Positions 1 through 58,766 of a DNA stretch of 58,766 nt are shown piece after piece. The notes beneath the pieces are model-generated. The model did not search any database. It saw only the letters and a program-made list of their open reading frames with translations, and was not told the origin of the DNA. Made by a program: the position numbers and the translations under genes. This DNA is from Candidatus Uhrbacteria bacterium (GTDB lineage: Bacteria > Patescibacteriota > Patescibacteriia > 2-12-FULL-60-25). Position 1 is the first letter of the stretch, and each line of letters begins with the position of its first letter. Location of the stretch: contig SICT01000001.1 in the NCBI GenBank assembly GCA_009691315.1, forward strand, positions 1 through 58,766, written 5' to 3'.

Positions 1-783
1 AAATCCTTCTACATCTCGCCCTTCCTGACGTGCCGGAAGAACAAAAATATCAGCCGCGGCATACCAGAGATTTCGTTCTTCATCGCTTGCCTGTAAGATA
101 AACGTGACGCACTGTTCGATGTGCTGGCTCTTAACTAAATTCTGCAAACGCTCACGATCTTCTCCATCACCAATCATCACATAATGGACGTGAGAAGGTA
201 ATTCTTTCAAAAGAACAATAAGTTGATCCAAACCTTTTCGCGATACAAGTCGCGTCACAGACAAAAGAATACATTCCTGTTCTTTTATATTTAAACGTCG
301 ACGAGCCTCGTCATGCGGAAGAAAATCTATCGGCTCAACTCCCGGAGTGAGAACCTCAACGCTTAATCCAGGATCCAATTGCTGAAGCAACAATTTTGTA
401 TATTCTGAATTTGCAATGATGAGTACAGCGGCTCTTAAAATCCGACGTGTGAGCCAACGTTTCCAAGCTGATCGACTTGCCAGTTGAATATCGAGTCCAT
501 GACACAGGATTGTATAAGGAAGCCCGTCAAACATCTGCACGATCCAAGCCGCGGTTCCAATCGGCAGAACATGACTGACAAAAATTGATTGATACCCTCG
601 CCTTCGTAAATCTCGTATCAGCTGAATGACGGATCGCCAACCAAAAAATCCTGCTTTGATCTCCGGTTGGAATACTTCCATCGCACCGTGTGAAGCATCA
701 ACCAAATTTTTTAAGTAACGCGCCACCCCTCCACGCCTCGGTGGATAATCAATCGTGATCAGAGCAATCTTCTGTTCAGGCAT
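1..783 (-). CDS. Glycosyltransferase family 4 (GT-B fold), C-terminal part cut by the window edge
   Basis: It is not in the ORF track because it runs off the window. My translation of the reverse strand from the ATG at 783-781 gives MPEQKIALITIDYPPRRGGVARYLKNL... and reaches ...PARQEGRDVEGF at position 1. These are the DYPPxxGG start and the E-x-F(G) region typical of GT4. The start overlaps the flippase stop by 8 nt. Confidence 0.75.
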   Translation of the reverse strand, partial: MPEQKIALITIDYPPRRGGVARYLKNLVDASHGAMEVFQPEIKAGFFGWRSVIQLIRDLRRRGYQSIFVSHVLPIGTAAWIVQMFDGLPYTILCHGLDIQLASRSAWKRWLTRRILRAAVLIIANSEYTKLLLQQLDPGLSVEVLTPGVEPIDFLPHDEARRRLNIKEQECILLSVTRLVSRKGLDQLIVLLKELPSHVHYVMIGDGEDRERLQNLVKSQHIEQCVTFILQASDEERNLWYAAADIFVLPARQEGRDVEGF

Positions 784-2215
784 AACGTCGTCTCAACCAA
801 TTTTTCAAAAGAGTAAAATCCTCCTGTCGTAAAAGTTTCACGATCGTCAGCAAGAGAATCGTCAGAATACCTGTACTCATCAATGCAATGATCAACGGCA
901 TGAAACTGAATACATAATGGATGATCAACCAAAGCAAGGCGGCGACGATCAATCCACGAATAACAAACCACAAGAACCAACTGATGCGTGCAACATCCTT
1001 TCTCACAAACCAAGCTCCGATCAAAAAAAGCCAAGAAAAGCTCACGACCGCAGCCCAGGCTGCTCCAACCGGACCAAGAGAAGGAACGAGCAAAAAATTC
1101 ATCACAACATTCAACACCATAGTGACTCCCATCGCGATCGTTTTCTGGCCGGCACGATGCGTTGCATTAAGCAAAGAACCAATCGGAAAGTCAAGAAAAA
1201 GTGGAATGAGAACCCAAGGCAAAATGATTAATGGGGCAACCGATCCAAGATAGGCCTGGCCATACACCAGTGGTACCAAACGCGGAGCAAAAGCGGAAAG
1301 ACCGGCCGCCAGTGGAATAGCCAAAACCATCATCAAACGGAGAGAACCGATAAACAGGCGGTTCATCCCGTCACGATCATTCGCCGCATGGACGGCACTC
1401 ATGCTGGGATAAAGCGCCGCCACAAATGTCAGGGGCAAAAATTGAAAAGAATAAGTTACTTTATACGCAATGGCGTAATAACCAACGGCAATCGCATCAT
1501 GAAATTGTTTGAGCAAAAGAGTATCAACGTAAGAATACACACGTACAAAAATTCCAGCCAGAGCAAATGGTAAAGCGAAACGTAAAAGTTTGAGAGCGGG
1601 CCAGTTGCCATCGGTCGTGAACGAAATCCCCTGTTTACGACTTTTGTGAATACTCCAAAAAACATTCCACGCACTGCCGCAGAATAAACCAAAGATCAGA
1701 CCAGATACACCGTGAAAGAAAAACACGGAGACCAACGTGACGATCGCCGTAATGATTTGTCCAAGAAACATTCCCCAAGCCTCAAAGCGTAATTTTTGTG
1801 TGCTGCGTAAAGCACCATACCAAACAAGCGAAAGATTATCTGCAGACATGACAAAACAAGCGATCGCCACGGCCACAATCGTTTCGCGTTCCGCCTGTGT
1901 TGACCAAACATAAGCCAATGCGGCAAGAGCGGCGAGCGGAATCAAGACAGACTTGATTTTGAGCGCGCGACCGAGAAGCGCTTGTCCATGCACCACATTT
2001 GCCGCCATCTCGCGAATGATCACGGGCGTTAATCCGAGATCAGCAATGATACCGAAGGCCGAAGTCACAGAAACAGCATAAAAATAGCTCCCCGTAATAT
2101 GGACTCCAACCAAGCGTGCCACCAACGTAAATGTCAAAAAAGAGATCACTTTCTGCCCGGTCGTAGCGAGGGTCAACCACAACGCATTTTGTGCCACCAT
2201 TTTTGCTTGAGACAT
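776..2215 (-). CDS. Polysaccharide/oligosaccharide flippase (MOP superfamily, Wzx/MurJ-like)
   Basis: The 479-aa ORF is hydrophobic throughout, with many predicted TM helices. The N-terminus ...NALWLTLATTGQKVISFLTFTLVARLVG... is typical of polysaccharide biosynthesis flippases. It is operonic with a GT4 gene. Confidence 0.8.
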   Translation of the reverse strand: MSQAKMVAQNALWLTLATTGQKVISFLTFTLVARLVGVHITGSYFYAVSVTSAFGIIADLGLTPVIIREMAANVVHGQALLGRALKIKSVLIPLAALAALAYVWSTQAERETIVAVAIACFVMSADNLSLVWYGALRSTQKLRFEAWGMFLGQIITAIVTLVSVFFFHGVSGLIFGLFCGSAWNVFWSIHKSRKQGISFTTDGNWPALKLLRFALPFALAGIFVRVYSYVDTLLLKQFHDAIAVGYYAIAYKVTYSFQFLPLTFVAALYPSMSAVHAANDRDGMNRLFIGSLRLMMVLAIPLAAGLSAFAPRLVPLVYGQAYLGSVAPLIILPWVLIPLFLDFPIGSLLNATHRAGQKTIAMGVTMVLNVVMNFLLVPSLGPVGAAWAAVVSFSWLFLIGAWFVRKDVARISWFLWFVIRGLIVAALLWLIIHYVFSFMPLIIALMSTGILTILLLTIVKLLRQEDFTLLKNWLRRRYA

Positions 2216-2323
2216 GCAAGAAGCGTACGTGATTTACTCATTTTTTTCAATCCCAAAAGGAACGAAGAAAACAGGAGCGAAGAAACATGGACAAGCGGAT
2301 CGAAAAATCGGTATAATAGTATT

Positions 2324-3091
2324 ATGTATCGTAGAATAGGCTTTTTTTGTCTTTTGTTATTCATCGTTGCCACCTGGAGCTGTCGTGTTTCTTTCGCCGA
2401 AGAAAATGCCATTCAATCTGTTCGTATCCTAACTCAAGAAGAAGCCAAAAGAAGAAACCTCTACTTAAGGGAACTCAGCACAACGGGGGGAGGGGGTCTT
2501 TCCTCTATGGTGAATGTCCTTCCTATCTCCTCTCGTTTGACGACTGAACAACCTCTATTGCCGATTTCAACGAAGTCGCTCCCTCTATCAAATACCAAAC
2601 AGGAATCACTACGCGGACAAACAGCTCCTATTCCTCTTGGATCCATGATTAAATTACTCGATGATCAAAATCCGAACACGCAAGAGGATACCGTCGTGTA
2701 CTATATTGATCCCGCAGGTCTTCGGCATGCCTTTCCAAATGAAAAAATTTTTCTTTCCTGGAATCCGAACTATAAAAAAGTCCTTTTAGTGAACAAGCTT
2801 GAGTTGACGACCTTTCCTCTTGCAAACACGCGCATGACGTATAAGCCTTATACGCATTTGGTAAAGATAAAAACGCAACCACGCGTTTATATCGTCACTC
2901 AAAACGCCGTCTTACGATGGGTAAAAACGGAAGCCCTGGCCAAACAACTTTACGGAAAACAATGGAAAACCCTGATCGATGATCTTCCCACAGATATCAT
3001 GAAAGACTATCAAATAGGAATGCCCATAGCCCAAAAAAGCGATATTTCCAATGTACAAAAAAATATTGCTAGAAAAAATGCGACCAGATGA
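2324..3091 (+). CDS. Secreted hypothetical protein
   Basis: I trimmed the track ORF 2099-3091 to the ATG at 2324, where a signal-peptide-like start occurs (MYRRIGFFCLLLFIVATWSCRVSFAEE). I recognise no catalytic motif. Confidence 0.6.
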   Translation: MYRRIGFFCLLLFIVATWSCRVSFAEENAIQSVRILTQEEAKRRNLYLRELSTTGGGGLSSMVNVLPISSRLTTEQPLLPISTKSLPLSNTKQESLRGQTAPIPLGSMIKLLDDQNPNTQEDTVVYYIDPAGLRHAFPNEKIFLSWNPNYKKVLLVNKLELTTFPLANTRMTYKPYTHLVKIKTQPRVYIVTQNAVLRWVKTEALAKQLYGKQWKTLIDDLPTDIMKDYQIGMPIAQKSDISNVQKNIARKNATR

Positions 3092-3109
3092 CAAAGACAA
3101 AAACTCTTC

Positions 3110-3631
3110 TTAACGCTTTGACCACTGCGGTGCGCGTCTGGCTTTTTTCAAACCGAATTTCTTGCGTTCCTTGGCGCGCGGATCACGGGTGAGATATCCC
3201 ATTTTCTTTAGTGTTTGACGATAGGCTGGATTTAAAATGATGAGCGTGCGGCACAATCCAAGACGAATGGCTTCTGCCTGTCCACGAATACCTCCTCCAT
3301 TGACCGAAGCACTCAAATCTATACTCGTTTCCAAACCAACCATTGTGAGGGGAATTTTTATGGTATTACGTAATTCTTGGGTGCCAAAATATTCATCAAT
3401 TGATCGACCGTTAACAGTAATGGTCCCCTTGCCATTTTTAATTAAACGACATCGCGCGATAGATGTTTTGCGTCGACCGACGGCACCAATCCATGAACCC
3501 CCCGTGGATTCAGCAGAACCAATCGCATCCTGCACCTCCTCCTTTTCTTCAGCGGTGGCAGATTTAGGTTTCTTTGCTGTAGCGGTTTTACGCGGGGCAC
3601 GCGGTTTTTTTATCACTTCTTCCGTAGGCAT
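3110..3631 (-). CDS. rpsI: 30S ribosomal protein S9 with a Lys/Ala-rich N-terminal extension
   Basis: The sequence contains GRRKTSIARCRL...GGGIRGQAEAIRLG...KKARRAPQWSKR, which are canonical S9 blocks. It lies directly downstream of rplM. Confidence 0.95.
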   Translation of the reverse strand: MPTEEVIKKPRAPRKTATAKKPKSATAEEKEEVQDAIGSAESTGGSWIGAVGRRKTSIARCRLIKNGKGTITVNGRSIDEYFGTQELRNTIKIPLTMVGLETSIDLSASVNGGGIRGQAEAIRLGLCRTLIILNPAYRQTLKKMGYLTRDPRAKERKKFGLKKARRAPQWSKR

Positions 3632-3635
3632 AAAA

Positions 3636-4022
3636 TTATAAAACGATAATCAAACGCTTTAATCTTTCTTTCTGTGTACGATTTTTTGGCAACATATACT
3701 TGACCGCGTGACGCAATACTTCTCCTGGTTTTTCTTGCTGAAGCTTCGCCACCGGCAAACGTGTAATACCACTCGGACGGTTGGAGGAACGAAACAAAAC
3801 TTTTTGCTCCATCTTTTTTCCCGTAAACACAAGCGCGCGAGGATTCGTCACCTTCACGATCGATCCGCTATCGATGTGCGGGATATAGCTTGGCTTATCT
3901 TTCCCCATGAGCAATCTCGCAATTTCGCTCGCTAAACGCCCAACCACTTTTCCCGTGGCGTCAATCGTAACGACTTCTCGTTTTCCTGCAATGCGTGATT
4001 CGCGTTTATGATTCCAGCTCAT
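3636..4022 (-). CDS. rplM: 50S ribosomal protein L13
   Basis: The sequence ...VVTIDATGKVVGRLASEIARLLMGKDKPSYIPHID.G... is the L13 signature region. The rplM-rpsI pair is conserved. Confidence 0.95.
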   Translation of the reverse strand: MSWNHKRESRIAGKREVVTIDATGKVVGRLASEIARLLMGKDKPSYIPHIDSGSIVKVTNPRALVFTGKKMEQKVLFRSSNRPSGITRLPVAKLQQEKPGEVLRHAVKYMLPKNRTQKERLKRLIIVL

Positions 4023-4027
4023 ATAGA

Positions 4028-4381
4028 TTATTTCACAAGTTGAATTTGAGCCGTCTCAGCCCCATCCCCGTGACGTGTGCCTAGTTTAATAATGCGTGTA
4101 TAGCCTCCAGGACGGGTGGCGTAGCGAGGACCCAATTCTTCCAAAATTTTGTTGACCGCGGATTCCATGGGCAAAACTTTCATCAACAAACGACGTGTGG
4201 CGAGAGATTTTGTTTTACCCCGTGTAATCACTTTTTCCACCATCGGTTTAACGGCTTTGGCTTTGGCCAAGGTCGTATTCACATGCTCATATAAAATGAT
4301 CGAAGTCATCAAATTATGCAACAACGCTCGGCGTGGTCCGGATGAGCGGTCAAGAGTTTTTCCAACGCGGCGATGGCGCAT
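4028..4381 (-). CDS. rplQ: 50S ribosomal protein L17
   Basis: MRHRRVGKTLDRSSGPRRALLHNLMTSIILYEHVNTTLAKAKA... is a canonical L17 N-terminus. The gene follows rpoA. Confidence 0.95.
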   Translation of the reverse strand: MRHRRVGKTLDRSSGPRRALLHNLMTSIILYEHVNTTLAKAKAVKPMVEKVITRGKTKSLATRRLLMKVLPMESAVNKILEELGPRYATRPGGYTRIIKLGTRHGDGAETAQIQLVK

Positions 4382-4412
4382 ATCAATGGTAATTCAGTGA
4401 AGAAGATGGAGT

Positions 4413-5120
4413 TTAGGCTTTTTCCTCGCTATACGTCAAGTCCTTCAACACATTCACATAATCCAATAAAACGACAACGGCTTGATTAACGGCATCGACG
4501 GCATCGATCGTTCCATCGGTTTCCACACGCAAAATCAGTTTATCAAAGTCTGTTTTTTCTCCAACGCGTGTCGCCTCTACTTTATAAGAAACATTCAATA
4601 CGGGGCTATAAAGCGCATCGATCGCGATCGTTCCTAATTCCAATTTTTCTTTGGCTCGCTCTTCCGTCGAACGATATCCGCGTCCTGGAGAAACCCAGAT
4701 CTCCATCTCAAGTGCAGCCGAAGGATCGGTTAACGTTGCAATCGGTAAATCCGTATTGATAATTTCAACTTGCGCATTTGCCTCAAAATCTTTTCCTGTC
4801 ACAACTTTTTCGCCTTTGACCAACAGACTCAACTTGACCGGTTCTTCCGAAAATAATTTCATGCGCAACATTTTCAGATTCAAAATGACTTCTAACATGT
4901 CTTCCTTGACATGAGACAACGTAGAAAATTCGTGATCAACCCCTTTAATTTTCACGGCGGTAACCGCAGCACCAGATAAAGAACCTAAGAGAACACGACG
5001 CAACGCATTACCTAAGGTCGTCCCATAGCCTTGAGCGCAGGGCTCGACCGTCAAAACACCCTCATGCGGGCGTTCACCGCGTGTGAAACGGATTTTAGAT
5101 GGAAGTAAAATTGGGTCCAT
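4413..5120 (-). CDS. rpoA: DNA-directed RNA polymerase alpha subunit, N-terminal (assembly) domain only
   Basis: ...GYGTTLGNALRRVLLGSLSGAAVTAVKI.GV.HEFST... is the alpha-NTD signature. The product is only 235 aa, and rplQ starts 31 nt after the stop. Confidence 0.9.
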   Translation of the reverse strand: MDPILLPSKIRFTRGERPHEGVLTVEPCAQGYGTTLGNALRRVLLGSLSGAAVTAVKIKGVDHEFSTLSHVKEDMLEVILNLKMLRMKLFSEEPVKLSLLVKGEKVVTGKDFEANAQVEIINTDLPIATLTDPSAALEMEIWVSPGRGYRSTEERAKEKLELGTIAIDALYSPVLNVSYKVEATRVGEKTDFDKLILRVETDGTIDAVDAVNQAVVVLLDYVNVLKDLTYSEEKA

Positions 5121-5157
5121 AGGAATGATTCATGTTTCATGATCCATGATCCATGAA

Positions 5158-5778
5158 TTATTGACGAGAATAAAATTCAATGATGAGTTTTGAATCAAAA
5201 GGTTGTTGTAATTCTGTGCCCGCTGGAATACCGGTCACTTTTCCAGAAATGGTTTCTGCATCAAGGGCGAGCCAAGAGGGTACATCCTTCTTGTTTTTCA
5301 ACAATTCCACGACCTGTTTCCAATTCCCTTTCTCACGCTTATTTTCCCGAATAGCAATCACGTCTCCTGTTTGAACATGATAAGATGGAATATTGAGGCG
5401 TTTACCGTTCACGGAAATATGAGCATGAGAAACAGCTTGGCGAGCAGCGGCGCGAGTCTTGACCAAACCTAAACGGTAGACCGTGTTATCTAAACGCGTT
5501 TCCAAGAATTGAACTAAGGTCTCTCCAGAATTCCCTCGTTTTGCTACAGCCGAACGAAATAAATTACGGAATTGGCGCTCGTTTAATCCGTAAATACGCT
5601 TGGCCTTTTGCTTTTCTCTGAGCTGTTTGCCGTAGTCGGTCATGCGGCCAAAGCCCTTTGGTCCATGAACTCCTGGTGGATAAGGACGGCGCGACAAGGC
5701 TCGCGCATGAGCAGCACGATCAGACAGCGGAATGCCTTCACGACGAGAGTATTTTGCCAGCGTTTTAAGAGTCTTCAT
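5158..5778 (-). CDS. rpsD: 30S ribosomal protein S4
   Basis: I trimmed the track ORF to the ATG at 5778, because the longer ORF would overlap the rpsK stop at 5784. The sequence contains ...YGKQLREKQKAKRIYGLNERQFRN... and ...RLDNTVYRLGLVKTRAAARQAVSHAHISVNGK..., which is the S4 domain. Confidence 0.93.
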   Translation of the reverse strand: MKTLKTLAKYSRREGIPLSDRAAHARALSRRPYPPGVHGPKGFGRMTDYGKQLREKQKAKRIYGLNERQFRNLFRSAVAKRGNSGETLVQFLETRLDNTVYRLGLVKTRAAARQAVSHAHISVNGKRLNIPSYHVQTGDVIAIRENKREKGNWKQVVELLKNKKDVPSWLALDAETISGKVTGIPAGTELQQPFDSKLIIEFYSRQ

Positions 5779-5783
5779 AAAGT

Positions 5784-6242
5784 TTAAACACGGCGTGGAC
5801 GTGGTGGTCGACAACCATTATGTGGAATTGGGGTGATATCTTTCATGGACAACACACCCACGCCATTGGCATTAAGAGCGCGCAATGCTCCTTCACGTCC
5901 CTGACCCACACCCGTAATAAAAACACTCACTTCTTTCAATCCAAAATCTTTCACTTTTTCCACCACATCGCGTACGATGACAGACGCGGCATACGGCGTG
6001 GCTTTTTTCGGACCCTTAAAGCCAACGACGCCGGCGCTTGACCAGGCCAGCACATTTCCATTCATATCGGTAAGTGAAACGATGGTGTTGTTATAGGTTG
6101 CTTGAATATACGCCTTCCCTTGAGGAATCTGCGTGTGGGCTTTTTTGCTCTTGCGAGGCTTGGCTTTTCCGGTCTTCTCCTTTTTCCCCTCTACAGGAGA
6201 ATCTGATTCGCCGGCTGGCTTTTTTTGAGTGTCGTCAATCAT
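5784..6242 (-). CDS. rpsK: 30S ribosomal protein S11 with an N-terminal Lys-rich extension
   Basis: ...GKAYIQATYNNTIVSLTDMNGNVLAWSSAG..GFKG.KKATPYAA... are canonical S11 blocks. Confidence 0.95.
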   Translation of the reverse strand: MIDDTQKKPAGESDSPVEGKKEKTGKAKPRKSKKAHTQIPQGKAYIQATYNNTIVSLTDMNGNVLAWSSAGVVGFKGPKKATPYAASVIVRDVVEKVKDFGLKEVSVFITGVGQGREGALRALNANGVGVLSMKDITPIPHNGCRPPRPRRV

Positions 6243-6248
6243 AGCGGT

Positions 6249-6635
6249 TTAGGTCTTTTCGAGTTTACGTTTACCAGAACCCATGGTACGACGGACATTC
6301 CCACGAATGGTGCGAGAATTTGTTTTTGTCCGCTGACCACGAACCGGAAGGTTGCGAATATGACGCACGCCCCGATAGCACCCAATCTCTTTCAAACGTT
6401 TAATGTTCGACAAAACTTCCCGTTTCAGCTCTCCTTCCACACGATAATTTTTTTCCACCTGATCACGTAATTTGTTTGCCTGTACTTCCGTCAAATCCTT
6501 GACACGAATTTCCGCCGCAATACCAGAAGCCACGAGAATTTTTTTCGCGGTGGTGTTACCGATGCCGTAGATGTACGTCAGAGCGACGTCAATGCGTTTT
6601 TGTGCAGGAAGGGTGACTCCAGCGATACGAGCCAT
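6249..6635 (-). CDS. rpsM: 30S ribosomal protein S13
   Basis: [34 protein letters not shown]... is a canonical S13 start. Confidence 0.95.
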
Positions 6636-6661
6636 AGATGAGTGATGGACAATTCAGCCAA

Positions 6662-6778
6662 TTAACCTTGGCGCTGTTTATGTTTAGGATTCTTCGGACA
6701 AATGACGACGACCCGACCCTTGCGGCGGACCACCTGACAATCTCGGCACATCGGTTTTACAGATGATCTGACCTTCAT
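6662..6778 (-). CDS. rpmJ: 50S ribosomal protein L36
   Basis: It is too short for the ORF track. My translation of the reverse strand gives [38 protein letters not shown] plus a stop, which is the C-x2-C...C...H L36 pattern. It sits between infA and rpsM, as in most bacteria. Confidence 0.92.
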
Positions 6779-6803
6779 ATAATTTCCATCGTTAATAAGA
6801 GGG

Positions 6804-7037
6804 CTATAATCTATACGTTATGCGTCCCTTTGTCAAATCGTAGGGGGTCATCTCCAACTGCACATCATCTCCAGGAGTCAAGCGGATGCGATTCATTCTC
6901 ATTTTCCCTGATAAATAACACAAAATACTCTGACCGTTCTCCAGTTTAACGCGAAAGGTTGCGCCCGGAAGATTCTCTTCGATCGTCCCCTTCACCACCA
7001 AAAAATCCTTGCTGGGAGAAGAGCCTTTATCCGCCAT
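6804..7037 (-). CDS. infA: Translation initiation factor IF-1
   Basis: I trimmed the track ORF 6804-7202 to the ATG at 7037. The product MADKG...[64 protein letters not shown] is a full S1-like IF-1. Confidence 0.93.
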
Positions 7038-7107
7038 AGAAAAGTGTTTGAGACATGAAAAATGGAATGAACAAACAATACCAAAAAAAAAATCTGGCGT
7101 CAATGAC

Positions 7108-8544
7108 TCATTTAAAGGACTCCAAGGCCGTGAGCGCACGATAATCTGACCACACAAGATTGCGCCAATCTTTTGATCGTTCCAATAAATTGAGGCGGGC
7201 ATTTTTTAAGGTTGTTTGAACAAGCGCACGATCCGTTATGACGGTTGGCCAAGATTGGATAGAAAAATCAGCTAATTCCGGTAAGGCATCGGATGAGAGA
7301 TGTTCAAGATAACTCACGTCTAGTGTTGAAGACTGCTGATGAAGAAAACGCTGGATATTCCAACGAGCGACAAAACCTTCCATATTAAACAACAGCACAA
7401 AAGAAAAAAAGATGAGGGTGGAAAGAAAAGAAATTTTTGCCAAGGTGGAAAATTGAAAGCGCCTCCATAAACTCATAATCAACAGAATCAGGATAGCGGC
7501 AATAAATAAAATAACGATCATGGCCCAGGAACGTGAAACAGTCAGTCCATAGGCTTGGACATAAAGGATTAAACGCTTGAGAGCCGAGGCCAGAATCACT
7601 CCTGTCTCCACGATCAGCGTTGTGATAAGCAAACAGGTCAGAAATCTTTGAATACGGCTGGTACGATAGATTGCGCTGGATAAGAGAAAGACTAAGGCGC
7701 CTACCATCAATAACTGAAAAAACCCTTCACGGGCGTAAGACGCATAGGTAATACCCTGCAATTGGATCATAGCGGCTCCGCCAAAAAAATACACGGCTTG
7801 ATAGCCTAAAAAAATGAGAAAGAAAACATTCAAAACAATGAGAAATGTATCGAGCATCAGGGGATGGCGAATAATATTCCAATTCCGTTCTATGGTAATT
7901 TTTCCGCGATGTGCGTGTACACGCGTAAACATCGTCCAACCAAAAGCCAAGAAGAATACTCCGACAATTCCGTCACGACTCAGTTTTCCTAACAGCGGAC
8001 CGATATTTTCCGTGTTAAAAAAATGAGAGATAGATTGGCCAAACAAGGGGTCAGCTGAGGCGAACAAGGAACCAAAGATAAACAAAAACGGAACAGCGAT
8101 GATCAAGCCGAGGACGACTTGCCAGATATGCTTGCTATAAGATTCTCCGGAAAACATTTTTCCCAAACCAAGAAAAGGAAAAATCGTTTCTACAAAAAAT
8201 GAAATCGGCCAAAAACTTTTCAGCGTTTTGAGCGGTTCATGCTCAGCCGTAAGCCAGTAAGCAAAGAACGCTAGGCTAATAAAAGGGATAAAAAATCCCA
8301 GTCTATGGACTACTTCATTCGCATACAGAAGTTCCGCGATGAGCGTAAAAGCAACGGGAATCAAAAAAAGAAACGCCCAACCGTTATGAAACCCTTTAGC
8401 GAAAGCCGCAACGCCCAAGATCGCCAACAATCCAAGTAAGACAAAAAAGATAAACGCCAGCCCAAACATGCGCTCAGCCAACAAAAAATGAAACCCAATG
8501 GTCAACCCAAAGGCGATCAAAAAAATCACGAGCGAATTCTTCAT
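7108..8544 (-). CDS. Polytopic integral membrane protein of unknown function
   Basis: The 478-aa ORF is hydrophobic helix after helix, and I see no catalytic motif. It weakly recalls DUF4153/DUF4173-type proteins, from memory only. Confidence 0.6.
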
Positions 8545-8628
8545 ATTTTTACTCTAGCAAACGGTTAAAGGAGCGTCTAATGTGGGCCGTTTATCGATTT
8601 CCAGTCGATGATGTTTTAAAATATGGTA

Positions 8629-8662
8629 GAATCAATCTATTGCTATAGCTTTATATTGATTC
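8629..8662. promoter_or_regulatory. 34-bp composite palindrome (operator-like) overlapping a promoter-like extended -10
   Basis: The site reads gaatcaat-ctatt-gctatagc-tttat-attgattc. The outer arms are 8 bp and the central GCTATAGC dyad shares the same centre. An extended -10, tggtagaat (8624-8632), overlaps the left arm. The site lies 23 nt upstream of the ATG at 8685. Confidence 0.6.
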
Positions 8663-8684
8663 CAATCATCTTCATTTATGCAAT

Positions 8685-9248
8685 ATGAAAAATGCAACGG
8701 AAAAATTATCTAAAGGAGAAATGATCAAACTCGTTCTCTTCGGATTAGGGGCTCTGGGTATCCTAACATCCGTCATTGTCTGTCCAGGTCTTGCGCAGCT
8801 CATTCCACGCTCATATCGAAGCCGGAATCGTGATAAAATTATTAGACAAACAATTCTTCGTCTGGATAAACGAGGATGGATTATCGCTCGACAAATCGGA
8901 GACGGATGGAAAATTCAGGTAACGAACAAGGGTCGTACGGAATTTCTGGCATATAAACTTGGTAAAAAAGGAATCCAAAAACCAAAGCGATGGGATAAAA
9001 AATGGCGTCTTCTTATATTTGATATTCCAGAAAAAAGGAAGATAACCAGAGAACAAATCCGTCGTTTTCTTCAAGACGTGGGCTTTATTCGTCTCCAAGA
9101 TAGTGTCTGGGTTCACCCATACGAATGTCGTGAGGTGTTAGAATTGCTACGTACGAAATACCGCATTCGATCAGAAGCTCTCTATGCTAAAGTTGAATTA
9201 CTAGATAATGATCACTGGCTCAAAAAAGAATTTAATCTAAAAATATGA
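8685..9248 (+). CDS. PaaX-like / Cas2-fold putative transcriptional regulator with an N-terminal hydrophobic segment
   Basis: The motif WDKKWRLLIFDIPEKRKITREQIRRFLQDVGFIRLQDSVWVHPYE matches the W-D-x-x-W-R-hhhFDIPE...GF..LQ.SVWV.P pattern of PaaX C-terminal/Cas2-like ferredoxin-fold domains. It is preceded by a winged-helix-like segment (RLDKRGWIIARQIGDGWKIQVTNKG). Confidence 0.65.
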   Translation: MKNATEKLSKGEMIKLVLFGLGALGILTSVIVCPGLAQLIPRSYRSRNRDKIIRQTILRLDKRGWIIARQIGDGWKIQVTNKGRTEFLAYKLGKKGIQKPKRWDKKWRLLIFDIPEKRKITREQIRRFLQDVGFIRLQDSVWVHPYECREVLELLRTKYRIRSEALYAKVELLDNDHWLKKEFNLKI

Positions 9249-9260
9249 ACCCATCCGTTG

Positions 9261-9294
9261 GAATCAATAGAATGCTATAGCAACGTATTGATTC
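9261..9294. promoter_or_regulatory. Second copy of the 34-bp composite palindrome
   Basis: The site reads gaatcaat-agaat-gctatagc-aacgt-attgattc, with the same architecture and length as 8629-8662. It lies 13 nt after the stop of the regulator gene. With its flanks it forms an 11-bp inverted pair (attgattccaa 8655-8665 and ttggaatcaat 9258-9268). Confidence 0.6.
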
Positions 9295-9316
9295 TTTCAT
9301 TCTTTAATGAAACAGG

Positions 9317-9991
9317 CTAAATCTGCCTCTTCGGTTTAAAAGGGCCAACTTGAAGATGTTTGTTCATGGGCATCACGGATGTTTCACTAGGTGTTAATGA
9401 TTCAGGACCGATCACCGGCAACGCTTCGGCAATTTTACTCCAAACATCTTTCAATTCTTCCACGGACAATGCTTTCCCGCATCTAAAACCAACTCGTTCA
9501 GATTCGGCAAAGGGTTCTACTCCCATTTTCTCAAAGTATGGCTTCAATGCATCGGGGAAATGAAAATGGGTTAGGAGTGGAATTTTTTCTGGATTGAAAT
9601 AAATAAACTGTGATGGCTTAATAATGTCTCCGTAACCAGATCCATGGGTCGGGTATCCTTTTTTTCTCAGCGTAAGGACTGCTTCTGAAACTTGTGACTC
9701 AATCTGCTCCGCATAATATCCCATAGCCCTCTCCGCCGCTGTAGGATCAGGATGCCGAACCATCCTCTCCTCAGTTAATCTTTGTCTTTCCGCTAAAACA
9801 CCTTTACGTTGTCGCGTGTAATAGGTCGCTAATTTGAATTCACGATCAGATATCCTTAATCTGGTCTTTAGCTCAAGCCGCCGCGCTCGATCATTTCCTT
9901 CAAGGATAGCTATAATAACCTCTAAACTTCTCCATTCACGCTCTGGGATCGGCTGGCCCTTTGGTGGAAGCGCGGGAGGACGTTCAGACAT
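9317..9991 (-). CDS. Hypothetical protein
   Basis: This is a 224-aa ORF with no motif I recognise. It is dense and non-overlapping with its neighbours, and it is convergent with the regulator gene. Confidence 0.5.
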   Translation of the reverse strand: MSERPPALPPKGQPIPEREWRSLEVIIAILEGNDRARRLELKTRLRISDREFKLATYYTRQRKGVLAERQRLTEERMVRHPDPTAAERAMGYYAEQIESQVSEAVLTLRKKGYPTHGSGYGDIIKPSQFIYFNPEKIPLLTHFHFPDALKPYFEKMGVEPFAESERVGFRCGKALSVEELKDVWSKIAEALPVIGPESLTPSETSVMPMNKHLQVGPFKPKRQI

Positions 9992-10008
9992 AGTAGGTCA
10001 TTTTAAGA

Positions 10009-11847
10009 TCAGGATAACGTTGCCTTGATGCGCCGTACACCCGCAGATACGGCTTCTTCTTTTTGAATTTTGAAGGAACCAAGTTCGCCCGTGTGGGTGA
10101 CGTGAGGACCACCGCAAATTTCTTTTGAAAAATCTGTGGCGTCGTTGCCGATAAAATAGACTTTTATTTTTTCACCGTATTTTTCTTCGAATAATCCTAT
10201 CGCCCCTCTTTTCTTCGCTTCTTCGACGGTCATCTCTTCAAATCGTACGGGCAAATCTTGTTGGATGATGTCGTTTACCATATCTTCAACTTGCTTCAGT
10301 TGTTCTACGGTGACTTTCATCGGATGAGAAAAATCAAAACGCAGACGCTCAGCGGTAATGTTTGAACCTTTTTGCTCCACATGATCTCCAAGAACATTTT
10401 TCAACGCACGATGCAAAAGATGCGTTGCCGTGTGCAAGCGCGTTGTTTCAACGGAATGATCAGCTAATCCACCTTTAAATTTCCCAGCGGAAGCTGTGCG
10501 TGAGAGTTCTTGATGTTTTTTAAACTCCTTCTCAAACGCCTTACGATCGACCATAATTCCATGCTCACGCAATATTTCTTCAGTCAATTCCCACGGAAAT
10601 CCATAGGTCGAAAACAACATAAAAGCTTGCTCGCCGGTAAGATGCTTCTGCTCGTTCTTAACAAGATTATCGATTGGCTCAATAAGTATCTTTTTAAACT
10701 CCTTCATCCCCTTCTCAAGCGTTTTTTCAAATTTCTGTTCTTCTTGCTTGAGCTCACTGACAATCCGAACCAAATTCGTTTCTAATTCTTGATAGTGTGT
10801 GCCGAACTCTCCAATGATCACAAGCGCGATCTGATGAGTGAGGGGTTCTTTGATCCCAAGACGTCGACCTTCGCGAATGGCCCGACGAAGCAAGCGACGA
10901 ACAATATAGCCCTGTCCGACATTGGATGGACTGACCCCATGCTGATCTCCAATAATGAATACCGCGGCACGAATGTGATCAGCGATAATACGAAATGGAC
11001 GTTCCGTCTCAGACGTATAACGTTTTCCAGACAACACTTCAATTTTATTAAAAATATTCTGAAAAATTTCTGTATCAAATACCGTTGGAACGTTCTGCAT
11101 GACGGCTGCAATGCGTTCAAGCCCCATACCCGTATCAACATTTTTCTGCTGCAAAGGTTTAAATGTTCCGTCTTCCTGTTTCTCATACTCCATAAACACG
11201 TTATTCCAAATTTCCACAAACCGTCCACAATCACAATTTTGATGGCACTTCAATCCAAAAGCTGGGTCATGCGCTCGACCTGTATCATAAAAAATCTCGG
11301 TATCTGGTCCACACGGACCGGTTTGACCAGCTGGCCCCCACCAATTTTTTTTCTTTGGATAAAGGCCAATACGTTCACCAACTTCCGCCCGAATTTTTGC
11401 CCGATTCAGAAACAACGTTTGCCAGATCCCAATAGATTCTTCATCGCGGGGGGCATCTTGATCCCCTTCAAACACCGTAACAAATAAACGCGTCGGATCA
11501 ATCCCAAGCCACGTCGGGTCGGTCAAAAATTCAAATGACCACTCAATCGCTTCACGCTTAAAATAATCGCCCAGCGACCAATTACCGAGCATTTCAAAGA
11601 AAGTCAGATGACGATTATCCCCCACTTCTTCAATATCATCCGTGCGTAAACATTTTTGGACACTGACTAAACGTTTTCCTCCCGGATGTTTTTCTCCTAA
11701 AAGATATGGAACCAACGGATGCATGCCGGCGGTCGTAAATAAAACGGTTGGATCATTTTCTGGAATCAAAGAGGCGGACGGGATGATCGTGTGGCCTTTT
11801 TGCTGAAAAAATTCGAGGAATTTTTGGCGGATGTGTGCAACGGTCAT
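10009..11847 (-). CDS. alaS: Alanine--tRNA ligase, short form (catalytic, tRNA-recognition and editing domains; no C-Ala domain)
   Basis: The N-terminus IRQKFLEFFQQKGHTIIPSASLIPENDPTVLFTTAGM...VQKCLRTDDIEEVGD.RHLTFFEMLGNWSLGDYFK is the AlaRS class II core. HTATHLLHRAL... and CGGPHV are the editing-domain zinc motifs. The product is 612 aa and ends ...GVRRIKATLS. Confidence 0.93.
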   Translation of the reverse strand: MTVAHIRQKFLEFFQQKGHTIIPSASLIPENDPTVLFTTAGMHPLVPYLLGEKHPGGKRLVSVQKCLRTDDIEEVGDNRHLTFFEMLGNWSLGDYFKREAIEWSFEFLTDPTWLGIDPTRLFVTVFEGDQDAPRDEESIGIWQTLFLNRAKIRAEVGERIGLYPKKKNWWGPAGQTGPCGPDTEIFYDTGRAHDPAFGLKCHQNCDCGRFVEIWNNVFMEYEKQEDGTFKPLQQKNVDTGMGLERIAAVMQNVPTVFDTEIFQNIFNKIEVLSGKRYTSETERPFRIIADHIRAAVFIIGDQHGVSPSNVGQGYIVRRLLRRAIREGRRLGIKEPLTHQIALVIIGEFGTHYQELETNLVRIVSELKQEEQKFEKTLEKGMKEFKKILIEPIDNLVKNEQKHLTGEQAFMLFSTYGFPWELTEEILREHGIMVDRKAFEKEFKKHQELSRTASAGKFKGGLADHSVETTRLHTATHLLHRALKNVLGDHVEQKGSNITAERLRFDFSHPMKVTVEQLKQVEDMVNDIIQQDLPVRFEEMTVEEAKKRGAIGLFEEKYGEKIKVYFIGNDATDFSKEICGGPHVTHTGELGSFKIQKEEAVSAGVRRIKATLS

Positions 11848-12602
11848 ACAGCTATTTCCTCAATCGGACTGGTGAGAGGAACAAAACGGTTATAAAGCAT
11901 TTCTGCCTGATTGACAAATACTTTGAGGAGAGAAGGGTCGATGTCTGCCAGTGGACGATCCCCGATCGGCAGTAAAAGAAATCCTTTGATCGCATGCGTG
12001 CCATCAGATGGGACAGCGAGCACACGATTACCATCTTCTGAGGAAAGAAGATGAAAGGCTTTTCCACTCTCGTGAAGCGTACGCAGATCTTTATTGGAAA
12101 CTCGAAAATCTAGCTGAGATTCTGGCTGATGGGCAAATTCTCTTTCCGTACGCAAACGTGTCAGCTCGACAAAACGGATCAACGCACTCGGCGCACTTAC
12201 TGCGGCACAGGCATGTGCGGCGAGTGCATGGAATAAATCCTTCGGAATCCGTTTTTCTCCTGCCATGGCTACTGTTTGATTATCTGCAAGTTTTTTTAAC
12301 AGTTCAAGCTTACGATTGATTGAGCCGATATAGGCATAGGATTCAATTAATTCTGCCTGGGCTTTTTGATAGTCATTTTGCGCGCGGTCTCGTTCCTGCT
12401 CATGTCGTTCCATGAAACGTTCATGAAACGTAAAACTGATCAAACCAGCCATGCCAAAAATAAAAATCGTCAATTCTTCCAATTGTGTTTCGCTCAACCC
12501 GATATAGCCCTGTTTGTAAATAGAGGGTGAGAGAACCGCCAAAACAAAAAAAACTAAATAAAGCAAAGACATCCACTGCAAACGATTGGATTTGGATGAC
12601 AT
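11844..12602 (-). CDS. Membrane-anchored hypothetical protein with a coiled-coil segment
   Basis: I trimmed the track ORF to the ATG at 12602, because the longer ORF would overlap mnmA, which stops at 12607. It has two N-terminal hydrophobic helices followed by a charged heptad-like stretch (ERHEQERDRAQNDYQKAQAELIES...). Its stop overlaps the alaS start by 4 nt. Confidence 0.55.
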   Translation of the reverse strand: MSSKSNRLQWMSLLYLVFFVLAVLSPSIYKQGYIGLSETQLEELTIFIFGMAGLISFTFHERFMERHEQERDRAQNDYQKAQAELIESYAYIGSINRKLELLKKLADNQTVAMAGEKRIPKDLFHALAAHACAAVSAPSALIRFVELTRLRTEREFAHQPESQLDFRVSNKDLRTLHESGKAFHLLSSEDGNRVLAVPSDGTHAIKGFLLLPIGDRPLADIDPSLLKVFVNQAEMLYNRFVPLTSPIEEIAV

Positions 12603-12606
12603 AAGG

Positions 12607-13707
12607 CTAGTGTAACGATTGTTCGCTAATAAATCCACCTCCGAGACATTCGGTTCCACGATAAAAAACCGCGGATTGACCGGGAGCAAGGGCCCAGACA
12701 GGGTGACGAAATTCCAGCCTGAGATTCCCACCTTCGCTGGAATGACAAAGGATAAGACGCGCTTTTTCTGGTTTTTGACGATAACGGATGGCTGCGTCAA
12801 TCTTACAAGGCATTTTTTTCGGAGGAACGATCCAATTCACCCCTCTCACCGTGGCTTGTTTTTGATAGAGCAATGGATGCTCACGATCTGGCACAATGAT
12901 CAGTTGATTCTTGTTTCGATCTTTGGCTACAACATACCAAGCGCGCTGATCGTGGCTGACCTTCAAACCCGTACGCTGACCGATCGTGTAAGCGTCTAAT
13001 CCATCATGTTGACCAAGAATCGCGCCATGCTCATCCACGATCTTTCCGGGTTTAGACTTTATTCGCTTGCGTAAAAAATCATGAAAATCCAATTTACCCA
13101 CAAAACAAATGCCCTGACTGTCGGGTTTGCTCGCCGTTGAAAGCTTCAATTGCTCAGCCAGTTTACGCACGCGCGCCTTCTTTAAATGGCCGATCGGAAA
13201 CAAGGTCTGGCGTAAAACTTTTTGAGAAACGCGGTGCAAAAAGTAAGATTGGTCTTTATCCGGATCCGCACCCTTCAACAGATGCGCGCTCCCCGTTCGA
13301 TCCCGTTTGACTCTTGCATAGTGACCCGTGGCCACAAACTCGCATCCCGCCTTCATCGCTTCTTCAAAAAACAAACCGAACTTGATTTCTTCGTTGCATA
13401 ACACATCCGGATTTGGAGTCAAACCCTGTTCGTATTCGGCAAACATCCGATCCAGCACGCGCTTGCGATATTCTTTTTCAAAATCAAATGTCAGGAGCGG
13501 AATATCTAACCGCGCGGCTACACGCAGAGCATCACGACGTTCCCCACGCCACGCGCACTCCCCGGTCCACAAATCCTTGGTATCAGACCAATTCTTTATG
13601 AATCCACCTATGACCTCGTAACCAGCTTGAACCAAGAGTGCGGCCGCTACGCTCGAATCAACTCCGCCTGACATACCCACTAAAACTTTTGGTTTTTTCT
13701 TGATCAT
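12607..13707 (-). CDS. mnmA: tRNA 2-thiouridine(34) synthase
   Basis: I trimmed the ORF to the ATG at 13707, which forms an ATGA overlap with the upstream gene. VLVGMSGGVDSSVAAALL is the PP-loop, and the remainder is collinear with MnmA (...GICFVG...). Confidence 0.92.
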   Translation of the reverse strand: MIKKKPKVLVGMSGGVDSSVAAALLVQAGYEVIGGFIKNWSDTKDLWTGECAWRGERRDALRVAARLDIPLLTFDFEKEYRKRVLDRMFAEYEQGLTPNPDVLCNEEIKFGLFFEEAMKAGCEFVATGHYARVKRDRTGSAHLLKGADPDKDQSYFLHRVSQKVLRQTLFPIGHLKKARVRKLAEQLKLSTASKPDSQGICFVGKLDFHDFLRKRIKSKPGKIVDEHGAILGQHDGLDAYTIGQRTGLKVSHDQRAWYVVAKDRNKNQLIIVPDREHPLLYQKQATVRGVNWIVPPKKMPCKIDAAIRYRQKPEKARLILCHSSEGGNLRLEFRHPVWALAPGQSAVFYRGTECLGGGFISEQSLH

Positions 13708-14726
13708 TTTTTTATGCCGATAACTGTTGTCGTTGAAAACTGATCGAGCAGGGGCACGAGATCTTCGTGATCTCTGATTTGAATCCGACGCAATTCGTAA
13801 CGTGACGATGTGGTATGGATCGATCCGAGTCTCACCCAAAATCCTAAATGATACCCGGCCTGCTCGACTTCTTTCTTCACCTGTTCGGAAAGAGCGCCGT
13901 ATGGATAGGCGAATGATGTCACAGAATGGCCAAGCATGATTTCCAAATCTTGTTTTGATCCTTTGATCTCATCCATCTGCGAAGTCTTTCCATATTTTGT
14001 TAACCAGGGGTGATGGCGAGTGTGTGCGGCAATGGTAAAACCTTGTTGATCCAATTCACGAATCATTTGCTCGGTCATAAATCCTTTCAGTTGACCAATC
14101 TGTGTGACCACAAAAAAAGTCGCTTTTAACCGAAATTCCTTCAAAATTGGAACAGCATTCTCATATTGATCACGATACCCATCATCAAACGTGATCAGGA
14201 CGGGCTTCGATGGTAGGGGCTGGGTCATCGCGCCCGTACCTCCATCATCCCTCAAAGCCTGATCCAGATCATCAGGGGTGATCGTATGATAGCCGGCACG
14301 AACCAATCCCTCCATCTGTGCACGAAAGACGTCTGGACTGACTGAATAGGGAATTTCTTTTGGTTTTGGATGAAGTGGCAAATAGCGGACGCGGTGATAC
14401 ATCAGGATGGGAACTTGAACGCTCAACTCTCCTTTTTTCACTTTCGGATTTCCGGTCACGCGACGCAAATACTCAAGCGGAGGTGACTGAAGATAAACGG
14501 AGGGGGGATGGGAAGGAATTGGACCTGGTTCGGATAATTGTAAAAATTCTGAGGGGATCCTCGGGTCTGATGGGAGAAGTGTTGTAGAGGTCGCAACGAG
14601 AGTCTTTGTTACAAAAGGAGCAGATTCAAAAATCGATTCAGGACGAGTCAATGCAAACGAAGTTGTGACGCTGATGAGAATCACCCCAAGAACCGTTGCA
14701 CCAAACAAAGGAATCAAGTGTTTCAT
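13704..14726 (-). CDS. Polysaccharide deacetylase (NodB homology domain), signal-anchored
   Basis: The motifs VLITFDDGYRDQYENAVPIL...ATFFVV and ...AAHTRHHPWL are present, and the N-terminal helix is hydrophobic. Confidence 0.85.
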   Translation of the reverse strand: MKHLIPLFGATVLGVILISVTTSFALTRPESIFESAPFVTKTLVATSTTLLPSDPRIPSEFLQLSEPGPIPSHPPSVYLQSPPLEYLRRVTGNPKVKKGELSVQVPILMYHRVRYLPLHPKPKEIPYSVSPDVFRAQMEGLVRAGYHTITPDDLDQALRDDGGTGAMTQPLPSKPVLITFDDGYRDQYENAVPILKEFRLKATFFVVTQIGQLKGFMTEQMIRELDQQGFTIAAHTRHHPWLTKYGKTSQMDEIKGSKQDLEIMLGHSVTSFAYPYGALSEQVKKEVEQAGYHLGFWVRLGSIHTTSSRYELRRIQIRDHEDLVPLLDQFSTTTVIGIKK

Positions 14727-14738
14727 ACTTCGACTGGC

Positions 14739-15782
14739 TCAGTACGTTGTTTTTTTCAATTTCATTTCTTCTTCTTTCACAGCTAACTGACCGCACGCCG
14801 CATCGATATCTTCGCCGAACGTAATACGATGGGTTGCTGGAACGCCTAGCTCATGTAATCGACGCAAAAAGGCAATACGATCAGACCGCTCGGTTCCTTC
14901 AAAGGCATGCGTTTCGTGATATTTTATCAGATTGACATGAACTAAACGAAAATCCGGACCCAACAGATGCGCGAGCGCGATAGCGTCTCCTTCACGATCG
15001 TTGATATCTTTCAACAAAAGGTATTCAAAAAAAACTTTCCGATTGGTTTTTTCCATGTAGGTGCGCACCGCGGCCATGAGTTTGGCCACGGGATAGGCTC
15101 GATTGACTGGCATGATTTTTGAACGCACCTGATCAATGGCGCTATGCAAAGAGATCGCTAAATTCACTTGGAGTGGCTCGTCCGCGAGTTTTAAAATTCC
15201 CGGGACAACACCACAGGTAGAAATACTCATATGACGTGCACCCAAATTAAACCCTTCGTGATCGTTAAGCGTGCGAACGGTTTCCATCACCGCATCATAA
15301 TTATGAAACGGTTCGCCCATGCCCATAAACACGACGCTCGAAACACGTTCGCCTGTCTTTTTTAAAAATCGTGCATAGTAGAGAACCTGCTCAACCATTT
15401 CGTCACTCGTTAAATTACGGGTAAAACCCATGGTTCCCGTCGCACAAAAACTGCAAGCCATCGCACAACCAACTTGCGAAGATAAGCACACCGTACGACG
15501 TTCATCCTGATGGCACATGAGAACAGCCTCAATTTTTTTCCCATCCGATAACTCAAATAATGTTTTCACCGTATCTCCCTGAGGACTCGTCTGCGTTTTG
15601 ATCACTTTGAGCGTATTCCAAGGAATTTTCTCTGCCATTTCATCCCGTAACATTTTTGGAAAAACCGAAAGCTCGTTCCAATCAGCCAGATATTCCACAA
15701 AAAAAGCGCGCTTGATCTGCGCCAATCGATAAGCTGGTTGTTTGCGCTCCTCAAGGACGCGCGAGAGTGCTGTGAAATTCAT
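14739..15782 (-). CDS. rlmN: 23S rRNA/tRNA (adenine-C2)-methyltransferase, radical SAM
   Basis: I trimmed the ORF to the ATG at 15782. CLSSQVGCAMACSFCATGTMGFTRNLT is the radical-SAM C-x3-C-x2-C motif in RlmN context, and ...FMGMGEP... is also present. Confidence 0.9.
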   Translation of the reverse strand: MNFTALSRVLEERKQPAYRLAQIKRAFFVEYLADWNELSVFPKMLRDEMAEKIPWNTLKVIKTQTSPQGDTVKTLFELSDGKKIEAVLMCHQDERRTVCLSSQVGCAMACSFCATGTMGFTRNLTSDEMVEQVLYYARFLKKTGERVSSVVFMGMGEPFHNYDAVMETVRTLNDHEGFNLGARHMSISTCGVVPGILKLADEPLQVNLAISLHSAIDQVRSKIMPVNRAYPVAKLMAAVRTYMEKTNRKVFFEYLLLKDINDREGDAIALAHLLGPDFRLVHVNLIKYHETHAFEGTERSDRIAFLRRLHELGVPATHRITFGEDIDAACGQLAVKEEEMKLKKTTY

Positions 15783-16656
15783 GATTATTCCAGGCCCAGT
15801 CCGCCAGGCGTTTGGCGGCGTCAAAGGATCCTTGCTTGGTTGGTGCGCCCATCACGACAATAATTAAATCTTTATTATGATCTCCCGTTCCATCCGCTTG
15901 CATAGGTTGCAGTTCCACCAAAAAATTATATTTTGACTCCTCCAAATAACCTGTTTTTCCACCCCGTACCCATATCTCAGCATCATTGACCAGCAGCGGA
16001 TTAGTGGTCTTAATAATCTTCAACTGTTTCGTGTTTTGAATCGGGAATTGATATTCTGCCGTGCTTGCGGCCGCATGAATGATCGGGTCACGAAAGGCCT
16101 GCTCGGCAATCAAGGCCATGTCGCGCGCCGTCGTCATATTACGTACGCTCATCCCAGACGCATCAAGAAAATGTGAGTGATTGGCACCCAAATCTTTTGC
16201 AACCTGATTCATCTTCAGCAGAAACGATCTGGTTCCAACTTTTGAAGTACGGGCCAAGGCCATAGCTGCATTATTGGCACTGGCTGTGATACTCGAATAG
16301 AGAAGATCGATTAACTTGATACGTGTGCCCACGGACACACGTAATCGCCCTCCACCAACCTCATCTGCTCGCGAAAGAGCCACCACTCGCTCCCACGCTG
16401 GATTGAGTTTCACGAGGGTAAGGGCTCCCACCAATTTGGTCAAGCTGGCAGCCACACGCGCATGATCTGGTTTGAATGAATACAAAACTTGATGGGTCCC
16501 AGGAATCATAACCATCGCGGAAGCGAATTCGTTTGTCACGGGCACAAAGGGAACGGCATCGGTCGAAGACACAACCCCCGCAGACGCGAACGACGCATAA
16601 AAAAATCCGCCACTTACCAGGAGACATCCTATCGAAAATAAGAGACGAAATTTCAT
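15751..16656 (-). CDS. D-alanyl-D-alanine carboxypeptidase (serine peptidase S11, low-MW PBP)
   Basis: A signal peptide is followed by SLTK (SxxK), SAN (SxN) and KTG in the correct order. Confidence 0.85.
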   Translation of the reverse strand: MKFRLLFSIGCLLVSGGFFYASFASAGVVSSTDAVPFVPVTNEFASAMVMIPGTHQVLYSFKPDHARVAASLTKLVGALTLVKLNPAWERVVALSRADEVGGGRLRVSVGTRIKLIDLLYSSITASANNAAMALARTSKVGTRSFLLKMNQVAKDLGANHSHFLDASGMSVRNMTTARDMALIAEQAFRDPIIHAAASTAEYQFPIQNTKQLKIIKTTNPLLVNDAEIWVRGGKTGYLEESKYNFLVELQPMQADGTGDHNKDLIIVVMGAPTKQGSFDAAKRLADWAWNNHEFHSTLARP

Positions 16657-16660
16657 AACA

Positions 16661-17257
16661 TCACTTCTTCACAATGGTGATGAGTGTGCCGACAGGCGTC
16701 CAATCGTATAATTCTTTGGCGGGCCCAACTCCTAAACGCACACATCCGTGGCTGGCCGCATGCCCTAAATGATTTACCCCTTCTTTTTTCCCACCTGGCC
16801 ACTCAGGAAGTTCATGCAGACCATGGCCGCGACCACTGAAATGCATCCACCAAGGCATCCACAACCCAGCGGCTTTGGACCAGGCCCGCGGAACTTTTTG
16901 TAACACTCGAAAATCTCCGGCGGGTGTTGGCATACGAGGCAAACCGCTCGAAATGGGAAACACTCGAATCGCAATTTGATTCACCTGCATTTCCAATTGT
17001 TGAGTCGCTAAATGAATCTTAATACTTTTTGGGAGACGCACAGAATCCGTTGAAGTTGGGCTAAAACCGGCAAACACCTCTTGCCCATCTGAATAACCGT
17101 CTCCGTCTGTATCGGGTATTGCAGAATCTGAACCAAACAAAAATTCTAAACGATCGGACAGACCATCCTGATCAGAATCAAGCTCAGCCGCCTGCACAAC
17201 CTTTACACCTCCTGACAGCAAGAGAAGGCATCCAATGAATACACCAAACCATTGCAT
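16661..17257 (-). CDS. L,D-transpeptidase (YkuD domain) with N-terminal thrombospondin-type-3-like Ca-binding repeats
   Basis: ...GHGLHE...HAASHGCVRLG... is the catalytic His/Cys motif. DSDQDGLSD and DTDGDGYSDGQE repeats follow the signal peptide. Confidence 0.88.
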   Translation of the reverse strand: MQWFGVFIGCLLLLSGGVKVVQAAELDSDQDGLSDRLEFLFGSDSAIPDTDGDGYSDGQEVFAGFSPTSTDSVRLPKSIKIHLATQQLEMQVNQIAIRVFPISSGLPRMPTPAGDFRVLQKVPRAWSKAAGLWMPWWMHFSGRGHGLHELPEWPGGKKEGVNHLGHAASHGCVRLGVGPAKELYDWTPVGTLITIVKK

Positions 17258-17260
17258 AAT

Positions 17261-19297
17261 TTAATGATCAAAATGCACGCGCTGACCAGGAGCAACGGTC
17301 TGCGTTAGATGAGATGGTGGTGGCTGAGGAGGTCGTGGCGGCGGAATGGGAGGAGGAGATATTGGTCGCGGGGCGAGAGCTGGCGCCTGATCACGCTTAC
17401 GACCGCGTTCAGGCTCACGTTTCCGCTCTGGTTTTGCCGAACCAGATCCAGTCTGCATTTTATTTTTTACTTGAGTCATTTCGGCTAAAAATTTTCCCGC
17501 ATCTCCTTTGACAATCCGGGGACGATTGAGTGGCGGCTCTACAGCAAGCATCGGCGCTTCTCCGGACTCCTGCTCACGGGGTGGTGGACTCTGTATGATC
17601 TGCTTAAATGTGACATCACGATTTTTTCGCTCTTCCATCACGAGCGGCCGACACTCGGCGCAATACATGGGACGACTTGGATCCAACTGCATCGGGAGAT
17701 TCCAAATTTTTCCACAGCGAGTGCATGTGTGCGGAAATTGTGGTTTGGTCTTTTTTCCTTGTGGTTGAGGCTTATTCGCGATAATTGCGGCCATGCGTTC
17801 CGGCTTGATCGTTAAATATTCTCCCGTGTCTTGCATCGCCGTTGGCCCTTCCAAAGAAATCTCTTGCTCTTCCTCTGTTTTAATGGCTGGATATTGGACA
17901 GCGAGATCGAGTTGAGGGAGAGGGGTCGTTTCTTGCTGGGATCCAGCCGGCATCAGAGACGATTCCGCATCGCTACTTGAGGCTGCTTCCATCCCGCTCC
18001 ATTTAAGAACTTTTTCTTCAATCAGAGCGCGTGGTTCCGCGTAGCGTTCACGACTAATCGCCACCACTTTTTCCATACTGCCCGTATGCTGCGCAATCGG
18101 CGGAAGAGCGGCCGCAGAAAAAGGCGAGGTTGCTACGCCATCCACCATGAGTTTCAGATACATCTGAAACTTTGTCATGTTCACCAAATCTTCCGGCGTG
18201 AATGTCGGCGCGAATTCCGTTTCCATGAATTCCGCATCCGCTCCTCCCACACGCATAACGATGATCGTCCCGACGTTTCCAAAAATAGCGGGCGCCACTT
18301 TTTCGTCCAACTGTTCGATATATTGATGTGCCACAATCAAATTGAGACGGTACTTACGCGCTTCAGATAAAATAGACGCAAAAGATTCATTCGCAAAATT
18401 TTGAAACTCATCAACAAATAAATAAAAATCACGACGCTCCAGCTCCAAAATATTCTGCCGCTCCTGCGCTGCTAACTGTATTTTTGTGATGAGCATGCCG
18501 CCGAGTAAACGCATATTATCTTCCCCGATGCGGCCTTTGGACAAGTTCACGATCAAAATTTTTCCATCATCCATGATACGTCGCGGATTAATGGTCGACT
18601 TCACCTGCGCGACCATATTGCGAATAACAGAAGAAGACAAAAATTGTCCGACTTTATTTTGTACCGGGGCGATGGCTTCGGTCGCATATTTTTCTGACCA
18701 CGAGGTGAACTCCGCCACCCAAAACGTTTTAACGATCGGATCACGAATCTTCGAAACGACACGCGAACGATATTCTTTGTCGACCAACAAACGATTGATG
18801 CCAAGGAGAGTTGCACCAGGATAATCAAGCAACGCCAGCACGCAATTCATCAAAATATATTCCATGCGCGCGCTCCACACATCTGGCCAGATTTTTTTAA
18901 ACACCCCCATGAGTCCGGACGCAATAAGCGGCTTCTGATCATCACTGTCTGTTTCTAAAATATTAAACCCGACCGGATAATCCATATCGGCTGGATTAAA
19001 ATACACCACATCATTCACCCGATTGGATGGAATAAAATCCAACAGTCTTTCTGCCGTATCGCCGTGTGGATCAATGTAGCAACACCCATGTCCCGCGTAG
19101 ATATCCGATAAAATCAAGTTTTCCATGAGCGTGGTCTTGCCCATGCCGGTTTTCCCAACGATGTACATGTGACGACGACGATCGTCTGTCTTGATACCAA
19201 AACGCCGCTGTTGATTACGAAAATTCGTCTCTGCAAAAAGCGTAATTTCGTGTTCGTGATCGTGATTATATTGGACAGGCATAAGGGGAAGGGGCAT
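17261..19297 (-). CDS. FtsK/HerA-superfamily P-loop ATPase, TraD/VirD4 coupling-protein-like, with a C-terminal zinc ribbon and a Pro-rich tail
   Basis: The Walker A motif is VGKTGMGKTT and the Walker B-like motif is FYLFVDEFQNF. The C-terminal CTRCGK...CAECRP is a C-x2-C...C-x2-C pattern. The start is uncertain: the track ORF begins with GTG at 19342, and ATGs occur at 19297 and 19282. Confidence 0.75.
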   Translation of the reverse strand: MPLPLMPVQYNHDHEHEITLFAETNFRNQQRRFGIKTDDRRRHMYIVGKTGMGKTTLMENLILSDIYAGHGCCYIDPHGDTAERLLDFIPSNRVNDVVYFNPADMDYPVGFNILETDSDDQKPLIASGLMGVFKKIWPDVWSARMEYILMNCVLALLDYPGATLLGINRLLVDKEYRSRVVSKIRDPIVKTFWVAEFTSWSEKYATEAIAPVQNKVGQFLSSSVIRNMVAQVKSTINPRRIMDDGKILIVNLSKGRIGEDNMRLLGGMLITKIQLAAQERQNILELERRDFYLFVDEFQNFANESFASILSEARKYRLNLIVAHQYIEQLDEKVAPAIFGNVGTIIVMRVGGADAEFMETEFAPTFTPEDLVNMTKFQMYLKLMVDGVATSPFSAAALPPIAQHTGSMEKVVAISRERYAEPRALIEEKVLKWSGMEAASSSDAESSLMPAGSQQETTPLPQLDLAVQYPAIKTEEEQEISLEGPTAMQDTGEYLTIKPERMAAIIANKPQPQGKKTKPQFPHTCTRCGKIWNLPMQLDPSRPMYCAECRPLVMEERKNRDVTFKQIIQSPPPREQESGEAPMLAVEPPLNRPRIVKGDAGKFLAEMTQVKNKMQTGSGSAKPERKREPERGRKRDQAPALAPRPISPPPIPPPRPPQPPPSHLTQTVAPGQRVHFDH

Positions 19298-19395
19298 TAC
19301 ACAATGAGCGAGCGGAGACCAGAGACTGTTTCGTGGACTCACCGTGCAAACGGGGATGTCCAGGAAATAGGCTCTGGTAGGCCGCGAGACAACAG

Positions 19396-20745
19396 TTAAC
19401 CAAACGGCAGATTATCCGGGGCTTCGGCTTTCTTCGCTTCAACTTTGTGCAAAGATGGGGCTTTTACCTGTATCAAGATCGGCAGATGCCAGAGCGTGGC
19501 CAACTCTTCAGAACACAAGAAAAAACGAGGCATGCCCATCCAATCCGAACGTTTTTTATAGGCATGCACCACATGACTCTTACGATGATTATTGCGTCGT
19601 TCTTTAAACCACCATAAAGCGCTCCCCATACCAACCATCTTTAATTCTGGCTTCAATGCTTGCATGTGGAACGTATTTGTCTGTTTCATGGCACCAATAA
19701 AGGTATTCACGGCGCGTGACTTTTTCATGACTTCTTTTTTCGCCATATAGACGAAACGAATTTTACATTCATGGCCCACCTGTGATGCTTTGTGCTCGAC
19801 CCCTTCCAACACATCTTTTTCACCAGGCGATAAAGCGAATAGTTTTGGTAAAAGAGCTTTGTCATCTTTTTTATGCTCCGGCGCCGCTGGCGGAGTGCCT
19901 AAAATCGTACCGACAACTTCTTGCGCCGTCTTCAGAGGAAAATCAATGGCGTGATCCATCAACGTTTTTTTATGTACCTTCTCCACCCCTTTTAATGTAT
20001 CAATAATTTTTTCGGCTTGCTGACGCATCTTCTTGTGATCTGTTTGAGTTAGCGTAATCTGATACCACAAATGCTCACCTGGCCCGAGACGACTCATCAA
20101 CTCCAGCATATAAGCGATCGGATCTTTAAACTCTCCAGAAACCTTATCTTCAAAATCATGATACGTTTTCAAAATATAAGGATCTGGCATGGTTGGAATC
20201 ATTTCTGTCCCCCAACAATCCCATTCTTCATCCGGAAAATGACTCGGAAAACCATCGGTATAATCCTGCACTTCTTGAATTTCTGCATGCGGATATTGAG
20301 CATAAATAGAGCCTTCCATTAAATCACGAAAGCGTCGCTCGCCACGCACATAAAAACCCACGCGACCTTCGATCGAAGCGATCTCAACACTAATCACCGC
20401 CTGTTTAAATCCCCTCACCCAAGTTTCTGTCCAAGATGGCGAGGAGTGGGCTCCCGCAAAACTGATAAACATGTTTTCCGCCGCACGGGCAGTTTGCTCC
20501 GAATCTTTTGGTACCGTGATCCGCAAAAGAATCCATTCTTGTTTGGCAATAACCTTGCCACTGACATAGTTCTGTCGATAAACAACCGCGATCCACAGAA
20601 AAACAAAGACAAACAAAATCCATCCGCCATGCAAAAACAAATATCCCATGGAAGAAAATGGATCGCTTCCAGTTAAAGCTAAAAACGTTTCAACGTCGAA
20701 ATTGAGGAAAGAGAAAAACCATTCCATGTGAGACCAGGATAGCAT
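19396..20745 (-). CDS. Membrane protein (two N-terminal TM helices plus a large soluble domain), presumed partner of the downstream ATPase
   Basis: The 449-aa ORF lies immediately upstream of the ATPase on the same strand, with a 53-nt gap. I recognise no enzymatic motif. Confidence 0.6.
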   Translation of the reverse strand: MLSWSHMEWFFSFLNFDVETFLALTGSDPFSSMGYLFLHGGWILFVFVFLWIAVVYRQNYVSGKVIAKQEWILLRITVPKDSEQTARAAENMFISFAGAHSSPSWTETWVRGFKQAVISVEIASIEGRVGFYVRGERRFRDLMEGSIYAQYPHAEIQEVQDYTDGFPSHFPDEEWDCWGTEMIPTMPDPYILKTYHDFEDKVSGEFKDPIAYMLELMSRLGPGEHLWYQITLTQTDHKKMRQQAEKIIDTLKGVEKVHKKTLMDHAIDFPLKTAQEVVGTILGTPPAAPEHKKDDKALLPKLFALSPGEKDVLEGVEHKASQVGHECKIRFVYMAKKEVMKKSRAVNTFIGAMKQTNTFHMQALKPELKMVGMGSALWWFKERRNNHRKSHVVHAYKKRSDWMGMPRFFLCSEELATLWHLPILIQVKAPSLHKVEAKKAEAPDNLPFG

Positions 20746-20790
20746 AAAAAAGTGAACTTGAACAGTCCTGTCTCTATTTATTTAGCCAAT

Positions 20791-20822
20791 AAAAAAATCC
20801 CTTCGGCAATGACACCTAAGGG
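20791..20822 (-). terminator. Rho-independent terminator of the lipoprotein gene
   Basis: On the minus strand the stem CCCTT-N14-AAGGG is followed by aTTTTTTT, 17 nt after the stop at 20839. Confidence 0.55.
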
Positions 20823-20838
20823 AAAGAAGTGAAATGGA

Positions 20839-21369
20839 CTACTTGTTAGCCGGGACCCACCTGGCAAGTTCAAATTCTTCGGCCGAACAAATGTCGAAAG
20901 TTCCATCGGCCTTGAGCTCCCGATGATGTTCCCACCCTGGCTTTAGATCCCAGACTCCCCCGTCATCCGGGCGCGCTGCGCGCTTTTCCAGGTGAGTGCA
21001 ACGGGCAACTCCACGTGGCCCAACCTTTTGTAACCTCTCGATCATTTTCTCGACATAAAACCGCTCCAATGAATCAGGAAAGAGCCGAAGATACTCTTGA
21101 TGGGTCTTCAATGCCGCTTTCGGATCGAAGAGGCGCTGAACTCTTGCCATTTGGTTCAGATCCATCGAGCTGTGGGAGAGAAGCCAGGCAGCCTTCTTCT
21201 TCTCGAATGCCTCGGGATACTTGCCCTGTTGCCGCAACTCCCAGGCTTGTGTTCTATTGAAGGCGATTTCTTGCTCATCTTTCACGCTGGGTTCTTTAGC
21301 ACAACCAAGCGCATAAAGGCATACGACGATGAACATGAGACGGGAAAACGGAATTGCATGAAGCTGCAT
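20839..21369 (-). CDS. Hypothetical lipoprotein
   Basis: I trimmed the ORF to the ATG at 21369. MQLHAIPFSRLMFIVVCLYALGCAKE has a lipobox (LGC). The gene is visibly more GC-rich than the flanking genes. Confidence 0.6.
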   Translation of the reverse strand: MQLHAIPFSRLMFIVVCLYALGCAKEPSVKDEQEIAFNRTQAWELRQQGKYPEAFEKKKAAWLLSHSSMDLNQMARVQRLFDPKAALKTHQEYLRLFPDSLERFYVEKMIERLQKVGPRGVARCTHLEKRAARPDDGGVWDLKPGWEHHRELKADGTFDICSAEEFELARWVPANK

Positions 21370-21470
21370 GACCGAACCTCCAACGCGATTTCCTCGCGCG
21401 TGAAAAAGTGAATGTGCGAAAATGATATATATCACAAAAATAGCCTCGTGTCAATCGCCTGACCGAGAGA

Positions 21471-21498
21471 TTGACGGAAAGGATTTTTCCGCTAAGAT
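21471..21498 (+). promoter_or_regulatory. Sigma-70-like promoter upstream of purM
   Basis: The signal is TTGACG-N16-TAAGAT, ending 52 nt before the ATG. A 7-bp inverted repeat (gtcaatc...gattgac) overlaps the -35. Confidence 0.45.
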
Positions 21499-21549
21499 GC
21501 ACGGGAACTCGCAACTTCCACAACCAAAAAAGCTGAAAGCGAGGACAAG

Positions 21550-22674
21550 ATGAGCAAACCAATGACATACAAGGGCGCGGGCGTGGATTATACGGCGCTT
21601 GACCGGTTCAAGCGTGCAGCACAAAAATCTGCCGCCGTGACAGATCATTTCTTTCCTGATTATCGCATCAAGGTTTGTGCATGGAGCCGCGGGGAGAGCG
21701 CCTTCCTCGTTCAATTGCCGGACGGTTCGATCCTGGCCCATGTCGAAGAGGGACTGGGAACCAAGCAATTGGTGGCCGATGCCATGCTCAAACTCCAACC
21801 GGATGGACCAACCTACTACGGTGCTCTGGCCCGGGACACCGTCGCCATGATCGTGAATGATATGATCACCGTCGGCGTTCTACCGGTCACACTTGCCATG
21901 CACTTGGCCGTTGGATCAGACGACTGGTTTGCCAACGAACAGCGCAGTCAGGATCTTATCGACGGCTGGGAAATGAGCTGTTGTTTCACCGGTTGTATCT
22001 GGGGCGGAGGAGAAACTCCAACGCTCAGAGATACGATCAATCCCATGACCTGTGTCCTGGCTGGCTCCGCGACTGGTTATTTGGACGCGTCCGCCGTCGA
22101 TAGATTGATCTCCGGTCAAACGCTCAAATCCGGACAGGCAATCGTCATGCTGGCAAGCTCGGGCGTCCATGCCAATGGTCTCACTCTGTGCAGAAAGATT
22201 GCCAAGCGATTGCCCAAAGGCTATCTCACACCTGTGGGAATGGATAAACTGGCCTATGGCGAGCTCTTACTCAAGCCGACGACAATCTATGTGCCGATCC
22301 TGCGCGATCTGATGCGAAGCGGAGTCAAGATTCACTCCGCGATCAACGTCACGGGTCACGGCTGGCGCAAACTCATGCGTGCGCCCCAAGCCTTGCGTTA
22401 CGTGATTGATAAGCTTCCGCCCGAACCTTCGCCCATCTTCGGTTTTATTCAAAAGAACGGGCCGGTGGATATCGGCGAGATGTACGGCAATTTCAACATG
22501 GGTGCCGGCTTTGCCATCATCGTCGATGAGACGAATGTGCGCACGGTCATCGAAGCGGCGGATCATCACCACGTCCAAGCCTGGCATGCCGGGTTCGTCA
22601 AGGATGGATCAAAGCAGGTGTTCATTCGGCCACTCAACCTCACTTTCGAAGCCGACACCCTCGCGGTACGCTGA
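21550..22674 (+). CDS. purM: Phosphoribosylformylglycinamidine cyclo-ligase (AIR synthase family)
   Basis: The N-terminal YKGAGVDY and the EGLGTK block sit at the DGVGTK position. The fold-length is that of the PurM/AIR-synthase family, and the gene is next to purQ/purL. Confidence 0.72.
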   Translation: MSKPMTYKGAGVDYTALDRFKRAAQKSAAVTDHFFPDYRIKVCAWSRGESAFLVQLPDGSILAHVEEGLGTKQLVADAMLKLQPDGPTYYGALARDTVAMIVNDMITVGVLPVTLAMHLAVGSDDWFANEQRSQDLIDGWEMSCCFTGCIWGGGETPTLRDTINPMTCVLAGSATGYLDASAVDRLISGQTLKSGQAIVMLASSGVHANGLTLCRKIAKRLPKGYLTPVGMDKLAYGELLLKPTTIYVPILRDLMRSGVKIHSAINVTGHGWRKLMRAPQALRYVIDKLPPEPSPIFGFIQKNGPVDIGEMYGNFNMGAGFAIIVDETNVRTVIEAADHHHVQAWHAGFVKDGSKQVFIRPLNLTFEADTLAVR

Positions 22675-22695
22675 ACTTTTTTCTTTTTTTTCTCT

Positions 22696-22732
22696 CTCCG
22701 ATCTCCGCCAGCTGGCGGATCGGAGAATTTTT
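22696..22732 (+). terminator. Rho-independent terminator of purM
   Basis: In ctccgat(ct)ccgcc-agct-ggcggatcggag I count a 12-bp interrupted stem, followed by aattttt. Confidence 0.7.
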
Positions 22733-22772
22733 ATATCCTCAATAAAATACTATAGTACTTTATTGAGGATAT
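22733..22772. repeat. 40-bp AT-rich near-perfect palindrome
   Basis: In atatcctcaataaaatacta|tagtactttattgaggatat I count 19 of 20 positions as complementary. It sits between the purM and purQ terminators. Confidence 0.8.
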
Positions 22773-22782
22773 ATTGAAAAAC

Positions 22783-22814
22783 AAAAAATCTCCCTTTGCA
22801 TAAAGCGCTGGGAG
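22783..22814 (-). terminator. Rho-independent terminator of purQ
   Basis: On the minus strand the stem CTCCC-N15-GGGAG is followed by aTTTTTTg, 14 nt after the stop. Confidence 0.5.
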
Positions 22815-22827
22815 AAAGAAAAATGAA

Positions 22828-23574
22828 CTACAGGTTTCGTGCGGCTGCCACGGCATTCTGGAAAATCTTGAGGCCGTGCGGCGGTTCCATCCACCGGCTG
22901 CGCCAGTTGGGATGTTGGAGGGGATCAACGAAACGTTCCGGATGGGGCATGAGCCCGAAAATCCGGCCCGATGGATCACACACGCCAGCAATGGCGTTTT
23001 CCGAACCATTGGGATTGTGTGGAGCGTAGCGAAGGGCTACGAGCTTGCGCTCTTCGATCTGCACAAGCGTTTCCGGTGAGGCAAAAAATCTGCCTTCACC
23101 GTGGGCGATTTGCAGAGAAATTTCGCTTTCCATCCCGCGCGTGAACACGCACGGACTTCCCTGCTCGACCACCATCCTGACCCACTCGCACTGGAAACGT
23201 CCGGAGACGTTGTGTGTGAGAGTCGCGGACATTTTGCCTAGTTCGCGAAACGGCAGGAGACCGGTCCGCACCAAGACTTGAAATCCGTTGCAGATGCCGA
23301 TGACGAGCTTACCCGCCTCAACAAAGGCACGGAGTTCGTCGGACAGAAACGTGGTGAGCTCGAGCGCCAGGATCTTGCCCGAAGCCACGTCATCGCCGTA
23401 GGAAAATCCGCCGGGAATGGCCAGAATTTGGAAATCTGCCAACCGAACGGATCGTGCACGCAATTGATTGATGTGCACAAGTCTGGGATTACCACCTGCT
23501 CGCATGAAGGCGTAAGCCGTCTCACGATCGCAGTTTGTGCCGTCGGTCTGCAGAATGCATACACGCGGGTTCAT
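22828..23574 (-). CDS. purQ: Phosphoribosylformylglycinamidine synthase, glutaminase subunit
   Basis: I trimmed the ORF to the ATG at 23574, which forms an ATGA overlap with the purL stop. The sequence contains MNPRVCILQTDGTNCDRE..., the nucleophile context ...GICNGFQ... and ...HGEGRF. Confidence 0.9.
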   Translation of the reverse strand: MNPRVCILQTDGTNCDRETAYAFMRAGGNPRLVHINQLRARSVRLADFQILAIPGGFSYGDDVASGKILALELTTFLSDELRAFVEAGKLVIGICNGFQVLVRTGLLPFRELGKMSATLTHNVSGRFQCEWVRMVVEQGSPCVFTRGMESEISLQIAHGEGRFFASPETLVQIEERKLVALRYAPHNPNGSENAIAGVCDPSGRIFGLMPHPERFVDPLQHPNWRSRWMEPPHGLKIFQNAVAAARNL

Positions 23575-26438
23575 GGGAACACCTCTCGCATGGGGTTTTT
23601 CCAGGCAGCTCGCAGATCCTCGAGCGTAATCTTGAAGCCGGAATAAGGACCAGTACGGCCAATGATGACCTGCTCTACCATGGTCTGACCAATCATGAAC
23701 CACGGTAGATCTCCCAAAAGTTTTTCCAGATCAACTCCAGGCGGAACCTCCACCAAGAAGCATCCTGGATTTTCACTAAAGAACACTGTCCGTGCTATCG
23801 GCCCATGACCCAGACGAGTCAGGTCGATATCTGCGCCGATGTTTCCACCAAAGCACATTTCTGCGAGCGTGACAGCAACGCCACCTTCGCTCACATCATG
23901 GCAAGCAAGAATTTCACCAGCCACAATCAACTCGTGCAGACGTCGAAAGATGCGTGGCAGGAGTTTGAGATCAACCTGCGGGACTGACGTGCCGAGCTGG
24001 CCATGTAGGTCGTAGAACACGGACCCACCAAAATCATAGCCATCCAGTTTGCCCAGAAGAATGATTTTCGAGCTTGGATATTTGAAATCCGTACTCATCG
24101 TCTTCGCGACATCTGGAATACGGCCGAACACCGAGATGCACAGCACCGGCGGAATGTCGATGACGGTTCCGTCTTTGCCGCGATAGGTGCTGGACAGGCT
24201 GTCCTTGCCTGAGACAAACGGCAGACCAAATGCATCAGCCGCCGCCACACAGGCATCAACCGCACGATCAAGCGCTCCAAGCCAGTGCTCTGTTGGCGCT
24301 GGCCAGATAAAGTTATCAATGAACGCAGCCTCACCCTTAACCGGATTGCCGCCGACGGCGACAAAATTCGCGAGAGCTTCTGTGATGGCCCAGAGTGTTC
24401 CGGCGTACGGATCGATCTGGTTGAGCACGGGATTGATTCCGTGCGACACCACCATGCCGTATGGCTTACCAGGGAGCAGGCGCAAGACGACCGCGTCATT
24501 GGGCGCGTCGCCCTTACACCCACCGTACGGAGGCAGGACATTGGTCCCTTGCACCCCGTGATCATAGCGGCGAACAATCGGCTCTCGCGAGCAGACATTC
24601 GGATGTGCCATCACACGCTTATACAAGGCACACCAGGAATCATTATCATTGTCACGAGGTACATTGATTACAATTGATTGGGCCAATGAAAACGGCTGCC
24701 ACTTGGCTGTGAGCGTCCGCTTGGGCATACCGTGGTGCAGGAATTCCATTTCCAGATCACACACGACAACACCATCGTAGAGCACAACCAGCCTATGCAA
24801 GTCAGTGAAAACGCCAAGCACTGTTGCTTCGACATTCAAACTCACACAGATTTCGAGGACAGCTGTCACATGTTCCGGCGCGACTGCAAGGACCATGCGC
24901 TCCTGTGATTCGCTCACCCAGATTTCCCAGGGATGCAAACCGCTGTACTTGAGCGGCGCACGATCGAGCCAAACCCGAACGCCCGTCTTCGCCCCCATCT
25001 CGCCAATGGCGGATGAGAAGCCGCCAGCCCCGCAATCTGTCACCGCTCGAATGAGACCAGCATCACGACAGGCGAGAAGTGCCTCCATGGTGCGTTTTTC
25101 CTCGATCGCGTGACCGATTTGCACGGCGTTTGCGTTGACTGAGGCGGTGCGATCGGTCATGGCCGCAGACGAAAATGTCGCGCCATGAATTCCATCGCGA
25201 CCGGTTTTGCCACCAAGCACGATGATCTTGTCACCGACTCTGGGCTCACCTTTTTCCACGCACGTCTCTGGCATGATGCCGTAGGCGCCGACAATTACAC
25301 TCGGCTTGGCGCGGAATCCTTCGTGAAAATGGAACGACCCGTTGGCCGTCGGAACGCCCATGCGATTGCCATAATCCCCAACCCCGCGCACCACTTCGCG
25401 CAGAATATGGCCGGGATGCAGACAACCGGGCGGGACCAATTCGGATTTCAAATCCCACGGCCCGAGACAAAACATGTCGGTGGACAACACAACACGTGCG
25501 CCCAAACCCGTACCCATGATGTCGCGGAACACCCCACCACTACCGGTTGCGGCTCCGCCATAGGGCGCGGTTGCGCTCGGACTGTTATGCGTCTCGACTT
25601 TTCCGCAGATGGCTTGTCCATCATAAAACGGAATGACGCCGGCATTGTCGTGGAACATGGAGAGGACGCCCGACGCATGACGCCTGGACGCGCCCTTCAA
25701 CCGTTCCATGAGCGAGGGCTTGGGACAACCGTCAACGATGAGCTCTGCATTGAACGTCTTGTGACTGCAATGCTCACTCCAAGTTTGGGCCAGCGTCTCG
25801 AGTTCGACATCCGTCGGATCTCGATTCAAGTCTGTGAACGCCGATTGAACAGCTTGCATTTCTTCGAGCGACAGAAACAGCTTGTCGCGCGACAGAGCCA
25901 TGAGCGCTTCGTCACTCATCCCGCCAAGCGGAATGGTTGTGACAGAACCGCGTACTCCTTCGATCAGGAGTGTGGTCGGCTCATTTTTCACCACCTGCGA
26001 AACCGTGGGGTTGACCAGCAGTCGAGCAACGATCTCATCGATCTGTGCCCGACTCACCTGCTGACCATAGAACGTATATTCTGTGCTCACGTCCACGGCC
26101 TTGAGATTGGTCAACCTGAAATCACTTGCCACTTTCATGAGAGACGCCGCCGCAGGGTTCATCACCCCCGGCTTGTACGCCACTTCAACGGTGCGCTGAC
26201 CCTCCATCAAAAGCGGCGCATTGAGCGACCACGTCTGATCGATCGATTCGACAAGCACCCGCAAGGCGAACTGTTCCGCCTGCTCGGAGCCAAGTCCTTC
26301 CATTTCCAACCGATAGACGGTCACGACCCGAACAGCCGTGAGCATCAGGATCCCGAGCGCGTTCTCGATGGTTCGATGCAACGCCCGTCCCGCACTGTCG
26401 TGTGCGGGAATACTCGCTACGCGAATGGTATAAATCAT
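23571..26438 (-). CDS. purL: Phosphoribosylformylglycinamidine synthase II with two N-terminal PurS-like modules (PurS-PurS-PurL fusion)
   Basis: I trimmed the ORF to the ATG at 26438, which is preceded by aaggagg. ...LAQTWSEHCSHKTF... is the PurL signature. The first ~180 aa contain two PurS-like units (IRVASIP...LVESID and VEVAYKPGVMNPAAASL...ARLLVNPTVSQ). Confidence 0.9.
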   Translation of the reverse strand: MIYTIRVASIPAHDSAGRALHRTIENALGILMLTAVRVVTVYRLEMEGLGSEQAEQFALRVLVESIDQTWSLNAPLLMEGQRTVEVAYKPGVMNPAAASLMKVASDFRLTNLKAVDVSTEYTFYGQQVSRAQIDEIVARLLVNPTVSQVVKNEPTTLLIEGVRGSVTTIPLGGMSDEALMALSRDKLFLSLEEMQAVQSAFTDLNRDPTDVELETLAQTWSEHCSHKTFNAELIVDGCPKPSLMERLKGASRRHASGVLSMFHDNAGVIPFYDGQAICGKVETHNSPSATAPYGGAATGSGGVFRDIMGTGLGARVVLSTDMFCLGPWDLKSELVPPGCLHPGHILREVVRGVGDYGNRMGVPTANGSFHFHEGFRAKPSVIVGAYGIMPETCVEKGEPRVGDKIIVLGGKTGRDGIHGATFSSAAMTDRTASVNANAVQIGHAIEEKRTMEALLACRDAGLIRAVTDCGAGGFSSAIGEMGAKTGVRVWLDRAPLKYSGLHPWEIWVSESQERMVLAVAPEHVTAVLEICVSLNVEATVLGVFTDLHRLVVLYDGVVVCDLEMEFLHHGMPKRTLTAKWQPFSLAQSIVINVPRDNDNDSWCALYKRVMAHPNVCSREPIVRRYDHGVQGTNVLPPYGGCKGDAPNDAVVLRLLPGKPYGMVVSHGINPVLNQIDPYAGTLWAITEALANFVAVGGNPVKGEAAFIDNFIWPAPTEHWLGALDRAVDACVAAADAFGLPFVSGKDSLSSTYRGKDGTVIDIPPVLCISVFGRIPDVAKTMSTDFKYPSSKIILLGKLDGYDFGGSVFYDLHGQLGTSVPQVDLKLLPRIFRRLHELIVAGEILACHDVSEGGVAVTLAEMCFGGNIGADIDLTRLGHGPIARTVFFSENPGCFLVEVPPGVDLEKLLGDLPWFMIGQTMVEQVIIGRTGPYSGFKITLEDLRAAWKNPMREVFP

Positions 26439-26476
26439 CTCTCGGCCTCCTTGGCACAAGTGTCTGGTTTCGAAGA

Positions 26477-26673
26477 ACACCGTTCGAATATCGAACGGTG
26501 TCCGGAGCCTAACCTGTTTCTATTTTTGTGGCAATTTGATTCTTTGGGCTCAGATTCCTCCTCTTTTGGAAAGAGGAGGTGAGGAGGAGTTAAAAACAAA
26601 AGGGTTATGTGGTACCAGGTACCAATAATCTCCGGTTTTTAACTCCCTCGATCCCTCTTTCCACAAAGAGGGA
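26477..26673. repeat. Cluster of four strong hairpins in the secF-purL spacer
   Basis: H1 is acaccgttcga-ata-tcgaacggtgt (26477-26501). H2 is cctcctcttt-tgg-aaagaggagg (26557-26579). H3 is ggagttaaaaac-N37-gtttttaactcc (26586-26646), with ggtaccaggtacc in its loop. H4 is tccctcttt-ccac-aaagaggga (26652-26673). H2 and H4 share the CCTCTTT/AAAGAGG stem. Confidence 0.8.
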
Positions 26674-26680
26674 GGTCTGA

Positions 26681-27577
26681 TTAAGGTTTCCGACTCCAAC
26701 GGTCCCAACTCACCAAAAGGGGTGAGGCGATAAAAATGGAGGAGTAAGTTCCCGTGGCAATGCCGATGATCAGGGTCAGCGTAAAGTCACGCAGAGATTC
26801 ACCACCAAAAAAATGAATGGCGAACAAAACAAGCAAAGTTGTGATAGACGTGCTGAACGAACGAAAAAATGTTTGACGGACAGATGCGGCGACAATATCT
26901 TCAAACGAACCAGAAAGTTTTTGCAAATTTTCTCGAATACGATCCATCACCACGATCGTGTCAGTAATCGAATAGCCAAGAATGGTGAGAATGGCGGCGA
27001 CGAATGGCGTGCCAATTTCGATTCCGTAAAAATGTCCCAGAAAAGCAAACACCCCAATCGGTACGATCACATCGTGAAAGGCGGTGAAGATCGTCACCAA
27101 ACCATACTTCCAAGATTTGACCGGCACAGAAACTTTGCGAAAAACATACGCCACATAAAGCGCGATGGCGACTAATACAATCACCAATCCGCGAATGGCT
27201 TTTTGACGTAACTCCTCCCCAATCACCGGTCCGATGGCATCAAAACGCAATTCAACCGCATCTGCATATTTTTTCTTCAATGCCTGAATCAGGGTCTGAT
27301 GTTCTTCCTCTGTCATGTGACGCAAACGAAATTGCATCTCCTGCTCACCCACCGGTTGGATGACAATAGATCCAAGATTCACATGCGCCGTATCAAAGAC
27401 TTGCTGAACTTCGGTTGGTGTGGGACGCGTATTGTATTTAACAGCGAGAAGCGATCCTCCCGTAAAATCAATCCCCTGTTTCAACCCCCAGATCGCCAAA
27501 AAAAGAATGGACAATCCAATCATCGTTCCAGACAAAATGTACCAAACGGGACGCAATGTGATGACATTCATTTTCAT
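26681..27577 (-). CDS. secF: Protein translocase subunit SecF
   Basis: The 298-aa product has the typical start ...GIDFTGGSLL... and six-TM RND-like topology. It lies directly after secD. Confidence 0.92.
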   Translation of the reverse strand: MKMNVITLRPVWYILSGTMIGLSILFLAIWGLKQGIDFTGGSLLAVKYNTRPTPTEVQQVFDTAHVNLGSIVIQPVGEQEMQFRLRHMTEEEHQTLIQALKKKYADAVELRFDAIGPVIGEELRQKAIRGLVIVLVAIALYVAYVFRKVSVPVKSWKYGLVTIFTAFHDVIVPIGVFAFLGHFYGIEIGTPFVAAILTILGYSITDTIVVMDRIRENLQKLSGSFEDIVAASVRQTFFRSFSTSITTLLVLFAIHFFGGESLRDFTLTLIIGIATGTYSSIFIASPLLVSWDRWSRKP

Positions 27578-27580
27578 ACG

Positions 27581-29626
27581 TTATTCTTGTTTGTTGCGCG
27601 GTTTAAGAAATAACCAACCATTTTTCGCGATGGGTGTACCCGCCAAAAATCGCAAGATCGTCCGACTGGATACAACGGCCGTAAAAAGAGAGATGAGCGT
27701 ACCAATGGCGAGCGTGAGCGCGAATCCCTTAATCATGGATGAGGAGAACCAATACAACACGGCACACGAAATCAAAACCGTCGCGTGTCCGTCTCGAATC
27801 GATAACCAAGCACGTTTAAACGCATCTTCAAGTGCCAGCGTAAGTCCTTTCCCTTCCATCCATTCCTCTTTCAACCGTTCAAACACAAGCACATTCGCAT
27901 CAACCGCAATGCCCAATGACAGAATAAATCCTGCAATGCCAGAAAGGCTCAAGGTTACGGGAATCATTTTGAACACCGCGGCAGAAACGGCCGCATACAA
28001 AAGAAGTGCAACAATCGAGACAACCCCTGGCAAACGATAGAGCGCGATCATGTACAAGGCGACCAGCAAAAATCCGATCAGTCCAGCTTTCAAAGATTTT
28101 TGCAAAGAATCTGCGCCAAGCGTTGGTCCGACGGTTTGTTGGGCAATCAATTTAATCGCGACCGGAAGCGCACCGGCCTGCAAACGCTGAGCAAGAAGTT
28201 TCGCTTCATTCAAATTAAAACTTCCAGTAATCACCGCTTGCCCGCCCAAAATTTCATTCTGTACGGTTGGGACGGAAATCGGCTGACCATCCAAAAAGAT
28301 GGCGACCGATTTGCCCACATTGCGTTTGGTGATGTCCGCGAATAGTTTTCCGCCTTCGCTATTAAATTGAAGAGCGATCTGGATCGCACCCGTGCGCTGA
28401 TCAAACTCGACACGCGCTGACTGCAATTGTTTTCCGGTCAGAGCTGTTGCTTTCCAAGGATCAACCGGCGGCGCAAGATCTTCTGGTGTCAATTTTTTGA
28501 TTTCAATCAAACGCACATGAACGTCCTTCACAGGTCGTTCCTCCAACTTCCAAATAATGTGAAAACCAAATGGTGTTTCCACGACATCAGAAATAGTCCC
28601 GACTTTCTGAACAAATACCACTTTCTCGAATTCATCCACCATATCTCCTTTCCCAAACCAACTCAGATCACCTTTTGATTCGACCGCTCCAGGCTCCTGG
28701 GAATTTTCTGCAACCAATTTATCAAAATTCGCCTGGGTGATTTGCGCCTTTATCTTATCAATCTTGGCTCGCGCTTCCTCTTTCGTATAAGTCGAAAGAT
28801 CACCACGTGCACCTTTATAACTGATCAGTACATGTTTGGCATGAATTTGGGTTCCTGCATCTTTTACCTCTTCCACTTTCGCGATCGTTAAATAATGTGG
28901 ACGCTCAATCGGCAATGGCAAAACCGTTCCCGCTGGCAAATCTTTGGCTTTAGAATAAATATCGCTGACTTCAGATTTATCCTTAATAAAACCCAAATCA
29001 CCACCAGACTCTTTTAACGCAGGATTTTCCGTTTTTTCTTTGGCCAGCGCAGCAAAGTCTGTACCTGGTTTTTTTGCCTGCATCAAAATTTGATCAACGC
29101 GTTTGTTCGCATCCACATTTGTCTGATCCATCTCCTTTTTCTGTTCTTCGGTCAACACCGGCGTTTTCTGATCATTCTGTTCTTTAAATTCCAAAATTGG
29201 CGTTTCCCCAATCAACTTAATTGCTTGATTGATATCGCGGATACCGGCCAGTTCGACCGTCACGCGCCAGGCATTGCCCGCTTGAGTCGTTTGAATGAGC
29301 GGTTCAGAAACGCCAAGCGTATTCACACGACGCTCAATCACATCACGCACCCCATCAAGTGCACTTTTACGATCCGCATCCGCTTGCTTGGAAACATCTG
29401 CCTCATATTCCAAGTGCGTACCACCTTGAAGATCAAGCCCAAGCACAAATGGTTTCTGAATTTGACCCAAGTTGATCCCAATAAGACTTTTTGCTTGAGC
29501 AAGCAGCCAATTCGCTGGAGCCGGATAGGACAAAGAACCCGTCACAATAAACAAAACGAGAAGCCACAGAATGCGGTTACGAATGGTTCGCTTAGATTGA
29601 ATGGGGTTTCTTTTCAGAGGAGGCAT
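27581..29626 (-). CDS. secD: Protein translocase subunit SecD carrying an inserted tandem parvulin-like region
   Basis: LGLDLQGGTHLEYE..., ...RRVNTLGVSEPLIQ... and ...VAIFLDGQPISVPTVQNEILGGQAVITGSF...LAQRLQAGALP plus the C-terminal TM bundle identify SecD. It is 681 aa because of an insert at aa ~150-385. Confidence 0.93.
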   Translation of the reverse strand: MPPLKRNPIQSKRTIRNRILWLLVLFIVTGSLSYPAPANWLLAQAKSLIGINLGQIQKPFVLGLDLQGGTHLEYEADVSKQADADRKSALDGVRDVIERRVNTLGVSEPLIQTTQAGNAWRVTVELAGIRDINQAIKLIGETPILEFKEQNDQKTPVLTEEQKKEMDQTNVDANKRVDQILMQAKKPGTDFAALAKEKTENPALKESGGDLGFIKDKSEVSDIYSKAKDLPAGTVLPLPIERPHYLTIAKVEEVKDAGTQIHAKHVLISYKGARGDLSTYTKEEARAKIDKIKAQITQANFDKLVAENSQEPGAVESKGDLSWFGKGDMVDEFEKVVFVQKVGTISDVVETPFGFHIIWKLEERPVKDVHVRLIEIKKLTPEDLAPPVDPWKATALTGKQLQSARVEFDQRTGAIQIALQFNSEGGKLFADITKRNVGKSVAIFLDGQPISVPTVQNEILGGQAVITGSFNLNEAKLLAQRLQAGALPVAIKLIAQQTVGPTLGADSLQKSLKAGLIGFLLVALYMIALYRLPGVVSIVALLLYAAVSAAVFKMIPVTLSLSGIAGFILSLGIAVDANVLVFERLKEEWMEGKGLTLALEDAFKRAWLSIRDGHATVLISCAVLYWFSSSMIKGFALTLAIGTLISLFTAVVSSRTILRFLAGTPIAKNGWLFLKPRNKQE
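28538..28852 (-). other. Parvulin-type (PpiC/rotamase) PPIase module embedded in the SecD periplasmic domain
   Basis: IHAKHVLISYKG...ANFDKLVAENSQEPGAVESKGDLSWFGKGDMVDEFEKVVF...GTISDVVETPFGFHIIWKLE is collinear with the E. coli PpiC pattern (HILV...ADFGKLAKKHS.CPS...GGDLG.F..G.MV..FD.VVF......P..T.FGYHIIKV). A degenerate second copy lies just upstream (aa ~175-252). Confidence 0.85.
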
Positions 29627-29638
29627 ACGGGTCCAAAA

Positions 29639-30421
29639 TTAGTTTGAAACGATGGGATTGAGTTTGGGCGGCATCTTACGCATTAACCACCATTGTTGCA
29701 ACCAAGTAAGCACACTCATCACAAACCAGTAAAGGGTGAGCCCGCCAGGCAAAGAAAACCCGATCACTGCCGTCATGATGGGCATGATATAGGCCATCTG
29801 CTTATTCATCATGGTGGCCATACTTTCGTCTTTGGCGCCTGTCGTTCCTGCGACTTCCGCGGGCGGAGAGGTAATGGTCGCGGCCGGTGGTTTTAAAATC
29901 TGTTTGGTTTGGAAAAATTGGACGATGGCCGCAGCAATAGCCAACACCGGACTTGCCTTAGCCAGATTGATCAAACCAAATAGCGTTGGATCAATGTGTG
30001 AGGGATGTGGAATAAATCCGTACAACAACCCTTCAAAACTACTTGAGCCCAATCCAATGATCAACGCGCGATACAATGCCAAGAGTACAGGCAGTTGAAT
30101 CAACAGCGGCAAACAGGAAGAGGCTGGATTAACCTTTTCTTTCGCATACAACGCCATGAGCTCACGCGCCTGCTCTTCTTTTTGATCTTTCTCTTTTAAA
30201 CGTTTCCGAATCTCATCAATTTTTGGTTGGAGTTCCTGCAACGCGCGCTGTTGCTTGATCTGTGCGACGGTAAACGGATAGAGAACAAATTTGATGATGA
30301 TGGTCAGCAAAATAATGGCAATACCAATATCCTGACCCGGCACCACGCTATACAACCAAATCAAAACATTCAAAATTGGTTGAACAAATATGAACGTAAA
30401 CCAATGGGAAATAAAGGACAT
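29639..30421 (-). CDS. yidC: Membrane protein insertase YidC (short, Gram-positive/Oxa1-like form)
   Basis: The 260-aa product starts ...FIFVQPILNVLIWLY.... A coiled basic loop (RKRLKEKDQKEEQAREL...YAKEKVNP) lies between TM1 and TM2, and PLLIQLPVLLALY is present. Confidence 0.88.
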   Translation of the reverse strand: MSFISHWFTFIFVQPILNVLIWLYSVVPGQDIGIAIILLTIIIKFVLYPFTVAQIKQQRALQELQPKIDEIRKRLKEKDQKEEQARELMALYAKEKVNPASSCLPLLIQLPVLLALYRALIIGLGSSSFEGLLYGFIPHPSHIDPTLFGLINLAKASPVLAIAAAIVQFFQTKQILKPPAATITSPPAEVAGTTGAKDESMATMMNKQMAYIMPIMTAVIGFSLPGGLTLYWFVMSVLTWLQQWWLMRKMPPKLNPIVSN

Positions 30422-30429
30422 ACCAAGCG

Positions 30430-31722
30430 TTAGGCCTTAGGCGTTAAGTTCTCGACTTCAGACTCAGACACTGATCCTTCTTCTGACGGAACAACCGGGG
30501 CCACAAATTCTCCCTTCTCTGAATCTGCGACCGCTTCCCCACCTTCTTTGACGATCGTGATACGCCAGCCAGTCAGTTTTGCCGCGAGCCTAACATTCTG
30601 ACCGCCTTTACCAATGGCAAGCGATAGCTGATCCGGAGCGACGTGTGCATGCGCAAGATGCTCTGCCTCATCTAAATGTACTTTGATAACTGGTGCCGGC
30701 TTGAGCGCTTCTTGAATAAATCTTGCTGGATTATCACTCCATTCAATCACATCAACTTTTTCCCCACCGAGCTCACGATTAATCATTTGGATACGCGTTC
30801 CGCGCTGACCAATACATGAACCGATCGGATCAATCGCAGGATCGTTCGTTGTCACGGCGATCTTGGTGCGTGAACCAGCTTCGCGCTCAATCGCTTTAAT
30901 TTCCACAACCCCATTTGCAATTTCGGGAATCTCCTGCGTGAACAAACCAACAACTAATTGAGGACTGGTTCGTGACAAACGAATTTCCGGACCTTTGGTC
31001 GTCATGACCACTTCACGCAAAATCACTTTCATACGCTTACCCCGATCATAACGTTCAAATTCAATCTGATCTTCTGGAACCATGATCCCAGAAGTTCGAC
31101 CGAAATCAATAATCACCAAACGCCCTTCACGACGCTGAACCGTGACATTCATGAGCTCACCTTCACGACCCTTGAAATCACTAAAGATCACCTCACGCTC
31201 TGCCTCACGAATTTTTTGCAAGATAATTTGTTTAGCTGTTTGTGCAGCCATGCGACCAAATGCCGCTGGCACCGTGAGTTCCACGCGAATTTCTTCCGCG
31301 AGCGCGGCGTCCGCTTTAATATCACGCGCGTCAGACAACATAATCATGGTCTTCGGTTTGAACTTAAATTCATCCTCAACAACCACTCCATCGACAGGCG
31401 CTTGCTCAGACACGATGGTTACGCGCGACGGCCGTCCGTCTTCCCGTTTCTTTGTCGCATACGATGCTTCAAACCGCTCAAAATAATCTTCCGGCAATTC
31501 CATATCCTCAACCACTTCTTTCACATCAAATACGCGGATCCCGCCAGTTTGCCCATCATATTTTTCCGAATCAAACTCCACGCGAATATTCTGATTCTTA
31601 TTGCCAAAATCTTTTCGAAACGCCGCGGCAAGCGCACTCTCAACCGTCTCGAGTACGGATTCATAAGAAATATTCTTCTCTTCAGCGATTTGTTTCATCG
31701 CTTGGGTGATGGGTGAAGCCAT
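30430..31722 (-). CDS. nusA: Transcription termination/antitermination factor NusA
   Basis: I trimmed the ORF to the ATG at 31722. It has the N-terminal domain, an S1 domain and two KH domains (IGQRGTRIQ and IGKGGQNVRLA). Confidence 0.92.
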   Translation of the reverse strand: MASPITQAMKQIAEEKNISYESVLETVESALAAAFRKDFGNKNQNIRVEFDSEKYDGQTGGIRVFDVKEVVEDMELPEDYFERFEASYATKKREDGRPSRVTIVSEQAPVDGVVVEDEFKFKPKTMIMLSDARDIKADAALAEEIRVELTVPAAFGRMAAQTAKQIILQKIREAEREVIFSDFKGREGELMNVTVQRREGRLVIIDFGRTSGIMVPEDQIEFERYDRGKRMKVILREVVMTTKGPEIRLSRTSPQLVVGLFTQEIPEIANGVVEIKAIEREAGSRTKIAVTTNDPAIDPIGSCIGQRGTRIQMINRELGGEKVDVIEWSDNPARFIQEALKPAPVIKVHLDEAEHLAHAHVAPDQLSLAIGKGGQNVRLAAKLTGWRITIVKEGGEAVADSEKGEFVAPVVPSEEGSVSESEVENLTPKA

Positions 31723-31783
31723 AGGTAGGAATATAAAAAGGGTAAAATAAGACCCGTCCTTCCAGAACGAGTCAATGGGCAAT

Positions 31784-31812
31784 AGGATAGGGGAAAAGGA
31801 AAAGCCTGTCAA
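31784..31812 (-). promoter_or_regulatory. Sigma-70-like promoter for the nusA operon
   Basis: The minus strand reads TTGACA-N17-TATCCT. Confidence 0.45.
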
Positions 31813-31832
31813 ATCTGCACTCACATATATTG

Positions 31833-31854
31833 GGACCTGGTCCGGACCAGGTCC
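31833..31854. promoter_or_regulatory. 22-bp perfect palindrome between divergent promoters
   Basis: The site is ggacctggtcc|ggaccaggtcc. It lies 21 nt upstream of the predicted nusA -35 and 40 nt upstream of the predicted -35 of the lipoprotein gene. Confidence 0.7.
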
Positions 31855-31893
31855 GGGGGTAGTTTATCCACAAGGTGATCTATTCTCTTATCC

Positions 31894-31922
31894 TTGACCT
31901 TTGTTTGACTATTTGCTTAACT
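31894..31922 (+). promoter_or_regulatory. Sigma-70-like promoter for the Met/Cys-rich lipoprotein gene
   Basis: The signal is TTGACC-N17-TTAACT. It is followed by a ~110-nt leader with several short hairpins. Confidence 0.4.
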
Positions 31923-32035
31923 CTGTCTTCCGGAGTAATCTGGAGTTAAGCGAAGCGGGATCAATGTGGTCCCGCCTCGATGCACCTCGAGAAAAAATCC
32001 GACCTGCGACAGCGGGCGGTAGAAAGGGACTGAAA

Positions 32036-32680
32036 ATGATGATCCGAAACGTCTCTCTCCTCTGCCTCGCGCTCGCCGCAGGTTCGGCCTGCAGCGCCCC
32101 GGACATGATGCCCCCACCCGGAATGATGGGTGACGGGCCGGACATGGCCAAGGTCGTTCCTCCGGGATCCGACCTCGCCGGCATGATGATGACCGGCGGC
32201 GACATGGTGATGAACGCCAATGCCTGTGCTTCTTGCGTCATGGGTCAGACCATGCTGAAGGATTGCATGGACATGATCAGTTACTGCATGGACAAGGCTA
32301 CGGACACGAACCAGTGCCCCAAGACCTGTTCATGCGGTTTCGACCTCCCAGGCGGGGAGTGTCCCATGGGCAAGCCATTCAACTGGACCATGCAAGTCGT
32401 GGGCCAGACCTGGTCGTGCGATGGTCAGCCTGCGTTCGAACCCAAACAGTTGAGCCAGGATGGCGAGCCACTACGCGTGGACTTCCACATGGGCGGTGAT
32501 ACTAATCACGCGACTTGTGTGGGAGACTCATGCTGGTACCGAGCATCATATTCCCCACTTCTTAAGGTGGCGCGTGTTCGATTCACGAGTGCAACTTCGG
32601 CCGTGATCGAATCGTGGCCCAAAGGCTGGGACGTTTCGACGAAACCTGGAGGTATCGTCGGTAATTGTACGCAGTTCTAA
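32036..32680 (+). CDS. Met- and Cys-rich lipoprotein (putative metal-binding)
   Basis: I trimmed the ORF to the ATG-ATG at 32036, which is preceded by aaaggga. MMIRNVSLLCLALAAGSAC has a lipobox. It is followed by MMPPPGMMGDGPDM...AGMMMTGGDMVM and many Cys. The gene is GC-rich. Confidence 0.65.
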   Translation: MMIRNVSLLCLALAAGSACSAPDMMPPPGMMGDGPDMAKVVPPGSDLAGMMMTGGDMVMNANACASCVMGQTMLKDCMDMISYCMDKATDTNQCPKTCSCGFDLPGGECPMGKPFNWTMQVVGQTWSCDGQPAFEPKQLSQDGEPLRVDFHMGGDTNHATCVGDSCWYRASYSPLLKVARVRFTSATSAVIESWPKGWDVSTKPGGIVGNCTQF

Positions 32681-32711
32681 TCCAGTCTCGCCAGTTGTAC
32701 CTTGCTTCTTT

Positions 32712-32742
32712 CCCCTCCGACTTTGCTCGCGAGGGGTTTTTT
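32712..32742 (+). terminator. Terminator-like hairpin in the convergent spacer
   Basis: The stem cccctc-N13-gagggg is followed by tttttt. Confidence 0.45.
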
Positions 32743-32751
32743 AATTTAATC

Positions 32752-35700
32752 CTAACCTATTGTTTCTGCACAAATATCATTAAAGATTACACAACCCACG
32801 GGACAATGAGGTGCTGAATACTCCTTACAATTTCTGAGTCCACAGTATGGATTGTTAACATCAGTATTAACACAACCAATGGGACAATTAGGTTTTTTGT
32901 ACGCACTGCAATTAGGTCCTGGTTGAGGTGTTTTGGACTTAAGATTCTCATCTTCCTGTGTTTGCAATTCACCACTTGAACGTAGTTGCAATGATCCTGG
33001 ATACACGATCCAAGGACGATAGTTCTGCGTATATCCACTATTCAAACTCTGAAAATCTGGATTTGTTGAATTGCATTCGTTATTCAATAGCCTACCGAAT
33101 GTTGCCCGCACCTCGTTAGTAGATTTAATTGTACCTTCTCGTATTCCATCAGCTAGTCCCCAAGAATAACAGCCACCATATGGATGTAAAACTTCATTAT
33201 CAGATCCATCATCCTGTAACTGATTATCTTTAATCTTGGTCCGACACTCTCCTGAACACCAGCCCCAATTATCTTGCAGCATAACGCGCGGAGTAAAGCG
33301 GCATGCATTTACTTTTTTATCCCAACAACCACGGTTTGGAGCCAATCCCGTTGGAATACAGATGTCCCCTGCTGCACAACGGAGTGGGATATTGCCTATT
33401 TCCTGTTGCGGTGTTGTACAACCGCGATTCGGATCTCGGGAACAACGTCCTTCCAAAAATTTCTTCGGTTCTTGCTGTTGATTCACAGGCCACTCAAATT
33501 CGCACGCGGGCAGATCGCCCGTGCCGCCGCAATAGTATTGGTGGCTGAATTCGAAATAATTGGGCTGGCAAGCCTCACCACTATTACCGAAGAACGTACG
33601 GTATATACATTGATCTTTAGCTTTGCCAATCGTGCAATCAGAGTCAGAATGACAAGTTTTGTATTGTTTTTTGGAACAGGTGCCGAGCGGCGCACAACGA
33701 CCCGCACCAGCGGGACAATCAACATCCGTATTGCAGGTGATTCCCCATCCGCGGATCGGATCATCACACTCGCTCTGAGTTGCGCAGAATGGTTTATGAT
33801 TTTTCAAGCTTGCATCAGCAATTTTTTGCTGAAACCCATCCCCCCAATCAACGGTCACGTTCTTGAGCGGCATCTGCTCATGACTGGCCCAACCATAAAA
33901 CTTGAGAGAGGCTTTATGCTGACCGCCAGCAGCATTCACAGCACCATCGGATTGACCATCAAAAGAGAACATATCTAAGCGTTGAATGGAGCATTGGCCA
34001 GGCGTGTCACACTTGCGGGCATCAGGTGCCGCAATCCGTGGTGGATGAGGGGTGTAGTAGGCAATGGTGTCAGTGAATTGCTGAATCCGAGGAACATCTG
34101 CTGGAATAGGATCATAGCCTAAAAATTGAGGGGTGTAGTGCCCAGGTGTGACATTGGTCGGAGGAAGGTTATCCGAAAGGAACGGATCCAAACCTTCTTG
34201 TTTGCCGTTTATGTTCTTCGTAAAATTATAAACTGTTAATCCGCACGATTCATCGCTTGGATCCGGACATTGTTTTATATCGGGTTGATATTCGGTTCCG
34301 GTCCATTGATATATGCGATAAATTTTGGCGAACAGATTTGTCAGATAGTGCCAAGATCTGCCATAAGGAGGGACATTGAGCTCAACGAATCCTTTTGGAT
34401 CATTTGGATCAGGCACTTTACAGCACGTTTCTTTTCGAAAGAAACTCCCGATTCCGGCACCCAAGAAAGTTGGTGGCTTCAGGGAAGAGAATCCAGCCAC
34501 ATTCCCACCGCTTTGGAACAACGGATCTGTTCCAGCCGGTCCGGTATTTAACGCGCTCGAAAATGGGGCGAAACGAGAACCATATTGAAATCCAACACCG
34601 GGAGCCGTAAAATTTCCGTTCTTCCACACACGATCGGTAAAAGCGGCATTTTGACGAGAGTCACGACTGATGACTTCCGCGAGTTGCGTACAAATACTCC
34701 CATAATTAACCTTGATATTCATATAGATATATCTCATATCATTTGCCTGACCTCCACAGGTCGAGACCCAAAATCCCTGTAAACTCCACGGGCCATTGAC
34801 AGCTTTAGACTGAAACACCCCCCGAATGGAAAAGTAAGGTTTATCACTGGTACATTTTTCCGTATAAGCAGTTGATCGAATATGACTTAATTGACGTTTG
34901 ACACTGCTGGCATCAGGCGGATCAAACGGTTTCAGCGAATCTTTAAAGAGAGAAATGAAGTTTGTTTGCCCGCTACTCCGATAATCCGTTTGCCAAGTCT
35001 TCATAAAGCACTTGCCTGGCTCATTCACACAATCCACTTCCAAAGGTTGCCCTTGAGATCCTTTGAACAGGGTATCAGCTCCTCGACCCAGAATAGGCTT
35101 ATAGTTCTCAAAAAATTTCTGTCGCCATTCCACATCCTTGGCCTTGGTGCTATCCCCTTCATTATAATCTACCTCCCCTAAGCCATCGACCCAGTCCGCT
35201 TGATATCCGCAGGCTAAACGGCCCATATCATTTGGATTTTCGATCGGGGAAATGCTGATATAGGCCAGGCTCTTATCTTTATTGTCCCCACCATTGAATT
35301 CTAGTATTGGTTTCTCCAATTGAAAAAATGTTTCGGTATAACTTTGATCTGGACTACTTCCAGCATCAACCAAACGTACAGCCGAAAGATCACGGTCATT
35401 GTCTCCCTCATCTTGATCATCATCTGCCAACTCACACTGCTCGGCGTTTGGACTGAATTCAGGACGATCCCCCACGAGCGAAGCACCTGGATATCCCCCA
35501 ACGGCCGAGTCTCTGCCATTTGATGTGAAATTATCATCGTAATTGAATTTGAACATACTCCCAGCATAATTAGAGTCTGGCTTACCTTCATTCTGCTTTT
35601 TTTCATCATGTTCACCAACAAAATCCACATCCGTTAAAGAACGCGCGCTCGGTGGATCAGCTTTTGATAAACAGTAGTACTGGCCTGAATTTTCTGGCGG

Positions 35701-38700
35701 GAAATAGCCGGCCGTCGGCACATAATGATAGGGATCTTTTTCCCCAAACAAAATTGGCGTTGGATTCCACGTTAAGCATGGGTGCTGAGTCACATCATCT
35801 CCAGTAATGCGTGTCATGTCGCGCTCCAAACATTGTCCAAAAATTCCGTTGACTATTTGCGATTTACGGAAAGCCACGCATCTCCCGCCTTGTTCCGGTG
35901 GTCCGCAGGTTTGAGAGGCATTAGACCCTTCAATCGCCAATTTCTGTGGATTTTTTGGATCTGTCTGCGGTATTTTAAATATCGCTTCCGGCAAACACGA
36001 CTGTCCGGCGCGCGGTCCGCCCGCGCACACCCCGGGCAAAACATGTGAAGAAAACACATCGTAAAACTTGATGATACCGGCATCTGGATATTCCACACGT
36101 TTATAACTGCAAGCACAATCTTCACCGTATTCACAGATGTTGGCTCCGGTAAAACTGGTTAACCGTTGTTTCGGTTGAGCAGGATTTTTGGACGTATCCC
36201 AATCAATCGCATACGAAGAAGGGAATGGAGCATCCGCTTCCGGATAAGCTCGACACTCCGCACTCGGAAATGCCTGACTCAAAGCCTGATCATGGGTTGG
36301 ATTAGGCTGAGCAAATTTTAAAGTCACATTCTGAAAATCTAAGCCAGTGTCTTTGGCATTGACCGCCACATAGCAAAGGAATGAACGGCCTGAACTTAAG
36401 GCTTGCAAGTATTCATTCAAACGATAATACCCAATTCTCCCAGTGCCAACATGCTTACACAAAAACAGTTGAGGATTCGCTTTAGACAACGGGTCTTCTT
36501 TATCGAGCTTGATTGCTTCATAGCTCTTGGGACTTGGGTTCAAAAGGAATTTATTTGGATTCTGAGGATCCACGATTACTGGGATGACAATAGCAGCGGC
36601 CAAACGATAATCCAAGGCAAACCGATATTTGTTATTTGCTACATTCCCTGCCCCATCCGCACCAGGTTTCGCCGTGGTCAGGTCCGGCACCTGAAATGAA
36701 TTCGGGATGGTGTAACCAGAATAATCATTTTCCCCCAAACCGATCCTCCGACTCGCGTATTGGTTGACGTCAAAGAATGCGCCGCGGGTCAGCGTTGGTT
36801 CCGTACTCGTCGTCGCACGATTCACATAATGTGCGCAGAAAATATCACCGTTCTCATGGCTCGCCTGATCGCATAACGCCAAATTCGTACAAATATCTTT
36901 ATATTTATTGCTGCTGCGATCAAACACTGTTTCGGCACTCTTACACCCCAACCACTGCGAACAATCACGATCCACGTTTACTTTAATCAACAAATTGGCA
37001 TCATTTTCTCTCGTTCCTCCAGGCTTACTGCACGATCCTGTAAAATCGTGGGTATGAGTCAATAAAACCGGGTTAATAATCTCTTTATCAACAATCTTAT
37101 AATTACATTCCGCATCCCGTTCACACACATTGCCTTCCCATGGATTGATCTTTGTATCCACAACCCCCAGAAAATTGGTCGTGACAATCGTTTCCTGTCC
37201 CTGACACTTCTTGGCTTGACAATTTGCATCCTTTGATCCCAAACAACTCACAGGCGTGGTGGGCGTAAACAATTGATCGCGATATTTTGCATAACTGGCA
37301 GACACGTTGTAACTCAATTGCGTATCACTCAAATTATTCAACAAGATACAGCCCTTCCCAACATCTACACTCCCATTACACGTGGCGGTATCAAATTTCT
37401 GCGGATCATAAATAAAGAAGTATGGCTTACCGGTTTTATGTGATGGATCTGATACATCATTTGGATCGCGCAATTCCGAACACTCCCCTTGATCCTGCGG
37501 ACACAACCCTCCCCATCCCTGATATTCCGTGTCACCTGTGCGCAGAAGATTAAACGTCTGACCGTTTTCCAAGACCAGCGGATAACACGGAAGCGTTGTC
37601 CCCTTCTCAAACCAACCAGAATAGGTACCGACCGCTAAATTTTTAATCCCTGAATTATCTCCGGTTAATGGAACATTCTCTTTATATTCACAGGTGTGAT
37701 TTCCTGGATCGCGGAAATATTCTTTTCCTCCGGTCGCCGGATTAAATTCCTGACAAAAAAGTTCAGATGGCCGGCACAAACCCTGATCGTATTTCGTAAT
37801 GTCATCTTTATAATAAACCGTGGCGAACGTGGATGTCGCATCCAAACTCAAACGATTTTGGGTATATTTTGGTTTTCCAAACGCCCGGCACGAGGCATTT
37901 TCTGGTTGACAATGTTTGCTCGGATCATCAATCAAATACAAATAGCGATCGGCCGAACGGGTGGTTGTTGCGCCACCAAATCCTGGAATCACTGGTTTGT
38001 CTTCCATAACGAATGTTTGTTCACCCGTGTCAGCTGAATTCCGCGTATCAATAAATCCAGTACAGCTGATCGCCTGTTGACGACACAAGCGCGAGAACTG
38101 ACGAATGTCTACTTTTTGCCCATCGCGCCGCTTGTATTCGCGACAACCTAGCATGGCTTGCGGTTGAGGGACTCCGCCTAATCCGGTATCACACTCATTC
38201 GGTGTCTTCCAAGTATTGGCTCGCACATAGGCCATATCCGGAATAAGAGTCACCGTTACTTCATCCAGATAAACAAGAGGCGTCGCAGCACTCCAAACGA
38301 GCGCGGTTAGCTTACTCCCACTCCAACCATTAAACGGACCCACCGAATATCTCTGCCAATCCGGTGTCAGATTCACCGTACCGACCACGGTCTTTTTTCC
38401 TAAATCTTTTGGATCTGCTGTTGATACGAACAATGGAACAGAGCTGGTCGCGGCTGGTCCTTTGGCCCAAAAGGTCACGCGGAATAAGTCGGTCGGAGTT
38501 GAAGTGACAGATACGCTCGCCTGTACAATCTTGTCTTGCGGCTTATTTTTTGCTGGGATCCGCAACGACGAATCACCGACTAAAAGTGATTCACTTGATT
38601 TTTCTCCACCGACAAACGCCCCAATCCCATCTCGAAAATTTTGTGCCAAGACCGTTTGCATGTTACCAGACTCTGCTCCCGCATAAGCGCGACAAGAAAT

Positions 38701-41700
38701 TGCTTGTGCACTACACACCCGACTTTCCGGGGCAAACAACGAATACACACACTCCCCTGTGGATGCCTGAAACGTTCCACCTGTTTTTTTACAGTCATCT
38801 ATATTCCGATTGTTCAAACGATAATCTTTACACTGATCCGTCGATAACACGGTCTGAGAATAATAACGATAAAAAACATGGCCATCCGCATCGTAAAATT
38901 GTCGGCAATCCGGATCAACGCCGCTCCGCCAATTGGCTTCACTACACGTTTTTGGGTCTTTAAAACTTACCTGATCTGGACCACGTTTGAGCAACAGAAG
39001 TGGCCCGCCAGCGACTTCCCCGGGCAAAACATTGGCATTTGGATCTTGCTTCATGCTCCAACTACGTAATTGAAATCCGGCGGTGTCTGATCCTTCCCAG
39101 GTAAAAAATGTTTTGGAATTTTTATCTGGCTTTTCACAGGCGCGTACATAACTATAGTAAGCCGTCCGCTCACCGCCACCTGCACTCGCCTCCACATTGG
39201 TAAATTCTTCACAACCGACTTGCTCCTGTGTACAGGCTTGAGCTGTGGCAGGAATAAAAAAGTCTGTCGCTGTGTCCGTAGGATCATCAAACTCTTTTAT
39301 ACTGTCATGTACCAAATCAAATGCTGACGGTTGTTTTCGATACTGGGCATAGCTGACACAGGTTTCCGGACAATAATCATTTGTACCGACAATCGCTGGC
39401 ACTTCTCCGCCTGCCAGCACATCGGTGTAGCCCTGACAGCCGGCTTCTGACTGACGACAGACTTGAGCAAATTTTGCACACAATGGATGATCCTTGCCTT
39501 CTCCACGGCAATTGAGATCTTCTGGCGCAAGTTTCATAAACGTCGCTGGCAAACTAGCATTCAACCCCGATGCAAATGGCGTAGCAAGCTCGCCTTCTTC
39601 CAATTGCAAAGCGTCTAGTAAGGCTGGCGAATTTTTATCATCTTGAGATAAGCTCATCACCGCGAAACGTGCATTGGCCGCGCTCAAAAAACTACATTCA
39701 TAGCGTCGCCAGTCTGTCGTAAGAGCCGGATGAGCACGTAAATCAACACTCTCAACTCCGAGTCCAGCTGGTTCACAGCCCGAACTACGAAAATCTTTAA
39801 TCGTAGCCGCCTTATCTATCATCAAATTTTTCTCCGTATATTGAATGATCTGCGCTTTAAATGATTCATTGCCCCCATCTTTTGTTCCACGTGCATAGAC
39901 AGAGAAGGTATACATGCGTCCGGAAGTAATTGCCATTTTTTGAATAATCGTTTTACCAAGCGACAACTCTAAAGCAGAGGCTGTATCAAATGAGGCCGTT
40001 CCACTCGCGACTTGGGGAATCGTGAAAGGGGTACCCGGCGACCAATTGGCCAGAGTTGGGGTCGATGTCCCAACGGCATTTTCAAATGAAGGATTCTGAA
40101 TCAGATTTAAGGCTGAATCACCAATTTGAAATGAATGGACCTTCGTACAACCTTCGTCTGATCCAGAACATGGCGCCAACGTCTTATCAAAGTAGATACG
40201 TGGGCCGGTTGAGGTCGTTCCCACCCACGCATCCGTACTTGTACTCAAAGCATTGCGCGTCGTCGCATACCACAAACATCCGACATTGCTAGCATCACAC
40301 GTTCCGTAATCCAACGTATTGCGCAGATAGGAAATCGCCCCGCCTCCAGGAGCTTGATAATTGCGACAGCTGGAAAAACGTGCCGGACATTCTTCGGCCT
40401 GAAAACGATAAACCGTTTTTTCTGCCATGCAGTAACCATAACCGCCCGTACACTCACCTTGATTGTTCCGCTTAAGACAGGTTTGAATGTCCTGACACTC
40501 TTCCCGACGCTGATTGATAGATGGAGATAAAAGCGTATCGCCAAAACCAGACAGCGTGCATTGTTGAGGAAACGACGTGATGACCCAGTTCGCATCAATC
40601 AAATGACACCATGGATATTTGGCATCACGCTGGCCCTGCGGATTGCACACGGAAAATCCTTTCACAACTTCAGACAACGTGGCACAACCACTAGAAGAGT
40701 TACACAAAGCCTGATTTTCCGCCGAATTCGCCGCCAGCTCAAATCCCACAGACAAAATACGCGCCAGTCGTAATTTCTGCAGATTGCCCGCACAGTAAGC
40801 TGTGTTAAAACAGTTCGGATCCTGATTCAGCTTGGTCATGCTGGTTGGAATCAGTCTGCGCGATCCATCCAAGAAACCTTTGCCCATCGCTTCGCCAACC
40901 GTAAAAGATCCCTGCTCACCCTGGCTCTGGACGGCCTGAATGAATTTTTGATCAATCGTACAATTCCACAAACCACGATAATCACTTGGACAACCTGAGA
41001 ACTCCGATACCACATCCACTTGCGCGACTTTTTGCAGGTTGGGCGTCTTCAAATCAATGTTCGCCGCACGCGCATCGGTTTTTCCTGCCGTCACAATCGC
41101 ATCTGGATTCGCCGCGACGTTCTGCCGCACGGCATCGGAATAATCAAAGGCACCGGTAAACCCTTTATCAAAAATGCGCTTCATGAATTTGGAAGCAAGC
41201 GTGTTCAAAAAAACCGAAGCCGTATAACTCGCCAACTGGATCGGACCTTCTTTAAACGCATTGCCCAAAATCGCTCCGGTTTGCGCAATCTGCGAAGCAT
41301 TGCCTTTTCTCACCGTTTCTTCTTTTGTCGCTTCAGACACGACTTCGCTCGGCGTTTTGACATTGCCTGAAATAATCCCGGAGACATCTTTAAACCCTTT
41401 GCCAACCTCACGTTCTTTCGTCGCAAAGGATACGGCATCCGTTGTTTTTAAAGTGACAGAATTCAAAATATTTACCGTGGCCCCAAGCTCACTCGTATTC
41501 GTATTCAAATTAAAATCAATCGTCGGATAGGTTTCCGCTTTTGTTAACGACGAGCCAAATGAATTCCAATTGTTAATCACATTCTGAAATTCACATTTTG
41601 GTTTTTGCGGTGAGTACTGCCCCTGACCAACACCAGACTGCGGGAAAAAATTACCCAGTGACAATTGGATCTTCAGCAGGTTGCTGGTATTGGGCTTACA

Positions 41701-42141
41701 CAAATTAAATCCAATATTCTTAAAAAATTCTGAATCTGACAATGAACCCATGGCCTCGCCCACCGCATCCTTGCCCACATCTGTCATGTTTTTCGCAAAA
41801 TTTTTGGTAAAAAACTGTGCCCCCTGACCCTTGCCACCTGACACAATATAGTTCGCCGCTTCATAGGCAAGACGACCTACTAAAAGCTGGGCCGCATTAA
41901 AAAAAGCCACAACCAGAGCACGGGTAATCTGAGAAATGATCGTCTTATAAGTGCTGTTAGCTGTTTCTGGCAGGTTGGCCATAACTGCACTTGGCATACC
42001 AACGCCAGTAACCGGCGGAGCATTCTCCGGCTGAGCTAACGCAAACTCTACAGATGGGCCGGCTAAACTCACACAAACAACCATAACAATCAACACCGAT
42101 TGCATGGCGCGAAAAAAAATCGAAGAGCGATTAATCTTCAT
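32752..42141 (-). CDS. Giant (3129 aa) secreted cysteine-rich surface protein with CBM4/9-like jelly-roll modules
   Basis: It is a single uninterrupted ORF with an N-terminal signal or anchor (SVLIVMVVCVSLAGPSVEFALA). A CBM-like module starts ...NLIQNPSFENAVG... and ends ...LLDALQLEEG (aa ~678-855). A second beta-sandwich-like module lies at aa ~1163-1300 (...YLDEVTVTL). A VTVDWGDG motif lies near the C-terminus. Cys is extremely frequent after aa ~380. Confidence 0.85.
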   Translation of the reverse strand: MKINRSSIFFRAMQSVLIVMVVCVSLAGPSVEFALAQPENAPPVTGVGMPSAVMANLPETANSTYKTIISQITRALVVAFFNAAQLLVGRLAYEAANYIVSGGKGQGAQFFTKNFAKNMTDVGKDAVGEAMGSLSDSEFFKNIGFNLCKPNTSNLLKIQLSLGNFFPQSGVGQGQYSPQKPKCEFQNVINNWNSFGSSLTKAETYPTIDFNLNTNTSELGATVNILNSVTLKTTDAVSFATKEREVGKGFKDVSGIISGNVKTPSEVVSEATKEETVRKGNASQIAQTGAILGNAFKEGPIQLASYTASVFLNTLASKFMKRIFDKGFTGAFDYSDAVRQNVAANPDAIVTAGKTDARAANIDLKTPNLQKVAQVDVVSEFSGCPSDYRGLWNCTIDQKFIQAVQSQGEQGSFTVGEAMGKGFLDGSRRLIPTSMTKLNQDPNCFNTAYCAGNLQKLRLARILSVGFELAANSAENQALCNSSSGCATLSEVVKGFSVCNPQGQRDAKYPWCHLIDANWVITSFPQQCTLSGFGDTLLSPSINQRREECQDIQTCLKRNNQGECTGGYGYCMAEKTVYRFQAEECPARFSSCRNYQAPGGGAISYLRNTLDYGTCDASNVGCLWYATTRNALSTSTDAWVGTTSTGPRIYFDKTLAPCSGSDEGCTKVHSFQIGDSALNLIQNPSFENAVGTSTPTLANWSPGTPFTIPQVASGTASFDTASALELSLGKTIIQKMAITSGRMYTFSVYARGTKDGGNESFKAQIIQYTEKNLMIDKAATIKDFRSSGCEPAGLGVESVDLRAHPALTTDWRRYECSFLSAANARFAVMSLSQDDKNSPALLDALQLEEGELATPFASGLNASLPATFMKLAPEDLNCRGEGKDHPLCAKFAQVCRQSEAGCQGYTDVLAGGEVPAIVGTNDYCPETCVSYAQYRKQPSAFDLVHDSIKEFDDPTDTATDFFIPATAQACTQEQVGCEEFTNVEASAGGGERTAYYSYVRACEKPDKNSKTFFTWEGSDTAGFQLRSWSMKQDPNANVLPGEVAGGPLLLLKRGPDQVSFKDPKTCSEANWRSGVDPDCRQFYDADGHVFYRYYSQTVLSTDQCKDYRLNNRNIDDCKKTGGTFQASTGECVYSLFAPESRVCSAQAISCRAYAGAESGNMQTVLAQNFRDGIGAFVGGEKSSESLLVGDSSLRIPAKNKPQDKIVQASVSVTSTPTDLFRVTFWAKGPAATSSVPLFVSTADPKDLGKKTVVGTVNLTPDWQRYSVGPFNGWSGSKLTALVWSAATPLVYLDEVTVTLIPDMAYVRANTWKTPNECDTGLGGVPQPQAMLGCREYKRRDGQKVDIRQFSRLCRQQAISCTGFIDTRNSADTGEQTFVMEDKPVIPGFGGATTTRSADRYLYLIDDPSKHCQPENASCRAFGKPKYTQNRLSLDATSTFATVYYKDDITKYDQGLCRPSELFCQEFNPATGGKEYFRDPGNHTCEYKENVPLTGDNSGIKNLAVGTYSGWFEKGTTLPCYPLVLENGQTFNLLRTGDTEYQGWGGLCPQDQGECSELRDPNDVSDPSHKTGKPYFFIYDPQKFDTATCNGSVDVGKGCILLNNLSDTQLSYNVSASYAKYRDQLFTPTTPVSCLGSKDANCQAKKCQGQETIVTTNFLGVVDTKINPWEGNVCERDAECNYKIVDKEIINPVLLTHTHDFTGSCSKPGGTRENDANLLIKVNVDRDCSQWLGCKSAETVFDRSSNKYKDICTNLALCDQASHENGDIFCAHYVNRATTSTEPTLTRGAFFDVNQYASRRIGLGENDYSGYTIPNSFQVPDLTTAKPGADGAGNVANNKYRFALDYRLAAAIVIPVIVDPQNPNKFLLNPSPKSYEAIKLDKEDPLSKANPQLFLCKHVGTGRIGYYRLNEYLQALSSGRSFLCYVAVNAKDTGLDFQNVTLKFAQPNPTHDQALSQAFPSAECRAYPEADAPFPSSYAIDWDTSKNPAQPKQRLTSFTGANICEYGEDCACSYKRVEYPDAGIIKFYDVFSSHVLPGVCAGGPRAGQSCLPEAIFKIPQTDPKNPQKLAIEGSNASQTCGPPEQGGRCVAFRKSQIVNGIFGQCLERDMTRITGDDVTQHPCLTWNPTPILFGEKDPYHYVPTAGYFPPENSGQYYCLSKADPPSARSLTDVDFVGEHDEKKQNEGKPDSNYAGSMFKFNYDDNFTSNGRDSAVGGYPGASLVGDRPEFSPNAEQCELADDDQDEGDNDRDLSAVRLVDAGSSPDQSYTETFFQLEKPILEFNGGDNKDKSLAYISISPIENPNDMGRLACGYQADWVDGLGEVDYNEGDSTKAKDVEWRQKFFENYKPILGRGADTLFKGSQGQPLEVDCVNEPGKCFMKTWQTDYRSSGQTNFISLFKDSLKPFDPPDASSVKRQLSHIRSTAYTEKCTSDKPYFSIRGVFQSKAVNGPWSLQGFWVSTCGGQANDMRYIYMNIKVNYGSICTQLAEVISRDSRQNAAFTDRVWKNGNFTAPGVGFQYGSRFAPFSSALNTGPAGTDPLFQSGGNVAGFSSLKPPTFLGAGIGSFFRKETCCKVPDPNDPKGFVELNVPPYGRSWHYLTNLFAKIYRIYQWTGTEYQPDIKQCPDPSDESCGLTVYNFTKNINGKQEGLDPFLSDNLPPTNVTPGHYTPQFLGYDPIPADVPRIQQFTDTIAYYTPHPPRIAAPDARKCDTPGQCSIQRLDMFSFDGQSDGAVNAAGGQHKASLKFYGWASHEQMPLKNVTVDWGDGFQQKIADASLKNHKPFCATQSECDDPIRGWGITCNTDVDCPAGAGRCAPLGTCSKKQYKTCHSDSDCTIGKAKDQCIYRTFFGNSGEACQPNYFEFSHQYYCGGTGDLPACEFEWPVNQQQEPKKFLEGRCSRDPNRGCTTPQQEIGNIPLRCAAGDICIPTGLAPNRGCWDKKVNACRFTPRVMLQDNWGWCSGECRTKIKDNQLQDDGSDNEVLHPYGGCYSWGLADGIREGTIKSTNEVRATFGRLLNNECNSTNPDFQSLNSGYTQNYRPWIVYPGSLQLRSSGELQTQEDENLKSKTPQPGPNCSAYKKPNCPIGCVNTDVNNPYCGLRNCKEYSAPHCPVGCVIFNDICAETIG

Positions 42142-42147
42142 GAAAAG

Positions 42148-42918
42148 TTATTCATCTGAATCTAAATTTGGCAAAGGTCCTGGAATATTTCCCACTTGAT
42201 TTAATATTTGACTCGAACCAGCTGCCGCTCTAATTTTCAATGCTTCCTGATAGGCCGCATTATACACCTGTTCCACCTGAATATCCGAAAGTCCATCTAA
42301 TGTATCCTTGGCAACAAGATTGTTAGAGACTAAATATTCACGAATTTGAGTAGGAGTGAGACTGGTTGGTTCAGGCGGAGCCTGTAAAAACGTTTTCACG
42401 CCAATCGCTCCTGTCCCACTCTGCCCAATCTCCGCATCCGCCTGTGGAACGGGGAGTTGTGCTACATCCAAAAACTCACTAAAAGAAGAGGAGGCGTTCG
42501 CCTGAGGCAGTTGATTAAACGCCTGAAAACAGGTTTTTCCCTGTGGACAATTCGGATCAGAATTTTGTGCGACTTCGACCGTATCTGGAACGCCGTCCGA
42601 ATCACTATCCCCTATATAAGGTGAGGTGTGGTAAACGTATGACTCATCATAATCTGACAACCCATCATGATCTGTATCTTTTTGTTTTGAATCATTCAAT
42701 TGATTTGCTTGTGTTTGTTGTTCTGTAAAAAATTGTTGGGCGAGTTTTGACTTTTGATTCGGAACAAGAAATGGACTCCGAACCTGTCCGCTTACTTGAA
42801 ACAATGCGAGCGAAAAAGCAACCAGCCCGCAGAAACTTAAAATTCCCCCAGCCAATCTCTGCTCGGTTGATAGATGTAACCACCAGGCCCTCACGCCAGA
42901 CGGTTCTTGCTCCTCCAT
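42148..42918 (-). CDS. Membrane-anchored protein with thrombospondin-type-3-like Ca-binding repeats
   Basis: I trimmed the ORF to the ATG at 42918. It has one TM helix (LAGGILSFCGLVAFSLALF) followed by DTDHDGLSDYDE and DSDSDGVPDTVE. It ends 6 nt before the giant gene. Confidence 0.7.
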   Translation of the reverse strand: MEEQEPSGVRAWWLHLSTEQRLAGGILSFCGLVAFSLALFQVSGQVRSPFLVPNQKSKLAQQFFTEQQTQANQLNDSKQKDTDHDGLSDYDESYVYHTSPYIGDSDSDGVPDTVEVAQNSDPNCPQGKTCFQAFNQLPQANASSSFSEFLDVAQLPVPQADAEIGQSGTGAIGVKTFLQAPPEPTSLTPTQIREYLVSNNLVAKDTLDGLSDIQVEQVYNAAYQEALKIRAAAGSSQILNQVGNIPGPLPNLDSDE

Positions 42919-42987
42919 AGCATAAAAAAAGTATAGCACATGCGTTCTTGTCTATCTAGAAAAAATACTCTATTCTACCCACAACCT

Positions 42988-43353
42988 ATGCCAGCACATT
43001 CTTCTCAAGACTGGTCTCTCCCCGCGCAAGAAGGACAGCTATCGGTAGATATCTTTCGAGAAGGTGAAACGCTGATCATACGCTCCCCGGTCGCAGGTAC
43101 ACGGCTTGAGAATCTAGATATTGCCGTGCACGGAGATTTGTTGACGATCCGAGGCACTCGACAAATGATCGAAACTATTAATCAAGATGATTGGTTTCAT
43201 CAAGAATGTTATTGGGGAGCGTTCAGCCGCTCCATTATTCTGCCCCTTGAAGTCTATGCGGAAAAAGCAGAAGCGGCTCTGCAAGATGGATTGCTCACCA
43301 TCCGCTTACCAATCCGCTCAGGCTCTCATCGTCTAACCATCAAACCTCATTAA
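42988..43353 (+). CDS. Small heat-shock protein (Hsp20/alpha-crystallin)
   Basis: I trimmed the ORF to the ATG at 42988. The sequence ...LSVDIFREGETLIIRSPVAG...LDIAVHGDLLTIRGTR...F.RSI.LP..V....A.A.L.DGLLTIRLP is present. Confidence 0.88.
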   Translation: MPAHSSQDWSLPAQEGQLSVDIFREGETLIIRSPVAGTRLENLDIAVHGDLLTIRGTRQMIETINQDDWFHQECYWGAFSRSIILPLEVYAEKAEAALQDGLLTIRLPIRSGSHRLTIKPH

Positions 43354-43360
43354 TCAATCT

Positions 43361-43588
43361 ATGCTCAATCCGTTGACACTGACTGTCGAAAATATCCAAG
43401 GGAATATCATCAACGCGAAAAGCGCAGATGGAAAAACCTGGTCTCTGCCTATGGAGACCGTGCATGGAACGCCTAAACCCGGACAAGAAATCCGCCTGAT
43501 CGGCGTGACCGTTGGCGCAGAAGATATTGGCACCAGTGCATTCGCTCAAACTCTTCTCCAAGAAATTTTAGGCGGAAAAACTGCATGA
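43361..43588 (+). CDS. Small hypothetical protein
   Basis: The 75-aa ORF has a stop that overlaps the VanW-family start by 4 nt. I recognise no motif. Confidence 0.45.
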   Translation: MLNPLTLTVENIQGNIINAKSADGKTWSLPMETVHGTPKPGQEIRLIGVTVGAEDIGTSAFAQTLLQEILGGKTA

Positions 43589-45378
43589 GAGTCGCGCTGA
43601 TCATCTGGCTATTCATCTTGAGCGCATCTCCGGCGTTGGCATTTGTAAATACGAAAATCGTTCCAGGCCTATCCATCTGGCACGTCCGATTGGATCATCT
43701 AGATCAAAAACAAGCCGTGGAAATCTTACAAAAAAAAATCCCTGACATCATTCCCGCGTATCTGACATTTCAGATCAATCGCGAATCCTTCGATCTAAAA
43801 ACAGACTGGATCCATGCGGATCTTGAGACGACCATCAATCAAGCACTCGCGTTTGGACATTCTGAAATCTGGTGGCGTAATTGGTTCGATCACATGCGCC
43901 TGTACATCTACCCCGTGAATCTTGAACCAAAAATAACGATCGATGAACCAGCTCTGCGCCTTCTCTTACAACCACAGCTAGATCCACGGCTTATCACCGT
44001 AAAAAATGCTGAACTCATGGTCAGCCTTGTCGTAGGTACTTCCACCCCAAGTATTCGAATAGAAACCGAGCGGGATGGCGTCCTGATCGATACCGATGCG
44101 GTCATACGGCTGATCCGTGTGCGAATCACTGACCAAGATTTTTCTCCCATCACGATTCCAACCATTGTTGTGAAAGCGGAAAGACGCACAGAAAATCTTG
44201 AACCACTCCGCGATCAGGTCCCTTCCTGGCTCGCCTACGCACCATTTGAACTCCGAGCCGATGGGGAACGTTTCAAGATATCCCCAGCTACACTGGCCTC
44301 CTGGCTTGATGGAGTGCCTCAAGATCAAACTATTGTTCTAGGATTAAATCCCGATCGAGTTGAAGCGACGTTAAAAGAGCGTTTGGATGGCATCTTGCAG
44401 ACGGCTAAAGATGGTTCGCTCACGCTCGAAGAAGATACTTCCTCAACAAGTTCAGCCTACAAAATAAAATCATTTATCCCTGGGATGGATGGGGTTGATC
44501 TTGATACCTCTGCCACTGTTCAAGCCATGCAACAGGCCTGGACCGTCGGTTCTTCGACTATTCCTATTACGCTGACACGACATCCGGCCATCATCGAAGG
44601 GGCCGATGCTGAGCGTCTGGGTATTCACGAATCAATCGGCGTTGGTCGCTCAAATTTTTCTGGTTCGCCCGTTAACCGCCGCAAAAATATCGCACTCGGC
44701 GCACAAAAAGTTTCTGGCGTACTTATTCCACCAGATACTGAATTCTCCCTCATCAAGACATTGACTCCGATTGACCAAACAGCCGGTTGGCTCAAAGAAC
44801 TGGTCATCAAAGACAACAAAACCATCCCGGAATTTGGCGGAGGACTGTGTCAGATAGGCACAACCGTTTTTCGTGCCGCGATTGATTCTGGACTACCAAT
44901 CACCTCACGCGTCAATCACGCCTATCGCGTACCGTATTACGAACCCGCTGGAAAAGACGCCACCATTTATGATCCGGCTCCGGATATGAAATTTAAAAAT
45001 GACACCGGTCATTGGATTCTCGTTTCGTCCCACATCAAAGGTGATAATATCTCTTTTACCTTTTGGGGCACACGTGATGGCAGAGAAATCACACAAAGCG
45101 ATTCCCGTGTTTATAATTTCGTCCCACCACCGGCGAAAAAAATTATTGAAACGTTGGATCTCCCACCAGGACAAATCAAATGCACAGAAAAAGCTCACAC
45201 CGGGGCTGACGCGAGTTTTACCTATGACGTGGTCTATCCAGACGGCAAAAAAAAACACGTGACCTTTTTCAGCCATTACAAACCCTGGGGTGCGGTATGT
45301 CTATTAGGCGTAGCACAGTTATCGGCTAGTTCGACAACTCCTATCGTTGATGAAACAGGTGTGAATAACCCCAATTAA
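43585..45378 (+). CDS. VanW-family protein (secreted or anchored)
   Basis: A signal-like N-terminus is present. The VanW core is ...EFGGGLCQIGTTVFRAAIDSGLPITSRVNHAYRVPYYEPAGKDATIY. Confidence 0.85.
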   Translation: MRVALIIWLFILSASPALAFVNTKIVPGLSIWHVRLDHLDQKQAVEILQKKIPDIIPAYLTFQINRESFDLKTDWIHADLETTINQALAFGHSEIWWRNWFDHMRLYIYPVNLEPKITIDEPALRLLLQPQLDPRLITVKNAELMVSLVVGTSTPSIRIETERDGVLIDTDAVIRLIRVRITDQDFSPITIPTIVVKAERRTENLEPLRDQVPSWLAYAPFELRADGERFKISPATLASWLDGVPQDQTIVLGLNPDRVEATLKERLDGILQTAKDGSLTLEEDTSSTSSAYKIKSFIPGMDGVDLDTSATVQAMQQAWTVGSSTIPITLTRHPAIIEGADAERLGIHESIGVGRSNFSGSPVNRRKNIALGAQKVSGVLIPPDTEFSLIKTLTPIDQTAGWLKELVIKDNKTIPEFGGGLCQIGTTVFRAAIDSGLPITSRVNHAYRVPYYEPAGKDATIYDPAPDMKFKNDTGHWILVSSHIKGDNISFTFWGTRDGREITQSDSRVYNFVPPPAKKIIETLDLPPGQIKCTEKAHTGADASFTYDVVYPDGKKKHVTFFSHYKPWGAVCLLGVAQLSASSTTPIVDETGVNNPN

Positions 45379-45465
45379 CCTCAAAATGCAGGCTCTTGAC
45401 AATCATTGACCCTGTGCTTGGTAACATGGTAAAACCTCTCTTACCCCCTGGATCAGGGGGTAATC

Positions 45466-45494
45466 TTGACAGGATTCAAAATACTTGATATCCT
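45466..45494 (+). promoter_or_regulatory. Sigma-70-like promoter inside the VanW/DHFR convergent spacer
   Basis: The signal is TTGACA-N17-TATCCT, the same hexamers as the predicted nusA promoter. No protein gene lies downstream on this strand. Confidence 0.45.
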
Positions 45495-45499
45495 TCCAT

Positions 45500-45704
45500 G
45501 ATCACTTTGATCAGCTCATGCTTCGACAAGCTCACCATACACCAGGTCTTTAGCAATCCGCGTCCACGACAAGCATGGAATCTTTCCATAGGGTGTGGCA
45601 GGTCTTCGGACTCGCTCTCCCCTTTAGAAAGGTTTCTTGGATGCGGATTGCTCAAGCTCTGATGAAAAAACTCCCCCGGCACAGTGTCGAGGGAGTTTTG
45701 TTTT
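45500..45704 (+). ncRNA. Candidate structured small RNA (~200 nt), family not identified
   Basis: A long-range 10-bp pairing agcaatccgc (45552-61) with gcggattgct (45643-52) encloses smaller hairpins, including gtc-UUCG-gac (45602-11) and atggaa-tct-ttccat. The region is preceded by a promoter-like signal and ends at a terminator. Confidence 0.35.
45669..45704. terminator. Bidirectional rho-independent terminator
   Basis: The stem aactccc-N15-gggagtt is flanked by an A-run on the left and ttgtttt on the right, so it is usable from both strands. Confidence 0.6.
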
Positions 45705-45750
45705 ACCAACATCCTGAATTCTGACTTATAAATAATTTCAATAATCAATT

Positions 45751-46266
45751 TTATTTTAAAACTTGGTAGTGTAGTTGGATGGTATGTATGTTTATTTTTT
45801 TTACCTCTAACAACTCTAAATCAACTGCAAAATCTCCTTCGGCAAAAATAGGGATCCCCTGACCAAACACGAACGGTTCAACATCAATGTAAATTTCATC
45901 GATCAATTTTTCTTTGATGAACGAACGGTTTAACTGACCGCCGCCGGCTAAAAATGCCGTGGTAAATCCTCTCGCTTCCAAAAGACGCAAAATTTCTTGT
46001 GGCGGCTTATCTGTGGTCAATACCCTATCATTCCAGGTATTTTTTATTGGTTCGTGTGAAACGATAATATTGAGAGCTTCTGGGAATGGAAAATATCCGT
46101 ATCGCAAGGCTTCCAGATAGGTGTTCTTCCCCATAATAATATTTCCTGCGGACTTACTGTGCTCAAAAAAACCTTTTAAATCTTCCTCGGACGTCCACTG
46201 GGAATTGCCGTCTTTCTTGGCAATGAATCCATTAACAGACATCCCCATGTAGAGAACTGTTTTCAT
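45751..46266 (-). CDS. Dihydrofolate reductase-family protein (RibD C-terminal-like)
   Basis: MKTVLYMGMSVNGFIAKKDG......F....SAGNIIMGKNTYE pattern and ...AFLAGGGQLNRSF... are typical of the RibD_C/DHFR-like family. Confidence 0.75.
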   Translation of the reverse strand: MKTVLYMGMSVNGFIAKKDGNSQWTSEEDLKGFFEHSKSAGNIIMGKNTYLEALRYGYFPFPEALNIIVSHEPIKNTWNDRVLTTDKPPQEILRLLEARGFTTAFLAGGGQLNRSFIKEKLIDEIYIDVEPFVFGQGIPIFAEGDFAVDLELLEVKKINIHTIQLHYQVLK

Positions 46267-46270
46267 AAAA

Positions 46271-47497
46271 TCATTCTCCCTTCATCGCCTCTGCTATCCG
46301 CTCAATTGCGAGAATAAATGCGGCTTCGCGTTGCGTCGCGCCATATTTTTCAGCGGTTGAAATCACATCTTGTGCGGCCTGACGCATAAGAGGCTCTAAG
46401 CGTTGAAACACCCTTCCTTCGTCCCAATGTTCCCCAATTTTATTTTGTTGCCATTCGAGAAACGAGGTTGTGACACCACCGGAATTCGCTAACACATCCG
46501 GGATGACCGTCACGCCATGCTTGGCAAAATACGCATCGGCTTCTGGTGTAGTCGGGCCGTTCGCCAGTTCTAAAATCATTTGTGCTTGCACACGCGGCGC
46601 AATCTCAGCGGTCAATTGATTTTCTAAAGCTGATGGCACAAGTAAACCACATGGGAGAGTCAGAAGCTGCTCCTGAGTCAGCGTCTCTAAATTATTGAAA
46701 CCTGTAACACTTCCCGTCTTTTTCTTGTGTTCGATCACCCCCGGAATATCCAAACCATGTTCTGAATGAATTCCTCCTTTAGAATCTGAAACAGCCACTA
46801 CTTTGTATCCGTGATGATGAAAAATTTTCGCCATAGTTTCACCAGCATTGCCAAAACCCTGAATAACAACGCTGAGCGATTCAGGATCCACGCCGAATTT
46901 TTGACGATACACATCAAACACATAAAATCCGCCTTGGGCGGTGGCCGTGCCGCGACCCTCTGATCCACCTTTACCGACCGTCTTACCTGTCACTACTGCA
47001 AGATCTTGATGTCCAATCACCTTCCCGTATTCATCTGCCAGCCAATCCATAATCTGTGGCGTCGTATTCACGTCTGGTGCCGGAATGTCTTTGTCAGAAC
47101 CGATACAATCTGCGATCGCACGGGTGAACGCACGTGTCAGTCGCTCCAGCTCGCCAGAAGATAATTCTTTCGGATTGACCGTCACGCCACCCTTGCCACC
47201 GCCAAACGGAATGCCTGCAACGGCACATTTGATCGTCATCCAAAATGCGAGTGCCTTTACTTCATCTAAATCAACCTGCGTATGAAAACGCAAACCTCCC
47301 TTAAACGGACCACGTACATTATTCCACTGCACCCGATAACCATGAAAAAATCTGGTGGAACCATCATCCATCACGATGGAAAACTCAACATTGATCGTCC
47401 GCGCTGGATGATGGAGAGCGTCGAGTGTTTTTGGATCAAGCGGCGCAATCGTTGCGGCCAGATCTAATTGCCGCATGGCATTGGTAAAAGCGGACAT
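46271..47497 (-). CDS. gdhA: Glutamate dehydrogenase (Glu/Leu/Phe/Val dehydrogenase family)
   Basis: I trimmed the ORF to the ATG at 47497. The motifs are ...RGPFKGGLRFH... and ...PFGGGKGGV..., with the Rossmann motif GFGNAG. Confidence 0.9.
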   Translation of the reverse strand: MSAFTNAMRQLDLAATIAPLDPKTLDALHHPARTINVEFSIVMDDGSTRFFHGYRVQWNNVRGPFKGGLRFHTQVDLDEVKALAFWMTIKCAVAGIPFGGGKGGVTVNPKELSSGELERLTRAFTRAIADCIGSDKDIPAPDVNTTPQIMDWLADEYGKVIGHQDLAVVTGKTVGKGGSEGRGTATAQGGFYVFDVYRQKFGVDPESLSVVIQGFGNAGETMAKIFHHHGYKVVAVSDSKGGIHSEHGLDIPGVIEHKKKTGSVTGFNNLETLTQEQLLTLPCGLLVPSALENQLTAEIAPRVQAQMILELANGPTTPEADAYFAKHGVTVIPDVLANSGGVTTSFLEWQQNKIGEHWDEGRVFQRLEPLMRQAAQDVISTAEKYGATQREAAFILAIERIAEAMKGE

Positions 47498-47501
47498 AAA
47501 A

Positions 47502-48419
47502 TTAATGCGATAAATATTTTTCTGCATCAAGCGCGGCCATACAACCAGTTCCGGCAGCGGTGATAGCCTGACGATAGCGTGGGTCCTGTAAATCACCAGA
47601 CACAAACAGGCCGGGCACATTCGTCATCGTGGTTCCCTTTACGACACTCACATATTTTTTCTCATCCAAATCCACCAAGCCCTGAAGTAATCGCGAATTC
47701 GGTTCATGACCAATTGCGGCAAACACCCCGTCGATTGACAGATCATGTATCTCACCCGTCACCGTGTCTTTAAGACGCGCACCCGTCACATGACCAACAT
47801 CCACACCGAGAATTTCGATAACCTCTGCATTCCAAATCACTTTTATTTTTGGATTGGCGAACGTGCGGTCTTGCATGATTTTTGAAGCACGAAATTCGGC
47901 GCGACGATGCACGATGGTGACTTCGCTGGCAAAGCGGGTCAAGAAATTTGATTCTTCCATAGCGCTGTCTCCCCCGCCCACCACGATCACTTTTTTCTGT
48001 TTGAAAAAAAATCCATCACACGTCGCACAGGCAGACACGCCGTGACCGTAAAGCTTCTTCTCTGATTCTAAACCTAAACGCCGCGCCTCTGCTCCTGTGG
48101 CCATAATCACGGTTCTTGTTTGATAGGTCTGACCTTTGCTTGCGACTTCAAATCCCCCATCAATAATCTTGAGTGACTCAACCTGCTCTGTTTTAATATC
48201 TGTCCCAAATCGTTTAGCCTGCTCACGAAAACGCTGCATTAATTCAGGACCCTGAATACCTTCGGGGAAACCCGGGAAATTTTCTACATCCGTTGTTGTC
48301 ATTAACTGACCGCCCGGTTCGTTACCTTCAAATAAAATCGGTGCCAAACTTGCCCGCGCCGCATAAATCGCCGCGGTCCATCCAGCCGGTCCAGACCCAA
48401 TAATGATCACGTCAATCAT
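47502..48419 (-). CDS. trxB: Thioredoxin-disulfide reductase
   Basis: GSGPAG is the FAD motif, CATC is the redox centre ([11 protein letters not shown]) and GGGDSA is the NADPH motif. Confidence 0.93.
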
Positions 48420-48736
48420 ACGTGCTTCATCAATTTTTCTTTAAATTGTTCTTTGCTCATTGAACCCACCATCTGTTCGACCACTCCCCCATTCTTAAAC
48501 ACCAAAAACGTCGGAATAGACATGATCCCATACTGGCCAGGCACTGTCGGATTTTGATCAACATTCATTTTCCCTATCTTTAGCTTGGTCTCATCAATTT
48601 CTCCAGCTAACTCTTCCAAAATCGGTGACATCATGCGACACGGTCCGCACCATTCGGCCCAAAAATCTACCACCACCGGTGTAGATGATTGCAAAACATC
48701 CGTTTGAAAATTTGCGTCAGTAAATGTGTGTTCCAT
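48416..48736 (-). CDS. trxA: Thioredoxin
   Basis: The 106-aa product contains [10 protein letters not shown]. It overlaps the trxB start by 4 nt. Confidence 0.95.
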
Positions 48737-48798
48737 AGTTCGCCTATCTTAAAGATAAAAACTGTAGCCCGCAAGAGGTAAGTTATCAACAAATTCTA

Positions 48799-48827
48799 TT
48801 GACTCATAATCAAAACTCACGTATCAT
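48799..48827 (+). promoter_or_regulatory. Sigma-70-like promoter for the first beta-CA-like gene
   Basis: The signal is TTGACT-N17-TATCAT, ending 53 nt before the ATG. The RBS is aggggggg. Confidence 0.5.
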
Positions 48828-48880
48828 TTTGTCCCAAAACGTACCTTCCACTCACAACCACTCACCCTTAGGGGGGGTCC

Positions 48881-49402
48881 ATGAAGCGATATCTGATAAT
48901 CGGCCTCGTCTCCGCTGTCACCCTGTTCGCCGCACTCAAGGCTGGCCCGCTCAAGGCGGAACGTCCAGCTGATCGAGCGGTGGTGGCATTGTTCTGCTCA
49001 GACTCCAGGAATGGACGATTCAAGCAAGATCTGGAAACCCATCATCCGGGATTCGTGGAGCACAACGTCCACGTCTACGAACACCAGGTCCCCGGATCGG
49101 CTATCTACGACATCATCCATGCTCACCCGGCCGTTCGGGAGCATGTGATCGAACAGATTACCATCCTACTAAGAAAGGCTCAGAAAGAGGGCGCTTCGGC
49201 TGCCATTGCCCTGGCCTATCATGAAAAGTGCGCTCGCTACCCCCAAGGCCATGAACAGGAACAGGAACGAGACGGCCTCGCAGCAAAGCATTTGCTCGAG
49301 GATCGTCTCAAGGATCTGCACCCGCAGATCCTCCTGTACAAGGCACATATGGATGATTCTCATATCACCGAGATCGAAATCATCGAACGGCCACGGCCGT
49401 GA
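48881..49402 (+). CDS. Beta-carbonic-anhydrase-like protein 1 (signal/TM anchored), highly divergent
   Basis: FCSDSR (C39-x-D41-x-R43) and HEKC (H114-x2-C117) match the C-x-D-x-R ... H-x-x-C zinc-site pattern of the beta-CA fold. The N-terminus is hydrophobic and the gene is GC-rich. Confidence 0.5.
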   Translation: MKRYLIIGLVSAVTLFAALKAGPLKAERPADRAVVALFCSDSRNGRFKQDLETHHPGFVEHNVHVYEHQVPGSAIYDIIHAHPAVREHVIEQITILLRKAQKEGASAAIALAYHEKCARYPQGHEQEQERDGLAAKHLLEDRLKDLHPQILLYKAHMDDSHITEIEIIERPRP

Positions 49403-49415
49403 ACCATTCTCTTCT

Positions 49416-49453
49416 CTCCCAAATCTGCCAAAGCGGATGAGGGAGCTTTTTTT
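49416..49453 (+). terminator. Terminator-like hairpin after beta-CA-like gene 1
   Basis: The stem ctccc...gggag has an internal atc/gat extension and is followed by cTTTTTTT. Confidence 0.45.
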
Positions 49454-49463
49454 AATATTAATC

Positions 49464-49492
49464 TTGACCGGTAGAAAAAAATCACATATAAT
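49464..49492 (+). promoter_or_regulatory. Sigma-70-like promoter for the second beta-CA-like gene
   Basis: The signal is TTGACC-N17-TATAAT. The RBS ggagga lies 5 nt before the ATG at 49544. Confidence 0.55.
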
Positions 49493-49543
49493 TTCGCAGC
49501 TTCTTCGATAAAGCTCTCTCACCTACAAGGCTCTGGAGGATCC

Positions 49544-50071
49544 ATGGGTACCGCAGCAGCACATTCAACCGACGCGGATCGCTGTCAGGCGACTGCCTTC
49601 TTCTGCAGTGACTACCGTCACTGGAACGGGCCACTGAACATCTCGCAGGCTCTACGATCGCTCGTCGGGCATGCAGGATTCGACAAAATCGCAAAACCCG
49701 GAGCAATCCATGCTCTGGTTCATGGCGAGGAACATCATCGCCGCGCCATCCTGGATGATCTCAGCGACCTCGTGTCGCTGCATCAACCCGAATGGATCTA
49801 TCTCATCCCCCACACCGATTGTGGAAAATATCGACTCAGCTTTGGGCAACGAGACGAAGCTGAGCAGCGCCAGCAGCTGATCCAGGATCTGGCGACAGTC
49901 ACCACCCTGATCCTCAGATACTACCCATTGGTCAGGGTCCGGTCGTTCATCGCCGTGATGAAGCCCGACACCCTGAGCGATCTGGAAGAGGTGACCTCCT
50001 TGGTCGCCGCTCATATCGCCTCCCTACCTTCTTCCATGAACGATGATCAAGATCATCGAGGCACGGACTAG
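49544..50071 (+). CDS. Beta-carbonic-anhydrase-like protein 2, highly divergent
   Basis: FCSDYR (C21, D23, R25) and HTDCG (H90, C93) are present. KPGAIHAL sits at the position of the R-x-AGN strand. Confidence 0.5.
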   Translation: MGTAAAHSTDADRCQATAFFCSDYRHWNGPLNISQALRSLVGHAGFDKIAKPGAIHALVHGEEHHRRAILDDLSDLVSLHQPEWIYLIPHTDCGKYRLSFGQRDEAEQRQQLIQDLATVTTLILRYYPLVRVRSFIAVMKPDTLSDLEEVTSLVAAHIASLPSSMNDDQDHRGTD

Positions 50072-50184
50072 ACAGGTTCTTTCATCCTTTCACCGTCACG
50101 CCATGTGCCGGTTTTTTTATTCTTGCCTAAATCCTTGCTTTTCTTTATTCTAGCGGTCTGTTCTATCAAGACTTCATCAATCCT

Positions 50185-51204
50185 ATGCCTACACTTCACC
50201 AACGCATCCTTGAAATTAACGCGGAAAAATCAATGCAATACACTACCGACGAATCTGCCCGTAATCGTTATTGGGCCAGTCATCCAACCTTTTTTGCCTG
50301 CATTAAATGTATGGATGGCCGGGTAAATTTTCCGGTCATGACCAAAACACCCGTCGGGATTGTAAAACCATTTCGGGCGATTGGGGGAAAATTCGAGGCC
50401 TGGTGGCCAAGTTTTTTAGGCCGCGTGCGACACTGGGTAGAGAAAGCGGAATCCATGGGTTGCCGAAGTTTTATTTTTGTTACCTACCACTATAGCGCCA
50501 GTGATGCACATTTAGGTTGTGCGGGCTGGAAATATGATACCAAAGCCGCCCGCGCCCATGCGGAAAAATTACAACAAGAGCTTTCTTATATTTTTGGAGA
50601 ACAGATGACGGCCATTGTCGCAGGTGTTGAGACGGATCATGATCTTTTGACACTTCATGGCCCGCACGCAGACCTCTCCGGGGAGATGCTTGCGGGCAAA
50701 AGTGAGGCAGAGGTCTACCAAACGATTGCCTCGATTTTTCCAGACATGAATCAGCAAACCAATCATGATCTGGCACCATTTTTATTGGGCAATGCCGGGC
50801 GGGTAGAAGAACTCACTCGTCAACCACGAGACCTCAAACAAAAAGGTCACAATGAACGGATTATTGCCGTAGGTCAAGGATTTGACTGGCTGGTGGAAGA
50901 AAATCTCGCACTCATCATCAACGACGCGGATCCAAATTTAGCCGACTCCATCCGCGTTGCCGGATCGTTGATTGAAAAGAATTTAAAAGATGCTCCTCCC
51001 GGAGATGACGCCACGATTTTTACCTCGATCCCTTATCGCAATCCAGGCCTGGATTATCGGCAAGCTGTGGTCCGATCACAAGGCCTGCGCTTATTTGCCG
51101 AACGAGTCCTGCAAGAATCTTTTCCTGATCTCATGAAATCTGGTCGATTACACTCTCTCGCGGCTGTGATGTGGGAGGCAAACAAAAAAATCGAAATCAT
51201 CTAA
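50185..51204 (+). CDS. Beta-carbonic-anhydrase-like protein 3 (339 aa, with an extra C-terminal domain)
   Basis: CMDGR (C42, D44, R46), FRAIGG, and HLGC (H109, C112) within YHYSASDAHLGCAGW are present. The start is uncertain, with an alternative ATG 16 codons downstream. Confidence 0.5.
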   Translation: MPTLHQRILEINAEKSMQYTTDESARNRYWASHPTFFACIKCMDGRVNFPVMTKTPVGIVKPFRAIGGKFEAWWPSFLGRVRHWVEKAESMGCRSFIFVTYHYSASDAHLGCAGWKYDTKAARAHAEKLQQELSYIFGEQMTAIVAGVETDHDLLTLHGPHADLSGEMLAGKSEAEVYQTIASIFPDMNQQTNHDLAPFLLGNAGRVEELTRQPRDLKQKGHNERIIAVGQGFDWLVEENLALIINDADPNLADSIRVAGSLIEKNLKDAPPGDDATIFTSIPYRNPGLDYRQAVVRSQGLRLFAERVLQESFPDLMKSGRLHSLAAVMWEANKKIEII

Positions 51205-53209
51205 ACGTCTCAACTTTGCGTGTTTTAGATTCTTCCATGTAAACCTCAAAGCGATCACCAATGGCAATTTTTGTTTTTCCTTTAAATGATAGTCCGCATT
51301 CCTGTCCAGCACTGACTTCTTTCACGACGGATTTTCCAGATTGTAACGATTCCAAAATCCCTTCGCCGACCGGCTCTTGACCACGCCATACGCGAACCTT
51401 AGCCCCGGCCAATAATTTTCCTGTTTTCACTTTCGCGCCCAAAATCATTTTTCCCGGATCGGTGCGAAACACGGCGGCAATTTCCGCTTCGCCAAGGGCT
51501 GTCACAATCAATTCTTGTGGCAAAAGTCTATTTAAGCGCGCCACCACATCATCAAACAACTCATAAATAATTTTATAACTCTTGATTTCTACCCCCTTGT
51601 CTCGCGCATCACTTTCAATGGCTGCAGGCGTCATCACATTAAATCCATACACGACAGAGGGTTTGGCATTTGCTGCGCGTTCAATATCTGATTCCGTCAC
51701 ATTGCCTAAACCCTTTTGAATGACGTCTGTCCCGACGAGTTCATGTTTAATTTTTTCCAACATGCCAAGCAACGCTTCAAGCGAACCTAATACGTCGGTT
51801 TTCAAAACAATATTTAACGTAATTTTTTTGTTCGCGGTTTCTTCTTCCGTTGGTACCGCTTTCGTGGCCGTGAATGCTTCTGCTACCTGACGCGAGGTTT
51901 TGGCTTTTTTCTGTTCGAGCATTTTTGGATCTTCTGGTACTTCCAAAATATCTCCCACCGCTGGCGCGACTTTAAATCCTAAAATTTTCACTGGCATACC
52001 TGGCCCCGCCTCATCGACCATGGCACCTGTCCAATCACGCATGGCACGCACGCGACCATACGCAGCACCGGCAATGCCTAAACAATCATTACGATGAAGG
52101 GTTCCCGTTTGCACGAGCACCGTCGCGACTGGACCCTCGCCTTTATCCACATGCGATTCAACAATCGTTCCGGCGGCTTTGCGTTCCGGATTAGCCATGA
52201 TGTGATCTTTTTCGACTTCAGCCACGAGCAAAATTAAATCCAATAATTCTGGAATGCCTTGTCCGGTTTTAGCCGAAATTTTTGTCATGGGTGTTTTTCC
52301 TCCCCACTCTTCAACGGTGACACCGATTTCCGCCAATTGTCCCATGACGCGATTAGGATCCGCTTCCGGTTTATCAATCTTGTTCAATGCGACCACGAAC
52401 GGAAGTTTGGCCGCTTGAATAATCTGTACAGCTTCTTTTGTTTGAGGTTGAACACCATCATCAGCTGCAACAACCAAGATCGCAATGTCAGCGACCTTCG
52501 CACCACGTGAACGCATGACCGTAAACGCTTCATGGCCAGGCGTGTCGATAAACGTAATCTTTTTTCCATTTTTTTCTGTTTGATATGCCCCGATGTGTTG
52601 TGTAATCCCTCCAGATTCTTTTTCCATCACATGCGTTTGACGAATCGCATCAAGCGTACGCGTTTTTCCGTGATCCACATGACCCATCACCACGACCACT
52701 GGCGCACGCGGCACAAGATCCTCCGTTTTTTCCTGTTCCAGTAAAGATTTGATGCGATTGGTTGATTCCTCCTCTCCCGCTTGCTCACTCGCTAATACAG
52801 ATTCCGGATTAGCTTTAAATCCAAGTTCCTCAGCAATGATGGCCGCCGTTGTAAAATCAATGCGCTCATTTTGTGACGCGAGAATTCCGGCACGCATCAA
52901 TTGTTGAATCACACGTGTAACAGGCAAACCGAGTTTTCCCGCAAAATCACGCACGCTCAATACCGATGGCAAAGCCACTTCTGTTTTTACGACAGGCGCT
53001 CCGCTTGGATCCACGGTCGATGATCGAACGAGTTGATCTCGTAAACGCTCACGCCGTGCATTCTCCAACCACTTTTTATAAATTTGATCTGCCACCCGAT
53101 CATCCACTTTTATGGCCCGCCCGCCAATATCAAAACCAAGCGCTGGCAATTTTGTCAGCAATTCATTTGGCGTGATACGCAGTCGTCGAGCGAGTTCTGT
53201 AACATTCAT
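51197..53209 (-). CDS. infB: Translation initiation factor IF-2
   Basis: The G domain motifs are GHVDHGKT...DTPGH...NKID. The start is set at the ATG at 53209 ([12 protein letters not shown]..., the usual IF-2 N-terminal helix). An alternative ATG at 53254 would add 15 aa. Confidence 0.92.
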
Positions 53210-53252
53210 GGGTCGCTTGATTCTAAATGGATTTGATGGTTTAGTCAATGTC

Positions 53253-53966
53253 ATGAACGGCTTTCTCTTAATCGATAAACCCGGCGGGATCACCTCGCAT
53301 GATGTTGTGGATGCGGTACGGCGCGTGGCTGGCATCCGTGCGGTTGGTCATGCGGGAACCCTTGATCCGTTTGCCACCGGACTCTTAATTTTAGGCCTTG
53401 GTCCAGCCACAAAAAAACTTGGTGAGTTGATTGGTCTCGACAAAACCTATGAAGCAACACTGACGCTCGGCGCGACCAGTGATACGTTTGATCGGGATGG
53501 AGTGATTACGGTAGGGGCGCACCCAAGCGTGCGCCCCTCGGCCGACCGATCAGGGCAGACACATGGGTCTGCCCCTACCGAGTCAGAGATCGAATCCGTT
53601 CTCGATCAATTCCGCGGGGGTTACGATCAACGGGCACCAATTTTTTCGGCCAAAAAAATCAAAGGAAAAAAACTCTATGAACTGGCACGAGCTGGAACGG
53701 CAACAGAAGAGATGCGTCCGATCAAGCATGTGACAATCAGCGAACTTTCGATACTCGATGCCCAATACCCAATACTACGTCTCCGCATCGTTTGTTCTTC
53801 TGGTACGTACATTCGTTCTCTCGCTGATGACATTGGGCGTGCGCTTGGTGTTGGCGCCTATCTCTCCGAACTTCGTCGAACATCCATTGGAACCTGGTCT
53901 GTGAATAACGCAATTCCTCTCAAAAATCTCAACAAATCTGATCTAGACAAAATTCTCATAAAATGA
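53253..53966 (+). CDS. truB: tRNA pseudouridine(55) synthase
   Basis: I trimmed the ORF to the ATG at 53253. MNGFLLIDKPGGITSHDVV...VGHAGTLDPFATGLL contains the catalytic Asp motif, and ...CSSGTYIRSLA.D.G is also present. Confidence 0.92.
   Translation: MNGFLLIDKPGGITSHDVVDAVRRVAGIRAVGHAGTLDPFATGLLILGLGPATKKLGELIGLDKTYEATLTLGATSDTFDRDGVITVGAHPSVRPSADRSGQTHGSAPTESEIESVLDQFRGGYDQRAPIFSAKKIKGKKLYELARAGTATEEMRPIKHVTISELSILDAQYPILRLRIVCSSGTYIRSLADDIGRALGVGAYLSELRRTSIGTWSVNNAIPLKNLNKSDLDKILIK
53510..53579. repeat. GC-rich nested palindromic element lying in frame within truB
   Basis: The outer arms ggtagggg/cccctacc enclose two hairpins, ggggcgcac-N6-gtgcgcccc and gggcagac-N6-gtctgccc. The element encodes ~VGAHPSVRPSADRSGQTHGSAP. 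Confidence 0.75.
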
Positions 53967-54162
53967 TACGCTCTGCTTACTGAATTATTATTAACGAACC
54001 GGTTGCGTCAGGAGATAGATTCCAAAGGTTGTTCTTCGTTTAAACTCAATTAATGTGTTCCAGATGTCCAGGATTCATAACAAAAAACACCAAATAAATT
54101 GACCCTCTCACTAGAGGAGAGTTTTAAGCGAAAAAAATCAAGACGCGCCGACGTTTCATTCT

Positions 54163-55695
54163 ATGAATAACATCTTATTGGTTATTTTGACACTTATTGG
54201 TGCCGCGATTGGGATTGCGGTTGGATATACTGTGCGCGATGGTAAAGGCAAACGTGATGCGGCCAATGCCGAGTCAAAAGCGCATGACATTGTGAAGCAA
54301 GCAGAGGAAAAACAGGTAGAAGTTTTGCAAAAAGCTAAAGAAAAAGCCATCAAAATTTTAGAGGATGCGCGGTTGGAAGAAAAACGTGTACTTGAAGAAC
54401 TCAAGACACAACAGCTTGAATTGATTGAACGTGAAAAAACATTTAGCAAACAGTTGCTGGCAATTGACGAGAGCAAGGCTACGGTCGATGCTATTAAAAC
54501 CAAGTTGACCGAAGAAACGGCGCGCGTCGAGTCACTCAAACTAGAAGAATTAAAAAAATTAGAAGAGGTTTCTGGCCTGACCAAGGAAAAAGCCTTAGAA
54601 CGCGTCATCAGCTCGGTTGAGGTTCAATATCAAGATGATTTGATGGGACGCTTGCGTAAGTTGGATGAAATGGCAGCAGATGAAATTGACCGAAAAGCAA
54701 AAAATATTTTAGCCTTGGCCGTTCAACGTCAAGCGTCTTCGCATGTGGCGGAAACGACCACAACACATGTGGAAATTCCAAGCGAAGAAATGAAGGGACG
54801 TATTATTGGACGCGAAGGACGTAACATTAAAGCGATTGAATTGCTCACCGGTTGTGAACTCATTATCGATGACACACCTGGCGTGGTCACCGTTTCCGGT
54901 TTCTCCCCAATTCGTCGACAAGTTGCCCGACGTGCACTTGAAAAATTGATCACCGATGGCCGCATTCATCCCGGACGCATTGAGGAATTTGTCGAGGAAT
55001 CCAAAAAAGAATTAGCTCTTGATATTAAAAAAGCCGGTGAAGATGCACTGTTTCAATTGGGAATTTCTATGGCTGGCATTGATCCAAAGCTCATTCAAAT
55101 TTTGGGTCGTTTAAAATATCGCACCAGCTACGGACAAAACGCCCTCATGCACTCGATGGAAGTGGCGAATCTTGGAGCCCTGCTCGCCGAAGAGCTTGGA
55201 GCGAATGTTTCCGTGTGCAAAAAAGGCGGGTTATTCCATGATGTGGGTAAAGCCGTGGATCACGATATGCAAGGAAGCCATCCAGAACTCGGTTATCAAA
55301 TCATGAAAAAATTTGGTTTTCCAGAAGAAATTTGTTATCAATCCATCAGTCATCACGAAGATAAACCGAAAACGATTGAGGGCGTCATTGTCAAAGCCGC
55401 TGATGCGATTTCCGGTGCCCGTCCTGGCGCACGCAAAGACTCGCTCGAATTTTACGTGAAGCGTTTGGAAGAATTGGAAGCCGTAGCCACATCATTTGAA
55501 GGAGTCGATAAAGTCTATGCCATTCAAGCCGGTCGTGAGATTCGCGTGTTTGTGAATCCAAAAGCGATTGATGATTTCTCTTCCGTCAAACTCGCCCGTG
55601 ACATCGCCAATAAAATTGAAGCAGAATTAAAATATCCTGGCGAAGTCCGTGTAACGGTCATCCGCGAAACCCGCGTGATCGAATACGCAAAGTAA
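54163..55695 (+). CDS. rny: Ribonuclease Y
   Basis: It has an N-terminal TM helix, a coiled-coil, a KH domain (IIGREGRNIKA) and an HD domain (...LFHDVGKA...SHHED...). Confidence 0.93.
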   Translation: MNNILLVILTLIGAAIGIAVGYTVRDGKGKRDAANAESKAHDIVKQAEEKQVEVLQKAKEKAIKILEDARLEEKRVLEELKTQQLELIEREKTFSKQLLAIDESKATVDAIKTKLTEETARVESLKLEELKKLEEVSGLTKEKALERVISSVEVQYQDDLMGRLRKLDEMAADEIDRKAKNILALAVQRQASSHVAETTTTHVEIPSEEMKGRIIGREGRNIKAIELLTGCELIIDDTPGVVTVSGFSPIRRQVARRALEKLITDGRIHPGRIEEFVEESKKELALDIKKAGEDALFQLGISMAGIDPKLIQILGRLKYRTSYGQNALMHSMEVANLGALLAEELGANVSVCKKGGLFHDVGKAVDHDMQGSHPELGYQIMKKFGFPEEICYQSISHHEDKPKTIEGVIVKAADAISGARPGARKDSLEFYVKRLEELEAVATSFEGVDKVYAIQAGREIRVFVNPKAIDDFSSVKLARDIANKIEAELKYPGEVRVTVIRETRVIEYAK

Positions 55696-55708
55696 ATCCA
55701 AACCTGCC

Positions 55709-57703
55709 ATGCAGAAAATTCAGAAATACACTCTCCTATTGGTGAGTGTTCTTGCTCTGCAATCCATCCTCCAGACCATTTTTTATTATCTTGGATGGCA
55801 TTTGGGATGGATGACGGATGTGGGAAGCTTCGTTTTGAGTTTGGGAATTCTTATTCTCGTTCTCAAGCGTCACGGGTCCTGCCACGGCGCCACCCACTCC
55901 GTACTCGTCCCGCGACGGGACTCCGTGCTGAGCGGGGCCCGTCGCCGTGTCACCCGTGATGTCGTATTTCTCCTTCTATCTGTTTTAGTGACGATTTTCA
56001 TCCTCTGGACCACGATTACGCACGCCACAACAGAATCCATCCGCACCCCTTGGCCCTTACTTGGATCGGCAACGTTGATCGCTCTCGCTATTTCTTTTTT
56101 AAGTTTGATTTTAGTTGCGTGGAAATCCCGTTCGATCATTTGCACCGCTTTCGCAAGCACCCTCACAATCATGAGTGTGACATTCATCACGCCGCTCCTA
56201 TACAAACTTGGCTTTGGCTTTGATGGTTTCCTGCATCGTGCCAGCGAAAATATTATATTACAAACCGGCACGCTCGATCCGCATCCTGCTTACTATATTG
56301 GTCAATATGTATTTGTCACCTGGCTTTCGCGCGTGACAACCATCCCGCTCCATTTCATGGACATCTGGCTTGTCCCGCTCGCGGCTCTCCTTATCCCCTT
56401 CTTTTTGTTGTTGATGGATCTTCCCTCATCATACAAACGCGTGATGCTCGTCACACTTCCACTTCTCCTTCCATTCACACCATTGATCGTCACCACTCCA
56501 CAATCTTTTGCCTATCTGCTGGGCTTTTTTGCCCTTTGTACTGCTTTAGGATATCGATCAAACCAACTCCCTTTGATCGTTCCCCTGTCACTTGTTGCTT
56601 GGTCACTCGTCACACACCCTCTCGCCGGAATTCCATTTTTGGGAGCCGTGATCGGCATTTTACTCATGGCAACGGGTGAGGCATCCCTGCATCGCGAGAC
56701 TGCGGGCAGCGAGCAGGGCGGGGATGCCTCACCCGTTGCACGACAGCTTGTTTATCTTGCCATCATTATTTTAACATCCGCCACGATTCCCCTTCTGTTT
56801 TTCTTTACCAATGGTTTTTCTTTTCACTCATACTCGATCCTTAATACTTTATACTCAATACTCACGCCACCGATCATCCACGTTTCTTTTTGGATCGATT
56901 GGTCCGCATTTATTGATTATCTGTTCCCATTCATGCTGATCTTGCTCGCGTTCTTTTCACATAAAAATCGACAAGCCTGTTTTCTTCTTTTTCTTGGTCT
57001 TGGAATGACCGTCGCGAGTCTTATCCTGAAAGCCACCGGCAATTTCTCCTTCTTGATTGATTATGAACGCTCAAACTACGCAGATCGATTATTGATTCTG
57101 GCACAGCTCTTTCTCCTCATTCCTGCGTTGATTGGAAGCACTACAATCATTCATCAATGGAAACGCATCTCAATCTTTCCTGTCGCCTTCTGCTTGATCA
57201 TCCTCGCCGCTTGGTTTTCTGCGCGTGCCTATTTCACTTTTCCACGCCATGATGCCGCAATCACCGGTCATGCTTGGAGCATGGGACAAGCGGATATCGA
57301 TGCCGTACGCTGGATAGAACAAAATGCCCAAGGCAAACCCTACACGGTGCTAGCCAATCAATCAGTCAGTGCCGCAGCCATCCAAGAATTTGGATTTAAA
57401 CGGTACACGGATAAAAATATTTTTTATTATCCGATTCCAACGGGTGGCCCTCTCTATCAACACTTTCTTGAGGCGAGCAGCGTAAACCCTCAGAATGAAC
57501 ACGCCACACAGCAAGCGATACGACAAGCTTCGCAACTCGGAAAAAGTGACTTGGTCTATGTAGTGATAAATAATTATTGGTGGGATGCCGAAAATGTAAA
57601 CAGGTGGTTATCCCATATCACCACTGACCCTGTTGGTGTAATCCGAAATGGGAAAATACGTATTTATGAGTTTGATCTTAGCAATCCTAATATCTTCTTT
57701 TGA
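55709..57703 (+). CDS. Large polytopic membrane protein with a C-terminal soluble domain (GT-C-like architecture, function unknown)
   Basis: The 664-aa product has many TM helices and ~150 soluble C-terminal residues. It lies beside a GT4 gene. The family assignment is by architecture only. Confidence 0.55.
   Translation: MQKIQKYTLLLVSVLALQSILQTIFYYLGWHLGWMTDVGSFVLSLGILILVLKRHGSCHGATHSVLVPRRDSVLSGARRRVTRDVVFLLLSVLVTIFILWTTITHATTESIRTPWPLLGSATLIALAISFLSLILVAWKSRSIICTAFASTLTIMSVTFITPLLYKLGFGFDGFLHRASENIILQTGTLDPHPAYYIGQYVFVTWLSRVTTIPLHFMDIWLVPLAALLIPFFLLLMDLPSSYKRVMLVTLPLLLPFTPLIVTTPQSFAYLLGFFALCTALGYRSNQLPLIVPLSLVAWSLVTHPLAGIPFLGAVIGILLMATGEASLHRETAGSEQGGDASPVARQLVYLAIIILTSATIPLLFFFTNGFSFHSYSILNTLYSILTPPIIHVSFWIDWSAFIDYLFPFMLILLAFFSHKNRQACFLLFLGLGMTVASLILKATGNFSFLIDYERSNYADRLLILAQLFLLIPALIGSTTIIHQWKRISIFPVAFCLIILAAWFSARAYFTFPRHDAAITGHAWSMGQADIDAVRWIEQNAQGKPYTVLANQSVSAAAIQEFGFKRYTDKNIFYYPIPTGGPLYQHFLEASSVNPQNEHATQQAIRQASQLGKSDLVYVVINNYWWDAENVNRWLSHITTDPVGVIRNGKIRIYEFDLSNPNIFF
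55870..55959. repeat. GC-rich concentric-palindrome element in frame within the membrane-protein gene
   Basis: The nested arms are tcacgggt/acccgtga (55870-77 / 55952-59), cacggcg/cgccgtg (55883-89 / 55943-49) and a central gtcccg-cga-cgggac (55907-21). The element encodes HGSCHGATHSVLVPRRDSVLSGARRRVTRD. Confidence 0.7.
56669..56739. repeat. GC-rich element with 19-bp perfect inverted arms in frame within the membrane-protein gene
   Basis: The arms gcaacgggtgaggcatccc and gggatgcctcacccgttgc are separated by 33 nt. By my count 50 of 71 nt are G+C. The element encodes ~ATGEASLHRETAGSEQGGDASPVA. Confidence 0.8.
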
Positions 57704-58737
57704 TACTCCTCAGGATCATGTTGTTTCGCGATTTCGTACATACGTTCTGATTGTTGACGGTACCCAACAGGATCTTTCGTCAACCGTTCGATTGATTCCA
57801 CCCAAGCGGACACATCATAAAACGTCACGCACCACGTCGACTCTCCCAGAGTTTCCATGATGCCACCAAGATTGGAAGCGATGAGCGGAAGACCAACGGA
57901 GGCCGCTTCTAAAATCACGGTTGGTTGATTTTCTACAATTTGTGATGGTACGAGCAGGATATCTGCTTGTTTCATTTTTTCTAAGACTTGATCAGACGCC
58001 AGAGCGCCAAAATATCTTACCTGTGCTCCAACCTGTTTGATCCTCTCACGATCTGGCCCATCACCCACGATCCATAATTCATAGGCTGACGATAATTTTT
58101 GTCCTAACTTGATCAACACATCACTCCCCTTTTCTTTCGAGATATGACCGACGAAAAGCAAACGGATCGGCGTATGCGGCACATGTCGATCAACGTGTTT
58201 GATTATGGGCCCAGGATTTGGCAAGACGATTGCCTGTGATTTTTTTCGATTGATGACACCACGACGCTCGTGCTGTTTTAACAACCATTCCGTTGGTGAG
58301 ATAACAATCTCTGGATTCCCTAGATACGTCACCCGCATCACTCCCCAAAAAATTTGCCACGGAGTGATCGTTCGTTCATCTTGCAACTGTCCAGATGGCT
58401 CAAATAGCTGAACATCATGCAACACATGGATCCATTGAATCTTGTGTGCTTGAATCGCTCGTGGCGTTCCGAATCCGCAGCCCGTCAAATTATGCGTGAG
58501 CAAAACATCGGGTTTCCAAGCAAGCATCTCGTTGACCGTTTGTTCCTGCGCTTTTAAATCCTTCAGATGATGTTTGAGCCGCGACCATGCGCCATCTTGC
58601 AACCATGAACAATCCGGTGACCAAACACGAACTTCGTGATCGGCTTGCTTTAGCATCTCCACCTGCCGTTCCGCGATCTGCGCCGCCCCACCTTGATGAA
58701 CGGGCGGGTAGGCATTTGTTAAAACGGCGACGCGCAT
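57664..58737 (-). CDS. Glycosyltransferase family 4
   Basis: The start is MRVAVLTNAYPPVHQGGAAQ... and the C-terminal region ...PSQIVENQPTVILEAASVGLPLIAS is the E-x7-E-like region. Its 3' end overlaps the convergent membrane-protein gene by 40 nt. Confidence 0.85.
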   Translation of the reverse strand: MRVAVLTNAYPPVHQGGAAQIAERQVEMLKQADHEVRVWSPDCSWLQDGAWSRLKHHLKDLKAQEQTVNEMLAWKPDVLLTHNLTGCGFGTPRAIQAHKIQWIHVLHDVQLFEPSGQLQDERTITPWQIFWGVMRVTYLGNPEIVISPTEWLLKQHERRGVINRKKSQAIVLPNPGPIIKHVDRHVPHTPIRLLFVGHISKEKGSDVLIKLGQKLSSAYELWIVGDGPDRERIKQVGAQVRYFGALASDQVLEKMKQADILLVPSQIVENQPTVILEAASVGLPLIASNLGGIMETLGESTWCVTFYDVSAWVESIERLTKDPVGYRQQSERMYEIAKQHDPEEYQKKILGLLRSNS

Positions 58738-58766
58738 ACTTCTTGATAGATTTTCATCAATCCATC

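Follow-up and report, generated by a model that had tools for sequence, protein, structure and literature searches.

An in-frame GC-rich palindrome in a membrane-protein gene of Candidatus Uhrbacteria and its comparison with REP-like and Rickettsia palindromic elements

In-frame palindromic inserts, by which selfish or structure-prone DNA can remodel proteins without destroying them, have been documented mainly in Rickettsia and some Proteobacteria. In the AT-leaning mitochondrial genomes of yeast, GC clusters and byp elements are short, GC-rich mobile hairpin inserts, some of which lie in protein-coding genes; they are organellar and multi-copy, and ribosomes skip byps instead of translating them. 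Among the bacterial systems, REP and REPIN sequences are GTAG-tagged and owe their mobility to RAYT Y1 transposases (Di Nocera et al. 2013, PMC3733652; Bertels and Rainey 2011, PMC3116915). The tag is defined as GTAG, with the variants GYAG, GYRG, GTRG, GTMG and GTGG allowed, and a dimer as two inverted self-folding stem-loops with a stem of 5–13 bp and a loop of 2–20 nt (PMC3733652). GTAG-tagged REPs form head-to-head dimers, also inside ORFs, and more than 50% of the intragenic REPs are dimers, encoding 20–30 aa (PMC3733652). One of the affected genes is truB, which is interrupted by REPs in Stenotrophomonas, Erythrobacter and Sphingopyxis and by RPE-1 in Rickettsia conorii, and Patescibacteria are not among the phyla with catalogued REP families (PMC3733652). 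Rickettsia palindromic elements (RPEs) insert in frame in Rickettsia genes (Ogata et al. 2000, reviewed in PMC10969869). Furthermore, palindromes can be altered in place, since template switching perfects imperfect inverted repeats in E. coli (PMC7202029) and remodels coding DNA (PMC8604942).

Here, we analyzed three GC-rich hairpin blocks, termed A, B and C, which lie within 3.3 kb of a 58.8-kb stretch of DNA. This whole stretch, referred to as the window, is a core-genome region carrying genes for ribosomal proteins, RpoA, IF-1, TruB and RNase Y. A full-text search of a paper library for palindromic or REP-type elements in the Candidate Phyla Radiation (CPR) or Patescibacteria returned no report; C is of a known kind, the novelty lying in the phylum and in its particular sequence. 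The coordinates of all features are collected in Table 1.

Table 1 Positions of the three hairpin blocks, their parts and their host genes within the window.
Feature	Position	Strand	Description
truB	53250–53966	+	tRNA pseudouridine-55 synthase, host of A; the longer ORF from 53112 probably starts too early
Element A	53511–53578	+	dimer of GTAG-tagged REP hairpins arranged head to head within truB
A, unit 1	53511–53538		GTAG + GGGCGCAC / GTGCGCCC
A, unit 2	53553–53578		inverted: GGGCAGAC / GTCTGCCC + CTAC
Host ORF of B and C	55709–57703	+	664-aa polytopic membrane protein, without Pfam family; its orthologues in Candidatus Uhrbacteria / Patescibacteria are hypothetical proteins
Element B	55870–55959	+	90-nt imperfect long hairpin, 74–77% G+C, in frame (about HGSCHGATHSVLVPRRDSVLSGARRRVTRD), same ORF as C
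Element C	56669–56739	+	71-nt GC-rich palindrome, in-frame codons 321–344 (ATGEASLHRETAGSEQGGDASPVA) of the membrane-protein ORF
C, left arm	56669–56690	+	22 nt, perfect pairing over the first 19
C, spacer/apical region	56691–56717	+	27 nt, 70% G+C, internal pairing only weak
C, right arm	56718–56739	+	22 nt

Structure, composition and protein context of element C

The initial annotation had described C as a 71-nt block with perfect 19-bp inverted arms that is read through in frame by a membrane-protein gene. Its arm positions were found as given: GCAACGGGTGAGGCATCCC (56669–56687) and 56721–56739 are exact reverse complements over 19 bp, and the inverted repeat reaches the full 22 nt of both arms with one mismatch. 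The G+C count of 50/71 was exact as well and corresponds to 70.4%, compared with 44.8% for the rest of the host ORF and 47.2% for the window. Evidently, such arms are very unlikely by chance, as had been proposed, with an expectation of 3e-5 perfect 19-bp inverted repeats (spacer up to 150 nt) per window, or 5e-4 were the whole window 70% G+C. The RNA fold of C amounts to −55.8 kcal/mol (z = −6.9 versus dinucleotide shuffles) and was equalled by 0 of 200 shuffles. It is the most stable 80–90-nt fold of the window, also after the energy had been regressed on G+C (z = −6.7). The inverted repeat of C is thus confirmed and statistically solid. Its architecture is a single long stem carrying a poorly structured 27-nt apex.

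The elevated G+C content is found in the arms and the spacer alike (~70%) and at all codon positions, with values of 0.79/0.67/0.62 for positions 1/2/3 of C versus 0.48/0.39/0.47 for the rest of the gene. This is the look of DNA unshaped by the coding constraints of its host. C has the termini (C)ACGGGTGA...TCACCCGT(G) and is followed on its 3′ side by ACGACAGCTTG, which holds no T tract. An intrinsic terminator was rejected on this ground and because the terminator scan listed none of A, B and C. A comparison of the window with Rfam 15 gave 0 matches at the gathering thresholds, be it to tRNA, rRNA or any other family; at permissive thresholds the only match to C, a generic mir-504 hairpin, stayed below the family's threshold (25.4 bits versus 57) and was discarded. 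Lacking a family match, C was also dropped as a riboswitch, other non-coding RNA or attC-like site.

The near-perfect hairpin of C is free of stop codons and translated in frame as proposed. Its position is a loop joining two transmembrane helices of the host protein, whose homologues are hypothetical proteins of 36–46% identity (46% for the closest orthologue). In the AlphaFold2 model, built with 25 homologues (pLDDT 82.9, pTM 0.88), the protein is predicted to be polytopic and helical in the membrane, with an alpha/beta domain at its C terminus. C appears there as an outward extension of the helices 304–333 and 342–368, at which the confidence drops to 63–79, compared with 94–97 in the flanks. 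The description of the block as a hydrophilic loop between hydrophobic helices was borne out, in that it is extra, compositionally foreign in-frame DNA at such a loop.

As evidence against a mobile element, the initial annotation had named an arm unique in the genome together with a loop conserved in orthologues of unrelated nucleotide sequence. In an alignment of 25 sequences including the window protein, the 24-aa loop was missing in 24 of 24 orthologues, so that this combination does not apply. The site is a length-variable loop between two helices, the window protein having the longest; the closest orthologues (P0002 and P0006) carry zero residues there and the other orthologues 0–15 unrelated residues. 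In the closest relative (L031), the syntenic locus (truB, rny, membrane protein, glycosyltransferase) has a short, hairpin-free and unrelated C site. The extra loop of another orthologue (P0017 of L001) was considered as a C-like element and rejected, its hairpin being different and weak. Taken from the sequence comparison, the missing loop in all orthologues together with the raised G+C content at all three codon positions indicates that C is lineage-specific extra DNA relative to all orthologues.

A GTAG-REP dimer in truB and comparison of C with described elements

Element A has the layout GTAG-GGGCGCAC-CCAAGC-GTGCGCCC, followed by a 14-nt spacer and the inverted unit GGGCAGAC-ACATGG-GTCTGCCC-CTAC, and is translated in frame as (T)VGAHPSVRPSADRSGQTHGSAP(T). 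Both halves fold on their own (−25.6 and −15.8 kcal/mol). Homologues of A are found at the same TruB loop in the window and in L016, L017, L022 and L024, and a degenerate copy is found in L021; these five non-window loci come from different samples. The element thus recurs at this loop in many Patescibacteria. All 11 REP units of the six loci match GTAG-GGGC-NNAY-loop-RTNN-GCCC, and 10 of the 11 form perfect 8-bp stems despite 2–3 variable positions. With its outer GTAG tags, two inverted GC-rich stem-loops and compensatory stem changes between sub-families, A shows every structural feature of the described head-to-head dimers, and it sits in a published REP target gene. A is a genuine head-to-head dimer of GTAG-REPs (REPIN-like).

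At the 3′ end of A the reading frame in the window differs from that in L016 and L017, and the identity of A between the window and L017 is 86%, compared with 72% and 66% for the gene flanks. Consequently, the conserved entity is the DNA and not the peptide. In 120 TruB homologues, the loop has a baseline length of 13–16 aa, and about 25 of them carry expansions starting with ...VGA... and ending with ...AP..., which is the translation of GTAGGGGC...GCCCCTAC. These REP-type expansions are scattered over the TruB tree beside insert-free close sisters. In the closest, near-identical pair, the filled locus L024 and the empty locus L025 are 97.5% identical before a patch of ~95 nt, 51% within it and 99.4% after it, and the patch takes in diverged flanks. 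A is therefore gained or lost via a short recombination tract with co-converted flanks and not by clean cut-and-paste. Hairpins of GTAGGGGC were found only at truB within the window (58.8 kb) and within L016 (20.7 kb), so that the recurrence of A is observed across genomes and not within one.

Like C, B is located in a length-variable loop of the membrane protein, which is disordered in the AlphaFold2 model. A, B and C account for three of the five most extreme 80-nt folds of the window, and with 90-nt windows they rank first to third by raw energy. Mutual local alignment of the three was no better than that of shuffles, and a sequence relationship among them was rejected on this basis. The termini of C had been described as resembling those of B, of which one common 8-mer, ACGGGTGA, at the ends of both elements stands (positional null probability ~0.005), whereas their overall similarity is not significant. 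The shared 8-mer is suggestive, albeit not decisive. The comparison that had been drawn between C and the truB element likewise holds for the length class and not for the architecture, the truB element being a GTAG-REP dimer and C not.

C resembles REP and REPIN sequences in being a GC-rich palindrome of ~70 nt that forms one long hairpin, lies in frame inside a gene, adds 20–30 aa and has no obvious target duplication. It differs from them in carrying neither a GTAG nor a CGTC tag, with GTGA at this place, paired with TCAC. Furthermore, its halves fold weakly (−8.1 and −14.4 kcal/mol versus −54.4 kcal/mol for the whole) and are not two self-folding stem-loops. These two features, tag and self-folding halves, rule out that C is a GTAG-REP dimer, and B resembles C in this behaviour. 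With RPEs, which occur in unrelated genes of a small, reduced genome, truB among them, and whose translated peptide segments are compatible with protein folding, C shares that it is palindromic, in frame in an ORF and translated. RPEs are ~100–150 bp long, Rickettsia-specific and form multi-copy families with conserved peptides, whereas C has 71 nt, is far more G+C-rich than its host and is single-copy so far. By its length and its real-frame peptide, for which 1.84 billion protein representatives held no counterpart, C does not belong to an RPE family. Compared with MITEs, C has terminal inverted repeats, a 3-nt GCA direct repeat that overlaps them and no other copies in the DNA searched. In contrast to byps, C shows no sign of bypassing; its frame is continuous and open without stops, and translational bypass was dropped for this reason. 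The homogenised perfect arms, the short spacer, the position in coding DNA and the creation of a new peptide segment are all reminiscent of template switching at quasi-palindromes, which edits existing sequence, however, and leaves 72 nt of compositionally foreign DNA unexplained.

Further copies of C and palindromes in orthologous genes

C had been proposed to be a mobile element, and a search for its arm and an inspection for target-site duplications had been suggested. Allowing up to 3 mismatches, the arm was found nowhere in the 58.8-kb window beyond its own two copies, and 100 shuffles gave 0 matches. A scan for the exact arm (ACGGGTGAGGCATCCCYGC) yielded 6 single-arm matches in 596 Gb of species-representative genomes and 8 in JGI metagenomes, collections which do not contain the window's own genome. 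None of these 14 matches has a partner arm, their similarity ends at the pattern and their number is about that expected by chance; they were rejected as further copies. The same arm gave 0 matches in viral contigs, and four viral-contig matches to a looser 10+10 hairpin pattern proved to be ordinary hairpins or terminators which diverge from C right after the specified bases. A HMMER search with 30 residues spanning C among the 1.84 billion representatives recovered the window protein (E = 9e-9) and otherwise just one unrelated tandem-repeat protein. No donor sequence for C or B was present in the ~290 kb of sequence searched, window included, and no transposase, RAYT included, was detected among the 23 window ORFs scanned against Pfam. 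No clear target-site duplication was seen at C, the 3-nt GCA repeat being the only possible one. Thus, of the proposed mobile-element reading, the foreign extra in-frame DNA close to two further GC-rich hairpin blocks stands, whereas membership in a repeated mobile family is not supported so far, the arm being unique in the window and without a second copy in the collections searched. Mobility of C itself is not demonstrated.

Orthologues of the membrane gene carry palindromes of their own. In L031 an in-frame element of 129 nt (4606–4734) has 33-nt arms with 100% complementarity and a composition near that of the host, arranged around a small GC hairpin, and in L030 a perfect palindrome of 13 bp encodes HPAKPGPASPG. 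Both are located at the B-site loop, are unrelated and belong to their own locus each. A single mobile family would not be expected to leave unique perfect palindromes repeatedly in variable loops of the same gene family. The recurrence fits template switching, which both perfects and lengthens quasi-palindromes (PMC7202029, PMC8604942). As these unrelated palindromes lie in variable loops of orthologues, template switching has to be considered a serious rival or complement to transposition.

Origin of the palindrome

We consider C to be best explained, at about even confidence, as a palindromic insertion of the REP/RPE-like (selfish-hairpin) kind that is in frame and tolerated, and that was possibly perfected in situ. 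This kind includes intragenic REP/REPIN sequences, Rickettsia palindromic elements and small MITE-like elements. C may have arrived as a single-stranded hairpin-forming element or within a short patch of recombination, the route seen above for the truB element. It would have survived because its length keeps the frame and the loop tolerates ~24 extra residues rich in Ala, Gly, Glu and Ser. Its perfect arms could reflect either a recent event or template switching during replication, by which quasi-palindromes are repaired.

The main rival is a purely local genesis, in which intramolecular template switching during replication turned a short GC-rich segment coding for a loop into a long perfect inverted repeat, one arm being copied from the other and the arms homogenised, and no mobile family took part. 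We regard this as possible, albeit somewhat unlikely. Arms that are perfect over 19 bp, the orphan status of C in every search and the palindromes of L031 (33-nt arms) and L030 (13 bp) in variable loops of the same gene family are consistent with it, as are the published effects of template switching, namely perfected inverted repeats in E. coli (PMC7202029) and remodelled coding DNA (PMC8604942). Template switching can explain the perfect arms of C; it is not the whole story for C, because all 72 nt are compositionally foreign and missing from the relatives. With arms and spacer of ~70% G+C in a 45% gene, template switching cannot by itself provide this DNA, and an earlier insertion, foreign or GC-rich and at least ~49 nt long, is still needed. 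Furthermore, the window holds no donor sequence, and a local origin does not predict the terminal 8-mer common to B and C. Counting against an insertion, in turn, are the lack of a second copy in the collections searched, of a tag, of self-folding halves, of a clear target-site duplication and of a transposase among the 23 window ORFs scanned, the unrelatedness of A, B and C, and the fact that a local palindrome-generating process could explain the L031 and L030 palindromes without a mobile family.

A structure under selection appears improbable. Here, the 22-bp stem would serve in the mRNA as a translational pause aiding membrane insertion, as an RNase III-type site or as a stabiliser, or in the DNA as a protein-binding cruciform. 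RNase III-type enzymes cut stems of about two helical turns, and the stem of C, being about two helical turns long, would be a substrate of this kind. The extreme stability of C would agree with such a role, and so would two observations on truB, namely that the 8-bp stem is perfect in 10 of 11 REP units in spite of their 2–3 variable positions and that A is more conserved than its flanks at the DNA level. However, perfect stems are predicted equally by REP biology or template switching, and C resembles neither a terminator nor, apart from the sub-threshold mir-504 match, an Rfam family. As C is missing from every orthologue, no conservation or covariation can be demonstrated. That the inverted repeat was spuriously created during assembly or amplification is highly improbable. 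The window is a metagenome-type contig, and its proteins are without an exact record in the public gene index. On the other hand, the frame is kept across C and the downstream 320 codons align well with the orthologues, the frame is likewise intact in each of three different blocks, which lie in two genes, and homologous truB elements occur in independent assemblies from other samples. Inversion chimeras, moreover, do not produce small internal frame-preserving inserts.

It is also conceivable, although doubtful, that one undescribed process seeds and grows perfect palindromes in the loop-coding gene parts of Uhrbacteria and related Patescibacteria. REP-like GC hairpins would then enter via recombination patches and template switching would extend them into host codons, and C, B, the 129-nt element of L031 and the truB dimers would represent stages of this process. 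If it is true, hairpin DNA would be a regular source of new protein loops in reduced genomes. Should the pattern turn out to be genome-wide, REP/REPIN biology would extend to a very different, genome-reduced phylum, truB would be a cross-phylum hot spot, and part of the loop-length variation that hampers alignment and annotation of CPR proteins would be explained. The truB hot spot and the recurrent unique loop palindromes are the parts most worth pursuing. For C alone the consequence is modest, namely a single additional loop that one uncharacterised membrane protein tolerates.

For the insertion of REP/RPE-like kind, no function of the hairpin needs to be assumed. The mRNA of the host gene must carry the 22-bp GC-rich stem, for which a cost or an effect on translation or mRNA stability is possible.

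GTAG-REP dimers in the loop of TruB

The same loop of TruB was found to carry head-to-head GTAG-REP dimers in many Patescibacteria, as listed in the table, and on the TruB tree these dimers are distributed in a scattered fashion. For the near-identical pair L024 and L025, the difference in the dimer is a recombination patch of ~95 nt whose flanks have diverged.

Positions of head-to-head GTAG-REP dimers in the TruB loop of the window and of loci from other genomes or samples
Locus	Position
window (element A)	53511-53578
L016	10262-10331
L017	578-643
L022	10265-10319
L024	about 1342-1396
L021	about 3864-3905

As to truB itself, the longest ORF (window 53112-53966) overlaps the preceding minus-strand ORF, and its first codon lies 46 codons upstream of the point where the conserved N-terminal sequence (MNGFLLIDKP...) begins; the true start probably lies near window position 53250.

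Palindromes and recurrent peptides in variable loops

Among the orthologues of the host membrane protein, the closest one was examined at the same site: the length-variable loop that holds the 90-nt hairpin B in the window is occupied by an in-frame element of 129 nt (L031 4606-4734), whose 33-nt arms are 100% complementary and enclose a small GC hairpin (GCTCCCC-GACA-GGGGAGC). Its sequence is unrelated to that of B or of C, the 71-nt palindrome in the same gene. Furthermore, the same loop of orthologue P0003 exhibits a perfect 13-bp palindrome, CCGGCGAAGCCGG GC CCGGCTTCGCCGG (L030 about 3380-3410), which is translated in frame as HPAKPGPASPG.

Recurrent loop peptides of other types (IPAKAGIQ, SRFHGND / SSFHWND and PSEAEGS) were drawn from the TruB homologues P0212, P0126, P0197, P0184, P0237 and P0208 and from the membrane-protein orthologue P0017; these are similar to the peptides encoded by other small palindromic repeats that are widespread. 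The only loop-peptide DNA inspected, that of P0017 (L001 about 965-1045), forms a weak hairpin.

Intergenic block, inverted repeats and stable folds

An intergenic block at window about 45549-45656, which includes an imperfect inverted repeat of 30 nt and is followed by a terminator-like hairpin (45667-45699), is >90% identical to L022 about 5680-5790 despite the distant relationship of the genomes. Since none of the Rfam families matches this block, it is considered a candidate conserved small RNA.

AT-rich intergenic palindromes with arms of 20-21 nt and zero spacer (window 22732-22773; L021 641-682, 1306-1345 and 10083-10122) are probably bidirectional terminators. Two further very stable local folds were observed, one at window 49261-49340 (GC-corrected z -5.6), within an ORF that matches no Pfam family (48881-49402), and one in intergenic DNA at window 19311-19390 (GC-corrected z -5.3). 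Relatives contain additional long inverted repeats, located at the rny/ymdB junction (L021 5997-6095; arms 30 nt, 97% complementary) and in an intergenic spacer (L001 2167-2315; arms 44 nt, 84% complementary).

Follow-up and report, generated by a model that had tools for sequence, protein, structure and literature searches.

Analysis of a 58,766-nt stretch of Candidatus Uhrbacteria DNA (the window, which is the entire contig C15 of a 940-kb, 74-contig genome of 47% GC and 93% completeness) revealed that positions 55870-55959 hold one copy of a structured repeat family, and we consider it likely that this repeat is a small, non-autonomous, selfish hairpin that spreads as DNA and is tolerated in frame. 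The copy lies in the gene of a membrane protein, and its parts are arranged as follows:

55709-57703, plus strand: host gene, a 664-aa multi-pass membrane ORF
55870-55959, plus strand: full copy of the hairpin repeat, 90 nt, with its top strand on the plus strand and sense to the host gene; recognised by its fold and by the covariance models R1 and R2
55870-55877 with 55952-55959, plus strand: outer inverted repeat, TCACGGGT with ACCCGTGA
55872-55883, plus strand: 5' foot, ACGGGTCCTGCC, consisting of the helix strand ACGGGT, the CCT bulge and then GC(C)
55883-55889 with 55943-55949, plus strand: second inverted repeat, CACGGCG with CGCCGTG
55884-55948, plus strand: variable interior helices and apical hairpin
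55896-55902 and 55920-55926: direct repeat ACTCCGT
55907-55921, plus strand: central apical hairpin, GTCCCG-CGA-CGGGAC
55949-55957, plus strand: 3' foot, GTCACCCGT, which pairs with the 5' foot and holds the conserved G.T wobble partner

A stable hairpin lying in frame

As the first-pass annotation had pointed out, the element is strongly GC-rich (73% over its 90 nt compared with 47.2% genome-wide; GC3 of 0.80 compared with 0.48 for the remainder of the host ORF), and each of the nested inverted repeats that it had described was found. Its description of the element as exactly 30 codons holds for the length and for the encoded peptide (30 residues, HGSC...VTRD, rich in Arg, His and Ser) but not for the register, the element beginning at the third base of a codon (phase 2) and the peptide being encoded by 55871-55960. 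The frame is open throughout. The direct repeat ACTCCGT, which had been said to flank the centre, is present as described but is absent from the copy in dnaX (see below) and looks incidental.

Folding of 55870-55959 yields a single long hairpin with a minimum free energy of -54.7 kcal/mol over 111 nt, short flanks included. When dinucleotides were shuffled, the hairpin stood at z = -4.72 and none of 200 shuffles was equally stable. A codon-shuffled null model had been proposed earlier as a check on the element, and this null rejects chance: z was -4.1 both when the order of the 30 codons was shuffled (1 of 1000 equally stable) and when the same peptide was recoded synonymously with codons drawn from neighbouring genes (0 of 1000). 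The energy also falls under the 0.1 percentile (-50.7) of 23,347 100-nt windows of the genome, a comparison that flatters the element in that the windows of the grid are not centred on hairpins of their own.

A second copy in dnaX and recognition by covariance models

The second copy of the repeat lies on another contig, within dnaX (C6:9540-9629), and is 80% identical to the window copy, the similarity ending abruptly where the hairpin does. Four +1 indels are balanced by one -4 indel, which leaves both copies 90 nt long, and in the terminal (foot) helix the dnaX copy differs from the window copy by a compensatory change of A-T to G-C. The dnaX copy is in frame and sense to its gene, is read partly in another frame than the window copy, and sits in the Pro-rich linker that follows domain III of DnaX and is variable across all relatives.

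A covariance model built from these two copies (R1) scores the window copy at 105.5 bits. Full-length R1 matches were found in seven other genomes of the same Uhrbacteria family (for example nine in G117, four in G004 and four in G112), and R1 also matched in three genomes from other families of the same class. A second model (R2) was built from 102 foreign copies recognised by R1, without sequences from this genome. Run against the whole 940-kb genome at E <= 1, R2 retrieved only C6:9540-9629 (85.1 bits) and 55870-55959 (75.0 bits, E 9e-13), and the window element is therefore a typical member of the family; R1 likewise matched these two copies and nothing else at the same threshold. The first-pass annotation had let its reading depend on related copies elsewhere and on nested repeats of this kind being rarer under codon shuffling. 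Given that related copies were found and that the chance null is rejected, the element stands as a member of a repeated structured family and not as a chance palindrome.

Distribution of the family

Searching one genome per GTDB species for the two foot motifs separated by a gap of 55-85 nt yielded more than 119 loci in genomes of many phyla; about 17 matches are expected by chance, according to our own estimate, which takes base composition as uniform. Judged by record titles, the matches listed comprise about 55 from Saccharibacteria, about 20 from Omnitrophota and about 12 from Planctomycetia. Among the matches listed are also Roizman-, Gottesman-, Doudna-, Nomura- and Uhrbacteria, a few MAGs of Gamma- and Deltaproteobacteria, and Elusimicrobia, Aminicenantales and Nitrospirales. 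About five of the listed loci look like chance, such as L073 of Streptomyces and L125 of Chloroflexia, and nearly all of the others fold as hairpins, though the pattern demands no pairing in the interior. Across 12 host genomes the pattern found 78 matches and the reversed-pattern control 0, and the foot motif outnumbered its reversed control by 19 to 3 in G117 and by 12 to 0 in G112. The repeat is multi-copy, with near-identical copies at different loci; one Roizmanbacteria genome has 17 copies and two Planctomycetia genomes have 12 and 9. Matches at E <= 1e-5 were present in 20 of 401 evenly sampled Patescibacteria genomes (18 of 320 genera), a patchy distribution as expected of something that moves horizontally.

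We found no hairpin repeat family with this invariant foot in Rfam or in the literature. Rfam 15 returned nothing relevant for the window copy at E <= 1, nor a match at gathering score for 15 copy-bearing foreign loci. In the full-text literature the foot motif CGGGTCCTGCC occurred in no paper and no specific description of elements of this kind from CPR, Saccharibacteria or Omnitrophota was found, the RepRanger paper making no mention of these phyla.

Anatomy of the foot and of the interior

Members of the family measure ~76-113 nt and carry both foot motifs at the base of a single hairpin, as does 55870-55959. The 5' foot is invariant or nearly so in 22 within-family matches and in the 102 foreign copies, and the aligned within-family matches share both ACGGGTCCTGCC and GTCACCCGT. 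Across the foreign copies, the helix ACGGGT/ACCCGT shows no variation, and pairs 4-8 are constant; past this helix three bases, CCT, are unpaired on the 5' side only, and the pair that follows the bulge (12-166) is G.U(T) in 99 of the 102 copies. The two pairs outside the foot helix covary freely in the same set. Further in, a second wobble and the inner motif GTSC-TCG...CTSCGSGC are retained in many subfamilies, the window copy having the inner motif in the form GTAC-TCG...CTCCGTGC.

Covariation in the interior is extensive, with 19 of 27 pairs changed on both sides across the within-family copies. Paired cells amount to 90.9% compared with 75% in shuffles (0 of 500 as high), and sliding the partners by 1-3 columns lowered pairing to 33-47%, figures that come from an alignment fitted by the covariance model, which favours the model's own structure. 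The bulge and the wobbles are found on one strand only, and the complementary strand would carry A.C mismatches; this one-sidedness indicates that the form under selection is a folded single strand.

Copies inside and between genes

About a third of the copies lie inside long ORFs, in either orientation. In 36 frame combinations the ORF crosses the element with its frame kept and no stop codon. The few combinations in which the frame shifts are for the most part ordinary gene boundaries or secondary frames of GC-rich DNA. The host genes, named by eye from their sequences, encode IleRS, a penicillin-binding protein, PriA, Tgt, QueA, PheT, MurB, TrpA and RluD; those in the same Uhrbacteria family encode LeuRS, membrane glycosyltransferases and a secreted protein. 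Since the intragenic copies are nearly always in frame and free of stops, they would be translated rather than spliced, a read-through that we infer from conservation of the frame. Among five related Saccharibacteria, three sites in the IleRS gene hold a copy in some species but not in others, showing both gain or loss and long-term retention.

Orientation was scored in 120 credible copies. Those inside genes are 19 sense and 19 antisense, those between co-directional genes are 9 sense and 18 antisense, and further copies occupy 9 convergent and 8 divergent spacers. Orientation that is even or reversed is not the behaviour of a cis-acting mRNA element or of a terminator.

The host gene and its relatives

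A Pfam search with the 664-aa host protein returned 0 families. Its homologues are named as Candidatus Uhrbacteria hypothetical proteins, and the gene is conserved in Uhrbacteria-like genomes. Alignment with 16 relatives revealed that the 30 residues of the element make up nearly all of the loop between TM1 and TM2, a loop that is variable in all 16 and has a similar peptide in none. The orthologue in G004, a genome of the same genus, has a member of the repeat family in this loop too, in the opposite orientation and likewise in frame. In the host membrane protein as in DnaX, the linker that bears the element is no longer overall than in relatives, and it seems that the element replaced the native linker or that native residues were trimmed afterwards. 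A search of 5.8 billion proteins found no empty allele of the 55870-55959 locus, because the nearest homologues are only ~45% identical. Given linkers no longer than those of relatives and no empty site, we infer the insertion at this locus from the behaviour of the family rather than see it directly.

A model for the spread of the repeat

We propose that the repeat spreads as DNA, its copies landing between as well as inside genes. The invariant foot, with its ACGGGT/ACCCGT helix, CCT bulge and G.T wobble, may be the recognition site of a putative enzyme which, by analogy with REP/RAYT, IS200/IS605 ends and integron attC, would act on the folded single strand, and the interior helices above the foot would be free to drift while still paired. 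Within genes, an insertion would survive only where it leaves the frame open and falls in a tolerant loop or linker. The window copy would thus be read through as an Arg/His/Ser-rich loop of 30 residues between the first two membrane helices and the dnaX copy would form part of the flexible linker of DnaX, the encoded peptide presumably having no selected function of its own.

No direct target-site duplication was found at the flanks of the copies. Instead, many intergenic copies are borne at the tip of an inverted repeat, up to 26 bp long and specific to the locus, and such inverted-complement flanks are not accounted for by ordinary transposition. At site 1 of the IleRS gene the left arm resembles an inverted copy of the right arm, which is itself host sequence; this is not so at site 2. 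The inverted flanks could arise by insertion into pre-existing palindromes, or by template switching that extends the hairpin outward. A more far-reaching proposal, which we regard as conceivable but doubtful, is that the repeat represents a new class of mobile DNA in CPR/Patescibacteria, Omnitrophota, Planctomycetota and others, whose putative enzyme reads the bulged, wobble-marked foot and whose inverted flanks, standing in for direct target duplications, result from its insertion or from later template switching at the hairpin. If true, this mechanism of spread would be distinct from both RAYT/IS200-type and DDE-type transposition.

Alternative explanations

The repeat might instead be an element of the REP/REPIN type moved by a RAYT (Y1 HUH transposase), like the GTAG-tagged palindromes in nearby truB. 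REPs are thought to act as folded single strands, and the hairpin repeat shares with them its GC-rich hairpin, its conserved, strand-asymmetric end and its location between and sometimes inside genes; intragenic REPs tagged with GTAG or CGTC appear in the work of Di Nocera et al. (2013, PMC3733652). Y1_Tnp genes, furthermore, are carried by some of the host genomes. However, no GTAG or conserved CGTC tag is present in the family alignments, each copy is one long hairpin rather than an inverted pair of short, 20-40-nt REPs, and the Y1/RAYT family PF01797 had no match above cut-off in this genome (93% complete) and was absent from several copy-rich hosts, namely G117 (19 motif sites), G112 (12) and four Saccharibacteria with copies. 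The ~225-aa Y1-like paralogues of some hosts are diverged, and those Y1-like genes that were examined had no foot motif within ~1.5 kb, so that we consider a REP origin unlikely. A classical MITE, i.e. the joined terminal inverted repeats of a DDE-type IS moved in trans by that IS, appears quite unlikely as well, even though the ends of the repeat are inverted repeats and it agrees with MITEs (reviewed in PMC10969869) in its size, its copy number and the patchiness of its distribution. Like MITEs that enter genes in frame, such as intragenic ERIC and QMITE1 of Coxiella, which fuses in frame with genes (PMC5896051), it is a small non-autonomous repeat able to make in-frame fusions. Those MITEs have a recognisable parent IS and/or target duplications, whereas neither was found for the hairpin repeat: 870 kb of copy-bearing loci contained no parent IS with these ends and no long foot-bounded element, the 'solo' foot ends in them being variant or longer copies, and no transposase recurs beside the copies, whose only recurrent neighbours are housekeeping genes in synteny. 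Conservation of the bulge and of the G.T wobble, moreover, points to a folded single strand and not to recognition of duplex terminal repeats. The repeat resembles IS200/IS605 ends and integron attC, in which structure is kept while sequence drifts and extra-helical or mismatched bases mark one strand; those sites lie at the ends of an IS or within cassette arrays, beside their recombinase, whereas the hairpin copies are solitary and scattered, and the likeness is one of resemblance only.

The strong covariation, the invariant unpaired nucleotides and the two conserved G.U pairs look RNA-like, as they would in a functional structured RNA, be it a cis-regulatory element, a small RNA, a ribozyme or an intron-like element that is cut out of the transcript. 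This we hold to be very unlikely, since the window copy lacks an Rfam match at E <= 1, the copies occur in both orientations to host genes and in promoter-side and terminator-side spacers alike, and the intragenic ones are almost always in frame and stop-free, which a spliced element would not need to be. There is next to no chance that the hairpin is an accidental or lineage-specific coding feature, in which the codons of a loop happen to be self-complementary. That the loop is variable in all relatives agrees with such an origin, but the codon- and peptide-preserving nulls reject it, a model built from other phyla (R2) recognises the element at 75 bits, and the second copy lies in an unrelated gene and partly in another reading frame; by these three results it is refuted.

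Comparison with palindromic elements of Rickettsia

Selfish palindromes that are read through in essential genes are a textbook curiosity of Rickettsia. The RPEs (Ogata et al. 2000, as presented in PMC10969869) are short palindromic repeats of ~150 bp, dispersed in a reduced genome and confined to Rickettsia. Many of them lie in frame in unrelated housekeeping genes, where they are read through as an extra peptide; in the same account they lack a transposase of their own, and the peptide encoded by each family is conserved (PMC10969869). The hairpin repeat is similarly dispersed and in frame in housekeeping genes, a likeness of behaviour only. Unlike RPEs, it measures 76-113 nt, occurs in many phyla, in several frames and in both orientations, and conserves a nucleotide foot, not a peptide.

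The best reading of the hairpin repeat is that of a widely spread selfish palindrome, tolerated in frame and comparable to RPE and REP elements. Behaviour like that of the Rickettsia elements would occur here in a repeat of very distant and mostly uncultivated phyla, with tiny genomes, among which the 21-nt foot is conserved. The foot provides a searchable marker for odd GC-rich 'inserts' in predicted proteins, can be used for tracing horizontal exchange among co-occurring ultra-small bacteria, and offers a handle for seeking the enzyme that would recognise it. For annotation, the repeat accounts for the loops rich in Arg, His, Pro and Gly that interrupt otherwise conserved proteins in these lineages.

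Other structured elements in this genome

A genome scan for islands that are GC-rich and fold strongly, together with sensitive blastn, resolved three families. The first-pass annotation had grouped 55870-55959 with an element in truB and with another in the same host gene as a locally active or clustered family that might share one covariance model, and this grouping was not borne out. R1 and R2 match neither the truB element (53509-53580), which belongs to the GTAGGGGCG...CCCCTAC family of about a dozen copies, nor the element at 56669-56739, which belongs to a third family of 3-4 copies with relatives at C11:11771-11833 and C71:25880-25942. Local activity is not shown either, the hairpin repeat having only its two copies, 80% identical and on different contigs. 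Two further CGGGTCCTG sites in this genome (on C53 and C64) proved not to be copies. For three elements of different families to fall within 3.3 kb, a rough hand estimate based on ~19 such elements per 940 kb gives p ~0.03-0.04, and the cluster is only marginally unusual.

A hairpin copy in the same loop of the orthologous membrane protein

The membrane gene that carries the 90-nt hairpin (window 55709-57703, + strand) encodes a protein in which no Pfam domain was found, and the motifs GFGFDGFLH, PRHDA, YTVLANQSVSAAA and YPIPTGGPLY are strongly conserved in it in every related genome searched. Examination of its orthologue in the same-genus genome G004 revealed a hairpin-family copy in the same loop between TM1 and TM2, with the orientation reversed and the reading frame kept, indicating either that the element flipped in place or that a second, independent insertion occurred.

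G004:C69:5475-5569 (L037), hairpin-family copy in the membrane-protein orthologue, inverted relative to the window copy
G117:C29, about 10642-10719 and 11155-11231 (L043), two hairpin-family copies in another Uhrbacteria genome

The two copies in G117 bracket rplL, one lying in the rplJ-rplL spacer and the other after rplL. Two copies were likewise found within a single isoleucyl-tRNA synthetase gene of Saccharibacteria (L079); this gene has three insertion sites, and five related species differ in which of these are occupied and which are empty (loci L079, L122, L121 and L156).

Other palindromes of the window genome

The membrane gene harbors a second palindrome, of which further copies are present in the same genome, two of them at 92% and 84% identity and one, a weak match, at 74%; their stems show compensatory changes.

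56669-56739, second palindrome of the membrane gene
C11:11771-11833, C71:25880-25942 and C3:17520-17575, its further copies
53509-53580, member of the truB-element family
C4:20515, C6:7672, C19:4655, C22:1452, C23:5932, C23:11027, C50:6404, C51:5114 and C73:3695, examples of about 12 other sites of the truB-element family

The second palindrome shares the ACGGGT/ACCCGT helix and the inner motif TCGCnAGnCTGCGGGC with some subfamilies of the hairpin family and was matched by neither covariance model of that family. The truB element belongs to a separate family of paired short palindromes with the ends GTAGGGGCG...CGCCCCTAC, the sites of which lie in most cases in the interior of long ORFs.

Y1-like genes and GC-rich stretches

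No Y1/RAYT gene above the Pfam cut-off was detected in the window genome, which is 93% complete. Several CPR genomes (G516, G517 and G491; loci L178-L187 and L056) carry 5-9 diverged paralogues of about 225 aa; of the Y1_Tnp model, these proteins match the C-terminal two thirds only. None of them is a recent IS copy, and the hairpin foot was not found flanking them.

The window genome (47% GC) also contains kilobase-scale stretches of 66-80% GC, often close to contig ends; these may represent foreign islands, or else sequence that was binned wrongly.

C5 (11.5-14.7 kb), C12 (13.6-14.6 kb), C21 (0.5-6.5 kb), C45, C48 and C74 (4.3-5.2 kb), stretches of 66-80% GC
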